A DNA stretch of 32,000 nt. Origin: an uncultured Alphaproteobacteria bacterium (GTDB lineage: Bacteria > Pseudomonadota > Alphaproteobacteria > Rs-D84 > CACZYB01). Every line of letters starts with the position of its first letter. Within the stretch, counting starts at the first letter, position 1. Below the pieces are notes generated by a model, which saw nothing but the letters and a program-made list of their open reading frames with translations, had not been told where the DNA came from and ran no database searches. This document shows positions 1-32,000 of the stretch, piece by piece. The stretch is from assembly GCA_934246625.1 (NCBI GenBank), contig CAKQHZ010000001.1, positions 210,001 through 242,000 of the forward strand. Direction: 5' to 3'. A program made the position numbers and the translations under genes.

Positions 1-903
1 ACAGGAGAAATACTTGGAATGGTTTCTTTACCTGATTACCGAAACAATGAACTTAAAAATGTATTTTCAAATCCATTATATAATAATCATATAACCCTTG
101 ATGTTTATGAAATTGGTTCAGTAATGAAAATTTTTAATACTGCTTTGGCATTTGAAAATAATTACCCTGAAAATAAACTTTTTGATGTATCAAAACCTTT
201 TATGATAGGAAACTTTAAGGTTCGAGATTCACACATATACAAATGGAAAATCAATATGAAAGAGGCTTTTGTGTATTCCTCAAATATAGCTTCTGCAATA
301 ATCGCAACTGAATTGGGTGAAAAAAGACAAACTGACTTCTTTAAAAAATTAAATTTCTTTTCAAAAATGAATTTTGAATTACCTGAAAGGGGATTTCCAA
401 TATATCCAAAACAATGGAATGAAAATGTTAATGCAACGGCAGCCTATGGATATGGTATTTCAATAAGTCTTCTTCATACAATAAGTGCTGTAAATGCAAT
501 TATAAATGATGGTATGTATGTAAATCCAACAATACTTAAACGAAACCCAAATGATATTTTTAAATCATTTCAGGTGGTAAATTATGATACTGCTGAAAAA
601 TTAAAAAAACTTATGCGTTTAGTTATTACTGATGGAACTGGACATCGTGCGAATCTTAAAAATATAAAGGCTGGTGGAAAAACAGGAACTTCACAAAAAC
701 TTGTTAATGGAAAATATAATGATAAGATTATACGAACTTTCTTTGTATCAATATTCCCTATTGAAAATCCAAAATATACTATGCTTGTAATGCTTGATGA
801 AGCAAATAATAAAGGTTGCACTTCAGCATCATGCACTACTGTGCCTGTATCCGCTAAAATTATTGAAGATATTACCCCAATGCTTAACTTAAATTCAAAA
901 TAA
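1..903 (+). CDS. ftsI: Penicillin-binding protein 3 (FtsI-type transpeptidase), C-terminal part; 5' end lies off-window
   Basis: The frame is open from nt 1 (TGEILGMVSLPDY...), upstream of the listed start at 19. It has the SxN motif (YSSN) and the KTG motif (GGKTGTSQ) of the penicilloyl-serine transferase domain, and it sits at the head of the dcw cluster. Confidence 0.85.
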   Translation, partial: TGEILGMVSLPDYRNNELKNVFSNPLYNNHITLDVYEIGSVMKIFNTALAFENNYPENKLFDVSKPFMIGNFKVRDSHIYKWKINMKEAFVYSSNIASAIIATELGEKRQTDFFKKLNFFSKMNFELPERGFPIYPKQWNENVNATAAYGYGISISLLHTISAVNAIINDGMYVNPTILKRNPNDIFKSFQVVNYDTAEKLKKLMRLVITDGTGHRANLKNIKAGGKTGTSQKLVNGKYNDKIIRTFFVSIFPIENPKYTMLVMLDEANNKGCTSASCTTVPVSAKIIEDITPMLNLNSK

Positions 904-945
904 ATTTGCAAAATAATTATTTTATAATAAGCTCTTAAAAAACTT

Positions 946-974
946 TTGAAAAAAAATACACATTGTGCTATAAT
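946..974 (+). promoter_or_regulatory. Sigma70-like promoter upstream of mraY (TTGAAA-N17-TATAAT with TGn extended -10)
   Basis: TTGAAA at 946-951 and TATAAT at 969-974 with a 17-nt spacer; TG at 966-967. It lies in the 104-bp ftsI-mraY gap. Confidence 0.45.
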
Positions 975-1007
975 ATATAAAATAAAAAATCAATTATAGG
1001 AATTACA

Positions 1008-2081
1008 ATGTTTTACAATTTAGTTAGCCAATGGGACGGCATTTTCAATATCTTTAGATACATAACTTTCAGAACTGGTGCTGCACTTTTAACATCTTTG
1101 TTCATCTACTTACTTTTTGGAAATAAATTTATAAATTTCATAAAAAAAAGATTTGCTCAACCTATACGAAAGGAAGGTCCACAATCTCATTTAAAAAAGC
1201 AAGGAACTCCAACAATGGGCGGTGTATTGATGATTATTTCAATACTTGTATCTGCTTTGTTATGGTGCAATTTGAATAATGGATACGTATGGATTGTATT
1301 ATTTACTATGCTTTCATTCGGACTTATCGGATTTATTGATGATTATTTCAAGGTTGTTCACGGAAATGCTTATCGTGGATTATCAGCAAAGTTAAGATTG
1401 ATTTTACAATTTATTTTAAGTGGTTTTGCATGTTATGGAATTTACTCTTTGATGCCAAATGAATTTAAAACAGCAATCACAATTCCATTTTTCAAAAATA
1501 TTCTTTGGGATATTGGTATTTTATATTTTATTTTTGTTGCATTTGTAATTGTTGGAACATCTAATGCTGTAAATTTAACTGATGGAATTGATGGACTTGC
1601 AAGTATGATTACTATAAGTTCTTTTGTTGTATTTTTGATTGTATCATACCTTGTTGGTCGTGCAGATTTTTCATTATATCTTTTCCTTCCATATATTCCA
1701 GGAGCAGGAGAAATTACCGTTTTAATAGGTTCTTTGATTGGTGCGATTTTGGGATTTTTATGGTTCAATGCATATCCAGCAAAAATCTTTATGGGTGATG
1801 TCGGTTCTCTTGCAATAGGTTCTTCTTTAGGTGTTATAAGTGTTATTACAAAAAATGAATTTTTACTTCTTATTTGTGGTGCTATTTTTGTAGTTGAGGC
1901 TTTGTCAGTAATACTTCAATTAGCATCATATAAAATCAGAGGTAGAGGTATTTTTAAAATGGCTCCTATACATCATCATTTTGAATTAAAGGGTTGGAGT
2001 GAACAAACTGTGGTAATAAGATTTTGGATTATTTCTATTATCCTTGCATTATTTGCTTTGTCTTCACTTAAAATTAGATAA
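1008..2081 (+). CDS. mraY: Phospho-N-acetylmuramoyl-pentapeptide transferase
   Basis: 357-aa polytopic membrane protein with MraY signatures (GTPTMGG, NAVNLTDGIDGLA, MGDVGSLAIG, APIHHHFE). Confidence 0.95.
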   Translation: MFYNLVSQWDGIFNIFRYITFRTGAALLTSLFIYLLFGNKFINFIKKRFAQPIRKEGPQSHLKKQGTPTMGGVLMIISILVSALLWCNLNNGYVWIVLFTMLSFGLIGFIDDYFKVVHGNAYRGLSAKLRLILQFILSGFACYGIYSLMPNEFKTAITIPFFKNILWDIGILYFIFVAFVIVGTSNAVNLTDGIDGLASMITISSFVVFLIVSYLVGRADFSLYLFLPYIPGAGEITVLIGSLIGAILGFLWFNAYPAKIFMGDVGSLAIGSSLGVISVITKNEFLLLICGAIFVVEALSVILQLASYKIRGRGIFKMAPIHHHFELKGWSEQTVVIRFWIISIILALFALSSLKIR

Positions 2082-2092
2082 TAGAGGCGAAT

Positions 2093-3511
2093 ATGATAAA
2101 TAAGTTAATAAATAAAACTGTTGCCGTATTGGGACTTGGTAAAAGTGGTATGGCAGTTGTAAGAGAATTAAAAAAACGTTGTGTGCATGTTATTGCATGG
2201 GACAATAAAGAAGAATTAAGAAAAGAGGCTTCAAATTTTGGTGCAAAAATTCAAGATTTGATGAGTGTAGATTTTTCATCTGTGGAACTTTTGGTTATAA
2301 GTCCAGGAATACCACATACATATCCTGTGCCTCATCCTGTTGCATTAAAAGCAAAAGAAGCTGGGGTTAAAATTATTGATGACGTTGAACTTTTTGTATC
2401 AACATATAAAAAGGCAAATTATATTGGTGTTACTGGCACAAATGGAAAGTCAACAACAACTGCTTTGATATATCATATTTTAAAGGAAAATGGTGTGCCA
2501 ACAGCCATTGGTGGAAATTTTGGTATTCCAGTTTTTGATTTACCAGAATTAGATGAAAATGGTTGGTATGTTTTTGAAATGTCAAGTTATCAAATTGAAC
2601 TTTCTCCATCTATTGATTTTGATATTTCTGCACTTTTAAACATTACTCCGGACCATTTATCACGACATAATGGTATGGAAGGATATGTAAATGTAAAAAA
2701 ACAAATTTTTCATAGAGTATCAAAGAAAAATGTTTCTAATGTAATTGCGATTGATGATGAATACACAAAAAAGATTTTCAATGAGCTTTTAAAAGAATCT
2801 GCTTCATCTGTGCATAATATTCCTGTGTCATTTGAAAAAAAGACTGATGGATATTTCGTAAATGCCAAGGGTATTTTGTTTGATAACACAAAGGGAGATA
2901 AAAAAGAAATCCTTGACTTATCAACTTTGGAAAACCTTAAGGGCAAACATAATTGGCAAAATATCGTTGTTAGTTTCGCGGTTTGCAAACGTGCAGGACT
3001 TTCAACTTCTAAAATTGTAAATGCAATAAAAACTTTCAAGGCTTTGGAACATCGTGTTGAAAAGGTAAGTAATTTTGCAGGAATTGAGTTTATCAATGAT
3101 TCAAAGGCTACTAATGCCGAAGCAACACAATATGCAATCCAATCACTAAATGATGTTTATTGGATTATTGGTGGAAGAAAAAAGGAAGGCGGTATTGATA
3201 TTTTAATGCCTCAACTTGAAAAGGGAAATATTAAACGAATTTTTACGATTGGGGAATGTGAAAAGGAATTTTATAACCAAACAAAAAAAATTATTCCTTC
3301 CTATAAATGTCATAAACTTGAAAAGGCTGTGATAAAAGCATTCAAACTTGCTTTAAAAGATTTAAAAAAAGGAAAAGTAAAAAATCCTGTTGTTATACTA
3401 TCTCCTGCTTGTGCTTCTTTTGACCAATATAAATCATTTGAAGCAAGGGGCGACCATTTCAAAAAAATAGTAGGCGATATTATTTTAAAATACAAAAATA
3501 AATTGGGATAG
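2093..3511 (+). CDS. murD: UDP-N-acetylmuramoylalanine--D-glutamate ligase
   Basis: 472 aa. N-terminal Rossmann motif GLGKSG, Mur ligase P-loop GVTGTNGKSTT, and SxYQ and NITPDHL motifs. Located in the dcw cluster. Confidence 0.93.
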   Translation: MINKLINKTVAVLGLGKSGMAVVRELKKRCVHVIAWDNKEELRKEASNFGAKIQDLMSVDFSSVELLVISPGIPHTYPVPHPVALKAKEAGVKIIDDVELFVSTYKKANYIGVTGTNGKSTTTALIYHILKENGVPTAIGGNFGIPVFDLPELDENGWYVFEMSSYQIELSPSIDFDISALLNITPDHLSRHNGMEGYVNVKKQIFHRVSKKNVSNVIAIDDEYTKKIFNELLKESASSVHNIPVSFEKKTDGYFVNAKGILFDNTKGDKKEILDLSTLENLKGKHNWQNIVVSFAVCKRAGLSTSKIVNAIKTFKALEHRVEKVSNFAGIEFINDSKATNAEATQYAIQSLNDVYWIIGGRKKEGGIDILMPQLEKGNIKRIFTIGECEKEFYNQTKKIIPSYKCHKLEKAVIKAFKLALKDLKKGKVKNPVVILSPACASFDQYKSFEARGDHFKKIVGDIILKYKNKLG

Positions 3512-3513
3512 AT

Positions 3514-4653
3514 ATGTTTATTCAAAGAACTGATAAAAGTAGATTTGCAAAATGGTGGTTTGGTTTGGACAAAGCCATTTTCCTTGAAACTTTGTTCTTA
3601 ATCGGAATTGGAGTATTTATGATTTTTGCAGCAAGTCCCTATTCTGCCATCAGAGCAAGACTTAGCAGTTCTTACTATATTCACAAATATCTTGGGTATG
3701 TTGGTATCGGAATAAGTGTTTTTTTTATATCAACATTTTTATCTGCAAAAACGATTAAACGACTATCTATATTTGGTTTTATGGCGTTGTATATTCTTTT
3801 GATTTGCACACTTTTTACAAATGAAATAAAGGGGTCAAAACGATGGGTCAATTTAGGTGTTTCAATTCAGCCATCTGAAATTTTAAAACCGATTTTTGCA
3901 ATTATTATCGCCCTTATTATTGTAAAGATAAAAGAATTTCAAATACTTGATGATAAAAAAAGGGTAAAAAACTATATCTGGCTTTTAATTGGAATTATGA
4001 TAAGTATAATAATTCCTTTGCGATTACAACCTGATATGGGTATGACATTTACCTTTGTTGTTATTTTTATCAGTGAAGTTTTTGTTGCAGGCCTTGCGTG
4101 GAAATGGATTGTCGCATTGGGTGGAATTTGTGTCGTTGGTGGAATTTCCGCATACCTTTATATGCCACATTTTTACAATCGTATAAACAAATTCCTTGGC
4201 AATGCAGAAAGTGGCGATACATACCAAATTGAAATGGGATTAAAGGCAATCAAGGAAGCTGGACTTTTTGGAAGCCATACAAACAACCTTAAAAAAACAA
4301 TTCCTGATGTGCATACGGATTTTGTGTTTTCCGCAATGGTAGAAGAATTTGGTGCGGTATTATCAATTATGTTCCTTATAATATTTTTTATGATGTTGAT
4401 AAGAATTTTTAATATTTTAAAGGATAAAAAAAATCCATTTGTGATATTTGCTGGAACTGGTATCACAACATATTTCGCATTTCAGGTTTGTGTTAATATT
4501 TGTTCAAATTTGGGACTTATTCCAACAAAGGGTATGACTTTACCATTTATTTCTTATGGGGGGTCATCATTTATTTCCTCTTGTTTAGGAATGGGGCTTT
4601 TACTTGCAATTTTACAAGAATTTAATGTTAGAGGTGATTACAATGGAAAATAA
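3514..4653 (+). CDS. ftsW: Peptidoglycan glycosyltransferase / lipid II flippase of the SEDS family (FtsW)
   Basis: 379-aa multi-TM protein with SEDS motifs (QPSE, PDxHTDFVFS, TKGMTLPFISYGGSS). Lies between murD and murG. Confidence 0.9.
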   Translation: MFIQRTDKSRFAKWWFGLDKAIFLETLFLIGIGVFMIFAASPYSAIRARLSSSYYIHKYLGYVGIGISVFFISTFLSAKTIKRLSIFGFMALYILLICTLFTNEIKGSKRWVNLGVSIQPSEILKPIFAIIIALIIVKIKEFQILDDKKRVKNYIWLLIGIMISIIIPLRLQPDMGMTFTFVVIFISEVFVAGLAWKWIVALGGICVVGGISAYLYMPHFYNRINKFLGNAESGDTYQIEMGLKAIKEAGLFGSHTNNLKKTIPDVHTDFVFSAMVEEFGAVLSIMFLIIFFMMLIRIFNILKDKKNPFVIFAGTGITTYFAFQVCVNICSNLGLIPTKGMTLPFISYGGSSFISSCLGMGLLLAILQEFNVRGDYNGK

Positions 4654-5737
4654 AAAAATAAAAGTTGTGATTGGTGCTGGTGGAACTGGTGGACATTTGT
4701 TCCCTGCATCAGAAATTAAAAAAGAATTAGAAAGTCGTGGTTATGATGTCTATCTTATCACAGATAATAGAGGTAAAAGATTTGCATCAAAATTTGAAAA
4801 AATTTCTGTGATTATTGGTGGTGGATTAAGTGGTGAAAACCTTTGGTATAGAATAAGAAGTCTTACAAAACTTGCCATAGGTTTTATACAAACTTTCTTT
4901 TATATGATAACGATAAGACCCAAAGTTGTCATTGGTATGGGTGGATATATTTCTGTGCCAGTTGTTTTATGGGGAAAGATTTTAGGTAAAAAAACTATTA
5001 TCCATAATGCAGATTCAATTTTGGGAAATGCAAATATATTTCTTTCAAAATTTGCTGATGTGGTTGCTGTGTCATTTAAAAATACAAAAAAAATTCCACA
5101 AAATGCAAATGTAAAATTTGTGGGACTTCCTCTTCGTGAAGATATAAAGGAAATTGCAAATACGGACTATCCTGTAATAAATGACAAAGTTCCTTTTGTA
5201 ATTGCTGTAATGGGTGGTTCACAAGGAGCACAAATTTTTTCTGATACTGTTTCACGTGCGGTTGCAATGCTTGATGAAAAAATCAGACAAAGACTTTTTA
5301 TATATCAACAAGTGGTAAAAGAAGATATTGATGAAGTAAAATCATTTTACAAATCTTTTAATATAAAATGTGATGTAAGAAGTTTTTTTGAAAATCCTGC
5401 AAACATTCTTGAAAAATGTCATTTGTTTATTGGTCGTGCTGGGGCATCTACAGTTCTTGAAATTGGAACAATTGGAAGACCATCTATTTTTATTCCTGTA
5501 AAGCATAAGGATAGACAACAAGTCATAAATGCAGAACAAATTACAACCCAAGGTGGTGGTGAAATTATTTTACAAGATGATTTTACAGCTGAAAGTCTTT
5601 ATAATGTCCTTAAGAAATTGGTTATCAATGAAAAATTACTTGAAAATATGGCAAAAAAGTCTAAAATTTTTAAATTGCAAAATAATGCTAGTAAAAATAT
5701 CGTTGATGAAATCGATAAATTACTGCTTATAAAATAA
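4643..5737 (+). CDS. murG: UDP-GlcNAc:lipid I N-acetylglucosaminyltransferase
   Basis: The G-loop GAGGTGGHLFPA follows directly after MENKKIKVV. The ATG at 4643 is preceded by GAGGTGA, and the listed 4604 start would overlap ftsW by 50 nt. C-terminal GRAGASTV motif present. Confidence 0.9.
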   Translation: MENKKIKVVIGAGGTGGHLFPASEIKKELESRGYDVYLITDNRGKRFASKFEKISVIIGGGLSGENLWYRIRSLTKLAIGFIQTFFYMITIRPKVVIGMGGYISVPVVLWGKILGKKTIIHNADSILGNANIFLSKFADVVAVSFKNTKKIPQNANVKFVGLPLREDIKEIANTDYPVINDKVPFVIAVMGGSQGAQIFSDTVSRAVAMLDEKIRQRLFIYQQVVKEDIDEVKSFYKSFNIKCDVRSFFENPANILEKCHLFIGRAGASTVLEIGTIGRPSIFIPVKHKDRQQVINAEQITTQGGGEIILQDDFTAESLYNVLKKLVINEKLLENMAKKSKIFKLQNNASKNIVDEIDKLLLIK

Positions 5738-5755
5738 ACGTAAAAGGATTTAAAA

Positions 5756-7165
5756 TTGCCAAAAGTAGATTTAAAAAATTTACCAAAAACATCTGTGTTT
5801 CATTTTATTGGTGCCGATGGTATTGGTATGAGCTCTATTGCTGAAGTATTATTAAAAATTGGGTTTGTTGTGCAAGGTTCTAATGAAATAGATGGTGAAA
5901 ACCTTGAACATCTTAAAAAACTTGGGGCAAAAATTTTCATTGGTCATAATGCCCAAAATGTAAACGGAGCTGACTTTATTGTATTTTCCTCTGCAGTGCC
6001 AGAAACAAATGTTGAAATGGTCGAGGCAAAAAAACAAAATCTTCCTATTATTGAACGTGCAGAAATGCTTCAAGCAATTATGGGTATGAAAAAATCTATT
6101 GGTATAAGTGGAACTCATGGTAAAACAACAACAACATCATTCGTTGGAACATTGCTTGATATTGCAGGATTTGAACCTACTGTAATTGATGGGGGTATCA
6201 TATCTCACTATGCTTCAAGTAATATTGCAGGAAATGGTGATTGGGTTGTAGCAGAAACTTGTGAAGCATTTGGTAATTTGAAACATTTTACTGCAGATAT
6301 TGCAGTTATTACAAACATTGATGCGGAACATATGGAATTTTATCATACATTTGATAACCTTAAAAATTATTTCCGTGAATATATAAGCAGAATACCATCT
6401 TCTGGTTTGGCTGTGCTATGTGCAGACCATAATGTTGTTATGGAATTAAAAAAGGAATTTGAAGGCAAAAAAAATATTATAACTTATGGTTTCAGTAATG
6501 ATGCTGATATAAGGGCTGAAAATATTCATTTTGATATTGATGGTGGATATTTTGATGCAGTGTTCAAAGATGGTAAAAAAATTAACGACCTTCATATACC
6601 ACTTTTTGGAAAGCATAATATTTTAAATTGTTTGGTGGCTTTGGCTGTTGCTAAATTTTTAGATATTAGTGAAGACAAGGTTCGTGAAGCACTTTTGAAA
6701 TTTGAAGGTGTAAAACACAGATTTTCAAAGGTTGGCAAGGTAAATGGTATAAGAATTTTTGATGACTATGCTCATCACCCAAAGGAAATTGAAACAACCT
6801 TAGCTATGGCTCGTGATGTTGCTGGTAATGGGAAAATTATGGCTATTTTCCAACCTCACAGATATTCAAGATTGACCGATTTATTTGATAGTTTTCTTAA
6901 ATGTTTTGATAAGGCTGATTTTGTTGTATGTATGCCTGTGTTTGGTGCAGGAGAATCTTCTGAAAATATGAAGAATCACATTGATTTTTATAATGCACTT
7001 AAGCAAACAGGAAAACAAAATGTTTATCAAATCTCTGATTTTTCTGAAATTACTGATATTGTATTGTCAAATTTAAAAGCCGATGATATAATTATTTCGT
7101 TTGGTGCTGGTGATATAAAACATATGATTTATGATTTACCAGAAATGATTGAAAGTAAAAAATAA
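5756..7165 (+). CDS. murC: UDP-N-acetylmuramate--L-alanine ligase
   Basis: 469 aa. GIGMSSIAE N-terminal motif, P-loop GISGTHGKTTTTS, DYAHHP motif. TTG start at 5756. Confidence 0.93.
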   Translation: MPKVDLKNLPKTSVFHFIGADGIGMSSIAEVLLKIGFVVQGSNEIDGENLEHLKKLGAKIFIGHNAQNVNGADFIVFSSAVPETNVEMVEAKKQNLPIIERAEMLQAIMGMKKSIGISGTHGKTTTTSFVGTLLDIAGFEPTVIDGGIISHYASSNIAGNGDWVVAETCEAFGNLKHFTADIAVITNIDAEHMEFYHTFDNLKNYFREYISRIPSSGLAVLCADHNVVMELKKEFEGKKNIITYGFSNDADIRAENIHFDIDGGYFDAVFKDGKKINDLHIPLFGKHNILNCLVALAVAKFLDISEDKVREALLKFEGVKHRFSKVGKVNGIRIFDDYAHHPKEIETTLAMARDVAGNGKIMAIFQPHRYSRLTDLFDSFLKCFDKADFVVCMPVFGAGESSENMKNHIDFYNALKQTGKQNVYQISDFSEITDIVLSNLKADDIIISFGAGDIKHMIYDLPEMIESKK

Positions 7166-7166
7166 A

Positions 7167-8096
7167 ATGGAAAATTCTGTTATAAAAAATTTACCAAAAG
7201 TAAAAGGTGAATTATTAGAAAATTATAATCTTGCTAATTTTACCAGATTTAAGACTGGTGGAATTGCCGAAGTTTTTTTTACTCCTAAGGATAAAAAAGA
7301 TTTGATGGATTTCTTAAAACATGCTCCTAAGGATATGTATATTCATACTCTTGGTTTTGGTTCAAATCTTCTTATTCGTGATGGTGTATTAAATGGAATT
7401 ACAATAAGACTTCAATCTGATGCCTTTAATTCTATTGAAATTGATGAAAGTGATGATTGCAAAATTATTTGTGGCGCATTTGCTTCAAATATTGCAATTT
7501 CTAAATTTGCGATGGAACATTCCATTGCTGGATTTGAATTTTTGTTTGGAATTCCTGGTTCTATTGGTGGTGCAGTCATTACTAATGCTGGTTGTTTTAA
7601 ACAAGAAATAAAAGATATTTTGGTTGAAATAGAAGTTGTAAATAAATTGACAGGAAAGGTTAAAACTATCCCTGCTTCTGATTGCGGATTGGTTTATCGT
7701 GATTCTTCAATTAAACCTAAATACATAATTACTTCTGTTGTATTAAAGGGTAAAAAGGGAGATAGCAAAAAAATCCAAGAAACTATGGATAACATACTTA
7801 AGGAAAAGGATTCTGTTCAACCTACATATACAAAGACTGCGGGTTCTACATTTAAAAATCCTGTGGGACATTCTGCATGGAAACTTATCAAAGATGCAGG
7901 TTGTCAAGGTATGAAATATGGTGATGCAATCGTTTCTCCTATGCATGCAAACTTTATCATCAATGAAGGAAATGCAACTTCTGCGGATATTGAAGAATTG
8001 GCGGAACAAGTCAGATATAAAGTTTATGAAAAATTTGGAATAATGCTTGAATATGAAATAAAAATCATTGGTTCAAGGAAAGTTGAAAACCCTTAA
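7167..8096 (+). CDS. murB: UDP-N-acetylenolpyruvoylglucosamine reductase
   Basis: FAD-binding PCMH-type N-terminus (FKTGGIAEVFF, LGFGSNLL), GIPGSIGGAV, and GSTFKNP in the C-terminal domain. I prefer the ATG at 7167, just after the murC stop, over the TTG at 7149. Confidence 0.88.
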   Translation: MENSVIKNLPKVKGELLENYNLANFTRFKTGGIAEVFFTPKDKKDLMDFLKHAPKDMYIHTLGFGSNLLIRDGVLNGITIRLQSDAFNSIEIDESDDCKIICGAFASNIAISKFAMEHSIAGFEFLFGIPGSIGGAVITNAGCFKQEIKDILVEIEVVNKLTGKVKTIPASDCGLVYRDSSIKPKYIITSVVLKGKKGDSKKIQETMDNILKEKDSVQPTYTKTAGSTFKNPVGHSAWKLIKDAGCQGMKYGDAIVSPMHANFIINEGNATSADIEELAEQVRYKVYEKFGIMLEYEIKIIGSRKVENP

Positions 8097-8117
8097 TTTT
8101 AAGGGTTTCTTTTTTTA
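8086..8117. terminator. Bidirectional intrinsic terminator spanning the convergent stops of murB and bamD
   Basis: Perfect palindrome AAACCCTTAA-tt-TTAAGGGTTT (8087-8108). It is followed by T7 on the + strand and by TTTTC on the - strand. Confidence 0.55.
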
Positions 8118-8851
8118 TAGTTTTGAACAATTGTTTTTGCATCCTTTGTCCATGAAGAATTTGGATAATTTACCTCAAGCAATCTTAACATATTTTTTGC
8201 ATCATCTTCTTCGTCAAGGATTAAATAAATTTCAACAGTGCGGTATAATGCCTCCTCAACAAACAAAGTGGTTTGATACTTTGCTATTATTGTTTGAAAA
8301 CGATTAAGAGCGGCAATTACATTTTTCTTTTTTACAAGATTTTTTGCAATATACATTTCCTTTGCCGCAAGATTATTTCGAGCAATTATTATTTTTGGAA
8401 GGACATCCTTTGCATACTTTGTATCAGGATATTTTTCAACAAGTTTTTCCATATTTTTAAGTGCAAGTTCGGTCATTTTTTGATCACGAGTAATAGGTGA
8501 AATTTGATCATAATATGACATTGAAATCATATATATTGCATACGGAACATCTTTATGATTTGGTTGATATTTTATCAATTTTTCAAAAGCATCTATTGCC
8601 TCTTGATATTTATGTTCCTTATAATATGCATATCCCATCATCACCCAAGAATTTGCAACAAGTGAAGAATAAGGGTGATTATATTCAAGTTGAGAAAAAT
8701 CATCAACCGCAAGCATATTATATTCCTTTGAAAGTTGAGCCAAACCAGAATTATAAATTTCAACATCTGATATTTGAGAATAATCTTTCGTCCTTTGATT
8801 TGCACATGCAAATAAGGTTAAACTTAACCCCAAACATAAAAATTTTTTCAT
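8099..8851 (-). CDS. bamD: Outer membrane protein assembly factor BamD (YfiO/ComL-type TPR lipoprotein)
   Basis: Lipoprotein signal with lipobox LFAC, followed by TPR-like repeats typical of BamD (YNSGLAQL..., GYAYYKEHKYQEAIDAFEKLIKYQPNH, YPDTKYAKD). Confidence 0.85.
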   Translation of the reverse strand: MKKFLCLGLSLTLFACANQRTKDYSQISDVEIYNSGLAQLSKEYNMLAVDDFSQLEYNHPYSSLVANSWVMMGYAYYKEHKYQEAIDAFEKLIKYQPNHKDVPYAIYMISMSYYDQISPITRDQKMTELALKNMEKLVEKYPDTKYAKDVLPKIIIARNNLAAKEMYIAKNLVKKKNVIAALNRFQTIIAKYQTTLFVEEALYRTVEIYLILDEEDDAKNMLRLLEVNYPNSSWTKDAKTIVQNYKKRNP

Positions 8852-8935
8852 TTTTCTCTCTTTTATATTGCCTATATTTTTGTTATATTTTATGATATAG
8901 TATAACTTTGAGTAAATAAAGGATTTTTTTAGATT

Positions 8936-10489
8936 ATGTTAAATAAAAAGTTTTTGAAAAACACCATTGCCGTAGGTGGACTTACTTTTTTAAGTCGTAT
9001 AAGTGGACTTATTCGCGACTTTTTTGTTGCAAAATACCTTGGTGCAGGAATGCTTTCCGATTGTTTTTTAACGGCATTTCGTATTCCAAATTTATTTAGA
9101 AGCATTTTTGCAGAAGGAGCATTCAATTCTGCTTTTATTCCTATATTTTCAGGAATTTTATATGGTGAGGATAAACATAAGGCAAAAGAATTTTGTAAAT
9201 CTATATTTGCTCTTCTTTTTTACATACTTTTGATTTTTACTTTGATATGTGAATTATTTATGCCTCAAGTTGTGCAAATTTTTGCTCCTGGATTTTCCGC
9301 AAATCAAGAAAAATTTGCATTGGCAGTTTCACTTGCAAAAATAACTTTTCCATTTTTGTTTTTTATCGCAATGACATCTTTTTTTGGAAGCATTTTAAAC
9401 ACACTTGGAAATTTTAAACCTTATGCAAGCACTTCTATTGTTTTAAATTTGTGTATTGTTTTGTCATTGTTTGCATTTGCGACGGTGGCTCCTAATGCTG
9501 CTTATGCTGTATCATGGGGTGTCTTTATATCTGGAATTATACAACTTTTGTGGTTGTTTTGGGTGGCAAAAACTTATGGTTTTGGAATTATTTCATTTAA
9601 GGCAAAGTTAACTTTTCCAGTGGTGCAATTTTTCAAAAAAATTATGCCGGGAATTATGGGGGCTGGAATTTACCACCTTAATATTATGATAGGAAGTATT
9701 TTCGCGACATCAACAAATGGTGCAGTATCTTGGATTTACTATGCGGACAGACTTAATCAACTTCCACTTGGTGTAATTGGAATTGCCATTGCTACAGTAT
9801 TGCTTCCTAGTTTATCAAAGGAAATAAAAAAACAAAAGTTTAATAAGACAAAAGTGATTTTTAATAACTCTATGAAAATGGCAAGTCTTCTTGTAATACC
9901 ATGTGCAATAGGTATGATGGCAATAAGTTATCCAATTATTCAAATATTTTTTGAACGAGGAGAATTTAAGACAAGTGATACATTTGCAACAACACAAATT
10001 TTACAAATTCTTTGTTTAAGTTTGCCTGCTCTTGTATATACAAAACTTTACTCAAATGTTTTTTATGCAAGAAAGGATACAAAAACACCTATGATAACTG
10101 CAGGAATTTCATTGTTGTTTAATTTATTTTTTACAATAACTCTTACACAAAAATTTAGTTATATTGGTGTTGTATTAGCAATTACAATTTCAAATTGGAT
10201 TGGATTTTTGCTTCTTTATTACATAAGTTATAAAAATGAATTTATGTATATGTATAAGCGTGTATTAAAGGATATTTTCAAGATACTGATTTTATCTTGT
10301 ATAATGGGAATTGTTATTTACCTTGGAACAAATGGCATTATCTCAGATATTGAAAGTTATAGCCTTTTTGCAAGGATTATGATGTTATGTTTCCTTATTA
10401 TCTTTGCAGTAGTATTTTACTTTACATCACTTTTTGTTTTCAAAGTTGTAAATCTTGAAACATTAAAAAAATATGTAAAAAGAAGTTAA
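8936..10489 (+). CDS. murJ: Lipid II flippase MurJ (MviN)
   Basis: 517-aa, roughly 14-TM MOP-superfamily protein with the MurJ N-terminus (LTFLSRISGLIRDFFVAKYLGAG...FRIPNLFRSIFAEGAF). Confidence 0.9.
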   Translation: MLNKKFLKNTIAVGGLTFLSRISGLIRDFFVAKYLGAGMLSDCFLTAFRIPNLFRSIFAEGAFNSAFIPIFSGILYGEDKHKAKEFCKSIFALLFYILLIFTLICELFMPQVVQIFAPGFSANQEKFALAVSLAKITFPFLFFIAMTSFFGSILNTLGNFKPYASTSIVLNLCIVLSLFAFATVAPNAAYAVSWGVFISGIIQLLWLFWVAKTYGFGIISFKAKLTFPVVQFFKKIMPGIMGAGIYHLNIMIGSIFATSTNGAVSWIYYADRLNQLPLGVIGIAIATVLLPSLSKEIKKQKFNKTKVIFNNSMKMASLLVIPCAIGMMAISYPIIQIFFERGEFKTSDTFATTQILQILCLSLPALVYTKLYSNVFYARKDTKTPMITAGISLLFNLFFTITLTQKFSYIGVVLAITISNWIGFLLLYYISYKNEFMYMYKRVLKDIFKILILSCIMGIVIYLGTNGIISDIESYSLFARIMMLCFLIIFAVVFYFTSLFVFKVVNLETLKKYVKRS

Positions 10490-11265
10490 ATATTTAAGTT
10501 AAATATCTTTGTTGCATTTGATAAGGTAATATCACAAATTTCTTCGAAAGAAAGCCCCTTTAATTCAGCAAGTTTTTTTGCAACTTCACCGACAAAGCAA
10601 GGTTCATTTCGATGTCCTCTGTATGGGACAGGTGCAAGATATGGACTGTCAGTTTCAATCAAAAGTCGGTCCAATGGAACAATATTTTTGAAAACTTCCT
10701 GAAGTGATGTCGCATTTTTAAATGTCAAAATTCCAGATGCAGAAATATAACAACCTATATCCAACATTTTTTTTGCCATAGTTTCATCGGCGGTAAAACA
10801 ATGAATTATACACTTAAAACTATGTTTTTTCATTTCAGATGTTAAAATATTTGTCATATCTTCGTTTGAATCACGATTGTGTATTATCAATGGAAGTGAA
10901 GTTTGGGTTGCAACCTTTATGTGATTATAAAGATTTTCAAATTGTATATCTTTGTTAATATTCTCACGAGAATAATCAAGACCAGTTTCACCAATCGCAA
11001 CAATTTTATTTGATTTATTGATATACAACAATAGCTCGTCTTCAGAAATAGCAGACCCCATATCCTCAGCTTCGTGAGGGTGGACTCCAATTGCTCCAAA
11101 TATATTTTTGTGAGTATTCACTATATTTATGATTTTTTCAAAACTGTCTTTTGATGCACAGGCATTAAGCATATAGTTAACATTTGCATTTTCCGCCCTT
11201 AATATCACATCTTCAAGTTCATTATTTTCATAAAAATCAAGATGGCAATGTGTATCAATTAACAT
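10486..11265 (-). CDS. tatD: TatD-family metal-dependent DNase/hydrolase
   Basis: Starts MLIDTHCHLD and carries the conserved GVHPH, GETGLDY, IIHNRDS, IIHCF and ETDSPYLAP motifs. Confidence 0.88.
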   Translation of the reverse strand: MLIDTHCHLDFYENNELEDVILRAENANVNYMLNACASKDSFEKIINIVNTHKNIFGAIGVHPHEAEDMGSAISEDELLLYINKSNKIVAIGETGLDYSRENINKDIQFENLYNHIKVATQTSLPLIIHNRDSNEDMTNILTSEMKKHSFKCIIHCFTADETMAKKMLDIGCYISASGILTFKNATSLQEVFKNIVPLDRLLIETDSPYLAPVPYRGHRNEPCFVGEVAKKLAELKGLSFEEICDITLSNATKIFNLNI

Positions 11266-12514
11266 TTTTTATCCTTTCAAATGTAGATATAATTGTTGCG
11301 GTAATATCAAGATTGAGAAGTGGAACAAGGCGAAAATCCTTTAACACTGCCTCACGAATCGAAAACAAAGACTTTATATTTTTATAGTAAGTTGTAATTA
11401 CATCTAATGCCCTTGTTTCAATATCAGTTAAATTTTTAATTGGCAATTTTGATTTGTATTTTATTGCATTTGATAAAAAGCGAATCACTATATCCTGAAA
11501 AATATTAAAAATTTCTTCGGAATTACCGACGGTATTTATTATTTCCAAAATGCCACTATTTTTTTTATTAAAAATTTCTGGAATCACACCAAGGAATTTA
11601 GTTTGTAAATCCAACCCATTATTTTTATAAATATTTAATGCGGTTCCGATACTTCCTTCACTTATTTTTATAAGCTCTTTTATTTCATTTTCCTTTATAG
11701 ATGGTATTTTATCCTTTAATAAAAGCTCCATATTTTTATCATCAATAGGTGAAAGTTTTAAAATTCGGCATCGTGATTTTATTGTTGGAAGCAAACCGTT
11801 TATATTATGACAAATAAGAAGTAATAAAGATTGATTTGGAGCTTCCTCTAAAATCTTTAATAAAGCATTTTTACTGTTGGTATTCATTTCATCAACAGAA
11901 TCTATAATCGCAATTTTATATCCACCTTCTGATGAAGTTTTTGAAAAAAATTCCTTTAGCTTTCGAATCTGTTCAACAGAAATTTCAGTTTTAAGTTTTG
12001 TTTTTGAAGCATCAGAAAATTCACGTTCTATAATAATTAAATCGGTAAGTCCCCCTGCTTTTAATCTTTCAAATATAGGGTGTGATGCAGAAAGTTTAAG
12101 TGGGGATGTGTCAAATTTATCCAAAGATACACTTGCAACACTTTGTGATTGTATTGGGGTTTCAGTGTAGTTTAGTGATGAAAAAGAATCTTCGCTTTCA
12201 TCTTCGTCTTCATCATCATAATTGAAATTGTTTTCAGGAAGATTATCAAGTATTGGTGAAGATGTATCAATATTGATATTCAAATTTTTTAAATGATTTG
12301 GATTGTTAAGTGAAAAAATATATCGGGCAATTCTGTATGCAAGGGTTGCTTTACCAATACCCTTGGTTCCTGTAATCAACCAAGAATGGTGAAGATGTCC
12401 AGATTTAAACGCAGTGAAAAACTCCTCTTCTTCCTTTTGATGAGAAAGAAGGTATGGAGTATCCTTTGGATTATTTTCTTGATTTTCTAAAATAACATCT
12501 TCTTTTGTTGCCAT
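11255..12514 (-). CDS. holB: DNA polymerase III delta' subunit, with a long acidic/Ser-rich insertion
   Basis: HHSWLITGTKGIGKATLAYRIARYI AAA+ P-loop region, a clamp-loader-like DEMN box (IIDSVDEMN), and the SRC motif (IKSRCRIL). Lies between tmk and tatD, as in alphaproteobacteria. Confidence 0.8.
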   Translation of the reverse strand: MATKEDVILENQENNPKDTPYLLSHQKEEEEFFTAFKSGHLHHSWLITGTKGIGKATLAYRIARYIFSLNNPNHLKNLNINIDTSSPILDNLPENNFNYDDEDEDESEDSFSSLNYTETPIQSQSVASVSLDKFDTSPLKLSASHPIFERLKAGGLTDLIIIEREFSDASKTKLKTEISVEQIRKLKEFFSKTSSEGGYKIAIIDSVDEMNTNSKNALLKILEEAPNQSLLLLICHNINGLLPTIKSRCRILKLSPIDDKNMELLLKDKIPSIKENEIKELIKISEGSIGTALNIYKNNGLDLQTKFLGVIPEIFNKKNSGILEIINTVGNSEEIFNIFQDIVIRFLSNAIKYKSKLPIKNLTDIETRALDVITTYYKNIKSLFSIREAVLKDFRLVPLLNLDITATIISTFERIKNVN

Positions 12515-12517
12515 AAA

Positions 12518-13132
12518 TTACAATCCCAATTTTTCATTTAAAATTTTCATTATACGATTGCTTACATCTTCTATACTGCCTTCTGATGGCATAAGAACAC
12601 ATCTTGATGGGTTAAGTTTTGCAACTTCACGAAATCCATTTAATGCCTTTGTAAGCCACTCATTACCCATTTTTTCGAATCGATTTATTTCTGTAAGGTT
12701 GCCATGTGATTTTGATGGATCAATATCAAAAATAATTGTTAAATTTGGTTTAAAATCACCTATTGCAAGATGATATAATTGTTCCATTTTTTCAATGCCT
12801 AAACCATGAGCATATCCTTGATACGCATTTGTTGTATCCATATATCTATCACAAATTACAATATTACCAGCATCGACATTTGGCTTTATCACATTTTCAT
12901 AATGATCACGGCGAACAGCAGTAAAAAGCAATGCTTCGGTTTCAGGAGACATTTTATTGACCTCTCCTTTTAAAAGAATTTCACGAATCTTTTCACCAAG
13001 CATTGTGCCACCAGGTTCACGAGTTGTAATTACATTATAACCTTTTTGTTTTAATTTTTCGGAAATAATTTTGGCTTGGGTTGTTTTACCAACACCTTCA
13101 CCACCTTCAAAAGTTATAAATAATCCCTTCAT
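12518..13132 (-). CDS. tmk: Thymidylate kinase
   Basis: FITFEGGEGVGKTTQ P-loop, TREPGGT, and the DRY motif (CDRYMDTTNAYQG). Confidence 0.93.
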   Translation of the reverse strand: MKGLFITFEGGEGVGKTTQAKIISEKLKQKGYNVITTREPGGTMLGEKIREILLKGEVNKMSPETEALLFTAVRRDHYENVIKPNVDAGNIVICDRYMDTTNAYQGYAHGLGIEKMEQLYHLAIGDFKPNLTIIFDIDPSKSHGNLTEINRFEKMGNEWLTKALNGFREVAKLNPSRCVLMPSEGSIEDVSNRIMKILNEKLGL

Positions 13133-13133
13133 A

Positions 13134-14303
13134 TTACCCCACTATGTTTAAAATTATTTGTTTTAAGTTTTTGAAAATTCTTACCATAAAATTACATTTT
13201 TTAACATCTTCAAGTGTGATTAAGTCATATTCACCAGTTTTTACACCATCAACATAAAGTGTTAATGTTCCAACTTTTGTATCCTTTACAACAGGAGCAG
13301 GAACTGGACTTTCAAACGTAGCACGCAATTCAACATTTGGTGTTGAACCATTTTCAGCAGTAATTAAAATTTTTTCATCAACACCAACTGGAACTGTGCT
13401 TTTTGCACCAAACCATACTGGCACATCAAAAACTTTATCACCACGTTTATAATATACGAAGTTTGAAAATTCCTTAAATCCCCATTCTAACAAAGCCTTA
13501 GAATCTGTAAATCTAGCATAGCTTGGATTTGTTCCCTTTATACCATTTACAATGGCAACTAAACGTCTTTGTCCTTTTTTTGCAGAAGATGATAAACCAT
13601 AACCACCCTTTGTTGTATGACCTGTTTTAAGTCCATCAGCAGATGGCATAATCCAAAGAAGTTTATTTCTGTTGTCTTTGTTTCCTGTTAAATCCTTTTT
13701 ATATAAAAATTCTTTTTCACCAAAGTAATGATAAAATTCAGGGAAATCCTTTATAATACGGCGGGAAAGGATAACCAAATCTTTTGTTGACATAAGGTGA
13801 TTTTTATCATACCAACCAGAAGCATTTTTTATTGATGAGTTGTTAAGTCCCAATTTTTCACAAAGTGCAGTTAACTCCCTTACAAAATTATCCTCACTTC
13901 CACTTATGTTTTCGGCAATTACTATTGTTGCATCATTACCACTGTTAACAATAATTCCACGAATCAAATCTTCAAGACGAACTTTTTCATTATATTCAAG
14001 AAACATTGTTGAGCCAGAGTTTGCATTCATTGCCTTTGCCTTTTTCCATGCTTCTGGACCAACGACAAATTCACTATCCAAAGAATATTTACCATCTTTG
14101 ATTAGTTCAAATACCTTATATACAGTTAAAAGTTTGCTCATAGAAGAAGGAGGAACCATAACATCAGCATTTTTTTCATATAAAATTTTACCACTATCAA
14201 AATCCATAAGTATTGCATGTGGTGCACGCAAATCAGGTGTTGCAGATTTTGCAGTCAAAGAAAATACAAATGATAATAACAATAATAAGATAGATTTTTT
14301 CAC
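13134..14303 (-). CDS. D-alanyl-D-alanine carboxypeptidase (PBP5/6 family, peptidase S11)
   Basis: Signal peptide, then the SxxK (SMSK), SxN (SGN) and KTG (LKTGHT) motifs, plus a C-terminal PBP5_C-like beta domain. Confidence 0.88.
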   Translation of the reverse strand: MKKSILLLLLSFVFSLTAKSATPDLRAPHAILMDFDSGKILYEKNADVMVPPSSMSKLLTVYKVFELIKDGKYSLDSEFVVGPEAWKKAKAMNANSGSTMFLEYNEKVRLEDLIRGIIVNSGNDATIVIAENISGSEDNFVRELTALCEKLGLNNSSIKNASGWYDKNHLMSTKDLVILSRRIIKDFPEFYHYFGEKEFLYKKDLTGNKDNRNKLLWIMPSADGLKTGHTTKGGYGLSSSAKKGQRRLVAIVNGIKGTNPSYARFTDSKALLEWGFKEFSNFVYYKRGDKVFDVPVWFGAKSTVPVGVDEKILITAENGSTPNVELRATFESPVPAPVVKDTKVGTLTLYVDGVKTGEYDLITLEDVKKCNFMVRIFKNLKQIILNIVG

Positions 14304-14444
14304 TTTTTACTCCTTTTATTTCTATTCTTTATAATTATTACTAAAATTATAAAACAATAGCAATCATAAATTTAAAAATTTAATCTTGCTATTAGGAAAA
14401 AATTTGTTAAAATGGGCTATTATAAATTCAAATAGAGTATTTTT

Positions 14445-15638
14445 ATGACAGAAGAAGCTAAATATAAAGTATTGGCACGCAAATATAGACCTAGCACACT
14501 TGATGAACTTATAGGTCAAGATGTATTGGTTAAAACTTTGACTAATGCAATTAAGACTAATAGACTTGCTCATGCTTATATATTTACTGGTATTCGTGGC
14601 GTTGGTAAAACTTCAACCGCAAGAATTTTTGCAAAATCATTAAATTGCATTGGTGCCGATGGAAAGGCTACTGGTCCACAAGTAAAGCCTTGTGGTGTTT
14701 GTGAACATTGTCGTGCAATCGCAGAAGATAGACATATTGATGTTATTGAAATGGACGCGGCTTCACGAACTGGTGTTGATGATATTCGCGAAATTATTGA
14801 CGGCGTGCAATACAAACCTTCATCTGCAAGATACAAAGTTTATATCATCGATGAAGTTCACATGTTGTCAAAGAATGCCTTTAATGCACTTCTTAAAACA
14901 TTGGAAGAGCCTCCTCCTTATGCAAAATTTATTTTTGCAACAACTGAAATTCGAAAGGTTCCTGCGACTGTGTTATCTCGTTGTCAAAGATTTGATTTAC
15001 CACGTGTGGATTTAGAAACTCTTTCAAAGCATTTCAAGCATATTTGCGAATTGGAAAATGTTAAAATTGATGATGACTCTATTAACATTATTGCAAAAAC
15101 TGCAGATGGTTCTGTGCGTGATGGTATGAGTTTTTTAGATCAGGTCATTTCAAATTGCGAAGGGGATATTACATCAGAAAAGGTTTCAAAAATTTTGGGA
15201 TTGGCTGGTAAAGGTGTTGTATTCGATTTATACGATTCTATTATGAGTGGGAATATTGAAAAATCAGTTGAAATAATTGATAATCAATATAATTTAGGGG
15301 TTGACCCTGTGTTGATTTTAACTGATTTGTTGGAAATCACCCATTATATTACAAGGGTGAAAATTACACCAAAGGCTGTATCATTACTCCCTATTACACC
15401 AGCGGAACAAGAAAAGGTTTCAAAACTTGCAAATGATTTAAGCATTGCAACTCTTTCTCGTGTTTGGCAAATGCTTCTTAAGGGATTTGATGAACTTTCT
15501 CGTGTGCCAAATGTGCTTTCTGCGGTGGAAATGATTATTATTCGACTTTCTTATGTCGGTATGATGCCAAGTCCAGCGGAAATCCTTAACAAGATAGAAA
15601 ATCAAACTTCTTCTGAAGTTCAAAAAAAAAATATCTAG
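14445..15638 (+). CDS. dnaX: DNA polymerase III gamma/tau subunit, as encoded in the 0 frame (gamma-sized, 397 aa)
   Basis: YRPSTLDELIGQD, P-loop GIRGVGKTSTARI, a Zn module (CGVCEHC), IIDEVHMLS, and sensor SRCQRF. The frame ends Q-K-K-N-I-stop immediately after an A10 run. Confidence 0.9.
   Translation: MTEEAKYKVLARKYRPSTLDELIGQDVLVKTLTNAIKTNRLAHAYIFTGIRGVGKTSTARIFAKSLNCIGADGKATGPQVKPCGVCEHCRAIAEDRHIDVIEMDAASRTGVDDIREIIDGVQYKPSSARYKVYIIDEVHMLSKNAFNALLKTLEEPPPYAKFIFATTEIRKVPATVLSRCQRFDLPRVDLETLSKHFKHICELENVKIDDDSINIIAKTADGSVRDGMSFLDQVISNCEGDITSEKVSKILGLAGKGVVFDLYDSIMSGNIEKSVEIIDNQYNLGVDPVLILTDLLEITHYITRVKITPKAVSLLPITPAEQEKVSKLANDLSIATLSRVWQMLLKGFDELSRVPNVLSAVEMIIIRLSYVGMMPSPAEILNKIENQTSSEVQKKNI
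15622..15631 (+). other. A10 homopolymer at the dnaX frame junction (candidate slippage site)
   Basis: Ten consecutive A at 15622-15631. The 0 frame stops at 15636-15638. The +1 frame is open from 15598 to 16044. Confidence 0.5.
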
Positions 15639-16044
15639 CTTAATAAACGAATCTCCATTATTCGAAGAAAATAATGCGTTGACCGAAGTATCAACTCTTT
15701 CAATCGAAAGCATTGTCGAAATATTAAGAGAAAAGAAAAAATATCTTTTGTCCCAAGATGTTGAAAAGTATGTAAGATTTGTGTCATTTGAAAATGGAAC
15801 TCTTTTTATAAATTTTGATACAGGATATCCACGTGAACTTTTGAAAAACCTTAACGACTTTTTCATTATGGCAAAGTATAATATAAAGGTTGAACATTCA
15901 AATCAGGCTGGCGAAGATACTATTTATAAGAAAAAACAAGATATATTTAATTCTCAGCTTAAGGAAATTTCCACAAACCCAATTTTAAAAGAAGTTTTAC
16001 ATAGTTTTAAAAATTCTTATGTTGCAAAAATCGAAGAATTATAG
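15632..16044 (+). CDS. dnaX: DnaX tau-specific C-terminal segment in the +1 frame relative to dnaX
   Basis: The +1 frame reads ...KKKISSLINESPLFEENNALTEVSTLSIESIVEILREKKKYLLSQDVEKYVRFVSFENGTLFINFDTGYP... This matches the conserved C-terminal region of alphaproteobacterial DnaX (...V.LV.FE.G.L.I.L..GAP...). The listed TTG start at 15679 has no convincing RBS. Confidence 0.6.
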
Positions 16045-16087
16045 TATCCTTTTATTTATTAGTTAATAATAAAAAGAGGAGAATACA

Positions 16088-16411
16088 ATGGTTAACTTAA
16101 ACGAATTAGTAGCTCAAGCTCAAGCAATGCAAAACAAAGTAAAACTTGCTCAAGCAGAACTTGCAAAACAAGAAGTTATTGGTAAAGCTGGTGGTGGATT
16201 GGTAAAAATTACTATGACTTGCACAAAAGAAGCAAGAAAAGCTGAAATCGATGCTTCTTTGTTAAAAGAAAGCGAAAAGGAAACATTAGAAGATTTAATC
16301 GTTGCTGCAATGAATAATGCAAAAGAACAAGCAGATGAAATTTCAACTGCAACTATGGAAGAAGCAACATCAGGACTTCAACTTCCAGAAGGTGTTGATT
16401 TACCTATGTAA
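16088..16411 (+). CDS. ybaB: Nucleoid-associated protein YbaB/EbfC
   Basis: 107 aa with a conserved architecture (MQNKV..AQ.EL...EV.G.AGGGLVKITMT...IDASLL...E.LEDLIVAA.N.A). Strong RBS AGAGGAG. Canonical position after dnaX. Confidence 0.92.
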   Translation: MVNLNELVAQAQAMQNKVKLAQAELAKQEVIGKAGGGLVKITMTCTKEARKAEIDASLLKESEKETLEDLIVAAMNNAKEQADEISTATMEEATSGLQLPEGVDLPM

Positions 16412-16420
16412 TATTTATAA

Positions 16421-16462
16421 AAAAATTAAATCCCCCTTGGCAAAACCTTGGGGGATTTTTTG
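16421..16462. terminator. Bidirectional intrinsic terminator between ybaB and the convergent small ORF
   Basis: AATCCCCC (16429-16436) pairs with GGGGGATT (16450-16457), and inner GG/CC pairs are possible. A T6 run follows on the + strand and a T-rich run on the - strand. Confidence 0.5.
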
Positions 16463-16472
16463 TTGGCTGATG

Positions 16473-16772
16473 TTATTTAATTTTATAAAGTTTTGCACAA
16501 TGAGAGCAAAGTTTATCATTAAATTTATCAGTATTGGATTTAACATTTGTTTTTCCATTTCCTGGGTGACGAAGATAAACCGTTTGATAGCTTGGATTAC
16601 CATATATATCTGTTTTATTTAGTTTATATTCTTGGAGTGGAGTTTCACAAATTTCAGAAAGTTCATTGAATTTTGCACGCAATTCATCACCTGTTCCGTA
16701 TGCATTACTTATTTCTTCACCTTCGGAGCAACCACCACCCTGAAAAATACATTTTGAATCAGTTTGATACAA
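16473..16772 (-). CDS. Hypothetical Cys-containing protein; probably the 3' part of a longer, frame-disrupted gene
   Basis: 99-aa ORF with a TTG start and no RBS. The same frame stays open upstream to 16844, and a further 47-codon ORF (16799-16942) lies in another frame. I recognised no family. Confidence 0.35.
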   Translation of the reverse strand: MYQTDSKCIFQGGGCSEGEEISNAYGTGDELRAKFNELSEICETPLQEYKLNKTDIYGNPSYQTVYLRHPGNGKTNVKSNTDKFNDKLCSHCAKLYKIK

Positions 16773-17000
16773 ATCTTTTACAGATGAACAGAAACCTCCT
16801 ACACCACCATAATAATTTTTTGTGCCAGCATGGGTAAAGATACGTCAAAGACTTTCCAACCACGCGAAGAGGATTTTATCACTGCACAAAGTTGAATTGG
16901 CAGTGCATTGTACATTAGGACTTTAGACAGTCCTATACCCATCTCTGGATCTGGTTTTATAATAAAATAATTTTGATTGTTTATAAAGCAAATTCTTTAC

Positions 17001-17029
17001 TTGCATTTGTTTTGTTTATTTTGTAATAT
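17001..17029 (+). promoter_or_regulatory. Sigma70-like promoter of tyrS (TTGCAT-N17-TAATAT, TG-extended)
   Basis: TTGCAT at 17001-17006 and TAATAT at 17024-17029; TG at 17022-17023. It lies 28 nt upstream of the tyrS ATG. Confidence 0.4.
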
Positions 17030-17056
17030 TTTTTCAATATAAATAAAGGTGAAAAA

Positions 17057-18286
17057 ATGTATAAAGTAAAATCAGATTTTTTAAATATTATTCAGGAACG
17101 TGGTCTTTTTAATCAAGCAAGTGATTTGGAAGGTTTGGATAAAAAACTTTTAAGTGGTTCTGTTATTGGTTATTTGGGTGCGGACCCTACCGCTGATAGT
17201 TTGCATATTGGAAATTTGGTTTCACTTACCCTTCTTCGACTTTTTCAAAAAACTGGAAATAAGCCTATTGCTCTTATCGGTGGGGCAACAGGAAGAATTG
17301 GTGATCCATCTGGCCGTTCAAGTGAACGTCCAATGATGACTGATGAAATTTTTACAAAAAATATGGCTGGAATAAAAAAATCTATGGAAAAATTCTTTTC
17401 CTTTGGTGATGGAAAAACCGATGCAATTATGGTGAATAATTATGATTGGTTTAAGGATATTTCTTATATTGATTTTTTAACAAAGTTTGGTCGTTATTTT
17501 TCTGTAAATGAAATGCTTAAACGTGAAAGTGTTAAACTTCGTTTAGATAGAGAACAACCTTTATCATTTTTGGAATTTAATTATTCTTTGTTCCAAGCAT
17601 ACGACTTTGTTGAAATAAATAAACGTTATGGAGCTGTGCTTCAATTCGGTGGTGCTGATCAATGGGGAAACATTGTTTCTGGTGTTGATTTGGGAAGACG
17701 TTTAGGTGTGGAACTTTATGCCTTGACTGCTCCTTTGTTGACTGATGCCAATGGTGTAAAGTTTGGAAAGTCAATGGGAAATGCTGTATGGCTTAATGAA
17801 GATAAACTTTCTGCTTATGATTATTACCAATTCTGGCGAAATGTTGATGATAGAGATGTTTCAAAATTGCTTCGCATATTTACAGAACTCCCTATTTCCG
17901 AAATTGAAAAACTTGAAAAACTTCAAGGGGCAGAAATCAATGAAGCAAAGAAAATTCTTGCTTTTGAAGCAACAAAAATTTGTCGTGGTGAAGATGCTGC
18001 AAAAACAGCCGAAGCAACTGCAAAAGAAACTTTTGAAAATGGTGGTATGGGAAAGGATTTGCCAACATTTGAATTGACATCTGAAATGAATATTCTTGAT
18101 GTATTAACATATACTTCACTTTGCAAATCAAAAAGTGATGCAAGACGTATGATTGTTGGTGGTGCAGTAAGTGTTAATGATGAAAAAATTTCTGATGATA
18201 AAAAGGTAATTGATGAAACCTTTGCAAAAGATGGAAAAATACTTATTTCTTGTGGAAAGAAAAATAAGGCAATATTAAAAATTTAA
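17057..18286 (+). CDS. tyrS: Tyrosine--tRNA ligase
   Basis: HIGH motif (ADSLHIGNL), KMSKS variant (KFGKS), GGADQWGN, and a C-terminal S4-like domain (SKSDARRMIVGGAVSVN). Confidence 0.93.
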   Translation: MYKVKSDFLNIIQERGLFNQASDLEGLDKKLLSGSVIGYLGADPTADSLHIGNLVSLTLLRLFQKTGNKPIALIGGATGRIGDPSGRSSERPMMTDEIFTKNMAGIKKSMEKFFSFGDGKTDAIMVNNYDWFKDISYIDFLTKFGRYFSVNEMLKRESVKLRLDREQPLSFLEFNYSLFQAYDFVEINKRYGAVLQFGGADQWGNIVSGVDLGRRLGVELYALTAPLLTDANGVKFGKSMGNAVWLNEDKLSAYDYYQFWRNVDDRDVSKLLRIFTELPISEIEKLEKLQGAEINEAKKILAFEATKICRGEDAAKTAEATAKETFENGGMGKDLPTFELTSEMNILDVLTYTSLCKSKSDARRMIVGGAVSVNDEKISDDKKVIDETFAKDGKILISCGKKNKAILKI

Positions 18287-19260
18287 AATAATATTTCAGA
18301 TAATATTTTTTCATTATCAAATTTTACCTCTATATCAATAGGGGTAATTTTTTTGCGAACATCATTTGGCAATTTCACATAATCTTTCATAGTAGTAAGT
18401 AAAGGAAGTCCCTTTAACTTTGAAAGGTTAAGCAAAGTTTCAATATCGCTTTGTGTATAAGCATAATGATCAGGAAAACTAACTTTATCCACAACGTTGA
18501 TATTATTATCAGTTAAGGTTTTATAAAATTTTTCAGGTTTGCCAATACCTGCAAATGCAATTACCTCCTTACCAATAAAATTTTTCACACTATCGGTTGG
18601 AGCGGTAATTCCATTTATAACTGGAACACCATTTAATTTAAGGGTTGTTTCTAATAATGGATTTGGCTTTCTCATTATAATTGCAAGATTTACCCCCTTT
18701 AACCCAGATTTTAAACTTTGGCGAAGGGGACCTGCTGGAAAAATATAGCCATTAGAAAGACCAGACACACCATCAAAGACACAAATCTTTATATCCTTTG
18801 CCAATTTATAGTTTTGGAAACCATCGTCCATTATTATAACATCAACCTTATTTTCAAGAAATTTGGCACCATTTGCCCTGTTTTTACAAACACATACTGG
18901 AACATTTTTATATTTTGTTGCAATTAAATATGGTTCATCACCAACATCAATACTCGTATGTTTTTTCGTATCAATTAAAAATGGAATATCAGATGAAAGT
19001 TTGCTTCCATAACCACGGGATAAGACACCAACTTTTATATTTTTTTTCAAAAAAAGCTCTATTAACTTTATAACGACTGGCGTTTTGCCAACACCACCAA
19101 GAACGATATTACCAACACAAATAACCTTTGCCTTTGATTTATATGTTTTGGTTGTAAGTTGATTTAATTTATCCCCCAATTTATAAAGCAATGAAAAAGG
19201 CAATAAAAATGTTGATATTCCCCACTTTTTATAAAAATATTTTGGTTCTTGTAGTTTCAT
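18283..19260 (-). CDS. lpxK: Tetraacyldisaccharide 4'-kinase (lipid A biosynthesis)
   Basis: VICVGNIVLGGVGKTPVV P-loop, SRGYG, GDEP and DDGFQN motifs. Confidence 0.88.
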   Translation of the reverse strand: MKLQEPKYFYKKWGISTFLLPFSLLYKLGDKLNQLTTKTYKSKAKVICVGNIVLGGVGKTPVVIKLIELFLKKNIKVGVLSRGYGSKLSSDIPFLIDTKKHTSIDVGDEPYLIATKYKNVPVCVCKNRANGAKFLENKVDVIIMDDGFQNYKLAKDIKICVFDGVSGLSNGYIFPAGPLRQSLKSGLKGVNLAIIMRKPNPLLETTLKLNGVPVINGITAPTDSVKNFIGKEVIAFAGIGKPEKFYKTLTDNNINVVDKVSFPDHYAYTQSDIETLLNLSKLKGLPLLTTMKDYVKLPNDVRKKITPIDIEVKFDNEKILSEILF

Positions 19261-19322
19261 TTTTCCCTTGTCTTAAATTTTCTATATTATATAATATATT
19301 AAAAATAAAGGCAAAGCAAATT

Positions 19323-19718
19323 ATGACTATTGATGATTTAATTTCAAATTTTAATATGATAGATGATTGGAATGATAAATATTCCTATCTGATTGAACTT
19401 GGTCGTGAAATTACTCCTTTCCCATCTGAAGAAAGGATTGAAGAAAACAGAATTTATGGTTGTTCTGCATCTGTATGGTGGAAATATAAAATTGATGAAA
19501 ATAGCAAATATTCTTTTCTTTTTGACAGTGATGCGTTGATTGTAAAGGGACTTTTGTATATTTTAATGGTGATTTTTAATCAAAAGAATATATCTGAAAT
19601 ACAAAATATAAATGTGTTTGAATTATTTAATAAAATGGGATTATCTGAACATCTTTCAAATCAAAGACAAGTTGGAATTTCATCTGTGATTGCCAAAATA
19701 CAAAACTTGGGGAAATAA
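19323..19718 (+). CDS. sufE: SufE/CsdE-family cysteine desulfuration (sulfur acceptor) protein
   Basis: From the ATG at 19323: MTIDDLISNFNMIDDWNDKYSYLIELG..., with the conserved acceptor Cys in YGCSASVWW and SDALIVKGL. The listed 19191 start would overlap lpxK. Confidence 0.8.
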   Translation: MTIDDLISNFNMIDDWNDKYSYLIELGREITPFPSEERIEENRIYGCSASVWWKYKIDENSKYSFLFDSDALIVKGLLYILMVIFNQKNISEIQNINVFELFNKMGLSEHLSNQRQVGISSVIAKIQNLGK

Positions 19719-19768
19719 ATCATTAAATATTTGATTTTTTTTAAAAGTTATTATAAAATAGGTCTATT

Positions 19769-21190
19769 ATGACAATAAATAATGCAAAAAAACATATTAA
19801 AAAGTATATAAAGAAACCTCATTTTCAGGTGTTTGCTATCAGTTTTTCTTTATGTATTTTATTTTTCTTTATTATTTCTAAACAATCAGGAAGTAATATC
19901 GCTCCTGTGAAGGAAGTGGACTTTCCATTAATGGAAAATCAAATTATCGGCACATCTTCTAACCCTATTCCAAAGCGTATCAATAATTTTTTTGATGATA
20001 TGTTTAGTGGGGTGAAGGAACATACCTTGGAAGTAAAAAGTGGTGATTCAATAGCTTCTATGCTTTCATCTTTTGGAATTTGTTATAGTGAGATTTTAGC
20101 AGTAAGCAAGGCTATTGACCCTATTTCAAAAACTTCTGAATTAAAACCTGATAATGACAAAATCGTGATAAAATTAAAACCTATTCCAAACCAAGATGGA
20201 AAGGTAAAGGCTGAACTTCGTTCTTTGGAAATTATCAAAAGCCCAATTTACAAAATTCGTGCGGAAAAAACCGCAGATGGATTCAGAACTGTTGAGGAAA
20301 AATCTGATATAACATCTGAACTTATTAGAAAAGAAGGCGAAATTTTAAAAGGAACTGGACTTATTGAGGCTGCATTGGCTCAAGGTATTCCTTATAACAT
20401 CATTGATAAATTTTATGAAATATTTTCTTTTGATGTGGATTTTGAACGTGATATTTACCCTGGTGATAAATTCCAAATTATGTATGAAAATCTTTATTCT
20501 GATAATGGGGATTATATAGGAAATGGTGATGTGATTTTTGCTTCTCTTTACCTTAATTCACGACAACAGGATTTCAAACTTTATCGTTATGAAAATGAAA
20601 ATGGTTTTGTTGCATATTATGATGAAAATGGTAAAAGTGCCTCAAAAACTCTTAAAAAATCTCCTATTAACGGAGCAAGAATTTCATCAAAATATGGTAA
20701 AAGAAAGCACCCTATCCTTGGATATTCTCGTGCACATCAGGGAATTGACTTTGCCGCACCAAGTGGAACTCCTATCCCCGCAGCAGGAAGTGGTAAGGTT
20801 GTTTTCAAAGGTTGGAGAAATGGCTATGGTAATTATATTAAAATAAAGCATAATGGCACTTACTCCACTGCTTATGGTCATATGAAGGGTTTTAAATCTG
20901 GAATAAATGTAGGTAGCCAAATTGCTCAAGGTCAAATAATTGGGTATGTTGGTTCAACTGGACTTTCTACTGGCCCACATTTGCACTATGAAATTATAAA
21001 GGATAATGTTCACGTTAATCCATTGACTGTGAAACTTCCATCTATAAAAAATATTACAAAGGCAGAACTTAAAAAATTTACAACCAACAGGGATAAAATA
21101 AATATTCAATTTGCTGTGTTGGATAAAAATTTCTCTCAATTTGCAAACTTAATCAATGTAAATAATATTGAACCAGTTGCATCAAAGTAA
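19769..21190 (+). CDS. M23-family (LytM-type) peptidoglycan endopeptidase with an N-terminal membrane anchor
   Basis: N-terminal TM helix and an OapA/LysM-like segment (LEVKSGDSIASML). The C-terminal M23 domain carries HQGIDFAAPSGTPI and GSTGLSTGPHLHYEI. Confidence 0.85.
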   Translation: MTINNAKKHIKKYIKKPHFQVFAISFSLCILFFFIISKQSGSNIAPVKEVDFPLMENQIIGTSSNPIPKRINNFFDDMFSGVKEHTLEVKSGDSIASMLSSFGICYSEILAVSKAIDPISKTSELKPDNDKIVIKLKPIPNQDGKVKAELRSLEIIKSPIYKIRAEKTADGFRTVEEKSDITSELIRKEGEILKGTGLIEAALAQGIPYNIIDKFYEIFSFDVDFERDIYPGDKFQIMYENLYSDNGDYIGNGDVIFASLYLNSRQQDFKLYRYENENGFVAYYDENGKSASKTLKKSPINGARISSKYGKRKHPILGYSRAHQGIDFAAPSGTPIPAAGSGKVVFKGWRNGYGNYIKIKHNGTYSTAYGHMKGFKSGINVGSQIAQGQIIGYVGSTGLSTGPHLHYEIIKDNVHVNPLTVKLPSIKNITKAELKKFTTNRDKINIQFAVLDKNFSQFANLINVNNIEPVASK

Positions 21191-21209
21191 ATTTTTGAAA
21201 GGAAAATAA

Positions 21210-21722
21210 ATGAATATACTAAATGATAACTACACTCAATATATAAGTAAAGATGAAAAAATTATTGAATTTACAGATGTTTCAAATAAAGTTTCTTTAA
21301 TACTTGCCTTTATTAAATCTTGTTGTTTTAGTTTTCTATTTTTTCTATTTTGTATTTATTATAGATTTTTTAAAGAAGGGTTAATATTAACTTTATTTTT
21401 CTTAATTTTTTGTTTTGCATATTTATATTTTAAATATAAAAGTATGAAATACTTAATCACAGATAATGGTATACTTGAAATAAAAGGAATATTTTTTAAA
21501 ACATATAAATTTATACCATTTATAAAAATTACTGATATAAGGCTTTCACGAAATATATTTGATTTAATATTAGGAACTGGAAATGTTGATATTTCAACTG
21601 CTGGAGGGACAAGAATTTATAATGGAAATAGCCAACCTTATGAAATAAGATTTCTCCATATAGATAATTTTATAACAGTTAATGAAATAATCAAAAAATC
21701 AATAACAAAAAAAGCCCCTTAA
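21210..21722 (+). CDS. Membrane protein with a bacterial PH domain (bPH_2 / YdbS-like)
   Basis: Two N-terminal TM helices followed by a YLITDNGILEIKGIFFKTYKFIPFIKITDIRLSRNIFDLILGTGNVDIST pattern typical of bPH_2. Confidence 0.6.
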   Translation: MNILNDNYTQYISKDEKIIEFTDVSNKVSLILAFIKSCCFSFLFFLFCIYYRFFKEGLILTLFFLIFCFAYLYFKYKSMKYLITDNGILEIKGIFFKTYKFIPFIKITDIRLSRNIFDLILGTGNVDISTAGGTRIYNGNSQPYEIRFLHIDNFITVNEIIKKSITKKAP

Positions 21723-21737
21723 ATTGGGGCTTTTAAA
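21711..21737. terminator. Bidirectional intrinsic terminator between the bPH_2 gene and rpsU
   Basis: AAAGCCCC (21711-21718), loop TTAAATT, GGGGCTTT (21726-21733). T-runs on both strands. It overlaps the stop codon of the + strand gene. Confidence 0.55.
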
Positions 21738-21944
21738 CTAATAACCGAGAAGTTGTTTTTCTTTTGAAATACGTTTTCTTTCACGGCGAACAGCTTCATT
21801 CTTCTTACGTTTTTTCATAGCTGTACCAGTTTCATAGTACTTTCTTTCTTTGATTTCACGAAGAAGACCTTCCTTTTGTCCTTTCTTTTTAAGAACGCGA
21901 AGAGCTTGTTCAACATTGTTATCACGAACTAGAACTTTAACCAT
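21738..21944 (-). CDS. rpsU: 30S ribosomal protein S21
   Basis: 68-aa basic protein, MVKVLVRDNNVEQALRVLKKK...YYE...KRKKNEAVRRERK, a canonical S21 sequence. RBS GGGGGTGA. Confidence 0.93.
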   Translation of the reverse strand: MVKVLVRDNNVEQALRVLKKKGQKEGLLREIKERKYYETGTAMKKRKKNEAVRRERKRISKEKQLLGY

Positions 21945-22010
21945 TATTTCACCCCCTTTAATTGAGTATTAGTTTTTATTTATATGGATAAGTCCTAAAA
22001 ACTTGGGGTA

Positions 22011-22038
22011 AGTATAACATAACTCTTTCAAATTGCAA
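22011..22038 (-). promoter_or_regulatory. Sigma70-like promoter of rpsU (TTGCAA-N16-TATACT on the minus strand)
   Basis: TTGCAA at 22033-22038 and TATACT (plus-strand AGTATA) at 22011-22016. Confidence 0.45.
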
Positions 22039-22158
22039 GAAAATTATGAATCGGATTACATAAAATAAATTTCTCTTAAATCATCTATATTTATATTTTT
22101 AATATGTTTTCAATTTTTTATTTCTACTAAAATAAGAATATGATGTAAAAATATTCTC

Positions 22159-22186
22159 TTGCACTTGGATTTTAAAAATGTATAAT
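22159..22186 (+). promoter_or_regulatory. Sigma70-like promoter of gap (TTGCAC-N16-TATAAT, TG-extended)
   Basis: TTGCAC at 22159-22164, TG at 22179-22180, TATAAT at 22181-22186. Confidence 0.5.
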
Positions 22187-22237
22187 AGAGTGCATATTAA
22201 CTACTTTGTATAATAAACAAATGAAAGGACTATTAAA

Positions 22238-23254
22238 ATGGCAGTAAAAGTAGCAATAAATGGTTTTGGTCGTATCGGAAGAATGACTTTCCGTGCTTTA
22301 ATCGAAAGTGGTAGAAAAGATGTTGAAGTTGTAGCTATCAATGATTTAGCTAGCCCTGAATCTTCTCTTCACCTTTTAAAATATGATTCTGTTCATGGAA
22401 GACTTCCTGTTGAAGCTAAACTTGAAGGCGATATGCTTATTGCTGGAACTCAAAAGGCAAAAATGTTTGCTATCCGTGATCCAAAAGAATATCCATGGAA
22501 AGATTTAGATATTGATATCGTTTTTGAATGCACAGGTATTTTCACTGAAAAAGAAAAAGCTCAAGTTCATTTAGATGCTGGTGCAAAACGTGTTCTCGTT
22601 TCTGCTCCTGCAAAAGGTGCTGATTTAACTGTTGTTTATGGTGTTAACCAAGACAAAATTACTTCTGATATGAGAGTTTTCTCAAATGCAAGTTGCACAA
22701 CAAACTGCTTGGCTCCTGTTGTTGAAGTATTAAACAGAAACTTTGGTATTTCTCATGGTTATATGACAACTATTCACTCATATACAGGTGATCAAGTAAC
22801 TCTTGATAGAGATTTAAAAGGTAATCTTTACCGTTCACGTGCTGCTGCACAAAACATTATTCCTACAACAACTGGTGCTGCAAAAGCTATCGGTCTTGTT
22901 ATCCCAGAATTGGCTGGAAAACTTGATGGTGCTTCTACTCGTGTTCCTACACCAGATGTTTCATTGGTTGATTTCAAATTTGTTGTTAAAAAAGATTCAG
23001 TTACAGCTGAAGAAATTAACAATGCTATTATCGAAGCATCAAAGTCAGACAGATATAATGGTATCCTTTGCGTAAATACTGACGCTTTGGTTTCATCTGA
23101 CTTTATCCATAACCCTGCTTCTTCAACATTTGATTTGAAAGAAACTAAAGTTATGGAAGGTAATTTCGTTCGTATCGTTTCATGGTATGATAACGAATGG
23201 GGTTTCTCTAATCGTATGCTTGATACAGCTGTTGCTATTGCAAAAACTATATAA
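22238..23254 (+). CDS. gap: Glyceraldehyde-3-phosphate dehydrogenase (type I)
   Basis: INGFGRIGR, active site SNASCTTNCLAP, WYDNEWGFSNR. Confidence 0.95.
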   Translation: MAVKVAINGFGRIGRMTFRALIESGRKDVEVVAINDLASPESSLHLLKYDSVHGRLPVEAKLEGDMLIAGTQKAKMFAIRDPKEYPWKDLDIDIVFECTGIFTEKEKAQVHLDAGAKRVLVSAPAKGADLTVVYGVNQDKITSDMRVFSNASCTTNCLAPVVEVLNRNFGISHGYMTTIHSYTGDQVTLDRDLKGNLYRSRAAAQNIIPTTTGAAKAIGLVIPELAGKLDGASTRVPTPDVSLVDFKFVVKKDSVTAEEINNAIIEASKSDRYNGILCVNTDALVSSDFIHNPASSTFDLKETKVMEGNFVRIVSWYDNEWGFSNRMLDTAVAIAKTI

Positions 23255-23275
23255 TAACAACTGTATGAAAAATAA

Positions 23276-23300
23276 AGCCCTCCGATTGGAGGGTTTTTTA
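23276..23300 (+). terminator. Intrinsic terminator after gap
   Basis: CCCTCC (23278-23283), loop GATT, GGAGGG (23288-23293), followed by T6. Confidence 0.6.
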
Positions 23301-23307
23301 TTATCTT

Positions 23308-23916
23308 TTATTCTTCAGTATGAAAATACATCACGTTAGGCACAGTTGCGATATTGTTTGCGAAGAAAACACTTTTCATTAAAAATAATAAATCGTCAAC
23401 GGAATTTTCTTTATTAAATTTGATTTTGTTTGTTGTTAAAAAATCTTTTTTGAAAAGATAGCGAAAAATAAATTCGTATTTGTTAAGTTCGGTGATATTA
23501 ACCTTGTCCTTTATTCTATTATACAATGTGTTGGTTTTATAAATAATTTTTTCATTGCCGATATTGAACCCACTTATGGCAATGTCGCTGTTGTTTGGCA
23601 ATACAGAATTTAACATTTTTTCATAATAATCAGGAGAAATATAATCGCAGGAAGAAATAAAATGAACATAGTCGCCAGTTGCAAGGTTTAAACCCAAATT
23701 ATTAACATCAGATGAAGTCGTCGTAATGATTTTTATTCGATTATCCTTTTTTGCAAATTTATTGTAAATATCAGAAAAAATTGGTTTTGGGTGATTATCA
23801 ATAATTAAAATTTCAAGATTTTTATACGTTTGATTTGTTATACTTTCCAAACATTTACTTATACACTTTTTTATGCTGTATATAGGAATTATAACAGAGA
23901 TTAGTTTTTGGCTCAT
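23308..23916 (-). CDS. Glycosyltransferase family 2-like protein, short and with degenerate catalytic motifs
   Basis: From MSQKLISVIIPIYSIKKCISKCLESITNQTYKNLEILIIDN... the GT2 N-terminal fold signature is present. The usual DDGS and DxDD acidic motifs read IDNH and SSCD instead. Only about 200 aa long. Confidence 0.6.
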   Translation of the reverse strand: MSQKLISVIIPIYSIKKCISKCLESITNQTYKNLEILIIDNHPKPIFSDIYNKFAKKDNRIKIITTTSSDVNNLGLNLATGDYVHFISSCDYISPDYYEKMLNSVLPNNSDIAISGFNIGNEKIIYKTNTLYNRIKDKVNITELNKYEFIFRYLFKKDFLTTNKIKFNKENSVDDLLFLMKSVFFANNIATVPNVMYFHTEE

Positions 23917-24059
23917 TTGAGTTCCTTTTATTGTATTTATATAAAAGCAGAACATCGGAGAATTATTATTTAGTATAATCCGTTTTTATAATATATGCCA
24001 TAAGAAAAAATACTTTTATTTAATGACTTACATATATTAGGCAATATATATAGCTTATA

Positions 24060-24095
24060 AAAAAACTCCCTTCGGAAAAAGAAAGGAGTTTTTAT
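24060..24095 (-). terminator. Intrinsic terminator after recA
   Basis: CTCCCTTC (24066-24073) pairs with GAAAGGAG (24081-24088) with one mismatch. T/A runs flank it on both sides. Confidence 0.5.
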
Positions 24096-24111
24096 TTTTA
24101 TAAAGATTATT

Positions 24112-25170
24112 TTATTCTTCTACTGGAGCAGGAGTATCATCATCAGATTCAATAGAAGATGAGGCTTCTAGCATTTTTTCGTTAATAACGCCAGATTTTT
24201 CCATAATCTTTTTAATAAGTTCTTGGGCAATTTTTGGATTATCCTTTAACCATTGACGAGCATTTTCCTTTCCTTGACCAATGCGTTCAGAATTATAGGA
24301 AAACCATGAACCAGATTTTTCAATAATACCAGCCTTTACACCAAGTTCAATAATTTCGCCTTCACGAGAAATTCCTTGATTATACATAATATCAAAATCA
24401 ACTGTTTTAAATGGTGGAGCAACCTTGTTTTTAACAATTTTCACACGTGTTTCATTTCCAATAACATTTTCCTTATCCTTAATTGAACCAACACGGCGGA
24501 TATCCATACGAACAGATGAATAGAACTTTAGTGCATTTCCACCAGTTGTTGTTTCAGGATTTCCGAACATCACTCCAATTTTCATACGGATTTGGTTAAT
24601 AAATACAACCAAAGCATTTGATTTTGCAACTGATGCAGTTAATTTTCTTAAGGCTTGAGACATAAGACGTGCTTGAAGTCCCATATGACTGTCGCCCATT
24701 TCTCCTTCAAGTTCAGCCTTTGGCACAAGGGCAGCAACAGAATCGACAATCAAAACATCAATCGCACCAGAACGAACAAGTGTATCTGCAATTTCCAATG
24801 CTTGTTCACCAGAATCAGGTTGTGAAATTATAAGATTATCAATATCCACACCTATTTTTTTTGCATAAGCAGGATCAAGAGCATGCTCTGCATCAACGAA
24901 AGCACATGTGCCACCAGCCTTTTGAGCCTCTGCAACTATATGTAAAGTAAGTGTTGTTTTACCAGAGCTTTCAGGTCCATAAATTTCAACAATACGTCCC
25001 TTTGGAAGACCACCAATACCAAGCGCAATATCAAGTCCAAGTGAACCAGTTGAAATTGATGGAATTTTTAATCCAGCTTGTTCACCAAGTTTCATAATAC
25101 TTCCCTTACCAAAAGATTTTTCAATTTGTGAAAGTGCAGCTTCTAATGCTTTTTGTTTGTTTTCTGACAT
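24112..25170 (-). CDS. recA: Recombinase A
   Basis: Canonical RecA: [22 protein letters not shown], Walker [10 protein letters not shown], and the FINQIR loop L2 region. Confidence 0.97.
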
Positions 25171-25190
25171 CTTCTTTTCCTCTTTTAATT

Positions 25191-25230
25191 GTTCTTATTA
25201 TGTTCTAACACAGATTCGTTTTTATTGCAA
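25191..25230 (-). promoter_or_regulatory. recA promoter with an alphaproteobacterial-type SOS (LexA) box GTTC-N7-GTTC overlapping the -10
   Basis: GTTCttattatGTTC at 25191-25205, which reads GAAC-N7-GAAC on the recA strand. Minus-strand -35 TTGCAA at 25225-25230, then a 17-nt spacer, then -10-like TAGAAC at 25202-25207. Confidence 0.6.
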
Positions 25231-25245
25231 GAAAATTTTCCTATC

Positions 25246-25884
25246 TTAATAACTTCTTATTAACATAGCCAACTGACCTTGAATTTTAACACGTTCAGGT
25301 GCAAAAATTCGTGTTTGATAGTTTGGATTTGCTGGCTTTAATGCAATAGAACCATCCTTTCTGTAAAGATATTTAAGGGTAACTTCCTCATTATCAATAA
25401 GTGCAACAACAATAGTGCCATTTTCAGCAGTTGGAGTTTCCTTTATAATAACTCTATCACCACTGTGAATACCAGCTTCTATCATAGAATCCCCCTCAAC
25501 ACGCAAAGCGTAAAATTTACCAATTCCCAACATATCAGATGGTATCTCCATTGTTTCAGTTGTATCCGCAATCGCAGCAATAGGTGTTCCAGCAGCAATT
25601 TTTCCATATAATGGAATTGTGGTCATTTTCACATTATCATTTACAGGTGTTATATTAGGAGGATTAAAGTTTTCTGGATATTTGATAATTTCCAATGCCC
25701 TAGCCTTGTTCGGAATTTGTTTTATAAATCCACGTTCCTCCAAACTTTTAATAAGTCTATGAATACCAGATTTTGACTTTAATCCAATCAAATTTTTCAT
25801 TTCCTCAAAAGAAGGGCAAATACCATCTTTTTTTAAACTTTCATCAATAATCATAAAAAGTTTAAGTTGCTGTTTTGTTAGCAT
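25246..25884 (-). CDS. lexA: LexA repressor (S24 autopeptidase)
   Basis: N-terminal winged HTH (PSFEEMK...SKSGIHRLIKSLEERGFI), an AAG cleavage site (GKIAAGTPI), catalytic Ser in GDSM, and Lys in the VTLKYL context. Confidence 0.93.
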   Translation of the reverse strand: MLTKQQLKLFMIIDESLKKDGICPSFEEMKNLIGLKSKSGIHRLIKSLEERGFIKQIPNKARALEIIKYPENFNPPNITPVNDNVKMTTIPLYGKIAAGTPIAAIADTTETMEIPSDMLGIGKFYALRVEGDSMIEAGIHSGDRVIIKETPTAENGTIVVALIDNEEVTLKYLYRKDGSIALKPANPNYQTRIFAPERVKIQGQLAMLIRSY

Positions 25885-25988
25885 ATTTATCTCCTTAATC
25901 TTATTTCAAAACTTACTTATATTCTATATTTGTTCTACTTATTTGTCAACTATTAAAATCTATAATTGTATTTTTTATAAAAAATATT

Positions 25989-26384
25989 CTATTTTGAATT
26001 TTTTCTCGAATTTTTAGAGAATTTTTGATTTTTGATTATATTAAAAAGACGTTCACGATTTTTTTCAGACATACTTTGGACCATTTTGAAACAGTCGATG
26101 TAATTATTAAGAACTTTTAAACTTTCAACTATATTTTTATTTTCTATACCTGTAAGTAAATACATTTTATTAAGTTTTAATAAATCTGCAATTTCTGATA
26201 ATAAATCAATAGAAATTTTTTGTTTACCCTTTTCAATATTTTCCAAAGCACTTGCAGAAATATTAAGTTGTTTTGCAAAATCACCAAAATCAATATGCAA
26301 TGCAACTCGTCTTTTGTTTATTCTATTTCCGATTATTTCATATAAAGATTCATCAGAAATGTTTTTTTTGTTTGTATTTTTCAT
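25989..26384 (-). CDS. XRE-family helix-turn-helix transcriptional regulator
   Basis: HTH_3-like segment IGNRINKRRVALHIDFGDFAKQLNISASALENIEKGKQKISIDLLSEIADLL. Confidence 0.75.
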   Translation of the reverse strand: MKNTNKKNISDESLYEIIGNRINKRRVALHIDFGDFAKQLNISASALENIEKGKQKISIDLLSEIADLLKLNKMYLLTGIENKNIVESLKVLNNYIDCFKMVQSMSEKNRERLFNIIKNQKFSKNSRKNSK

Positions 26385-26536
26385 TTTATCTCCTAAAATA
26401 AATAATGCTTATGTATTATAAATATGATATAATATTTTATGTAAAAAATTATATATTTGTATTATATACATATATTTTTATGTTTGTAAAGTATAAAATA
26501 CATAATTTTATATGCTTTAAACTTGTTAGGAAAGAA

Positions 26537-26989
26537 ATGGAAGAAAAATTAAAAAAAATTCGTTTAACATTAAAAAAGACTCAAAAGGAAATGTCTTCTC
26601 TTTTAGGACTTGGTGAAATAACATGGCAAAATTACGAACGTGGTATTAGTAAGCCTAAACTTGAAACATTAGAAAAATTAGGAAAACTTGGGTTCAATAT
26701 AAATTGGATTACCTCCATTGATGATGATTCAAATGGTGAAGTTGAGGAAAGTTTAATTAACAGACTTGCCAATACATCTGTAAATAAAACAAATGTATTT
26801 AATACTTTGTTAAATGAATTAAGAGTATTATATGAAAATGAAAGTTTAGAAGATAAACCTCAAAATTATTTAGAAGACAAGGCTTTTGAAATGGCTATCA
26901 ATGTTTCATCTATGGCTCAAAATGACAACGATGCTGTAAAAATGATTCAACTTTTGATAAACCAAGAAAAGGAAAGTTTAGATAAATAA
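26537..26989 (+). CDS. XRE-family helix-turn-helix regulator with an uncharacterised C-terminal domain
   Basis: From the ATG at 26537: MEEKLKKIRLTLKKTQKEMSSLLGLGEITWQNYERGISKPKLETLEKLGKLGFNINWI. The listed upstream extension (26405-26536) translates an AT-rich promoter region. Confidence 0.7.
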   Translation: MEEKLKKIRLTLKKTQKEMSSLLGLGEITWQNYERGISKPKLETLEKLGKLGFNINWITSIDDDSNGEVEESLINRLANTSVNKTNVFNTLLNELRVLYENESLEDKPQNYLEDKAFEMAINVSSMAQNDNDAVKMIQLLINQEKESLDK

Positions 26990-27060
26990 TCATAGGTTTT
27001 AACAACTATTGACTTTTATATAAAAGCATAATAAATTTAAAAAAAATTAAGGAGTAATAA

Positions 27061-28002
27061 ATGTTATATTTAATGTTTGTTTTGGGGTTGATTTTGCTTG
27101 CTGTGGGCGGTGATGTTATGGTTTCAAGCTCTGTAGAAGTAGCAAAAAAATTAAAAGTTTCAACTTTGTTGATTGGTATAGTCCTTATTGGATTTGGAAC
27201 TTCTACCCCTGAATTAGTGGCAAGTATTATCGCAACTTTTCAAGAAGTGCCTGCTACTGGTATTGCTGTTGGTAATATTGTTGGAAGTAATATTGCAAAT
27301 ATTTTGCTTATTCTTGGAGTTACATCACTTATATATCCAATAAAAATTGATAAAAAATCTTTCCTTAAAAGAGATATGTGGTTTTTGATTTTTGCAACTG
27401 CTATGGTTCTTTTGATGGCTTTGCTTAAAAAAGTTGGATTTGTAATTGGTGGAGTTATGATTTTATCTTTGCTTTTTTATGTATATTATAGTTATATCAC
27501 AGAAAAAAAGTTTAAAAAGGAAACAAAGGAAATTGCCAATGAAATTGATGTAAAACATACAAAATCTTTGCCTGTTTCTTTGATTATGGCAGTTATTGGA
27601 ATTGCGATGACAATTTATGGGGCAAATTTATTGGTAAATAGCGCTATTGTTATTGCTAAAAACTTTGGTATTTCAGAAAGTATTATTGGACTTACAATAG
27701 TTGCTGTGGGAACATCTCTTCCTGAACTTGCATCTTCTATTACTGCATCTTTGAAAAAACATAATGACCTTGCATTTGGAAATATTGTTGGAAGCAATAT
27801 TTATAATGTCTTATTTATCTTGGGTATTGTTGCATTATTGCAACCTATTATGTTCCCTGTTGATATGGTAAAAGATGTTTATATCTTAATTGCAACTACA
27901 ACTCTTTTAATTGCAAATGCTTTTATGGGAGGTATAAGTAGAAAATTTGGTGTTATCTATTTAATTGCGTATGCGTTTTATGTAGCACATCTTATTGGTT
28001 AA
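27061..28002 (+). CDS. Ca2+/cation antiporter (CaCA family, YrbG-like)
   Basis: Two alpha-repeat motifs (GFGTSTPELVASI...GNIVGSNIANILLILG and AVGTSLPELASSI...GNIVGSNIYNVLFILG) in a roughly 10-TM protein. Confidence 0.85.
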   Translation: MLYLMFVLGLILLAVGGDVMVSSSVEVAKKLKVSTLLIGIVLIGFGTSTPELVASIIATFQEVPATGIAVGNIVGSNIANILLILGVTSLIYPIKIDKKSFLKRDMWFLIFATAMVLLMALLKKVGFVIGGVMILSLLFYVYYSYITEKKFKKETKEIANEIDVKHTKSLPVSLIMAVIGIAMTIYGANLLVNSAIVIAKNFGISESIIGLTIVAVGTSLPELASSITASLKKHNDLAFGNIVGSNIYNVLFILGIVALLQPIMFPVDMVKDVYILIATTTLLIANAFMGGISRKFGVIYLIAYAFYVAHLIG

Positions 28003-28023
28003 TCGTAAATAAAAGGTTTTTAA

Positions 28024-28629
28024 ATGTTGGAAAATATTAAAAAGTTTATAAGAAAGCTATATAAATATATCTTGAAAACTTTTAAGGATAAAAAAAATAA
28101 ATCACCTGCTTATATGGGAAGAACTTTTTGTGTGGGATTTATCGCTGGAATCAATCCTTTTTGGGGACAATCTCTTATTTGCTTTATCCTTTGGAGTATT
28201 ATTGATAGAGTATTTAAGTTAAGATTTAATCTTATTATTGCATGTCTTTTGACATTTATAAGTAATCCTCTTACAACACCTATTATGTTTTATATTTTTT
28301 ATATTACTGGTCAACTTATGTTAGGTGAAGCATCTATTCCATTTGCAACTTTCGTAAATGAAATAAAGGCTTTGCTTATCGAAGATTTTTCTGCAGACCA
28401 TCTTATTGAAACATTAACTTTATTATTAAAAGGTATTGGAAAACCTATTTTAATTGGAAATATTCCTTGGACTGTGATTGTTGGAATATTCGGCTATTAT
28501 CTTGGATACCGTATTTCAATAAGACTTAGAAAACAAAGAAATAAAAAGAAAAAGCATAGAATAAAACTTATGATTGATTTCTTTCACAAACAAAAACAAA
28601 ACAAAGTTGCAGTCGAAAAAAAGAAATAA
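28024..28629 (+). CDS. DUF2062-family membrane protein
   Basis: The pattern GFIAGINPFWGQSLICFIL...ISNPLTTPIMFY...G matches my recollection of DUF2062. Basic C-terminal tail. Confidence 0.55.
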   Translation: MLENIKKFIRKLYKYILKTFKDKKNKSPAYMGRTFCVGFIAGINPFWGQSLICFILWSIIDRVFKLRFNLIIACLLTFISNPLTTPIMFYIFYITGQLMLGEASIPFATFVNEIKALLIEDFSADHLIETLTLLLKGIGKPILIGNIPWTVIVGIFGYYLGYRISIRLRKQRNKKKKHRIKLMIDFFHKQKQNKVAVEKKK

Positions 28630-28630
28630 A

Positions 28631-30460
28631 TTATATTAAATTATCAGCAAGTTGTATCCAGTGTTCTTCAATACTGGATATTTCTTTTTGGATTAAACTT
28701 AATTCCTTTGAAAGTGCAGTGATTTCATTTGAGGAAATTGGAGTTGAAAGCTCCTCGACTATTTCATCCTTTCGAGAATTTAACTCTTCTAATTTATGTT
28801 CAAGTTTTTGAAGATTTGCACGAATTTGTCGGATTTCTTTTTGATTTTGTTGTTTGACTTGAACAACGGGATTTTCCTGTTTTTTCTCAACCAAAACTTC
28901 CTTTGGCTTTGAAAGAAGGAAGTTTTTATAATCATTAAGTGAACCATCAAACATTTGACAAGTATGATTATCAACAAGATATAAATCATCAACTACCATA
29001 TTTAGAAAATTAAAATCGTGGGTGATAAGCATAACTGCACCGTTATAATTATTTAATGCTTCAATCAATGCTTCGCGAGCAGAAATATCCAAATGATTTG
29101 TTGGTTCATCAAGTATTAAAAGTGATGGAGAATCGATTGAAAGTTTTGCAAATACAACACGGCTTTTTTCACCACCAGATAATTGTTTGATTGGTGTAAT
29201 ACTTATATCACCTGTAATTCCAAAATTACCAAGATGCGAACGAATTTGTGTTTCATTCAAATCAGGTAAAAGTGTTGAAAAGTATTCAAGTGGAGTTTGG
29301 TCAAGTGGTAATTCTTCGGATTGGTGTTGGGTAAAATATCCAATTTTTAATTTTGGATTTTTAAATATACTTCCAGACATAAGTTTTAAATCACCATAAA
29401 TAAGTTTTGCCAATGTTGATTTTCCATTACCATTTTTACCAAGGATACCTATTCTGTCGCCCTGTGAAATATTCAAATTTAATTTTGTTAGGACTGGAGT
29501 ATCAGTATATCCAACCGAACCATTTTCAATTTTTATAATTGGTGATGGAATAACAGGAGCTTCCTTAAATTCGAAATGTGAAGATTTATCAAGAGCGGTT
29601 ATAGTAATATCTTCCATTTTGTTTATCATTTTTAAACGGCTTTGAGCTTGCTTTGCCTTGGTGGCCTTATACCTAAATCTATCAACAAAAGATTGAAGAT
29701 GTGCTTTTTGCTCTGCTTGCCTTTTTGCAAGTTTTTCTTCGTTTTCGTGTTTTAGTAGATAATTTTTATAAAATCTGTCGTAATTGCCAGAATAAAAAAA
29801 CAATTTTTTATTTTCAAAATGGATTATATTTTCACAAATGTCATTAAGGATATTCTTATCATGACTTATAATTAACAAAGTCCCCTTATATTTTTTCAAA
29901 TAATTTTCAAGCCAAATTGAGGCCTCTAAATCCAAATGGTTTGTAGGTTCATCAAGAAGTAATATTGTTGAATATTTAAACAATGCACCAGCAAGAGCAA
30001 GTCGCATTCTCCAACCACCAGAAAAGTCAGATACTGGACGATTAAAATCTTCGTTTTTAAAACCTAATCCATTAAGTATGGTTGAAATTTTTGCCTCGGC
30101 TTTATCACTATCTAAGACACGAAGTTCTTCATAAATTTCAGGCAATTCTTCGGGTGTTGCTGTTTCCAATTTTTTACGGGTGTTGATAAGCTCCTTATCC
30201 TTACTTAACACAAAATCAATAATTGAAAGGTTGATGTCGTAAAATTCCTGTTCCACAAATGAAATTTTTTGATTATTCGAAAATATAACCTTGCCATCAG
30301 TTGGTTCCAATTCCTTTTTAAGTATTTTAAAAAGTGTTGATTTTCCACAACCATTTAAACCAACAATACCGATTTTTTGATTATCAAAAATTTGGACTGA
30401 GGCATTTTCAAGCAAAGTCCTTGATTGCATATAAACTGTTATATTTTCTATATTTATCAT
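28631..30460 (-). CDS. ABC-F family ATPase (two tandem ABC domains, no TM domain; Uup/YheS-like)
   Basis: Walker A GLNGCGKST and GKNGNGKST, signatures FSGGWRMR and LSGGEKSR, Walker B LLLDEPTNHLD and LILDEPTNHLD. It also has an inter-domain linker and a C-terminal coiled coil. Confidence 0.92.
   Translation of the reverse strand: MINIENITVYMQSRTLLENASVQIFDNQKIGIVGLNGCGKSTLFKILKKELEPTDGKVIFSNNQKISFVEQEFYDINLSIIDFVLSKDKELINTRKKLETATPEELPEIYEELRVLDSDKAEAKISTILNGLGFKNEDFNRPVSDFSGGWRMRLALAGALFKYSTILLLDEPTNHLDLEASIWLENYLKKYKGTLLIISHDKNILNDICENIIHFENKKLFFYSGNYDRFYKNYLLKHENEEKLAKRQAEQKAHLQSFVDRFRYKATKAKQAQSRLKMINKMEDITITALDKSSHFEFKEAPVIPSPIIKIENGSVGYTDTPVLTKLNLNISQGDRIGILGKNGNGKSTLAKLIYGDLKLMSGSIFKNPKLKIGYFTQHQSEELPLDQTPLEYFSTLLPDLNETQIRSHLGNFGITGDISITPIKQLSGGEKSRVVFAKLSIDSPSLLILDEPTNHLDISAREALIEALNNYNGAVMLITHDFNFLNMVVDDLYLVDNHTCQMFDGSLNDYKNFLLSKPKEVLVEKKQENPVVQVKQQNQKEIRQIRANLQKLEHKLEELNSRKDEIVEELSTPISSNEITALSKELSLIQKEISSIEEHWIQLADNLI
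28655..28692 (+). terminator. Possible terminator for the DUF2062 transcript, embedded in the 3' end of the convergent ABC-F CDS
   Basis: TATCCAGT (28655-28662) pairs with ACTGGATA (28673-28680), followed by TTTCTTTTT. Confidence 0.35.
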
Positions 30461-30573
30461 AATAGGCTTTATGCTATCAAATAGGATTTTTTATTTCAAG
30501 CAATATTATAAAAAGTTTTTCTCTTTTACAAGAAAAAATCAATGATATTTTATATTTGGCTACACGACAAAGA

Positions 30574-30790
30574 CTTAATGTATTTGATATTGGTGATAAA
30601 ACGCATATGCAAAATATTTCAAAGGTCAAAGTTATTTAAATGTTGCAAATGTTAGCTTTGAACCAAAGTCCAGAAATAATTGGCATATCCATCACAAGGG
30701 TGGACAAATCTTGCTTATTACTGGTAGAAATGGATATTACCAAGAATGGGGAAAGCCTGCTGTAAAATTAAAAAAGGGAGTTACCTCCCT
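30574..30790 (+). pseudogene. Cupin-domain gene remnant (frameshifted, 3'-truncated, no start codon)
   Basis: Frame 1 reads LNVFDIGDK. After an apparent 1-nt loss in the A-run at 30598-30601, the frame starting at 30600 reads NAYAKYFKGQSYLNVANVSFEPKSRNNWHIHHKGGQILLITGRNGYYQEWGKPAVKLKKG. This is the conserved core of small cupin_2 proteins. The expected GDVV.IP..V.HWHGA continuation is missing, and the sequence becomes CRISPR repeat instead. Confidence 0.5.
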
Positions 30791-30922
30791 TGCGTATAAT
30801 TAACAATATATATGGGGTGTGGGAAAGTAACACTTAAAAAAGGGAGTTACCTCCCTGTATTCACAGGCACCCTTTCAACAATAGGAGGGAAAGTAACACT
30901 TAAAAAAGGGAGTTACCTCCCT
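30755..30922. CRISPR. Mini-CRISPR array: 2 identical 36-nt repeats plus 1 degenerate repeat, with 2 spacers of 30 nt
   Basis: The repeat GGGAAAGTAACACTTAAAAAAGGGAGTTACCTCCCT occurs at 30821-30856 and 30887-30922. A degenerate copy ends at 30790, with its last 23 nt identical. Spacer 1 (30791-30820) is TGCGTATAATTAACAATATATATGGGGTGT. Spacer 2 (30857-30886) is GTATTCACAGGCACCCTTTCAACAATAGGA. The period is exactly 66 nt. Orientation is unresolved, but the degenerate repeat lies distal to the adjacent HEPN ORF, which favours minus-strand transcription. Confidence 0.7.
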
Positions 30923-31020
30923 ATTAGAAGAAAAATATCCCTAATAATGTGTATTTCCACATAAATCATATTAAAAATTTTAAGAATTTCTAATACTTAC
31001 TTTTCATTATATTGCCGTTT

Positions 31021-32000
31021 TTATTTTTTACAATAATTTTCTTTTTTTGCATCTTCTGTAATTTCTTTTAATTTTATTTTCAAATCTTTATACATTTTAA
31101 AAACTATAACTTTAGTTTTTTTTAAATTTTTGTTTGGATTTTCATTAATATCTAAAATTATACTTTTAATTTTTTCTTTAAATCGTTTATGAACTGACAA
31201 AGATTTATCATTTGAAATTTTTATCGTTAAAATTTCTTTTTTAACTTTATCTTGTTTTTTATGTTTTTCAAATTCTGTTAAAAGTATTATATTATCTTTC
31301 TTTAAAAATAATGACATTAATGCTTTTAATAAATTTATTTTTAATTCTTTTGCGTTTTCAAAATTATTATCAAAAAAATCTAAAATTAACAGCAAATTGC
31401 TTCTAAATGTATCAAAAAATGACTTCGTAGCATCACTTTCGTTATAAAAAAATATTTTACCATGACTAATTTGATTTCTGATTTTTGTAATTTTTTCAGG
31501 AATAGATCTACACTTTATGTTTTCATAATTATAAACAAAATGTTTTTGTAGTATTTCACTTATTTTTATAAATAACATAAAAATTTTTTCTTTTTCTTCT
31601 AGATAAAATAATTTACGATATTGTGAATATTTTTTCTTTCCTAATAATGTTTTTAATATACTATCAATTTTATTTAAATTATATGAATTTATAAAATTTT
31701 GGCGTTCCAAACAATTAGATATTTTAATAGATTGTAAACTTTTTAAAAGCATACGATTGTCTTTTATTAAATCAATTTCTTTTTTATTATAATGATTTTC
31801 AAAAATAGTTTTTACATTTTTACTTTTTGTAGATAAAACAGATTTGAATAAATCTTCAATATTATAATCAAATTTTCCGTTATTTTTTTCACGTTCAAAC
31901 AATAATTTAATATCATTAATATAAACATTAGGAAGAAATAAAAACAAATTTTTTAAAGATTCTTCAACATTTAGTTCCTTCTCAATTCCAGAAACTGTAA
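31021..32000 (-). CDS. C-terminal >=326 aa of a large HEPN-motif protein (candidate Cas13-like effector or CRISPR-associated HEPN RNase); 5' end lies off-window
   Basis: The frame is open from the window edge (…TVSGIEKELNVEESLKNLFLFLPNVY…), so the listed TTG at 31947 is not the true start. It contains ITKIRNQISHGKIF, an R-N-x-x-x-H HEPN catalytic motif, about 150 aa from the C-terminus. It is Lys/Asn/Ile-rich and predicted helical, and it lies 98 bp from the CRISPR array. Confidence 0.55.
   Translation of the reverse strand, partial: TVSGIEKELNVEESLKNLFLFLPNVYINDIKLLFEREKNNGKFDYNIEDLFKSVLSTKSKNVKTIFENHYNKKEIDLIKDNRMLLKSLQSIKISNCLERQNFINSYNLNKIDSILKTLLGKKKYSQYRKLFYLEEKEKIFMLFIKISEILQKHFVYNYENIKCRSIPEKITKIRNQISHGKIFFYNESDATKSFFDTFRSNLLLILDFFDNNFENAKELKINLLKALMSLFLKKDNIILLTEFEKHKKQDKVKKEILTIKISNDKSLSVHKRFKEKIKSIILDINENPNKNLKKTKVIVFKMYKDLKIKLKEITEDAKKENYCKK

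What the first reader, a model, noticed from the sequence alone, without database searches (positions are those of the whole stretch)
15598..16044. dnaX is split at an A10 run: the 0 frame gives a gamma-sized product and the tau C-terminal domain needs a +1/-2 shift or transcriptional slippage
**Seen in the sequence**
- The dnaX frame reads ...SSEVQKKNI-stop, with the stop (15636-15638) 5 nt after a run of ten A (15622-15631).
- The +1 frame is open from 15598 through the same A-run to 16044.
- That frame encodes a segment (…LSIESIVEILREKKKYLLSQDVEKYVRFVSFENGTLFINFDTGYP…) that I recognise as the conserved C-terminal region of alphaproteobacterial DnaX (tau).
- The annotated 121-aa ORF has a TTG start and no RBS, so it is unlikely to be an independent gene.

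**Established knowledge**
- E. coli makes gamma from dnaX by -1 ribosomal frameshifting at A AAA AAG.
- Thermus thermophilus uses transcriptional slippage on an A9 run.
- AT-rich endosymbionts rescue frameshifted genes by polymerase slippage on long poly(A) tracts.

**Inference**
- Here the polarity is reversed. The genome-encoded frame yields the short form, and mRNAs with one A fewer (A9) or two more (A12) would yield full-length tau of about 530 aa.
- The trivial alternative is a homopolymer length error in the sequence.
Basis: partly seen in the sequence, partly recalled or inferred. Interest (0 to 1): 0.65.

Follow-up and report, generated by a model that had tools for sequence, protein, structure and literature searches.

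The report
Split dnaX joined by poly-A slippage
In this gut alphaproteobacterium the replication clamp-loader gene dnaX is broken at a conserved run of ten A's, so the DNA frame gives only the short gamma form and the essential long tau form most likely needs RNA polymerase to miscount the A's; this layout was already described in other phyla.

Summary
dnaX (14445-15638) stops four bases after an A10 run (15622-15631). The +1 frame (15598-16044) encodes the DnaX C-terminal domain (Pfam DUF3646, E=3e-14).

It is not a sequencing error. The identical 397-aa product is indexed in 154 blocks of public assemblies, and six strains fetched, of which five differ from the window by SNPs, all carry A10. 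Thirty-eight protein clusters at 64-100% identity are truncated at the same place, and no in-frame allele above 60% identity appeared.

In 14 clade genomes the run is always A9-A11, even where GC3 is 0.75-0.88. The tau domain lies in the +1, -1 or 0 frame, and the off-frames stop almost at once. The C-terminal domain is under purifying selection (dN/dS 0.11-0.20 at dS>1). It has no conserved start codon or ribosome-binding site.

The best explanation is programmed transcriptional slippage, as in Thermus dnaX. A9 or A12 transcripts give a 532/533-aa tau. A10 and A11 transcripts give gamma.

The "reversed" layout was published by Antonov et al. 2013 for Chlorobi, Bacteroidetes and Verrucomicrobia, all in the -1 direction. 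This is a new alphaproteobacterial member with the +1 direction.

A hairpin directly 5' of the run (15605-15620) may stimulate slippage, but support for it is only suggestive.

The parts
14445..15638 (+). dnaX 0-frame ORF. It encodes a 397-aa gamma-like product (clamp-loader domains I-III) ending QKKNI-TAG.
   Evidence: Pfam DNA_pol3_delta2, DNAX_ATPase_lid and DNA_pol3_gamma3; the identical protein is indexed in 154 blocks of public assemblies.
15605..15620 (+). Hairpin AACTTC-TTCT-GAAGTT (6 bp, 4-nt loop) that ends 1 nt before the A run. It is a candidate nascent-RNA stimulator of slippage.
   Evidence: MFE -5.2 kcal/mol, 3.3% of shuffles as stable; a hairpin of at least 5 bp ends 0-4 nt before the run in 10 of 14 clade genomes, against a 7-13% background; covariation and synonymous-site support are modest.
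15622..15631 (+). A10 slippery run at the domain III / C-terminal region boundary. This is the site of the frame change.
   Evidence: It is conserved as A9-A11 in all 14 clade genomes examined, including GC-rich ones, and is absent from 78 other alphaproteobacterial dnaX loci.
15636..15638 (+). 0-frame stop (TAG). It terminates gamma made from faithful A10 transcripts.
   Evidence: A 0-frame stop lies 0-3 codons after the run in 11 of the 12 split relatives; L094 stops after 6 codons.
15641..15643 (+). -1-frame stop (TAA). It would terminate a 399-aa gamma' (…QKKKYLA) made from A11 transcripts.
   Evidence: Both non-tau frames close within a few codons, as reported for Thermus dnaX (PMC5009743).
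15632..16044 (+). Tau-specific coding sequence in the +1 frame (the frame is open from 15598). It comprises a poorly conserved linker, then the C-terminal domain, then TAG at 16042-16044. Joined at A9 it gives a 532-aa tau.
   Evidence: C-domain dN/dS is 0.11-0.20 at dS>1 against relatives that carry the same frame break.
15700..16029 (+). DUF3646 / DnaX C-terminal domain within the +1 frame.
   Evidence: residues 35-144 of the 148-aa translation from 15598 match positions 3-113 of 114 in PF12362 (E=3e-14).

Best explanation
This is programmed transcriptional slippage (realignment) on a conserved A10 tract in dnaX.

Proposed mechanism (inferred):
- While copying the T10 template, RNA polymerase lets the all-rA:dT hybrid slip. 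The result is a mixed mRNA population carrying A9, A10, A11, A12 and so on.
- Standard translation of faithful A10 mRNA gives a 397-aa gamma (domains I-III).
- A11 mRNA gives a 399-aa gamma'.
- A9 or A12 mRNA joins the +1 frame and gives a 532- or 533-aa tau. Tau carries the linker and the C-terminal DUF3646 domain. By analogy with the tau-specific region of other DnaX proteins, I take this domain to tether the polymerase to the clamp loader; that role was not tested here.
- A small hairpin that ends 1 nt before the run may form in the RNA exit channel. It could shorten the hybrid and favour forward realignment (loss of one A), as shown for a Roseiflexus IS element.

Shown here:
- the anatomy of the site;
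- its reproducibility across assemblies and strains;
- its deep conservation with a changing frame;
- purifying selection on the out-of-frame C-terminal domain;
- the absence of an independent start codon.

Inferred, not shown:
- that the frame change happens at transcription rather than at translation;
- its efficiency;
- the role of the hairpin.
For: 1. The break is real and fixed.
- The identical 397-aa product is indexed in 154 blocks of the collection, from several studies and assemblers.
- Six strain loci were fetched. Five differ from the window by 19-38 SNPs in 4.7 kb and one is identical; all carry A10.
- Thirty-eight protein clusters at 64-100% identity are gamma-sized and end ...QKKN(x)* or ...QKKK*.
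- No in-frame allele above 60% identity appeared among the hits, although one would have out-scored them all.

2. The run is conserved but the frame is not.
- All 14 clade genomes carry A9-A11 at the same codon.
- The tau domain lies in the +1 frame in eight (window, L007, L008, L177, L089, L090, L092, L094), the -1 frame in four (L087, L088, L091, L093) and the 0 frame in two (L095, L096).
- Orthologues with opposite shift directions at one poly-A site is the criterion Antonov et al. used to call transcriptional realignment (PMC3711429).

3. The run is never shorter than 9, the length at which efficient RNAP slippage is reported (PMC5009743). It persists in relatives with GC3 of 0.75-0.88, where three consecutive AAA Lys codons have P = 0.01-0.08.

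4. It is absent from 78 other alphaproteobacterial dnaX genes, all of which are contiguous.

5. Both non-tau frames stop within a few codons of the run, as in Thermus dnaX.

6. The C-terminal domain has dN/dS of 0.11-0.20 at dS>1.

7. No conserved start or SD exists for the C-terminal ORF, and four relatives have no start codon at all before the conserved domain.

8. There are no E. coli-type ribosomal frameshift signals. No Rfam hit was found, no conserved 3' structure, and I saw no SD-like sequence in the 30 nt before the run.

9. A 5'-adjacent hairpin is present in 10 of 14 genomes against a 7-13% background, and its arm sequences differ between lineages.
Against: - No RNA or protein data exist for this organism, so the level at which the frame changes is inferred.
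- Thermus slippage is reported to add A's in diminishing proportion (PMC5009743). If only additions occur, tau here would need +2 and could be a minority product.
- The -1-frame and A11 cases rest on only one or two assemblies each, some at low coverage. L087 has 5x coverage. L091 and L093 would read in frame with one more A. The 'frame toggling' is therefore less secure than the +1 state.
- Hairpin support is weak once the peptide is held fixed. Synonymous-recoding p values are 0.004-0.6, and 0.05 for the window. In the fixed register 70% of cells pair against 63% in shuffles (7 of 500 shuffles as high).
- Two clade members (L091, L093) have no hairpin of any length, and two more (L177, L088) have only a mismatched or 4-bp one.
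Confidence: 0.7

Rival explanations
1. The frame change is ribosomal. Either a +1 (or -2) programmed frameshift occurs, or the ribosome slides on the lysine-coding A10 tract. The mRNA is a faithful A10 copy, and tRNA-Lys re-pairs one base forward on AAA_AAA_A to enter the tau frame.
For: Any AAA codon in the run allows perfect re-pairing in every frame. The orthologous E. coli gene uses ribosomal frameshifting at A_AAA_AAG (PMC3711429 and PMC5009743). From my own knowledge, ribosome sliding on poly(A) has been reported, and refolding 5' hairpins have been reported to bias frameshifting forward. The hairpin at 15605-15620 could act that way. This mechanism may also contribute alongside transcriptional slippage.
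Against: None of the usual stimulators is present. There is no SD-like element, no conserved 3' stem-loop, no hungry or stop codon in the A site for a +1 shift in the window (the next 0-frame codon is AAU), and no match to the Rfam dnaX element. A heptamer would suffice for ribosomal shifting, yet the run is at least 9 in all 14 genomes, including GC-rich ones. Relatives need shifts in opposite directions, which one tuned ribosomal signal does not explain. An essential product would need a high +1 efficiency.
Confidence: 0.2
2. The split is a sequencing or assembly artefact. The true genome has A9 or A12 and one uninterrupted dnaX.
For: Homopolymers are error-prone. The finding rests on assembled metagenomic contigs.
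Against: The identical A10-dependent protein is indexed in 154 blocks of assemblies from different studies and assemblers. Six fetched strain loci, five of which differ from the window by SNPs, all carry A10. Other species at 79-90% identity show the same A10 and frame. No in-frame allele above 60% identity was found among 5.8 billion clusters.
Confidence: 0.01
3. The organism makes only gamma-sized DnaX, and the downstream frame is a decaying remnant. Alternatively, the C-terminal domain is made as a separate small protein from its own start (TTG 15679 or 15748) or by reinitiation after the TAG.
For: Gene callers annotate a 98- or 121-aa ORF carrying DUF3646. A TTG lies at 15679, before the conserved domain.
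Against: The C-terminal domain has dN/dS of 0.11-0.20 while synonymous sites are saturated, so it is not decaying. The tau frame stays open from the run through a fast-evolving linker in every genome. No start position or SD is conserved. L089, L090, L091 and L094 have no ATG, GTG or TTG before the conserved domain. Gene callers pick inconsistent starts. From established knowledge of E. coli Pol III, tau works by physically linking the clamp-loader module to the polymerase and helicase, so an untethered C-terminal domain would not do that job.
Confidence: 0.04
4. The switch is DNA-level phase variation. Replication slippage changes the tract between A10 and A9/A11 within the population, and only some cells make tau.
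For: Run length does differ between related genomes (A9, A10, A11), so the tract does mutate over evolutionary time.
Against: From established E. coli genetics, tau is needed in every cell, so an OFF state would be lethal rather than a phase. All fetched strains of this species have A10, and no in-frame allele was recovered. Read-level heterogeneity could not be examined here.
Confidence: 0.03

Closest known systems
Two-ORF dnaX with a poly-A tract in which recoding is required for tau (Antonov et al. 2013, NAR 41:6514, PMC3711429; 17 genes from 12 genera; the named examples include Chlorobium, Flavobacterium, Cytophaga, Capnocytophaga and Coraliomargarita)
   Same: Gamma is the 0-frame product, with a stop just after an A10 run at the end of domain III. 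The tau-specific part lies in another frame. Transcriptional realignment is inferred from similarity to Thermus. RefSeq does not annotate these genes as recoded.
   Different: Every published case has a -1 frameshift at the DNA level. The window needs the opposite change: loss of one A or gain of two, with tau in the +1 frame. The host is an alphaproteobacterial clade not in that set. Within this clade all three frame states occur around one conserved run. A 5'-adjacent hairpin is present.
Thermus thermophilus dnaX transcriptional slippage on A9 (Larsen et al. 2000 PNAS, as summarised in PMC1088944 and PMC5009743)
   Same: The same gene and the same position. The run is a homopolymeric A tract of at least 9, with stops close by in both alternative frames. 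Two products share an N-terminus. The in-frame clade relatives L095 and L096 have exactly this layout.
   Different: In Thermus tau is the templated product and slippage makes gamma. In the window gamma is templated and slippage is needed for the essential tau.
Nascent-RNA stem-loop-stimulated transcriptional slippage in Roseiflexus IS630 (Penno et al. 2015 PNAS, summarised in PMC5009743)
   Same: A hairpin lies immediately 5' of the slippage motif. The productive event is loss of one nucleotide, which is also the simplest route to tau here (A10 to A9).
   Different: The Roseiflexus stem is GC-rich (GCGGGC/GCCCGC) and the motif, T5C5, does not slip without it. Here the stem is AU-rich (-5.2 kcal/mol) and A10 should slip unaided. 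The function of the hairpin is not established. This is an essential cellular gene, not a transposase.
E. coli dnaX -1 programmed ribosomal frameshifting (A_AAA_AAG with an upstream SD and a 3' stem-loop)
   Same: The same gene, the same domain boundary and the same biological outcome: gamma and tau from one locus.
   Different: The direction, the polarity and all three signals differ. No Rfam match was found, and there is no SD and no conserved 3' stem-loop.
Poly(A) frameshifts rescued by polymerase infidelity in Buchnera/Blochmannia, including Blochmannia dnaX (PMC3017870)
   Same: An out-of-frame essential gene at a poly(A) tract is presumed to be corrected in a fraction of transcripts.
   Different: In the endosymbionts these are sporadic, lineage-specific lesions in decaying AT-rich genomes, and the Blochmannia dnaX lesion lies inside the tau-only region. 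Here the site sits exactly at the gamma/tau boundary. It is conserved across relatives whose dnaX GC content ranges from 27% to 66%. It is also the only A/T run of 9 or more in 32 kb.

Membership tests
dnaX programmed transcriptional slippage (Thermus type / Antonov two-ORF type) | A homopolymeric A run of about 9 or more in the sense strand at the gamma/tau boundary of dnaX | tested here: met
   A10 at 15622-15631, directly after the Pfam DNA_pol3_gamma3 domain.
dnaX programmed transcriptional slippage (Thermus type / Antonov two-ORF type) | The run is conserved among orthologues beyond what coding or base composition explains | tested here: met
   A9-A11 in 14 of 14 clade genomes, at dS>1 and in genomes with GC3 of 0.75-0.88. 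Absent from 78 other alphaproteobacterial dnaX genes.
dnaX programmed transcriptional slippage (Thermus type / Antonov two-ORF type) | Stop codons lie close to the run in the frames that do not encode tau | tested here: met
   In the window the 0-frame stop comes 2 codons after the run and the -1-frame stop 4 codons after it. In relatives the distance is 0-9 codons.
dnaX programmed transcriptional slippage (Thermus type / Antonov two-ORF type) | Orthologues need frame changes in different directions at the same run (Antonov's criterion for realignment over ribosomal frameshifting) | tested here: met
   +1, -1 and 0 states were all seen. The -1 states rest on only one or two assemblies each.
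dnaX programmed transcriptional slippage (Thermus type / Antonov two-ORF type) | A heterogeneous mRNA population at the run, and two DnaX proteins in the cell | not testable with these tools
   No read-level RNA or protein data are available for this uncultured organism.
Antonov 2013 two-ORF dnaX cluster specifically | A -1 frameshift at the DNA level between the two ORFs | tested here: not met
   The window's tau frame is +1. It has the same architecture but the opposite direction, so it would not fall in that GeneTack cluster as defined.
E. coli-type dnaX -1 ribosomal frameshift element (Rfam DnaX frameshifting element) | An A_AAA_AAG heptamer, an upstream SD-like stimulator and a 3' stem-loop | tested here: not met
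   No G ends the run and the required direction is +1. I saw no SD-like motif upstream. The 3' 60 nt are unstructured (z=-0.06 in the window, and not conserved). No Rfam match was found even at E<=10.
Stem-loop-stimulated transcriptional slippage (Penno 2015) | A nascent-RNA hairpin immediately 5' of the slippage motif | tested here: met
   6-bp stem, 4-nt loop, 1-nt spacer, -5.2 kcal/mol.
Stem-loop-stimulated transcriptional slippage (Penno 2015) | The hairpin is maintained by selection (covariation) and is required for slippage | tested here: inconclusive
   10 of 14 genomes have a hairpin of at least 5 bp at the run, against a 7-13% background. Lineages use different arm sequences. But the fixed-register pairing is 70% against 63% (7/500), with 4 pairs changed on both sides. 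Synonymous-recoding p values are 0.004-0.6. The coded peptide (T/S-S-x-E-V/E) largely dictates the pairing. Whether the hairpin is required cannot be tested here.
Endosymbiont poly(A) frameshift rescue (Buchnera/Blochmannia) | Sporadic, non-conserved lesions among many long poly(A/T) tracts in a decaying AT-rich genome | tested here: not met
   There is one A/T run of 9 or more in 32 kb and the neighbouring genes are intact. The site is conserved in GC-rich relatives.
DnaX (gamma/tau) protein family | The full-length product matches the alphaproteobacterial DnaX equivalog, including the C-terminal domain | tested here: met
   The fused 532-aa protein scores 696 bits against NF006585 (cutoff 604), in two stretches. 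It is 60% identical over 99% of its length to the contiguous 526-aa relative P0026.

The most novel reading that the evidence does not exclude
A whole clade of mostly host-associated Alphaproteobacteria makes gamma its templated DnaX product. It depends on RNA polymerase slippage for the essential tau, with a terminator-like module (a nascent hairpin followed by a homopolymeric tract) tuned to favour loss of one A. This would be the first cellular, non-transposon gene to use hairpin-stimulated transcriptional slippage. The clade's drift among the +1, -1 and 0 frame states would show that slippage yields all three frames at physiologically sufficient levels, so that the genomic frame is nearly neutral.
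Probability: 0.3. Interest if true: 0.6.

Novelty: new member of a known kind. Interest (0 to 1): 0.42.

Why it matters
- **Annotation.** Pipelines currently call a truncated 'gamma/tau' protein plus a spurious 98-140-aa ORF in every genome of this clade. The correct product is a recoded 532-aa tau.
- **Range of the known layout.** The finding extends the reversed (tau-by-recoding) dnaX layout to Alphaproteobacteria. The only mechanism for making gamma that I found reported in this class is ClpXP proteolysis in Caulobacter.
- **A comparative series.** The clade offers one conserved run with three frame states across genomes whose dnaX GC content ranges from 27% to 66%. This could be used to test how RNAP slippage spectra and 5' hairpins set the tau:gamma ratio.
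- **Limits.** It does not change the understanding of dnaX recoding in principle.

Tried and rejected
- **Rfam scans.** I scanned the site at E<=10 and the whole window at gathering thresholds. Only chance hits appeared (snoR10, MIR319) and there was no dnaX element.
- **3' stimulator.** Folding the 60 nt after the run in 13 genomes showed no conserved structure. Only L092 has a strong hairpin there.
- **Metagenome scan.** The scan with a clade alignment picked generic motifs (LKTLEEPP, LSRCQRFD). It returned mostly distant relatives (58% identity or less), so it added no clade DNA. It did show poly-A tracts at the dnaX junction in other lineages.
- **Hairpin tests.** The synonymous-recoding test and the fixed-register covariation test came out weak. 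I therefore do not claim the hairpin as established.
- **PDB search.** A sequence search of the PDB with the C-terminal region found no homologue, only a chance RACK1 hit at E=2.1. The domain assignment therefore rests on Pfam and NCBIfam.
- **Readings rejected.** Sequencing error, pseudogene, separate C-terminal gene, DNA phase variation and endosymbiont-type decay were each rejected for the reasons given under the rival explanations.
- **Literature.** Searches of the held library for an alphaproteobacterial case found none.
Full report
**1. The observation**

- An ATG-started ORF at 14445-15638 encodes a 397-aa protein with the three DnaX clamp-loader domains: Pfam DNA_pol3_delta2 (2e-42), DNAX_ATPase_lid and DNA_pol3_gamma3 (9e-42).
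- It ends ...SSEVQKKNI-TAG. The TAG is at 15636-15638, four bases after a run of exactly ten A (15622-15631).
- The +1 frame is open from 15598 to the TAG at 16042-16044.
- Its product matches Pfam PF12362/DUF3646, 'DNA polymerase III gamma and tau subunits C terminal' (E=3e-14, above the gathering score).
- Deleting one A gives a single 532-aa ORF.
- That ORF passes the NCBIfam alphaproteobacterial DnaX equivalog NF006585 (696 bits, cutoff 604). It aligns over 99% of its length with a contiguous 526-aa relative.
- The -1 frame, which A11 transcripts would read, stops after four codons at 15641-15643.
- The A10 run is the only homopolymer longer than 8 in the 32-kb window.

**2. Not an artefact and not decay**

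- The exact 397-aa protein can only arise from A10. It is indexed in 154 blocks of public assemblies, mostly human gut metagenomes from several studies and assemblers.
- Six such loci were fetched. One is identical to the window over 4.7 kb and five differ by 19-38 SNPs. All six have A10.
- A protein search with the fused tau returned 38 clusters at 64-100% identity that are all 387-400 aa and end ...QKKN(x)* or ...QKKK*. The first full-length relatives appear only at 60%, 54% and 53% identity. An in-frame allele of the window's lineage would have topped that list, and none exists.
- Against relatives that share the break, the C-terminal domain has dN/dS of 0.11-0.20 while dS exceeds 1. It is therefore translated and constrained.
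- The neighbouring genes are intact and densely packed. They include tmk, a PBP5-type carboxypeptidase, ybaB, tyrS and lpxK.

**3. Comparative anatomy**

I fetched DNA for 13 further clade members: L007, L008, L087-L096 and L177. Every one has an A9-A11 run at the same codon.

| Tau frame | Members | Change needed for tau |
|---|---|---|
| +1 | window, L007, L008, L177, L089, L090, L092, L094 (all A10) | lose one A or gain two |
| -1 | L087 and L088 (A11), L091 (A10), L093 (A9) | gain one A or lose two |
| 0 | L095 (A11), L096 (A10) | none |

- The 0-frame members have stops at once in both other frames, which is the Thermus layout.
- In the 12 split genes the 0-frame stop comes 0-3 codons after the run, except in L094 where it comes after six.
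- dnaX GC content in the clade ranges from 27% to 66%. The perfect A run survives in members with GC3 of 0.75-0.88, where three successive AAA Lys codons have a probability of 0.01-0.08.
- By contrast, 78 dnaX loci from other Alphaproteobacteria (40-47% identity) are contiguous ORFs of 517-610 codons with no A run of 7 or more at the junction.
- Caveat: the A11 and -1 states each rest on one or two assemblies. L087 has only 5x coverage. L091 and L093 would be in frame with one more A. The +1 state of the window's lineage is the well-supported one.

**4. No independent C-terminal gene**

- In the tau frame, the stretch between the run and the conserved domain is a fast-evolving linker that nevertheless stays open in all genomes.
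- Candidate starts (ATG, GTG, TTG) are not conserved in position, and most lack any SD-like motif.
- L089, L090, L091 and L094 have no start codon at all before the conserved domain.
- Gene callers pick different starts in different strains of the same species, giving 98 or 121 aa.

**5. Mechanism**

The evidence fits programmed transcriptional realignment best.
- The run is never shorter than 9, the length at which efficient RNAP slippage is reported (PMC5009743). A heptamer would be enough for ribosomal shifting.
- Relatives need shifts in opposite directions, which is Antonov et al.'s criterion for realignment.
- Both off-frames are closed immediately, as in Thermus.
- None of the E. coli dnaX ribosomal signals is present. 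There is no Rfam match, no conserved 3' structure, and I saw no SD-like sequence upstream.

Under this model:
- A10 transcripts give a 397-aa gamma.
- A11 transcripts give a 399-aa gamma'.
- A9 or A12 transcripts give a 532- or 533-aa tau.

Ribosomal +1 shifting or sliding on the A tract cannot be excluded from sequence alone, and it may contribute. I give it about 0.2.

**6. The hairpin**

Directly 5' of the run lies AACUUC-UUCU-GAAGUU (15605-15620). It has a 1-nt spacer and an MFE of -5.2 kcal/mol, and 3% of shuffles are as stable.

For a real structure:
- Hairpins of at least 5 bp ending 0-4 nt before the run occur in 10 of 14 clade genomes, against 7-13% of background positions.
- Different lineages use different arms: UUCCUC/GAGGAA, CCUCGUC/GACGAGG, UUCAUC/GGUGAA and an 8-bp AACUUCUG/CAGAAGUU.
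- The geometry matches the nascent-RNA hairpin that drives loss of one nucleotide in Roseiflexus IS630 (Penno et al. 2015, via PMC5009743). Loss of one A is also the simplest route to tau here.

Against it:
- The pairing is largely dictated by the encoded peptide (T/S-S-x-E-V/E).
- Holding the peptide fixed, synonymous recoding gives p = 0.05 for the window and 0.004-0.6 across genomes.
- A fixed-register count gives 70% paired cells against 63% in shuffles (7 of 500 shuffles as high), with four pairs changed on both sides.
- L177 carries an uncompensated A·C mismatch. L088 has only a 4-bp stem. L091 and L093 have no hairpin.

I treat the hairpin as a suggestive lead, not a finding.

**7. Relation to what is known**

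- The two-ORF dnaX in which recoding is required for tau was reported by Antonov et al. 2013. They found 17 genes from 12 genera, and nine carry A10 aligned to the Thermus A9 site. The named examples are Chlorobium, Flavobacterium, Cytophaga, Capnocytophaga, Coraliomargarita and Prosthecochloris. All are -1 at the DNA level. The 2016 review by Atkins et al. discusses this reversal.
- Thermus dnaX (Larsen et al. 2000) is the experimentally shown case of slippage in this gene.
- Blochmannia dnaX carries an unrelated poly(A) lesion inside the tau-only region.
- The only gamma-making mechanism I found reported for Alphaproteobacteria is ClpXP proteolysis in Caulobacter.
- Searches of the held library found no description of an alphaproteobacterial poly-A dnaX.

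The window is therefore a new member of a known kind. Three features differ from the published cases: the +1 direction, clade-wide variation of the frame around a fixed run, and a possible 5' hairpin.

**8. Verdict**

- Confidence in transcriptional slippage as the main route to tau is about 0.7.
- Interest is moderate. This is a clean, conserved and mis-annotated recoding site in an essential gene of common human-gut bacteria, but the principle has been in the literature since 2000 and 2013.

Noticed in passing
L103:2358-2368; L145:2412-2422; L150:2492-2501; L173:2336-2345; L176:2102-2110; L140:1330-1339: More distant dnaX genes from other metagenomes (40-54% identity) also carry A9-A11 tracts at or after the gamma/tau boundary. 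L103 (human gut, A11) is split, with tau in the +1 frame. The others have tau in frame, with stops within 0-9 codons in both other frames (the Thermus layout). Poly-A at this junction seems to recur widely.
   Followed up: partly
window 16412-17056: The ybaB-tyrS spacer is unusually long (about 645 nt) for this compact genome, and its length varies between strains. tyrS starts at locus position 5213, 5462 or 5613 in L006, L001 and L003. A 99-aa minus-strand ORF (16473-16772) with no Pfam hit is called in only some strains. recR, which commonly follows dnaX-ybaB in other bacteria, is absent from this position.
   Followed up: no
window 11255-12514 (-): A 419-aa ORF with a DNA_pol3_delta2 (delta-prime/holB-like) domain lies two genes upstream of dnaX, next to tmk. 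From memory, that is about 90 aa longer than typical HolB proteins. The extra part was not examined.
   Followed up: no
L007 (CAZHAL010000035.1): The GTDB representative contig that carries an 88%-identical split dnaX is labelled 'uncultured Bacteroidales bacterium' in its record. Its dnaX and neighbouring genes are clearly from the same alphaproteobacterial clade, so the label is probably a binning or naming error.
   Followed up: no
L008:2943-2952; L177:1452-1462: T10 and T11 runs lie about 50 nt upstream of the dnaX start codon in two relatives, in the spacer between the divergently transcribed PBP5 gene and dnaX. Runs at this position could affect promoter spacing or reiterative initiation. 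The window has no equivalent run there.
   Followed up: no

Follow-up and report, generated by a model that had tools for sequence, protein, structure and literature searches.

A probable minimal Cas13an-type CRISPR-Cas locus (type VI), with a leader element complementary to its repeats, in an uncultured alphaproteobacterium

Is a very short array of 36-nt repeats, lying beside a truncated open reading frame with an HEPN ribonuclease motif, part of an RNA-targeting CRISPR system, and if it is, to which kind does that system belong? The question is raised by the last 1.4 kb of a 32,000-nucleotide stretch of an uncultured Alphaproteobacteria genome (assembly GCA_934246625.1, contig CAKQHZ010000001.1, positions 210,001 to 242,000), here called the window, whose initial annotation proposed the end of a type VI-like or other HEPN-based CRISPR locus. 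Our analysis leads us to believe, with a probability of roughly 85%, that these 1.4 kb contain the 3' end of a minimal CRISPR-Cas locus of type VI, one of the Cas13an kind. All coordinates below are those of the window, and the array, its leader and the effector gene are all on the minus strand, which we call the gene strand.

The repeat array and its surroundings

The two 36-mers at 30887–30922 (repeat 1, minus strand, AGGGAGGTAACTCCCTTTTTTAAGTGTTACTTTCCC in the gene-strand reading) and 30821–30856 (repeat 2, minus strand) are identical, and a search for the repeat pattern with up to three mismatches returns two matches in the window against 0.00 expected from 100 shuffles. Spacer 1 (30857–30886, minus strand, TCCTATTGTTGAAAGGGTGCCTGTGAATAC) and spacer 2 (30791–30820, minus strand, ACACCCCATATATATTGTTAATTATACGCA) are each exactly 30 nt long and unrelated to one another, as had been noted at the outset, and each is unique within the window. 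A third repeat copy at 30755–30790 is 72% identical to the full repeat. It had been described as a degenerate companion of the two perfect repeats; the perfect repeats stand as described, but the third copy is a truncated terminal repeat and not a uniformly degenerate one, its first 23 nt on the gene strand (30790–30768, AGGGAGGTAACTCCCTTTTTTAA) being identical to the repeat and its last 13 unrelated. What it retains (30768–30790, minus strand) is only the hairpin GGGAG-GTAA-CTCCC and a T-run, which together look like a terminator, and the terminal repeats of three related loci (L002, L032 and L035) are similarly truncated. The window repeats are a real two-spacer CRISPR array. In the 98%-identical locus L001 spacer 1 is missing and spacer 2 is present with a 1-nt shift and one substitution; relative to L001, the window array has one additional, leader-proximal spacer. 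A search of Rfam gave no match at the gathering threshold, and a permissive Rfam scan returned only a minus-strand match to CRISPR-DR34 that stays below threshold, at 16.9 bits where 35 are required.

The window ORFs that were scanned, which cover 30 kb on the array side, include the dcw cluster, bamD, murJ, holB, tmk, dnaX, tyrS, lpxK, gap, recA, lexA and an ABC-F gene, and there is no cas gene among them. They are housekeeping genes or are unrelated to cas, which bears out the earlier remark that no cas1, cas2 or cas6-like gene is present on the ABC-F side. In L001, the 6 kb upstream of the effector gene likewise yield neither a Cas match nor a type III gene, so that cas1 and cas2 are absent within 30 kb on one side (in the window) and 6 kb on the other (in L001). 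The best-scoring NCBIfam models for the window holB and dnaX are what we take to be alphaproteobacterial-type models, the best match of the ABC-F protein (44% identity, with no closer relative found) is in Candidatus Arcanobacter lacustris, a member of the Rickettsiales, and the relatives named in the sources are Rickettsiales or Alphaproteobacteria MAGs, all AT-rich hosts. These observations are consistent with the alphaproteobacterial-type genome that had been proposed and, since the ABC-F relatives reach at most 44% identity, they indicate a host without a close representative.

Arrays with the same 36-nt repeat and 30-nt spacer lengths lie in the same place and orientation, with no other cas gene, in all 11 distinct loci that have readable downstream DNA (the window, L001, L002, L006, L007, L009, L010, L014, L032, L034 and L035); in L012 the array begins at the contig end. 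A search of the JGI metagenomes with a degenerate repeat pattern found no match. Might this arrangement not be CRISPR at all, but an HEPN RNase gene of Abi or toxin type with a few terminator hairpins or REP-like elements repeated behind it? The hairpin and T-run in each repeat and the shortness of the array fit such a view, as does the failure to find protospacers: an exact IMG/VR search with both window spacers found none, 21 spacers from related arrays gave only chance-level matches to 50,697 records of cultured phages, and no spacer has a self-target in any fetched locus. The Cas13an HEPN domains also group with AbiD/F, and AbiD/F-type HEPN RNases have been proposed as their closest non-CRISPR relatives (PMC12165695). 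The neighbours of the effector gene in L001 and L002 (OLD/AriA-like, PLD, AAA_13 and KAP NTPase proteins) make up a defence-island-like setting, a point in common with these RNases. AbiD/F-type RNases, however, have a single HEPN domain, act as homodimers and have no CRISPR array, and no Abi family is among the Pfam matches. In the 11 loci the period is exactly 66 nt (36 conserved and 30 unique) for up to eight units, the repeat sequence varies from locus to locus while its architecture is kept, and spacer content differs between 98%-identical loci; together with the two HEPN motifs per chain and the homology to validated Cas13an proteins described below, this makes a non-CRISPR origin very improbable.

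The effector gene and its family

The reading frame beside the array is the 3' part (codons 140–464 plus the stop; 31021–32000, minus strand) of a cas13an/cas13e-like gene. Its stop codon (31021–31023) lies 98 nt from repeat 1 and the frame stays open as far as 31998 (325 codons plus stop), in agreement with the original description. About two thirds of the 464-aa gene is visible in the window, and this part is 98% identical to the orthologue P0001 (464 aa). The frame had also been called large, which is not so, as the whole gene encodes only 464 aa; the orthologues P0001–P0003 have 464–469 aa and the wider family 464–599 aa. The gene has a GC content of 17.5%, against 30.4% in the remainder of the window, and is under purifying selection (dN/dS 0.16–0.27).

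The HEPN2 catalytic motif RNQISH (R313–H318 of the full-length protein) can be read directly from the sequence at 31462–31479 (minus strand), in the context IRNQISHG, and lies 151 aa from the C-terminus, very near the 150 or so first estimated. Only HEPN2 falls within the window, but the full-length orthologues have two HEPN RxxxxH motifs in one polypeptide, RHYFEH (residues 125–130) and RNQISH (residues 313–318), so the protein is not the single-HEPN type that had been considered as a counter-explanation. Among 11 family members R125, H130 and H318 are invariant and R313 is nearly so. An AF2 model of a family protein made with 11 sequences is all-helical (pLDDT 80.9, pTM 0.83; an earlier model from three sequences had a pLDDT of 52 and was too poor for use), and a Foldseek search of the PDB with it gave no significant match, the top non-significant one being Cas13d.

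In the genome from which the window comes, the effector coding sequence seems to be in two pieces, ORFs of 106 and 308 aa, probably as the result of a premature stop at codon 107, which is outside the window and upstream of HEPN1. Because the gene is apparently broken at this codon, the locus is probably inactive here, and it is probably a recently inactivated copy; in sister strains the effector gene is intact.

Neither the partial ORF nor the full orthologue nor the family profile gave a meaningful match to Pfam, NCBIfam, PADLOC or the PDB sequences. The alignment of the family proved too divergent to scan genomes with, and the three close orthologues found no match among the GTDB species representatives. 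The family has only 10 cluster representatives among 1.84 billion proteins, and its members are named "hypothetical protein" wherever the sources name them. Its affinity emerged from a comparison with the 13 Cas13an proteins of Table S3 of PMC12165695, which were compared up to residue 400. An hhalign comparison of three family members with this set gave 96.1% probability (E 3e-9), and with 11 members this rose to 98.3% (E 1.4e-14) over 315 colinear columns in which both motifs are aligned, RNQISH with the IRNxIAH motif of Cas13an; LFLFLP is also aligned with LGLLLLP, and FIGxxN is aligned as well. The family HMM scores Cas13an8 (41.7 bits, the best) and Cas13an4 (33.2 bits) among the 13 published proteins, and identity to published Cas13an proteins is only about 17–21%. 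The family forms a distinct and rare clade within Cas13an, which was described in 2024. The initial annotation was right to suspect a divergent effector, but the type is not an undescribed one. The 'Cas13e' of the 2025 classification (subtype VI-E; PMC12669027) is probably the same as Cas13an.

Could the effector belong to another HEPN CRISPR family, be it Cas13a–d, Cas13bt/X, or Csm6/Csx1 from a type III system past the window edge? An RNxxxH-G motif and a 36/30 array are common to several type VI subtypes, and the top (non-significant) Foldseek match is Cas13d. On the other hand, the protein has 464 aa against the 800–1400 aa of previously characterised Cas13 orthologues (PMC12165695), and the searches of NCBIfam, PADLOC, Pfam and PDB sequences, which found no match, speak against those families too. 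The two HEPN motifs, the lack of a CARF match and the absence of type III genes from the 6 kb before the gene in L001 dispose of the Csm6/Csx1-like option that was first raised, and membership of any of these other families is hardly credible. The original proposal of a type VI-like, HEPN-based locus without adaptation genes is upheld in its general form by the two motifs, the Cas13an homology and the presence of 36/30 arrays at every locus examined.

On the model of the characterised Cas13an proteins, to which the effector is homologous, the array would be transcribed in the direction of the gene, and each guide would consist of a spacer followed by a repeat-derived handle, to which the effector would bind. 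Once the spacer had paired with a complementary transcript, the two HEPN motifs would come together as one active site, which would cleave the target RNA and probably bystander RNA too, and the same HEPN site would trim the pre-crRNA.

Repeat structure and the leader element

The repeat is made up of a covarying 6-bp tetraloop hairpin, a U-run and an unpaired tail. Compensatory changes are found in five of the six hairpin pairs and 98.5% of cells are paired; none of 500 shuffles scores as high as the observed hairpin. The gene-strand loops are GTAA, GCAA, GAAA, GAGA, GCGA, TTCG and CTTG, which we take to be of the GNRA, UUCG and CUUG tetraloop types, and these types, with the G-U pairs discussed below, fit the gene strand as the putative transcribed strand. 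For six of eight loci, folding gives essentially a 6-bp hairpin on the 5' side and a tail left unpaired; a fold of the whole repeat is predicted in the window and in L002, but does not covary with L006. A long whole-repeat hairpin for the window repeat (GGTAAC with GTTAC) was rejected, as L006 breaks its pairing and keeps the small hairpin. The repeat is not the long hairpin of canonical Cas13an, so recognition of the handle may differ.

Between the stop codon and repeat 1 there is a leader of 98 nt (30923–31020, minus strand), the last ~55 nt of which are conserved down to 63% protein identity. A consensus scan finds a promoter-like site, TAGAAA-16 nt-TATGAT, at 30965–30992 (minus strand); the count of such sites is not above chance in AT-rich DNA, and the hexamers are conserved in L001, L002 and L006. 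Transcription may start at about 30957–30959, the first base of the arm of the element that follows. This element (30928–30964, minus strand) consists of a TTATGT motif (30959–30964) and an anti-repeat, whose 5' arm, GGAAATACAC, is complementary to the repeat's 3' end and whose remaining part pairs with the rest of the repeat. RNAduplex gives the window leader and its repeat -20.2 kcal/mol, whereas shuffled leaders give -10.6 +/- 2.8 and none of 200 goes as low; the duplex has 26 pairs, and in each of its four G-U pairs it is the leader that supplies the U. The stretch directly behind TTATGT is complementary to the cognate repeat's 3' end in 10 of 10 loci (~7–17 pairs), with an average of -9.5 kcal/mol for cognate duplexes against -4.5 +/- 2.7 for non-cognate ones (0 of 20000 permutations, p < 5e-5). 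Sliding-window duplex scans over whole loci were dropped because they are confounded by the repeats themselves, and no canonical Cas13an8 locus with which the leader arm might be compared was found in metagenomes.

The element could be a tracrRNA-like anti-repeat. If so, the leader RNA, either by itself or at the front of the pre-crRNA, would pair in trans with the tail of every repeat and so rebuild, as a two-part guide, the stem that forms within a single canonical Cas13an repeat. The constant register after TTATGT, the preference for cognate partners and the gene-strand bias of the G-U pairs are as this reading expects, and full leader-repeat duplexes are well below those of shuffled leaders in five loci (-20 to -40 against -11 to -16 kcal/mol), although whole-leader duplexes are no better than shuffled controls in L009, L010 and L012. 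In L007 the anti-repeat lies 186 nt before repeat 1, with TTGACA-17-TAGTAT upstream of it and its own hairpin and T-run downstream, and arm, U-run and tail read in succession (GTTTATAGATACCC + ATTTTTAA + GGGATCTATAAC) resemble the Cas13an2 repeat, GTTGTAGGCAGTCCCATTTTTAGGACTGTCTATGAC. Published Cas13an, however, uses a single ~60-nt crRNA and tracrRNA is unmentioned (PMC12165695), and because the truncated terminal repeats have no tail, the last spacer could not make use of arm-tail pairing. The element moreover abuts repeat 1 in 8 of 10 loci, where a fold in cis is at least as likely as one in trans, and we regard pairing in trans with every repeat as rather unlikely.

A role in cis only is possible, although we would not call it probable. 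The element would then fold on repeat 1 and block a guide-less or leader-guided complex, or would set the 5' end, the stability or the read-through of the array transcript; read-through is suggested because each repeat looks like a terminator (three terminator-like sites against 0.3 expected). In the eight abutting loci the element is a fixed 42–44 nt upstream of repeat 1, the putative transcription start coincides with the first base of the arm, and MFE folds that join the element to repeat 1 pair the arm with the repeat tail in eight of the nine loci folded, this closed fold retaining the repeat hairpin inside it in L009, L010 and L034. The exceptions reported for these folds are the window and L035. 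The distant L007 element with its own terminator does not sit well with a purely cis function, nor does the fact that, family-wide, the element covaries with the full length of the repeat tail, for which such a function has no evident need.

Comparison with known systems and significance

Cas13an proteins (Science 2024) have 429–577 aa, no large REC lobe, and an array directly downstream with a 36-nt repeat and a 30-nt spacer, and their loci are without other cas genes (PMC12165695). The present locus is like them in its single small effector of 464 aa, in its motifs (RHYFEH against RHYLEH/RNYLEH, and IRNQISHG against IRNQIAHGG), in its same-strand 36/30 array immediately downstream without cas1, cas2 or other cas genes, and in the U-rich centre and 3' half of its repeat, which resemble canonical repeats (…ATTTTTA-GG..TCTATRAC). 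It is unlike them in that the repeats of this clade do not fold into a single long hairpin closed by pairing of its GTTG…GAC ends; a self-contained 6-bp tetraloop hairpin and U-run take the place of the repeat's 5' arm, one matching 5' arm is present in the leader after TTATGT, the terminal repeats end after the U-run, and the window copy is probably interrupted.

With Cas13b (including the compact Cas13bt/Cas13X, VI-B) the locus has in common the 36-nt repeat, the 30-nt spacer and an absence of adaptation genes, which is frequent there. Cas13b is much larger, the compact Cas13bt/Cas13X having about 775 aa, there is no sequence or Foldseek match to it here, and its crRNA processing takes place at a separate site, unlike the shared site proposed for this locus. 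The Cas13b crRNA has its spacer 5' of the repeat (PMC12165695), as the guides proposed here would. Class 2 systems with a tracrRNA (type II Cas9 and several type V Cas12) also have an array-adjacent anti-repeat that covaries with the repeat, and the L007 anti-repeat resembles theirs further in having its own terminator hairpin downstream. In contrast to those systems, the element here, a putative RNA, mostly sits directly against repeat 1 in the same orientation, and tracrRNA has been reported only for types II and V, not for type VI (PMC12669027).

It is conceivable, if doubtful, that the 5' arm of an ancestral repeat hairpin has moved into one leader-encoded RNA that pairs with each repeat tail. 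If that is true, type VI would gain its first tracrRNA-like component, and the locus would be a snapshot of how crRNA handles in one piece and handles split between crRNA and tracrRNA can interconvert; if the arm instead acts in cis, it would be a new kind of leader-repeat control element. Cas13an proteins, of which about 15 have been described, are to our knowledge the smallest known RNA-guided RNases, and they are relevant both to the origin of type VI systems and to compact RNA-targeting tools. We also know of few CRISPR-Cas systems in AT-rich Rickettsiales-like alphaproteobacteria, and this locus places one in such unusual hosts. It reveals a separate clade of Cas13an that the Pfam, NCBIfam and PADLOC models do not detect, and whose guide-RNA design, altered relative to Cas13an, can be addressed with a 464-aa protein and an RNA locus of ~200 nt.

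The array, its gene and their neighbourhoods

The window contains two identical 36-nt repeats (30821-30856 and 30887-30922, plus-strand coordinates) and a third, imperfect copy (72%) at 30755-30790, all with a period of 66 nt; the 36-mer has two matches in the window and none in shuffles. The two 30-nt spacers are mutually unrelated and each is unique within the window. On the minus strand an ORF of 325 codons plus a stop terminates at 31021, leaving 98 nt to the nearest repeat; it stays open to the window edge and encodes IRNQISHG (31462-31479, minus strand). All of this agrees with the initial annotation, except that it called the ORF "large"; the complete relatives are only 464, 469 and 468 amino acids long. 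The GC content of 31001-32000, which holds the visible part of the effector gene, is about 17.5-17.6%, against about 30% (30.4%) in the rest of the window. A frame-broken ORF remnant on the plus strand (30462-30767; …LYLATRQRLNVFDIGDKTHMQN… / …NWHIHHKGGQILLITGRNGYYQEWGKPAVKL), which is without a Pfam family, reaches the truncated terminal repeat; it is also conserved in the 98%-identical locus L001 and may be the gene that received the cassette insertion. Elsewhere (14445-16044), the gene call for dnaX covers 397 aa, and the gamma/tau C-terminal domain (DUF3646) falls in a distinct 121-aa ORF that comes next; dnaX is either split or frameshifted or has an unusual inter-domain gap.

In every family member with readable downstream DNA, an array of 36-nt repeats and 30-nt spacers lies just past the stop codon, on the gene strand. 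The number of repeats is two in L001 and L035, three in L009 and L032, three (decayed) in L002 to L005, five in L010 and L034, eight in L007, at least two in L014, at least three in L006 (where the array runs off the contig) and one in L012, at the contig end. The surrounding neighbourhoods are mutually unrelated and often resemble mobile or defence islands, for example with an integrase in L006 and OLD/AriA-like and DUF2130 genes in L001; linked arrays in such unrelated settings rule out chance repeats. The initial annotation had seen no cas1, cas2 or cas6-like gene on the visible side of the array, and no cas gene is present in any family neighbourhood examined.

Several of these loci show further peculiarities. 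Upstream in L001 (1065-2863) an OLD/AriA/GajA-like ATPase-Toprim nuclease gene is split into ORFs of 230 and 325 aa, followed by DUF2130 and DUF3768 genes; this region is a decaying defence island. The decayed array of L002, the locus of the 63%-identical orthologue, has unequal repeats at spacings of 60 and 65 nt (11209-11360) and adjoins HTH_17 and resolvase, PLD, AAA_13, Hypoth_Ymh and KAP NTPase genes (13014-21120). The first spacer of the L007 array (3996-4025) recurs past the last repeat, at the contig end (4458-4487), probably an assembly wrap-around inside the array.

The arrays of the window and L001 differ although the loci are 98-99% identical. The window has an additional unit beside the leader (spacer 1), and L001 has a single spacer (7785-7814), which is window spacer 2 (30791-30820) with a 1-nt shift and one C/T substitution. 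Because the offset spacers are both exactly 30 nt long, they suggest independent acquisitions from one protospacer region rather than mutation; no protospacers were found for the spacers.

A rare family distantly related to Cas13an

The partial window ORF has no match in Pfam, NCBIfam or PDB sequences, and among 5.8 billion proteins there are only three relatives (98, 85 and 63% identical, of 464, 469 and 468 aa respectively), so the complete effector gene is small. Counting RxxxxH motifs, as had been proposed, gives two in these full-length relatives, RHYFEH (HEPN1, residues 125-130) and RNQISH (HEPN2, 313-318). When 1.84 billion cluster representatives were scanned exhaustively with HMMER, only ten proteins came back, nine full-length (464-599 aa) and one 48-aa fragment; a word-index search contributed one more, P0013 (568 aa). 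NCBI lists two members as hypothetical proteins, one from a Rickettsiales MAG and one from an Alphaproteobacteria MAG. The family is under purifying selection (dN/dS 0.16-0.27). In one member, P0008 (locus L034), the sequence is SNNISHS where others read (L/I)RNxISH, so the HEPN2 arginine is absent; its 5-repeat array is still present. A 798-aa ankyrin-repeat protein is encoded near the P0005 orthologue in L012 (496-2892), which together with the Rickettsiales-named relative hints that hosts of the clade may be intracellular bacteria.

A small protein with two RxxxxH motifs is also the format of Cas13an, whose proteins have 429-577 aa and two HEPN domains, and whose loci have no other cas genes and an array of 36-nt repeats and 30-nt spacers directly downstream (PMC12165695). 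We compared the family with the first 400 residues of Cas13an1-13 (Table S3 of PMC12165695). Pairwise BLAST matches are weak yet colinear (P0003 and Cas13an8 are 20% identical over 291 aa, 40 bits). Profile-profile matching gave 96.1% (E 3e-9) with three family members and 98.3% (E 1.4e-14, 315 columns) with eleven, and both catalytic motifs and several further blocks are in register. By these sequence comparisons the family is homologous to Cas13an yet distant (about 17-21% identity), and no member is close to a published Cas13an (best score 41.7 bits). The two Cas13an-like proteins described in a 2025 preprint share 32-50% identity with Cas13an2, which places them on a different branch. The earlier proposal of a type VI-like or other HEPN-based CRISPR locus is thus borne out by this homology, the two motifs and the linked arrays.

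Repeat hairpin and leader anti-repeat

On the gene strand every repeat is built of a GC-rich 6-bp hairpin with a tetraloop, a following (A)U4-6 run and a tail of about 14 nt. Among 11 repeat types, compensatory changes occur in five of the six stem pairs and 98.5% of cells are paired; no shuffle equals the observed score, and slid registers collapse. The gene-strand loops are GTAA, GCAA, GAAA, GAGA, GCGA, TTCG and CTTG, which we take to be of the GNRA, UUCG and CUUG types; the complementary sequences would not qualify. This supports an array RNA read in the direction of the gene, as in published Cas13an crRNAs. In the window (30768-30922, minus strand) and in all related arrays each repeat combines a GC hairpin with a downstream T-run, and the repeats score as intrinsic terminators on the strand expected to be transcribed (3 sites in the window against 0.3 expected).

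Conservation among the window, L001, L006 and L002 extends over the final ~55 nt of the leader, which contain a promoter-like TAGAAA-16-TATGAT followed by TTATGT; past TTAT the leader shows complementarity to the repeat. The window leader-repeat duplex has 26 pairs (-20.2 kcal/mol, against -10.6 +/- 2.8 for shuffled leaders); the excess is similar in L006, L002 and L014, and L007 reaches -40.0 against -16.3 +/- 3.0. In these five loci the leader supplies the U in all but one of the G-U pairs; pairing on the opposite strand is somewhat weaker in most loci, by a small margin in several. All ten leaders examined carry a TTATGT-like motif, which in eight of them precedes repeat 1 by 42-44 nt. In each of the ten loci, positions +2 to about +13 form pairs with the final nucleotides of the cognate repeat. 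The mean energy of cognate duplexes is -9.5 kcal/mol, compared with -4.5 +/- 2.7 for non-cognate ones, and none of 20000 permutations was as good.

This arm may act in trans, like a tracrRNA, or in cis only, on repeat 1. The L007 element is 186 nt away from repeat 1; a TTGACA-17-TAGTAT site precedes it, and a hairpin and T-run of its own follow. When the element and repeat 1 of L009, L010 or L034 are folded together, the prediction is an arm-tail closing stem around a leader hairpin and the repeat hairpin. The Cas13an paper makes no mention of a tracrRNA or anti-repeat (PMC12165695), and the 2025 CRISPR-Cas classification gives tracrRNA for types II and V only (PMC12669027).

Canonical Cas13an repeats form one long hairpin with paired GTTG…GAC ends (PMC12165695). 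The U-rich centre and tail of the clade repeats resemble the canonical loop and 3' arm (L007 …CCATTTTTAAGGGATCTATAAC, Cas13an2 …CCCATTTTTAGGACTGTCTATGAC), but the small hairpin stands in place of the 5' arm; arm, U-run and tail, when joined, closely recreate a canonical Cas13an-like repeat.

Probable interruption in this genome and likely function

The product of a 308-aa ORF starting from TTG at 31947 is exactly P0014, which is recorded on 12 contigs, the longest of 648,222 bp. A 106-aa N-terminal fragment (P0024, ending …LKRNLFI) is found on contigs with the same longest value, and the window's own TyrS, ABC-F and MurC are also on a 648,222-bp contig. Between codons 107 and 156 L001 contains no ATG, GTG or TTG in frame, so one stop at codon 107 accounts for both gene calls. 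We infer a break in the effector gene of the window strain upstream of HEPN1, beyond position 32000, with the 464-aa gene left intact in sister strains (P0001, P0015-17, P0019, P0021, P0022). The locus is therefore probably inactivated in this genome. The visible part differs from L001 at only 15 of 978 nt (dN/dS 0.16), and as the family is under purifying selection, the break is probably recent. Variants of the window's housekeeping proteins have a longest-contig value of 714,895 bp, and none of the P0001 cluster members listed is on a contig with that value; this absence, the low GC and neighbours that differ in every related locus make the effector locus look like a horizontally moving accessory cassette.

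The most likely mechanism, by homology, is that of Cas13an, whose crRNA has the spacer 5' of the repeat and whose single HEPN site serves both target cleavage and pre-crRNA trimming (PMC12165695). The leader promoter would transcribe pre-crRNA in the direction of the gene, and the effector would recognise a repeat-derived handle; pairing of the spacer with target RNA would then switch on a composite HEPN site (R125/H130 and R313/H318), which would cut target and bystander RNA and also trim pre-crRNA. The sequences show the homology, the gene-array linkage, the RNA structure and the selection, and transcription, its orientation and catalysis are inferred. Because the handle is unlike the published one, recognition may work differently in detail and could involve a different number of RNA components. 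The array and its effector gene form a genuine CRISPR-Cas locus of the Cas13an kind (probably VI-E). They belong to a rare clade that had not been annotated before, marked by a modified repeat and by a leader anti-repeat that covaries with it.
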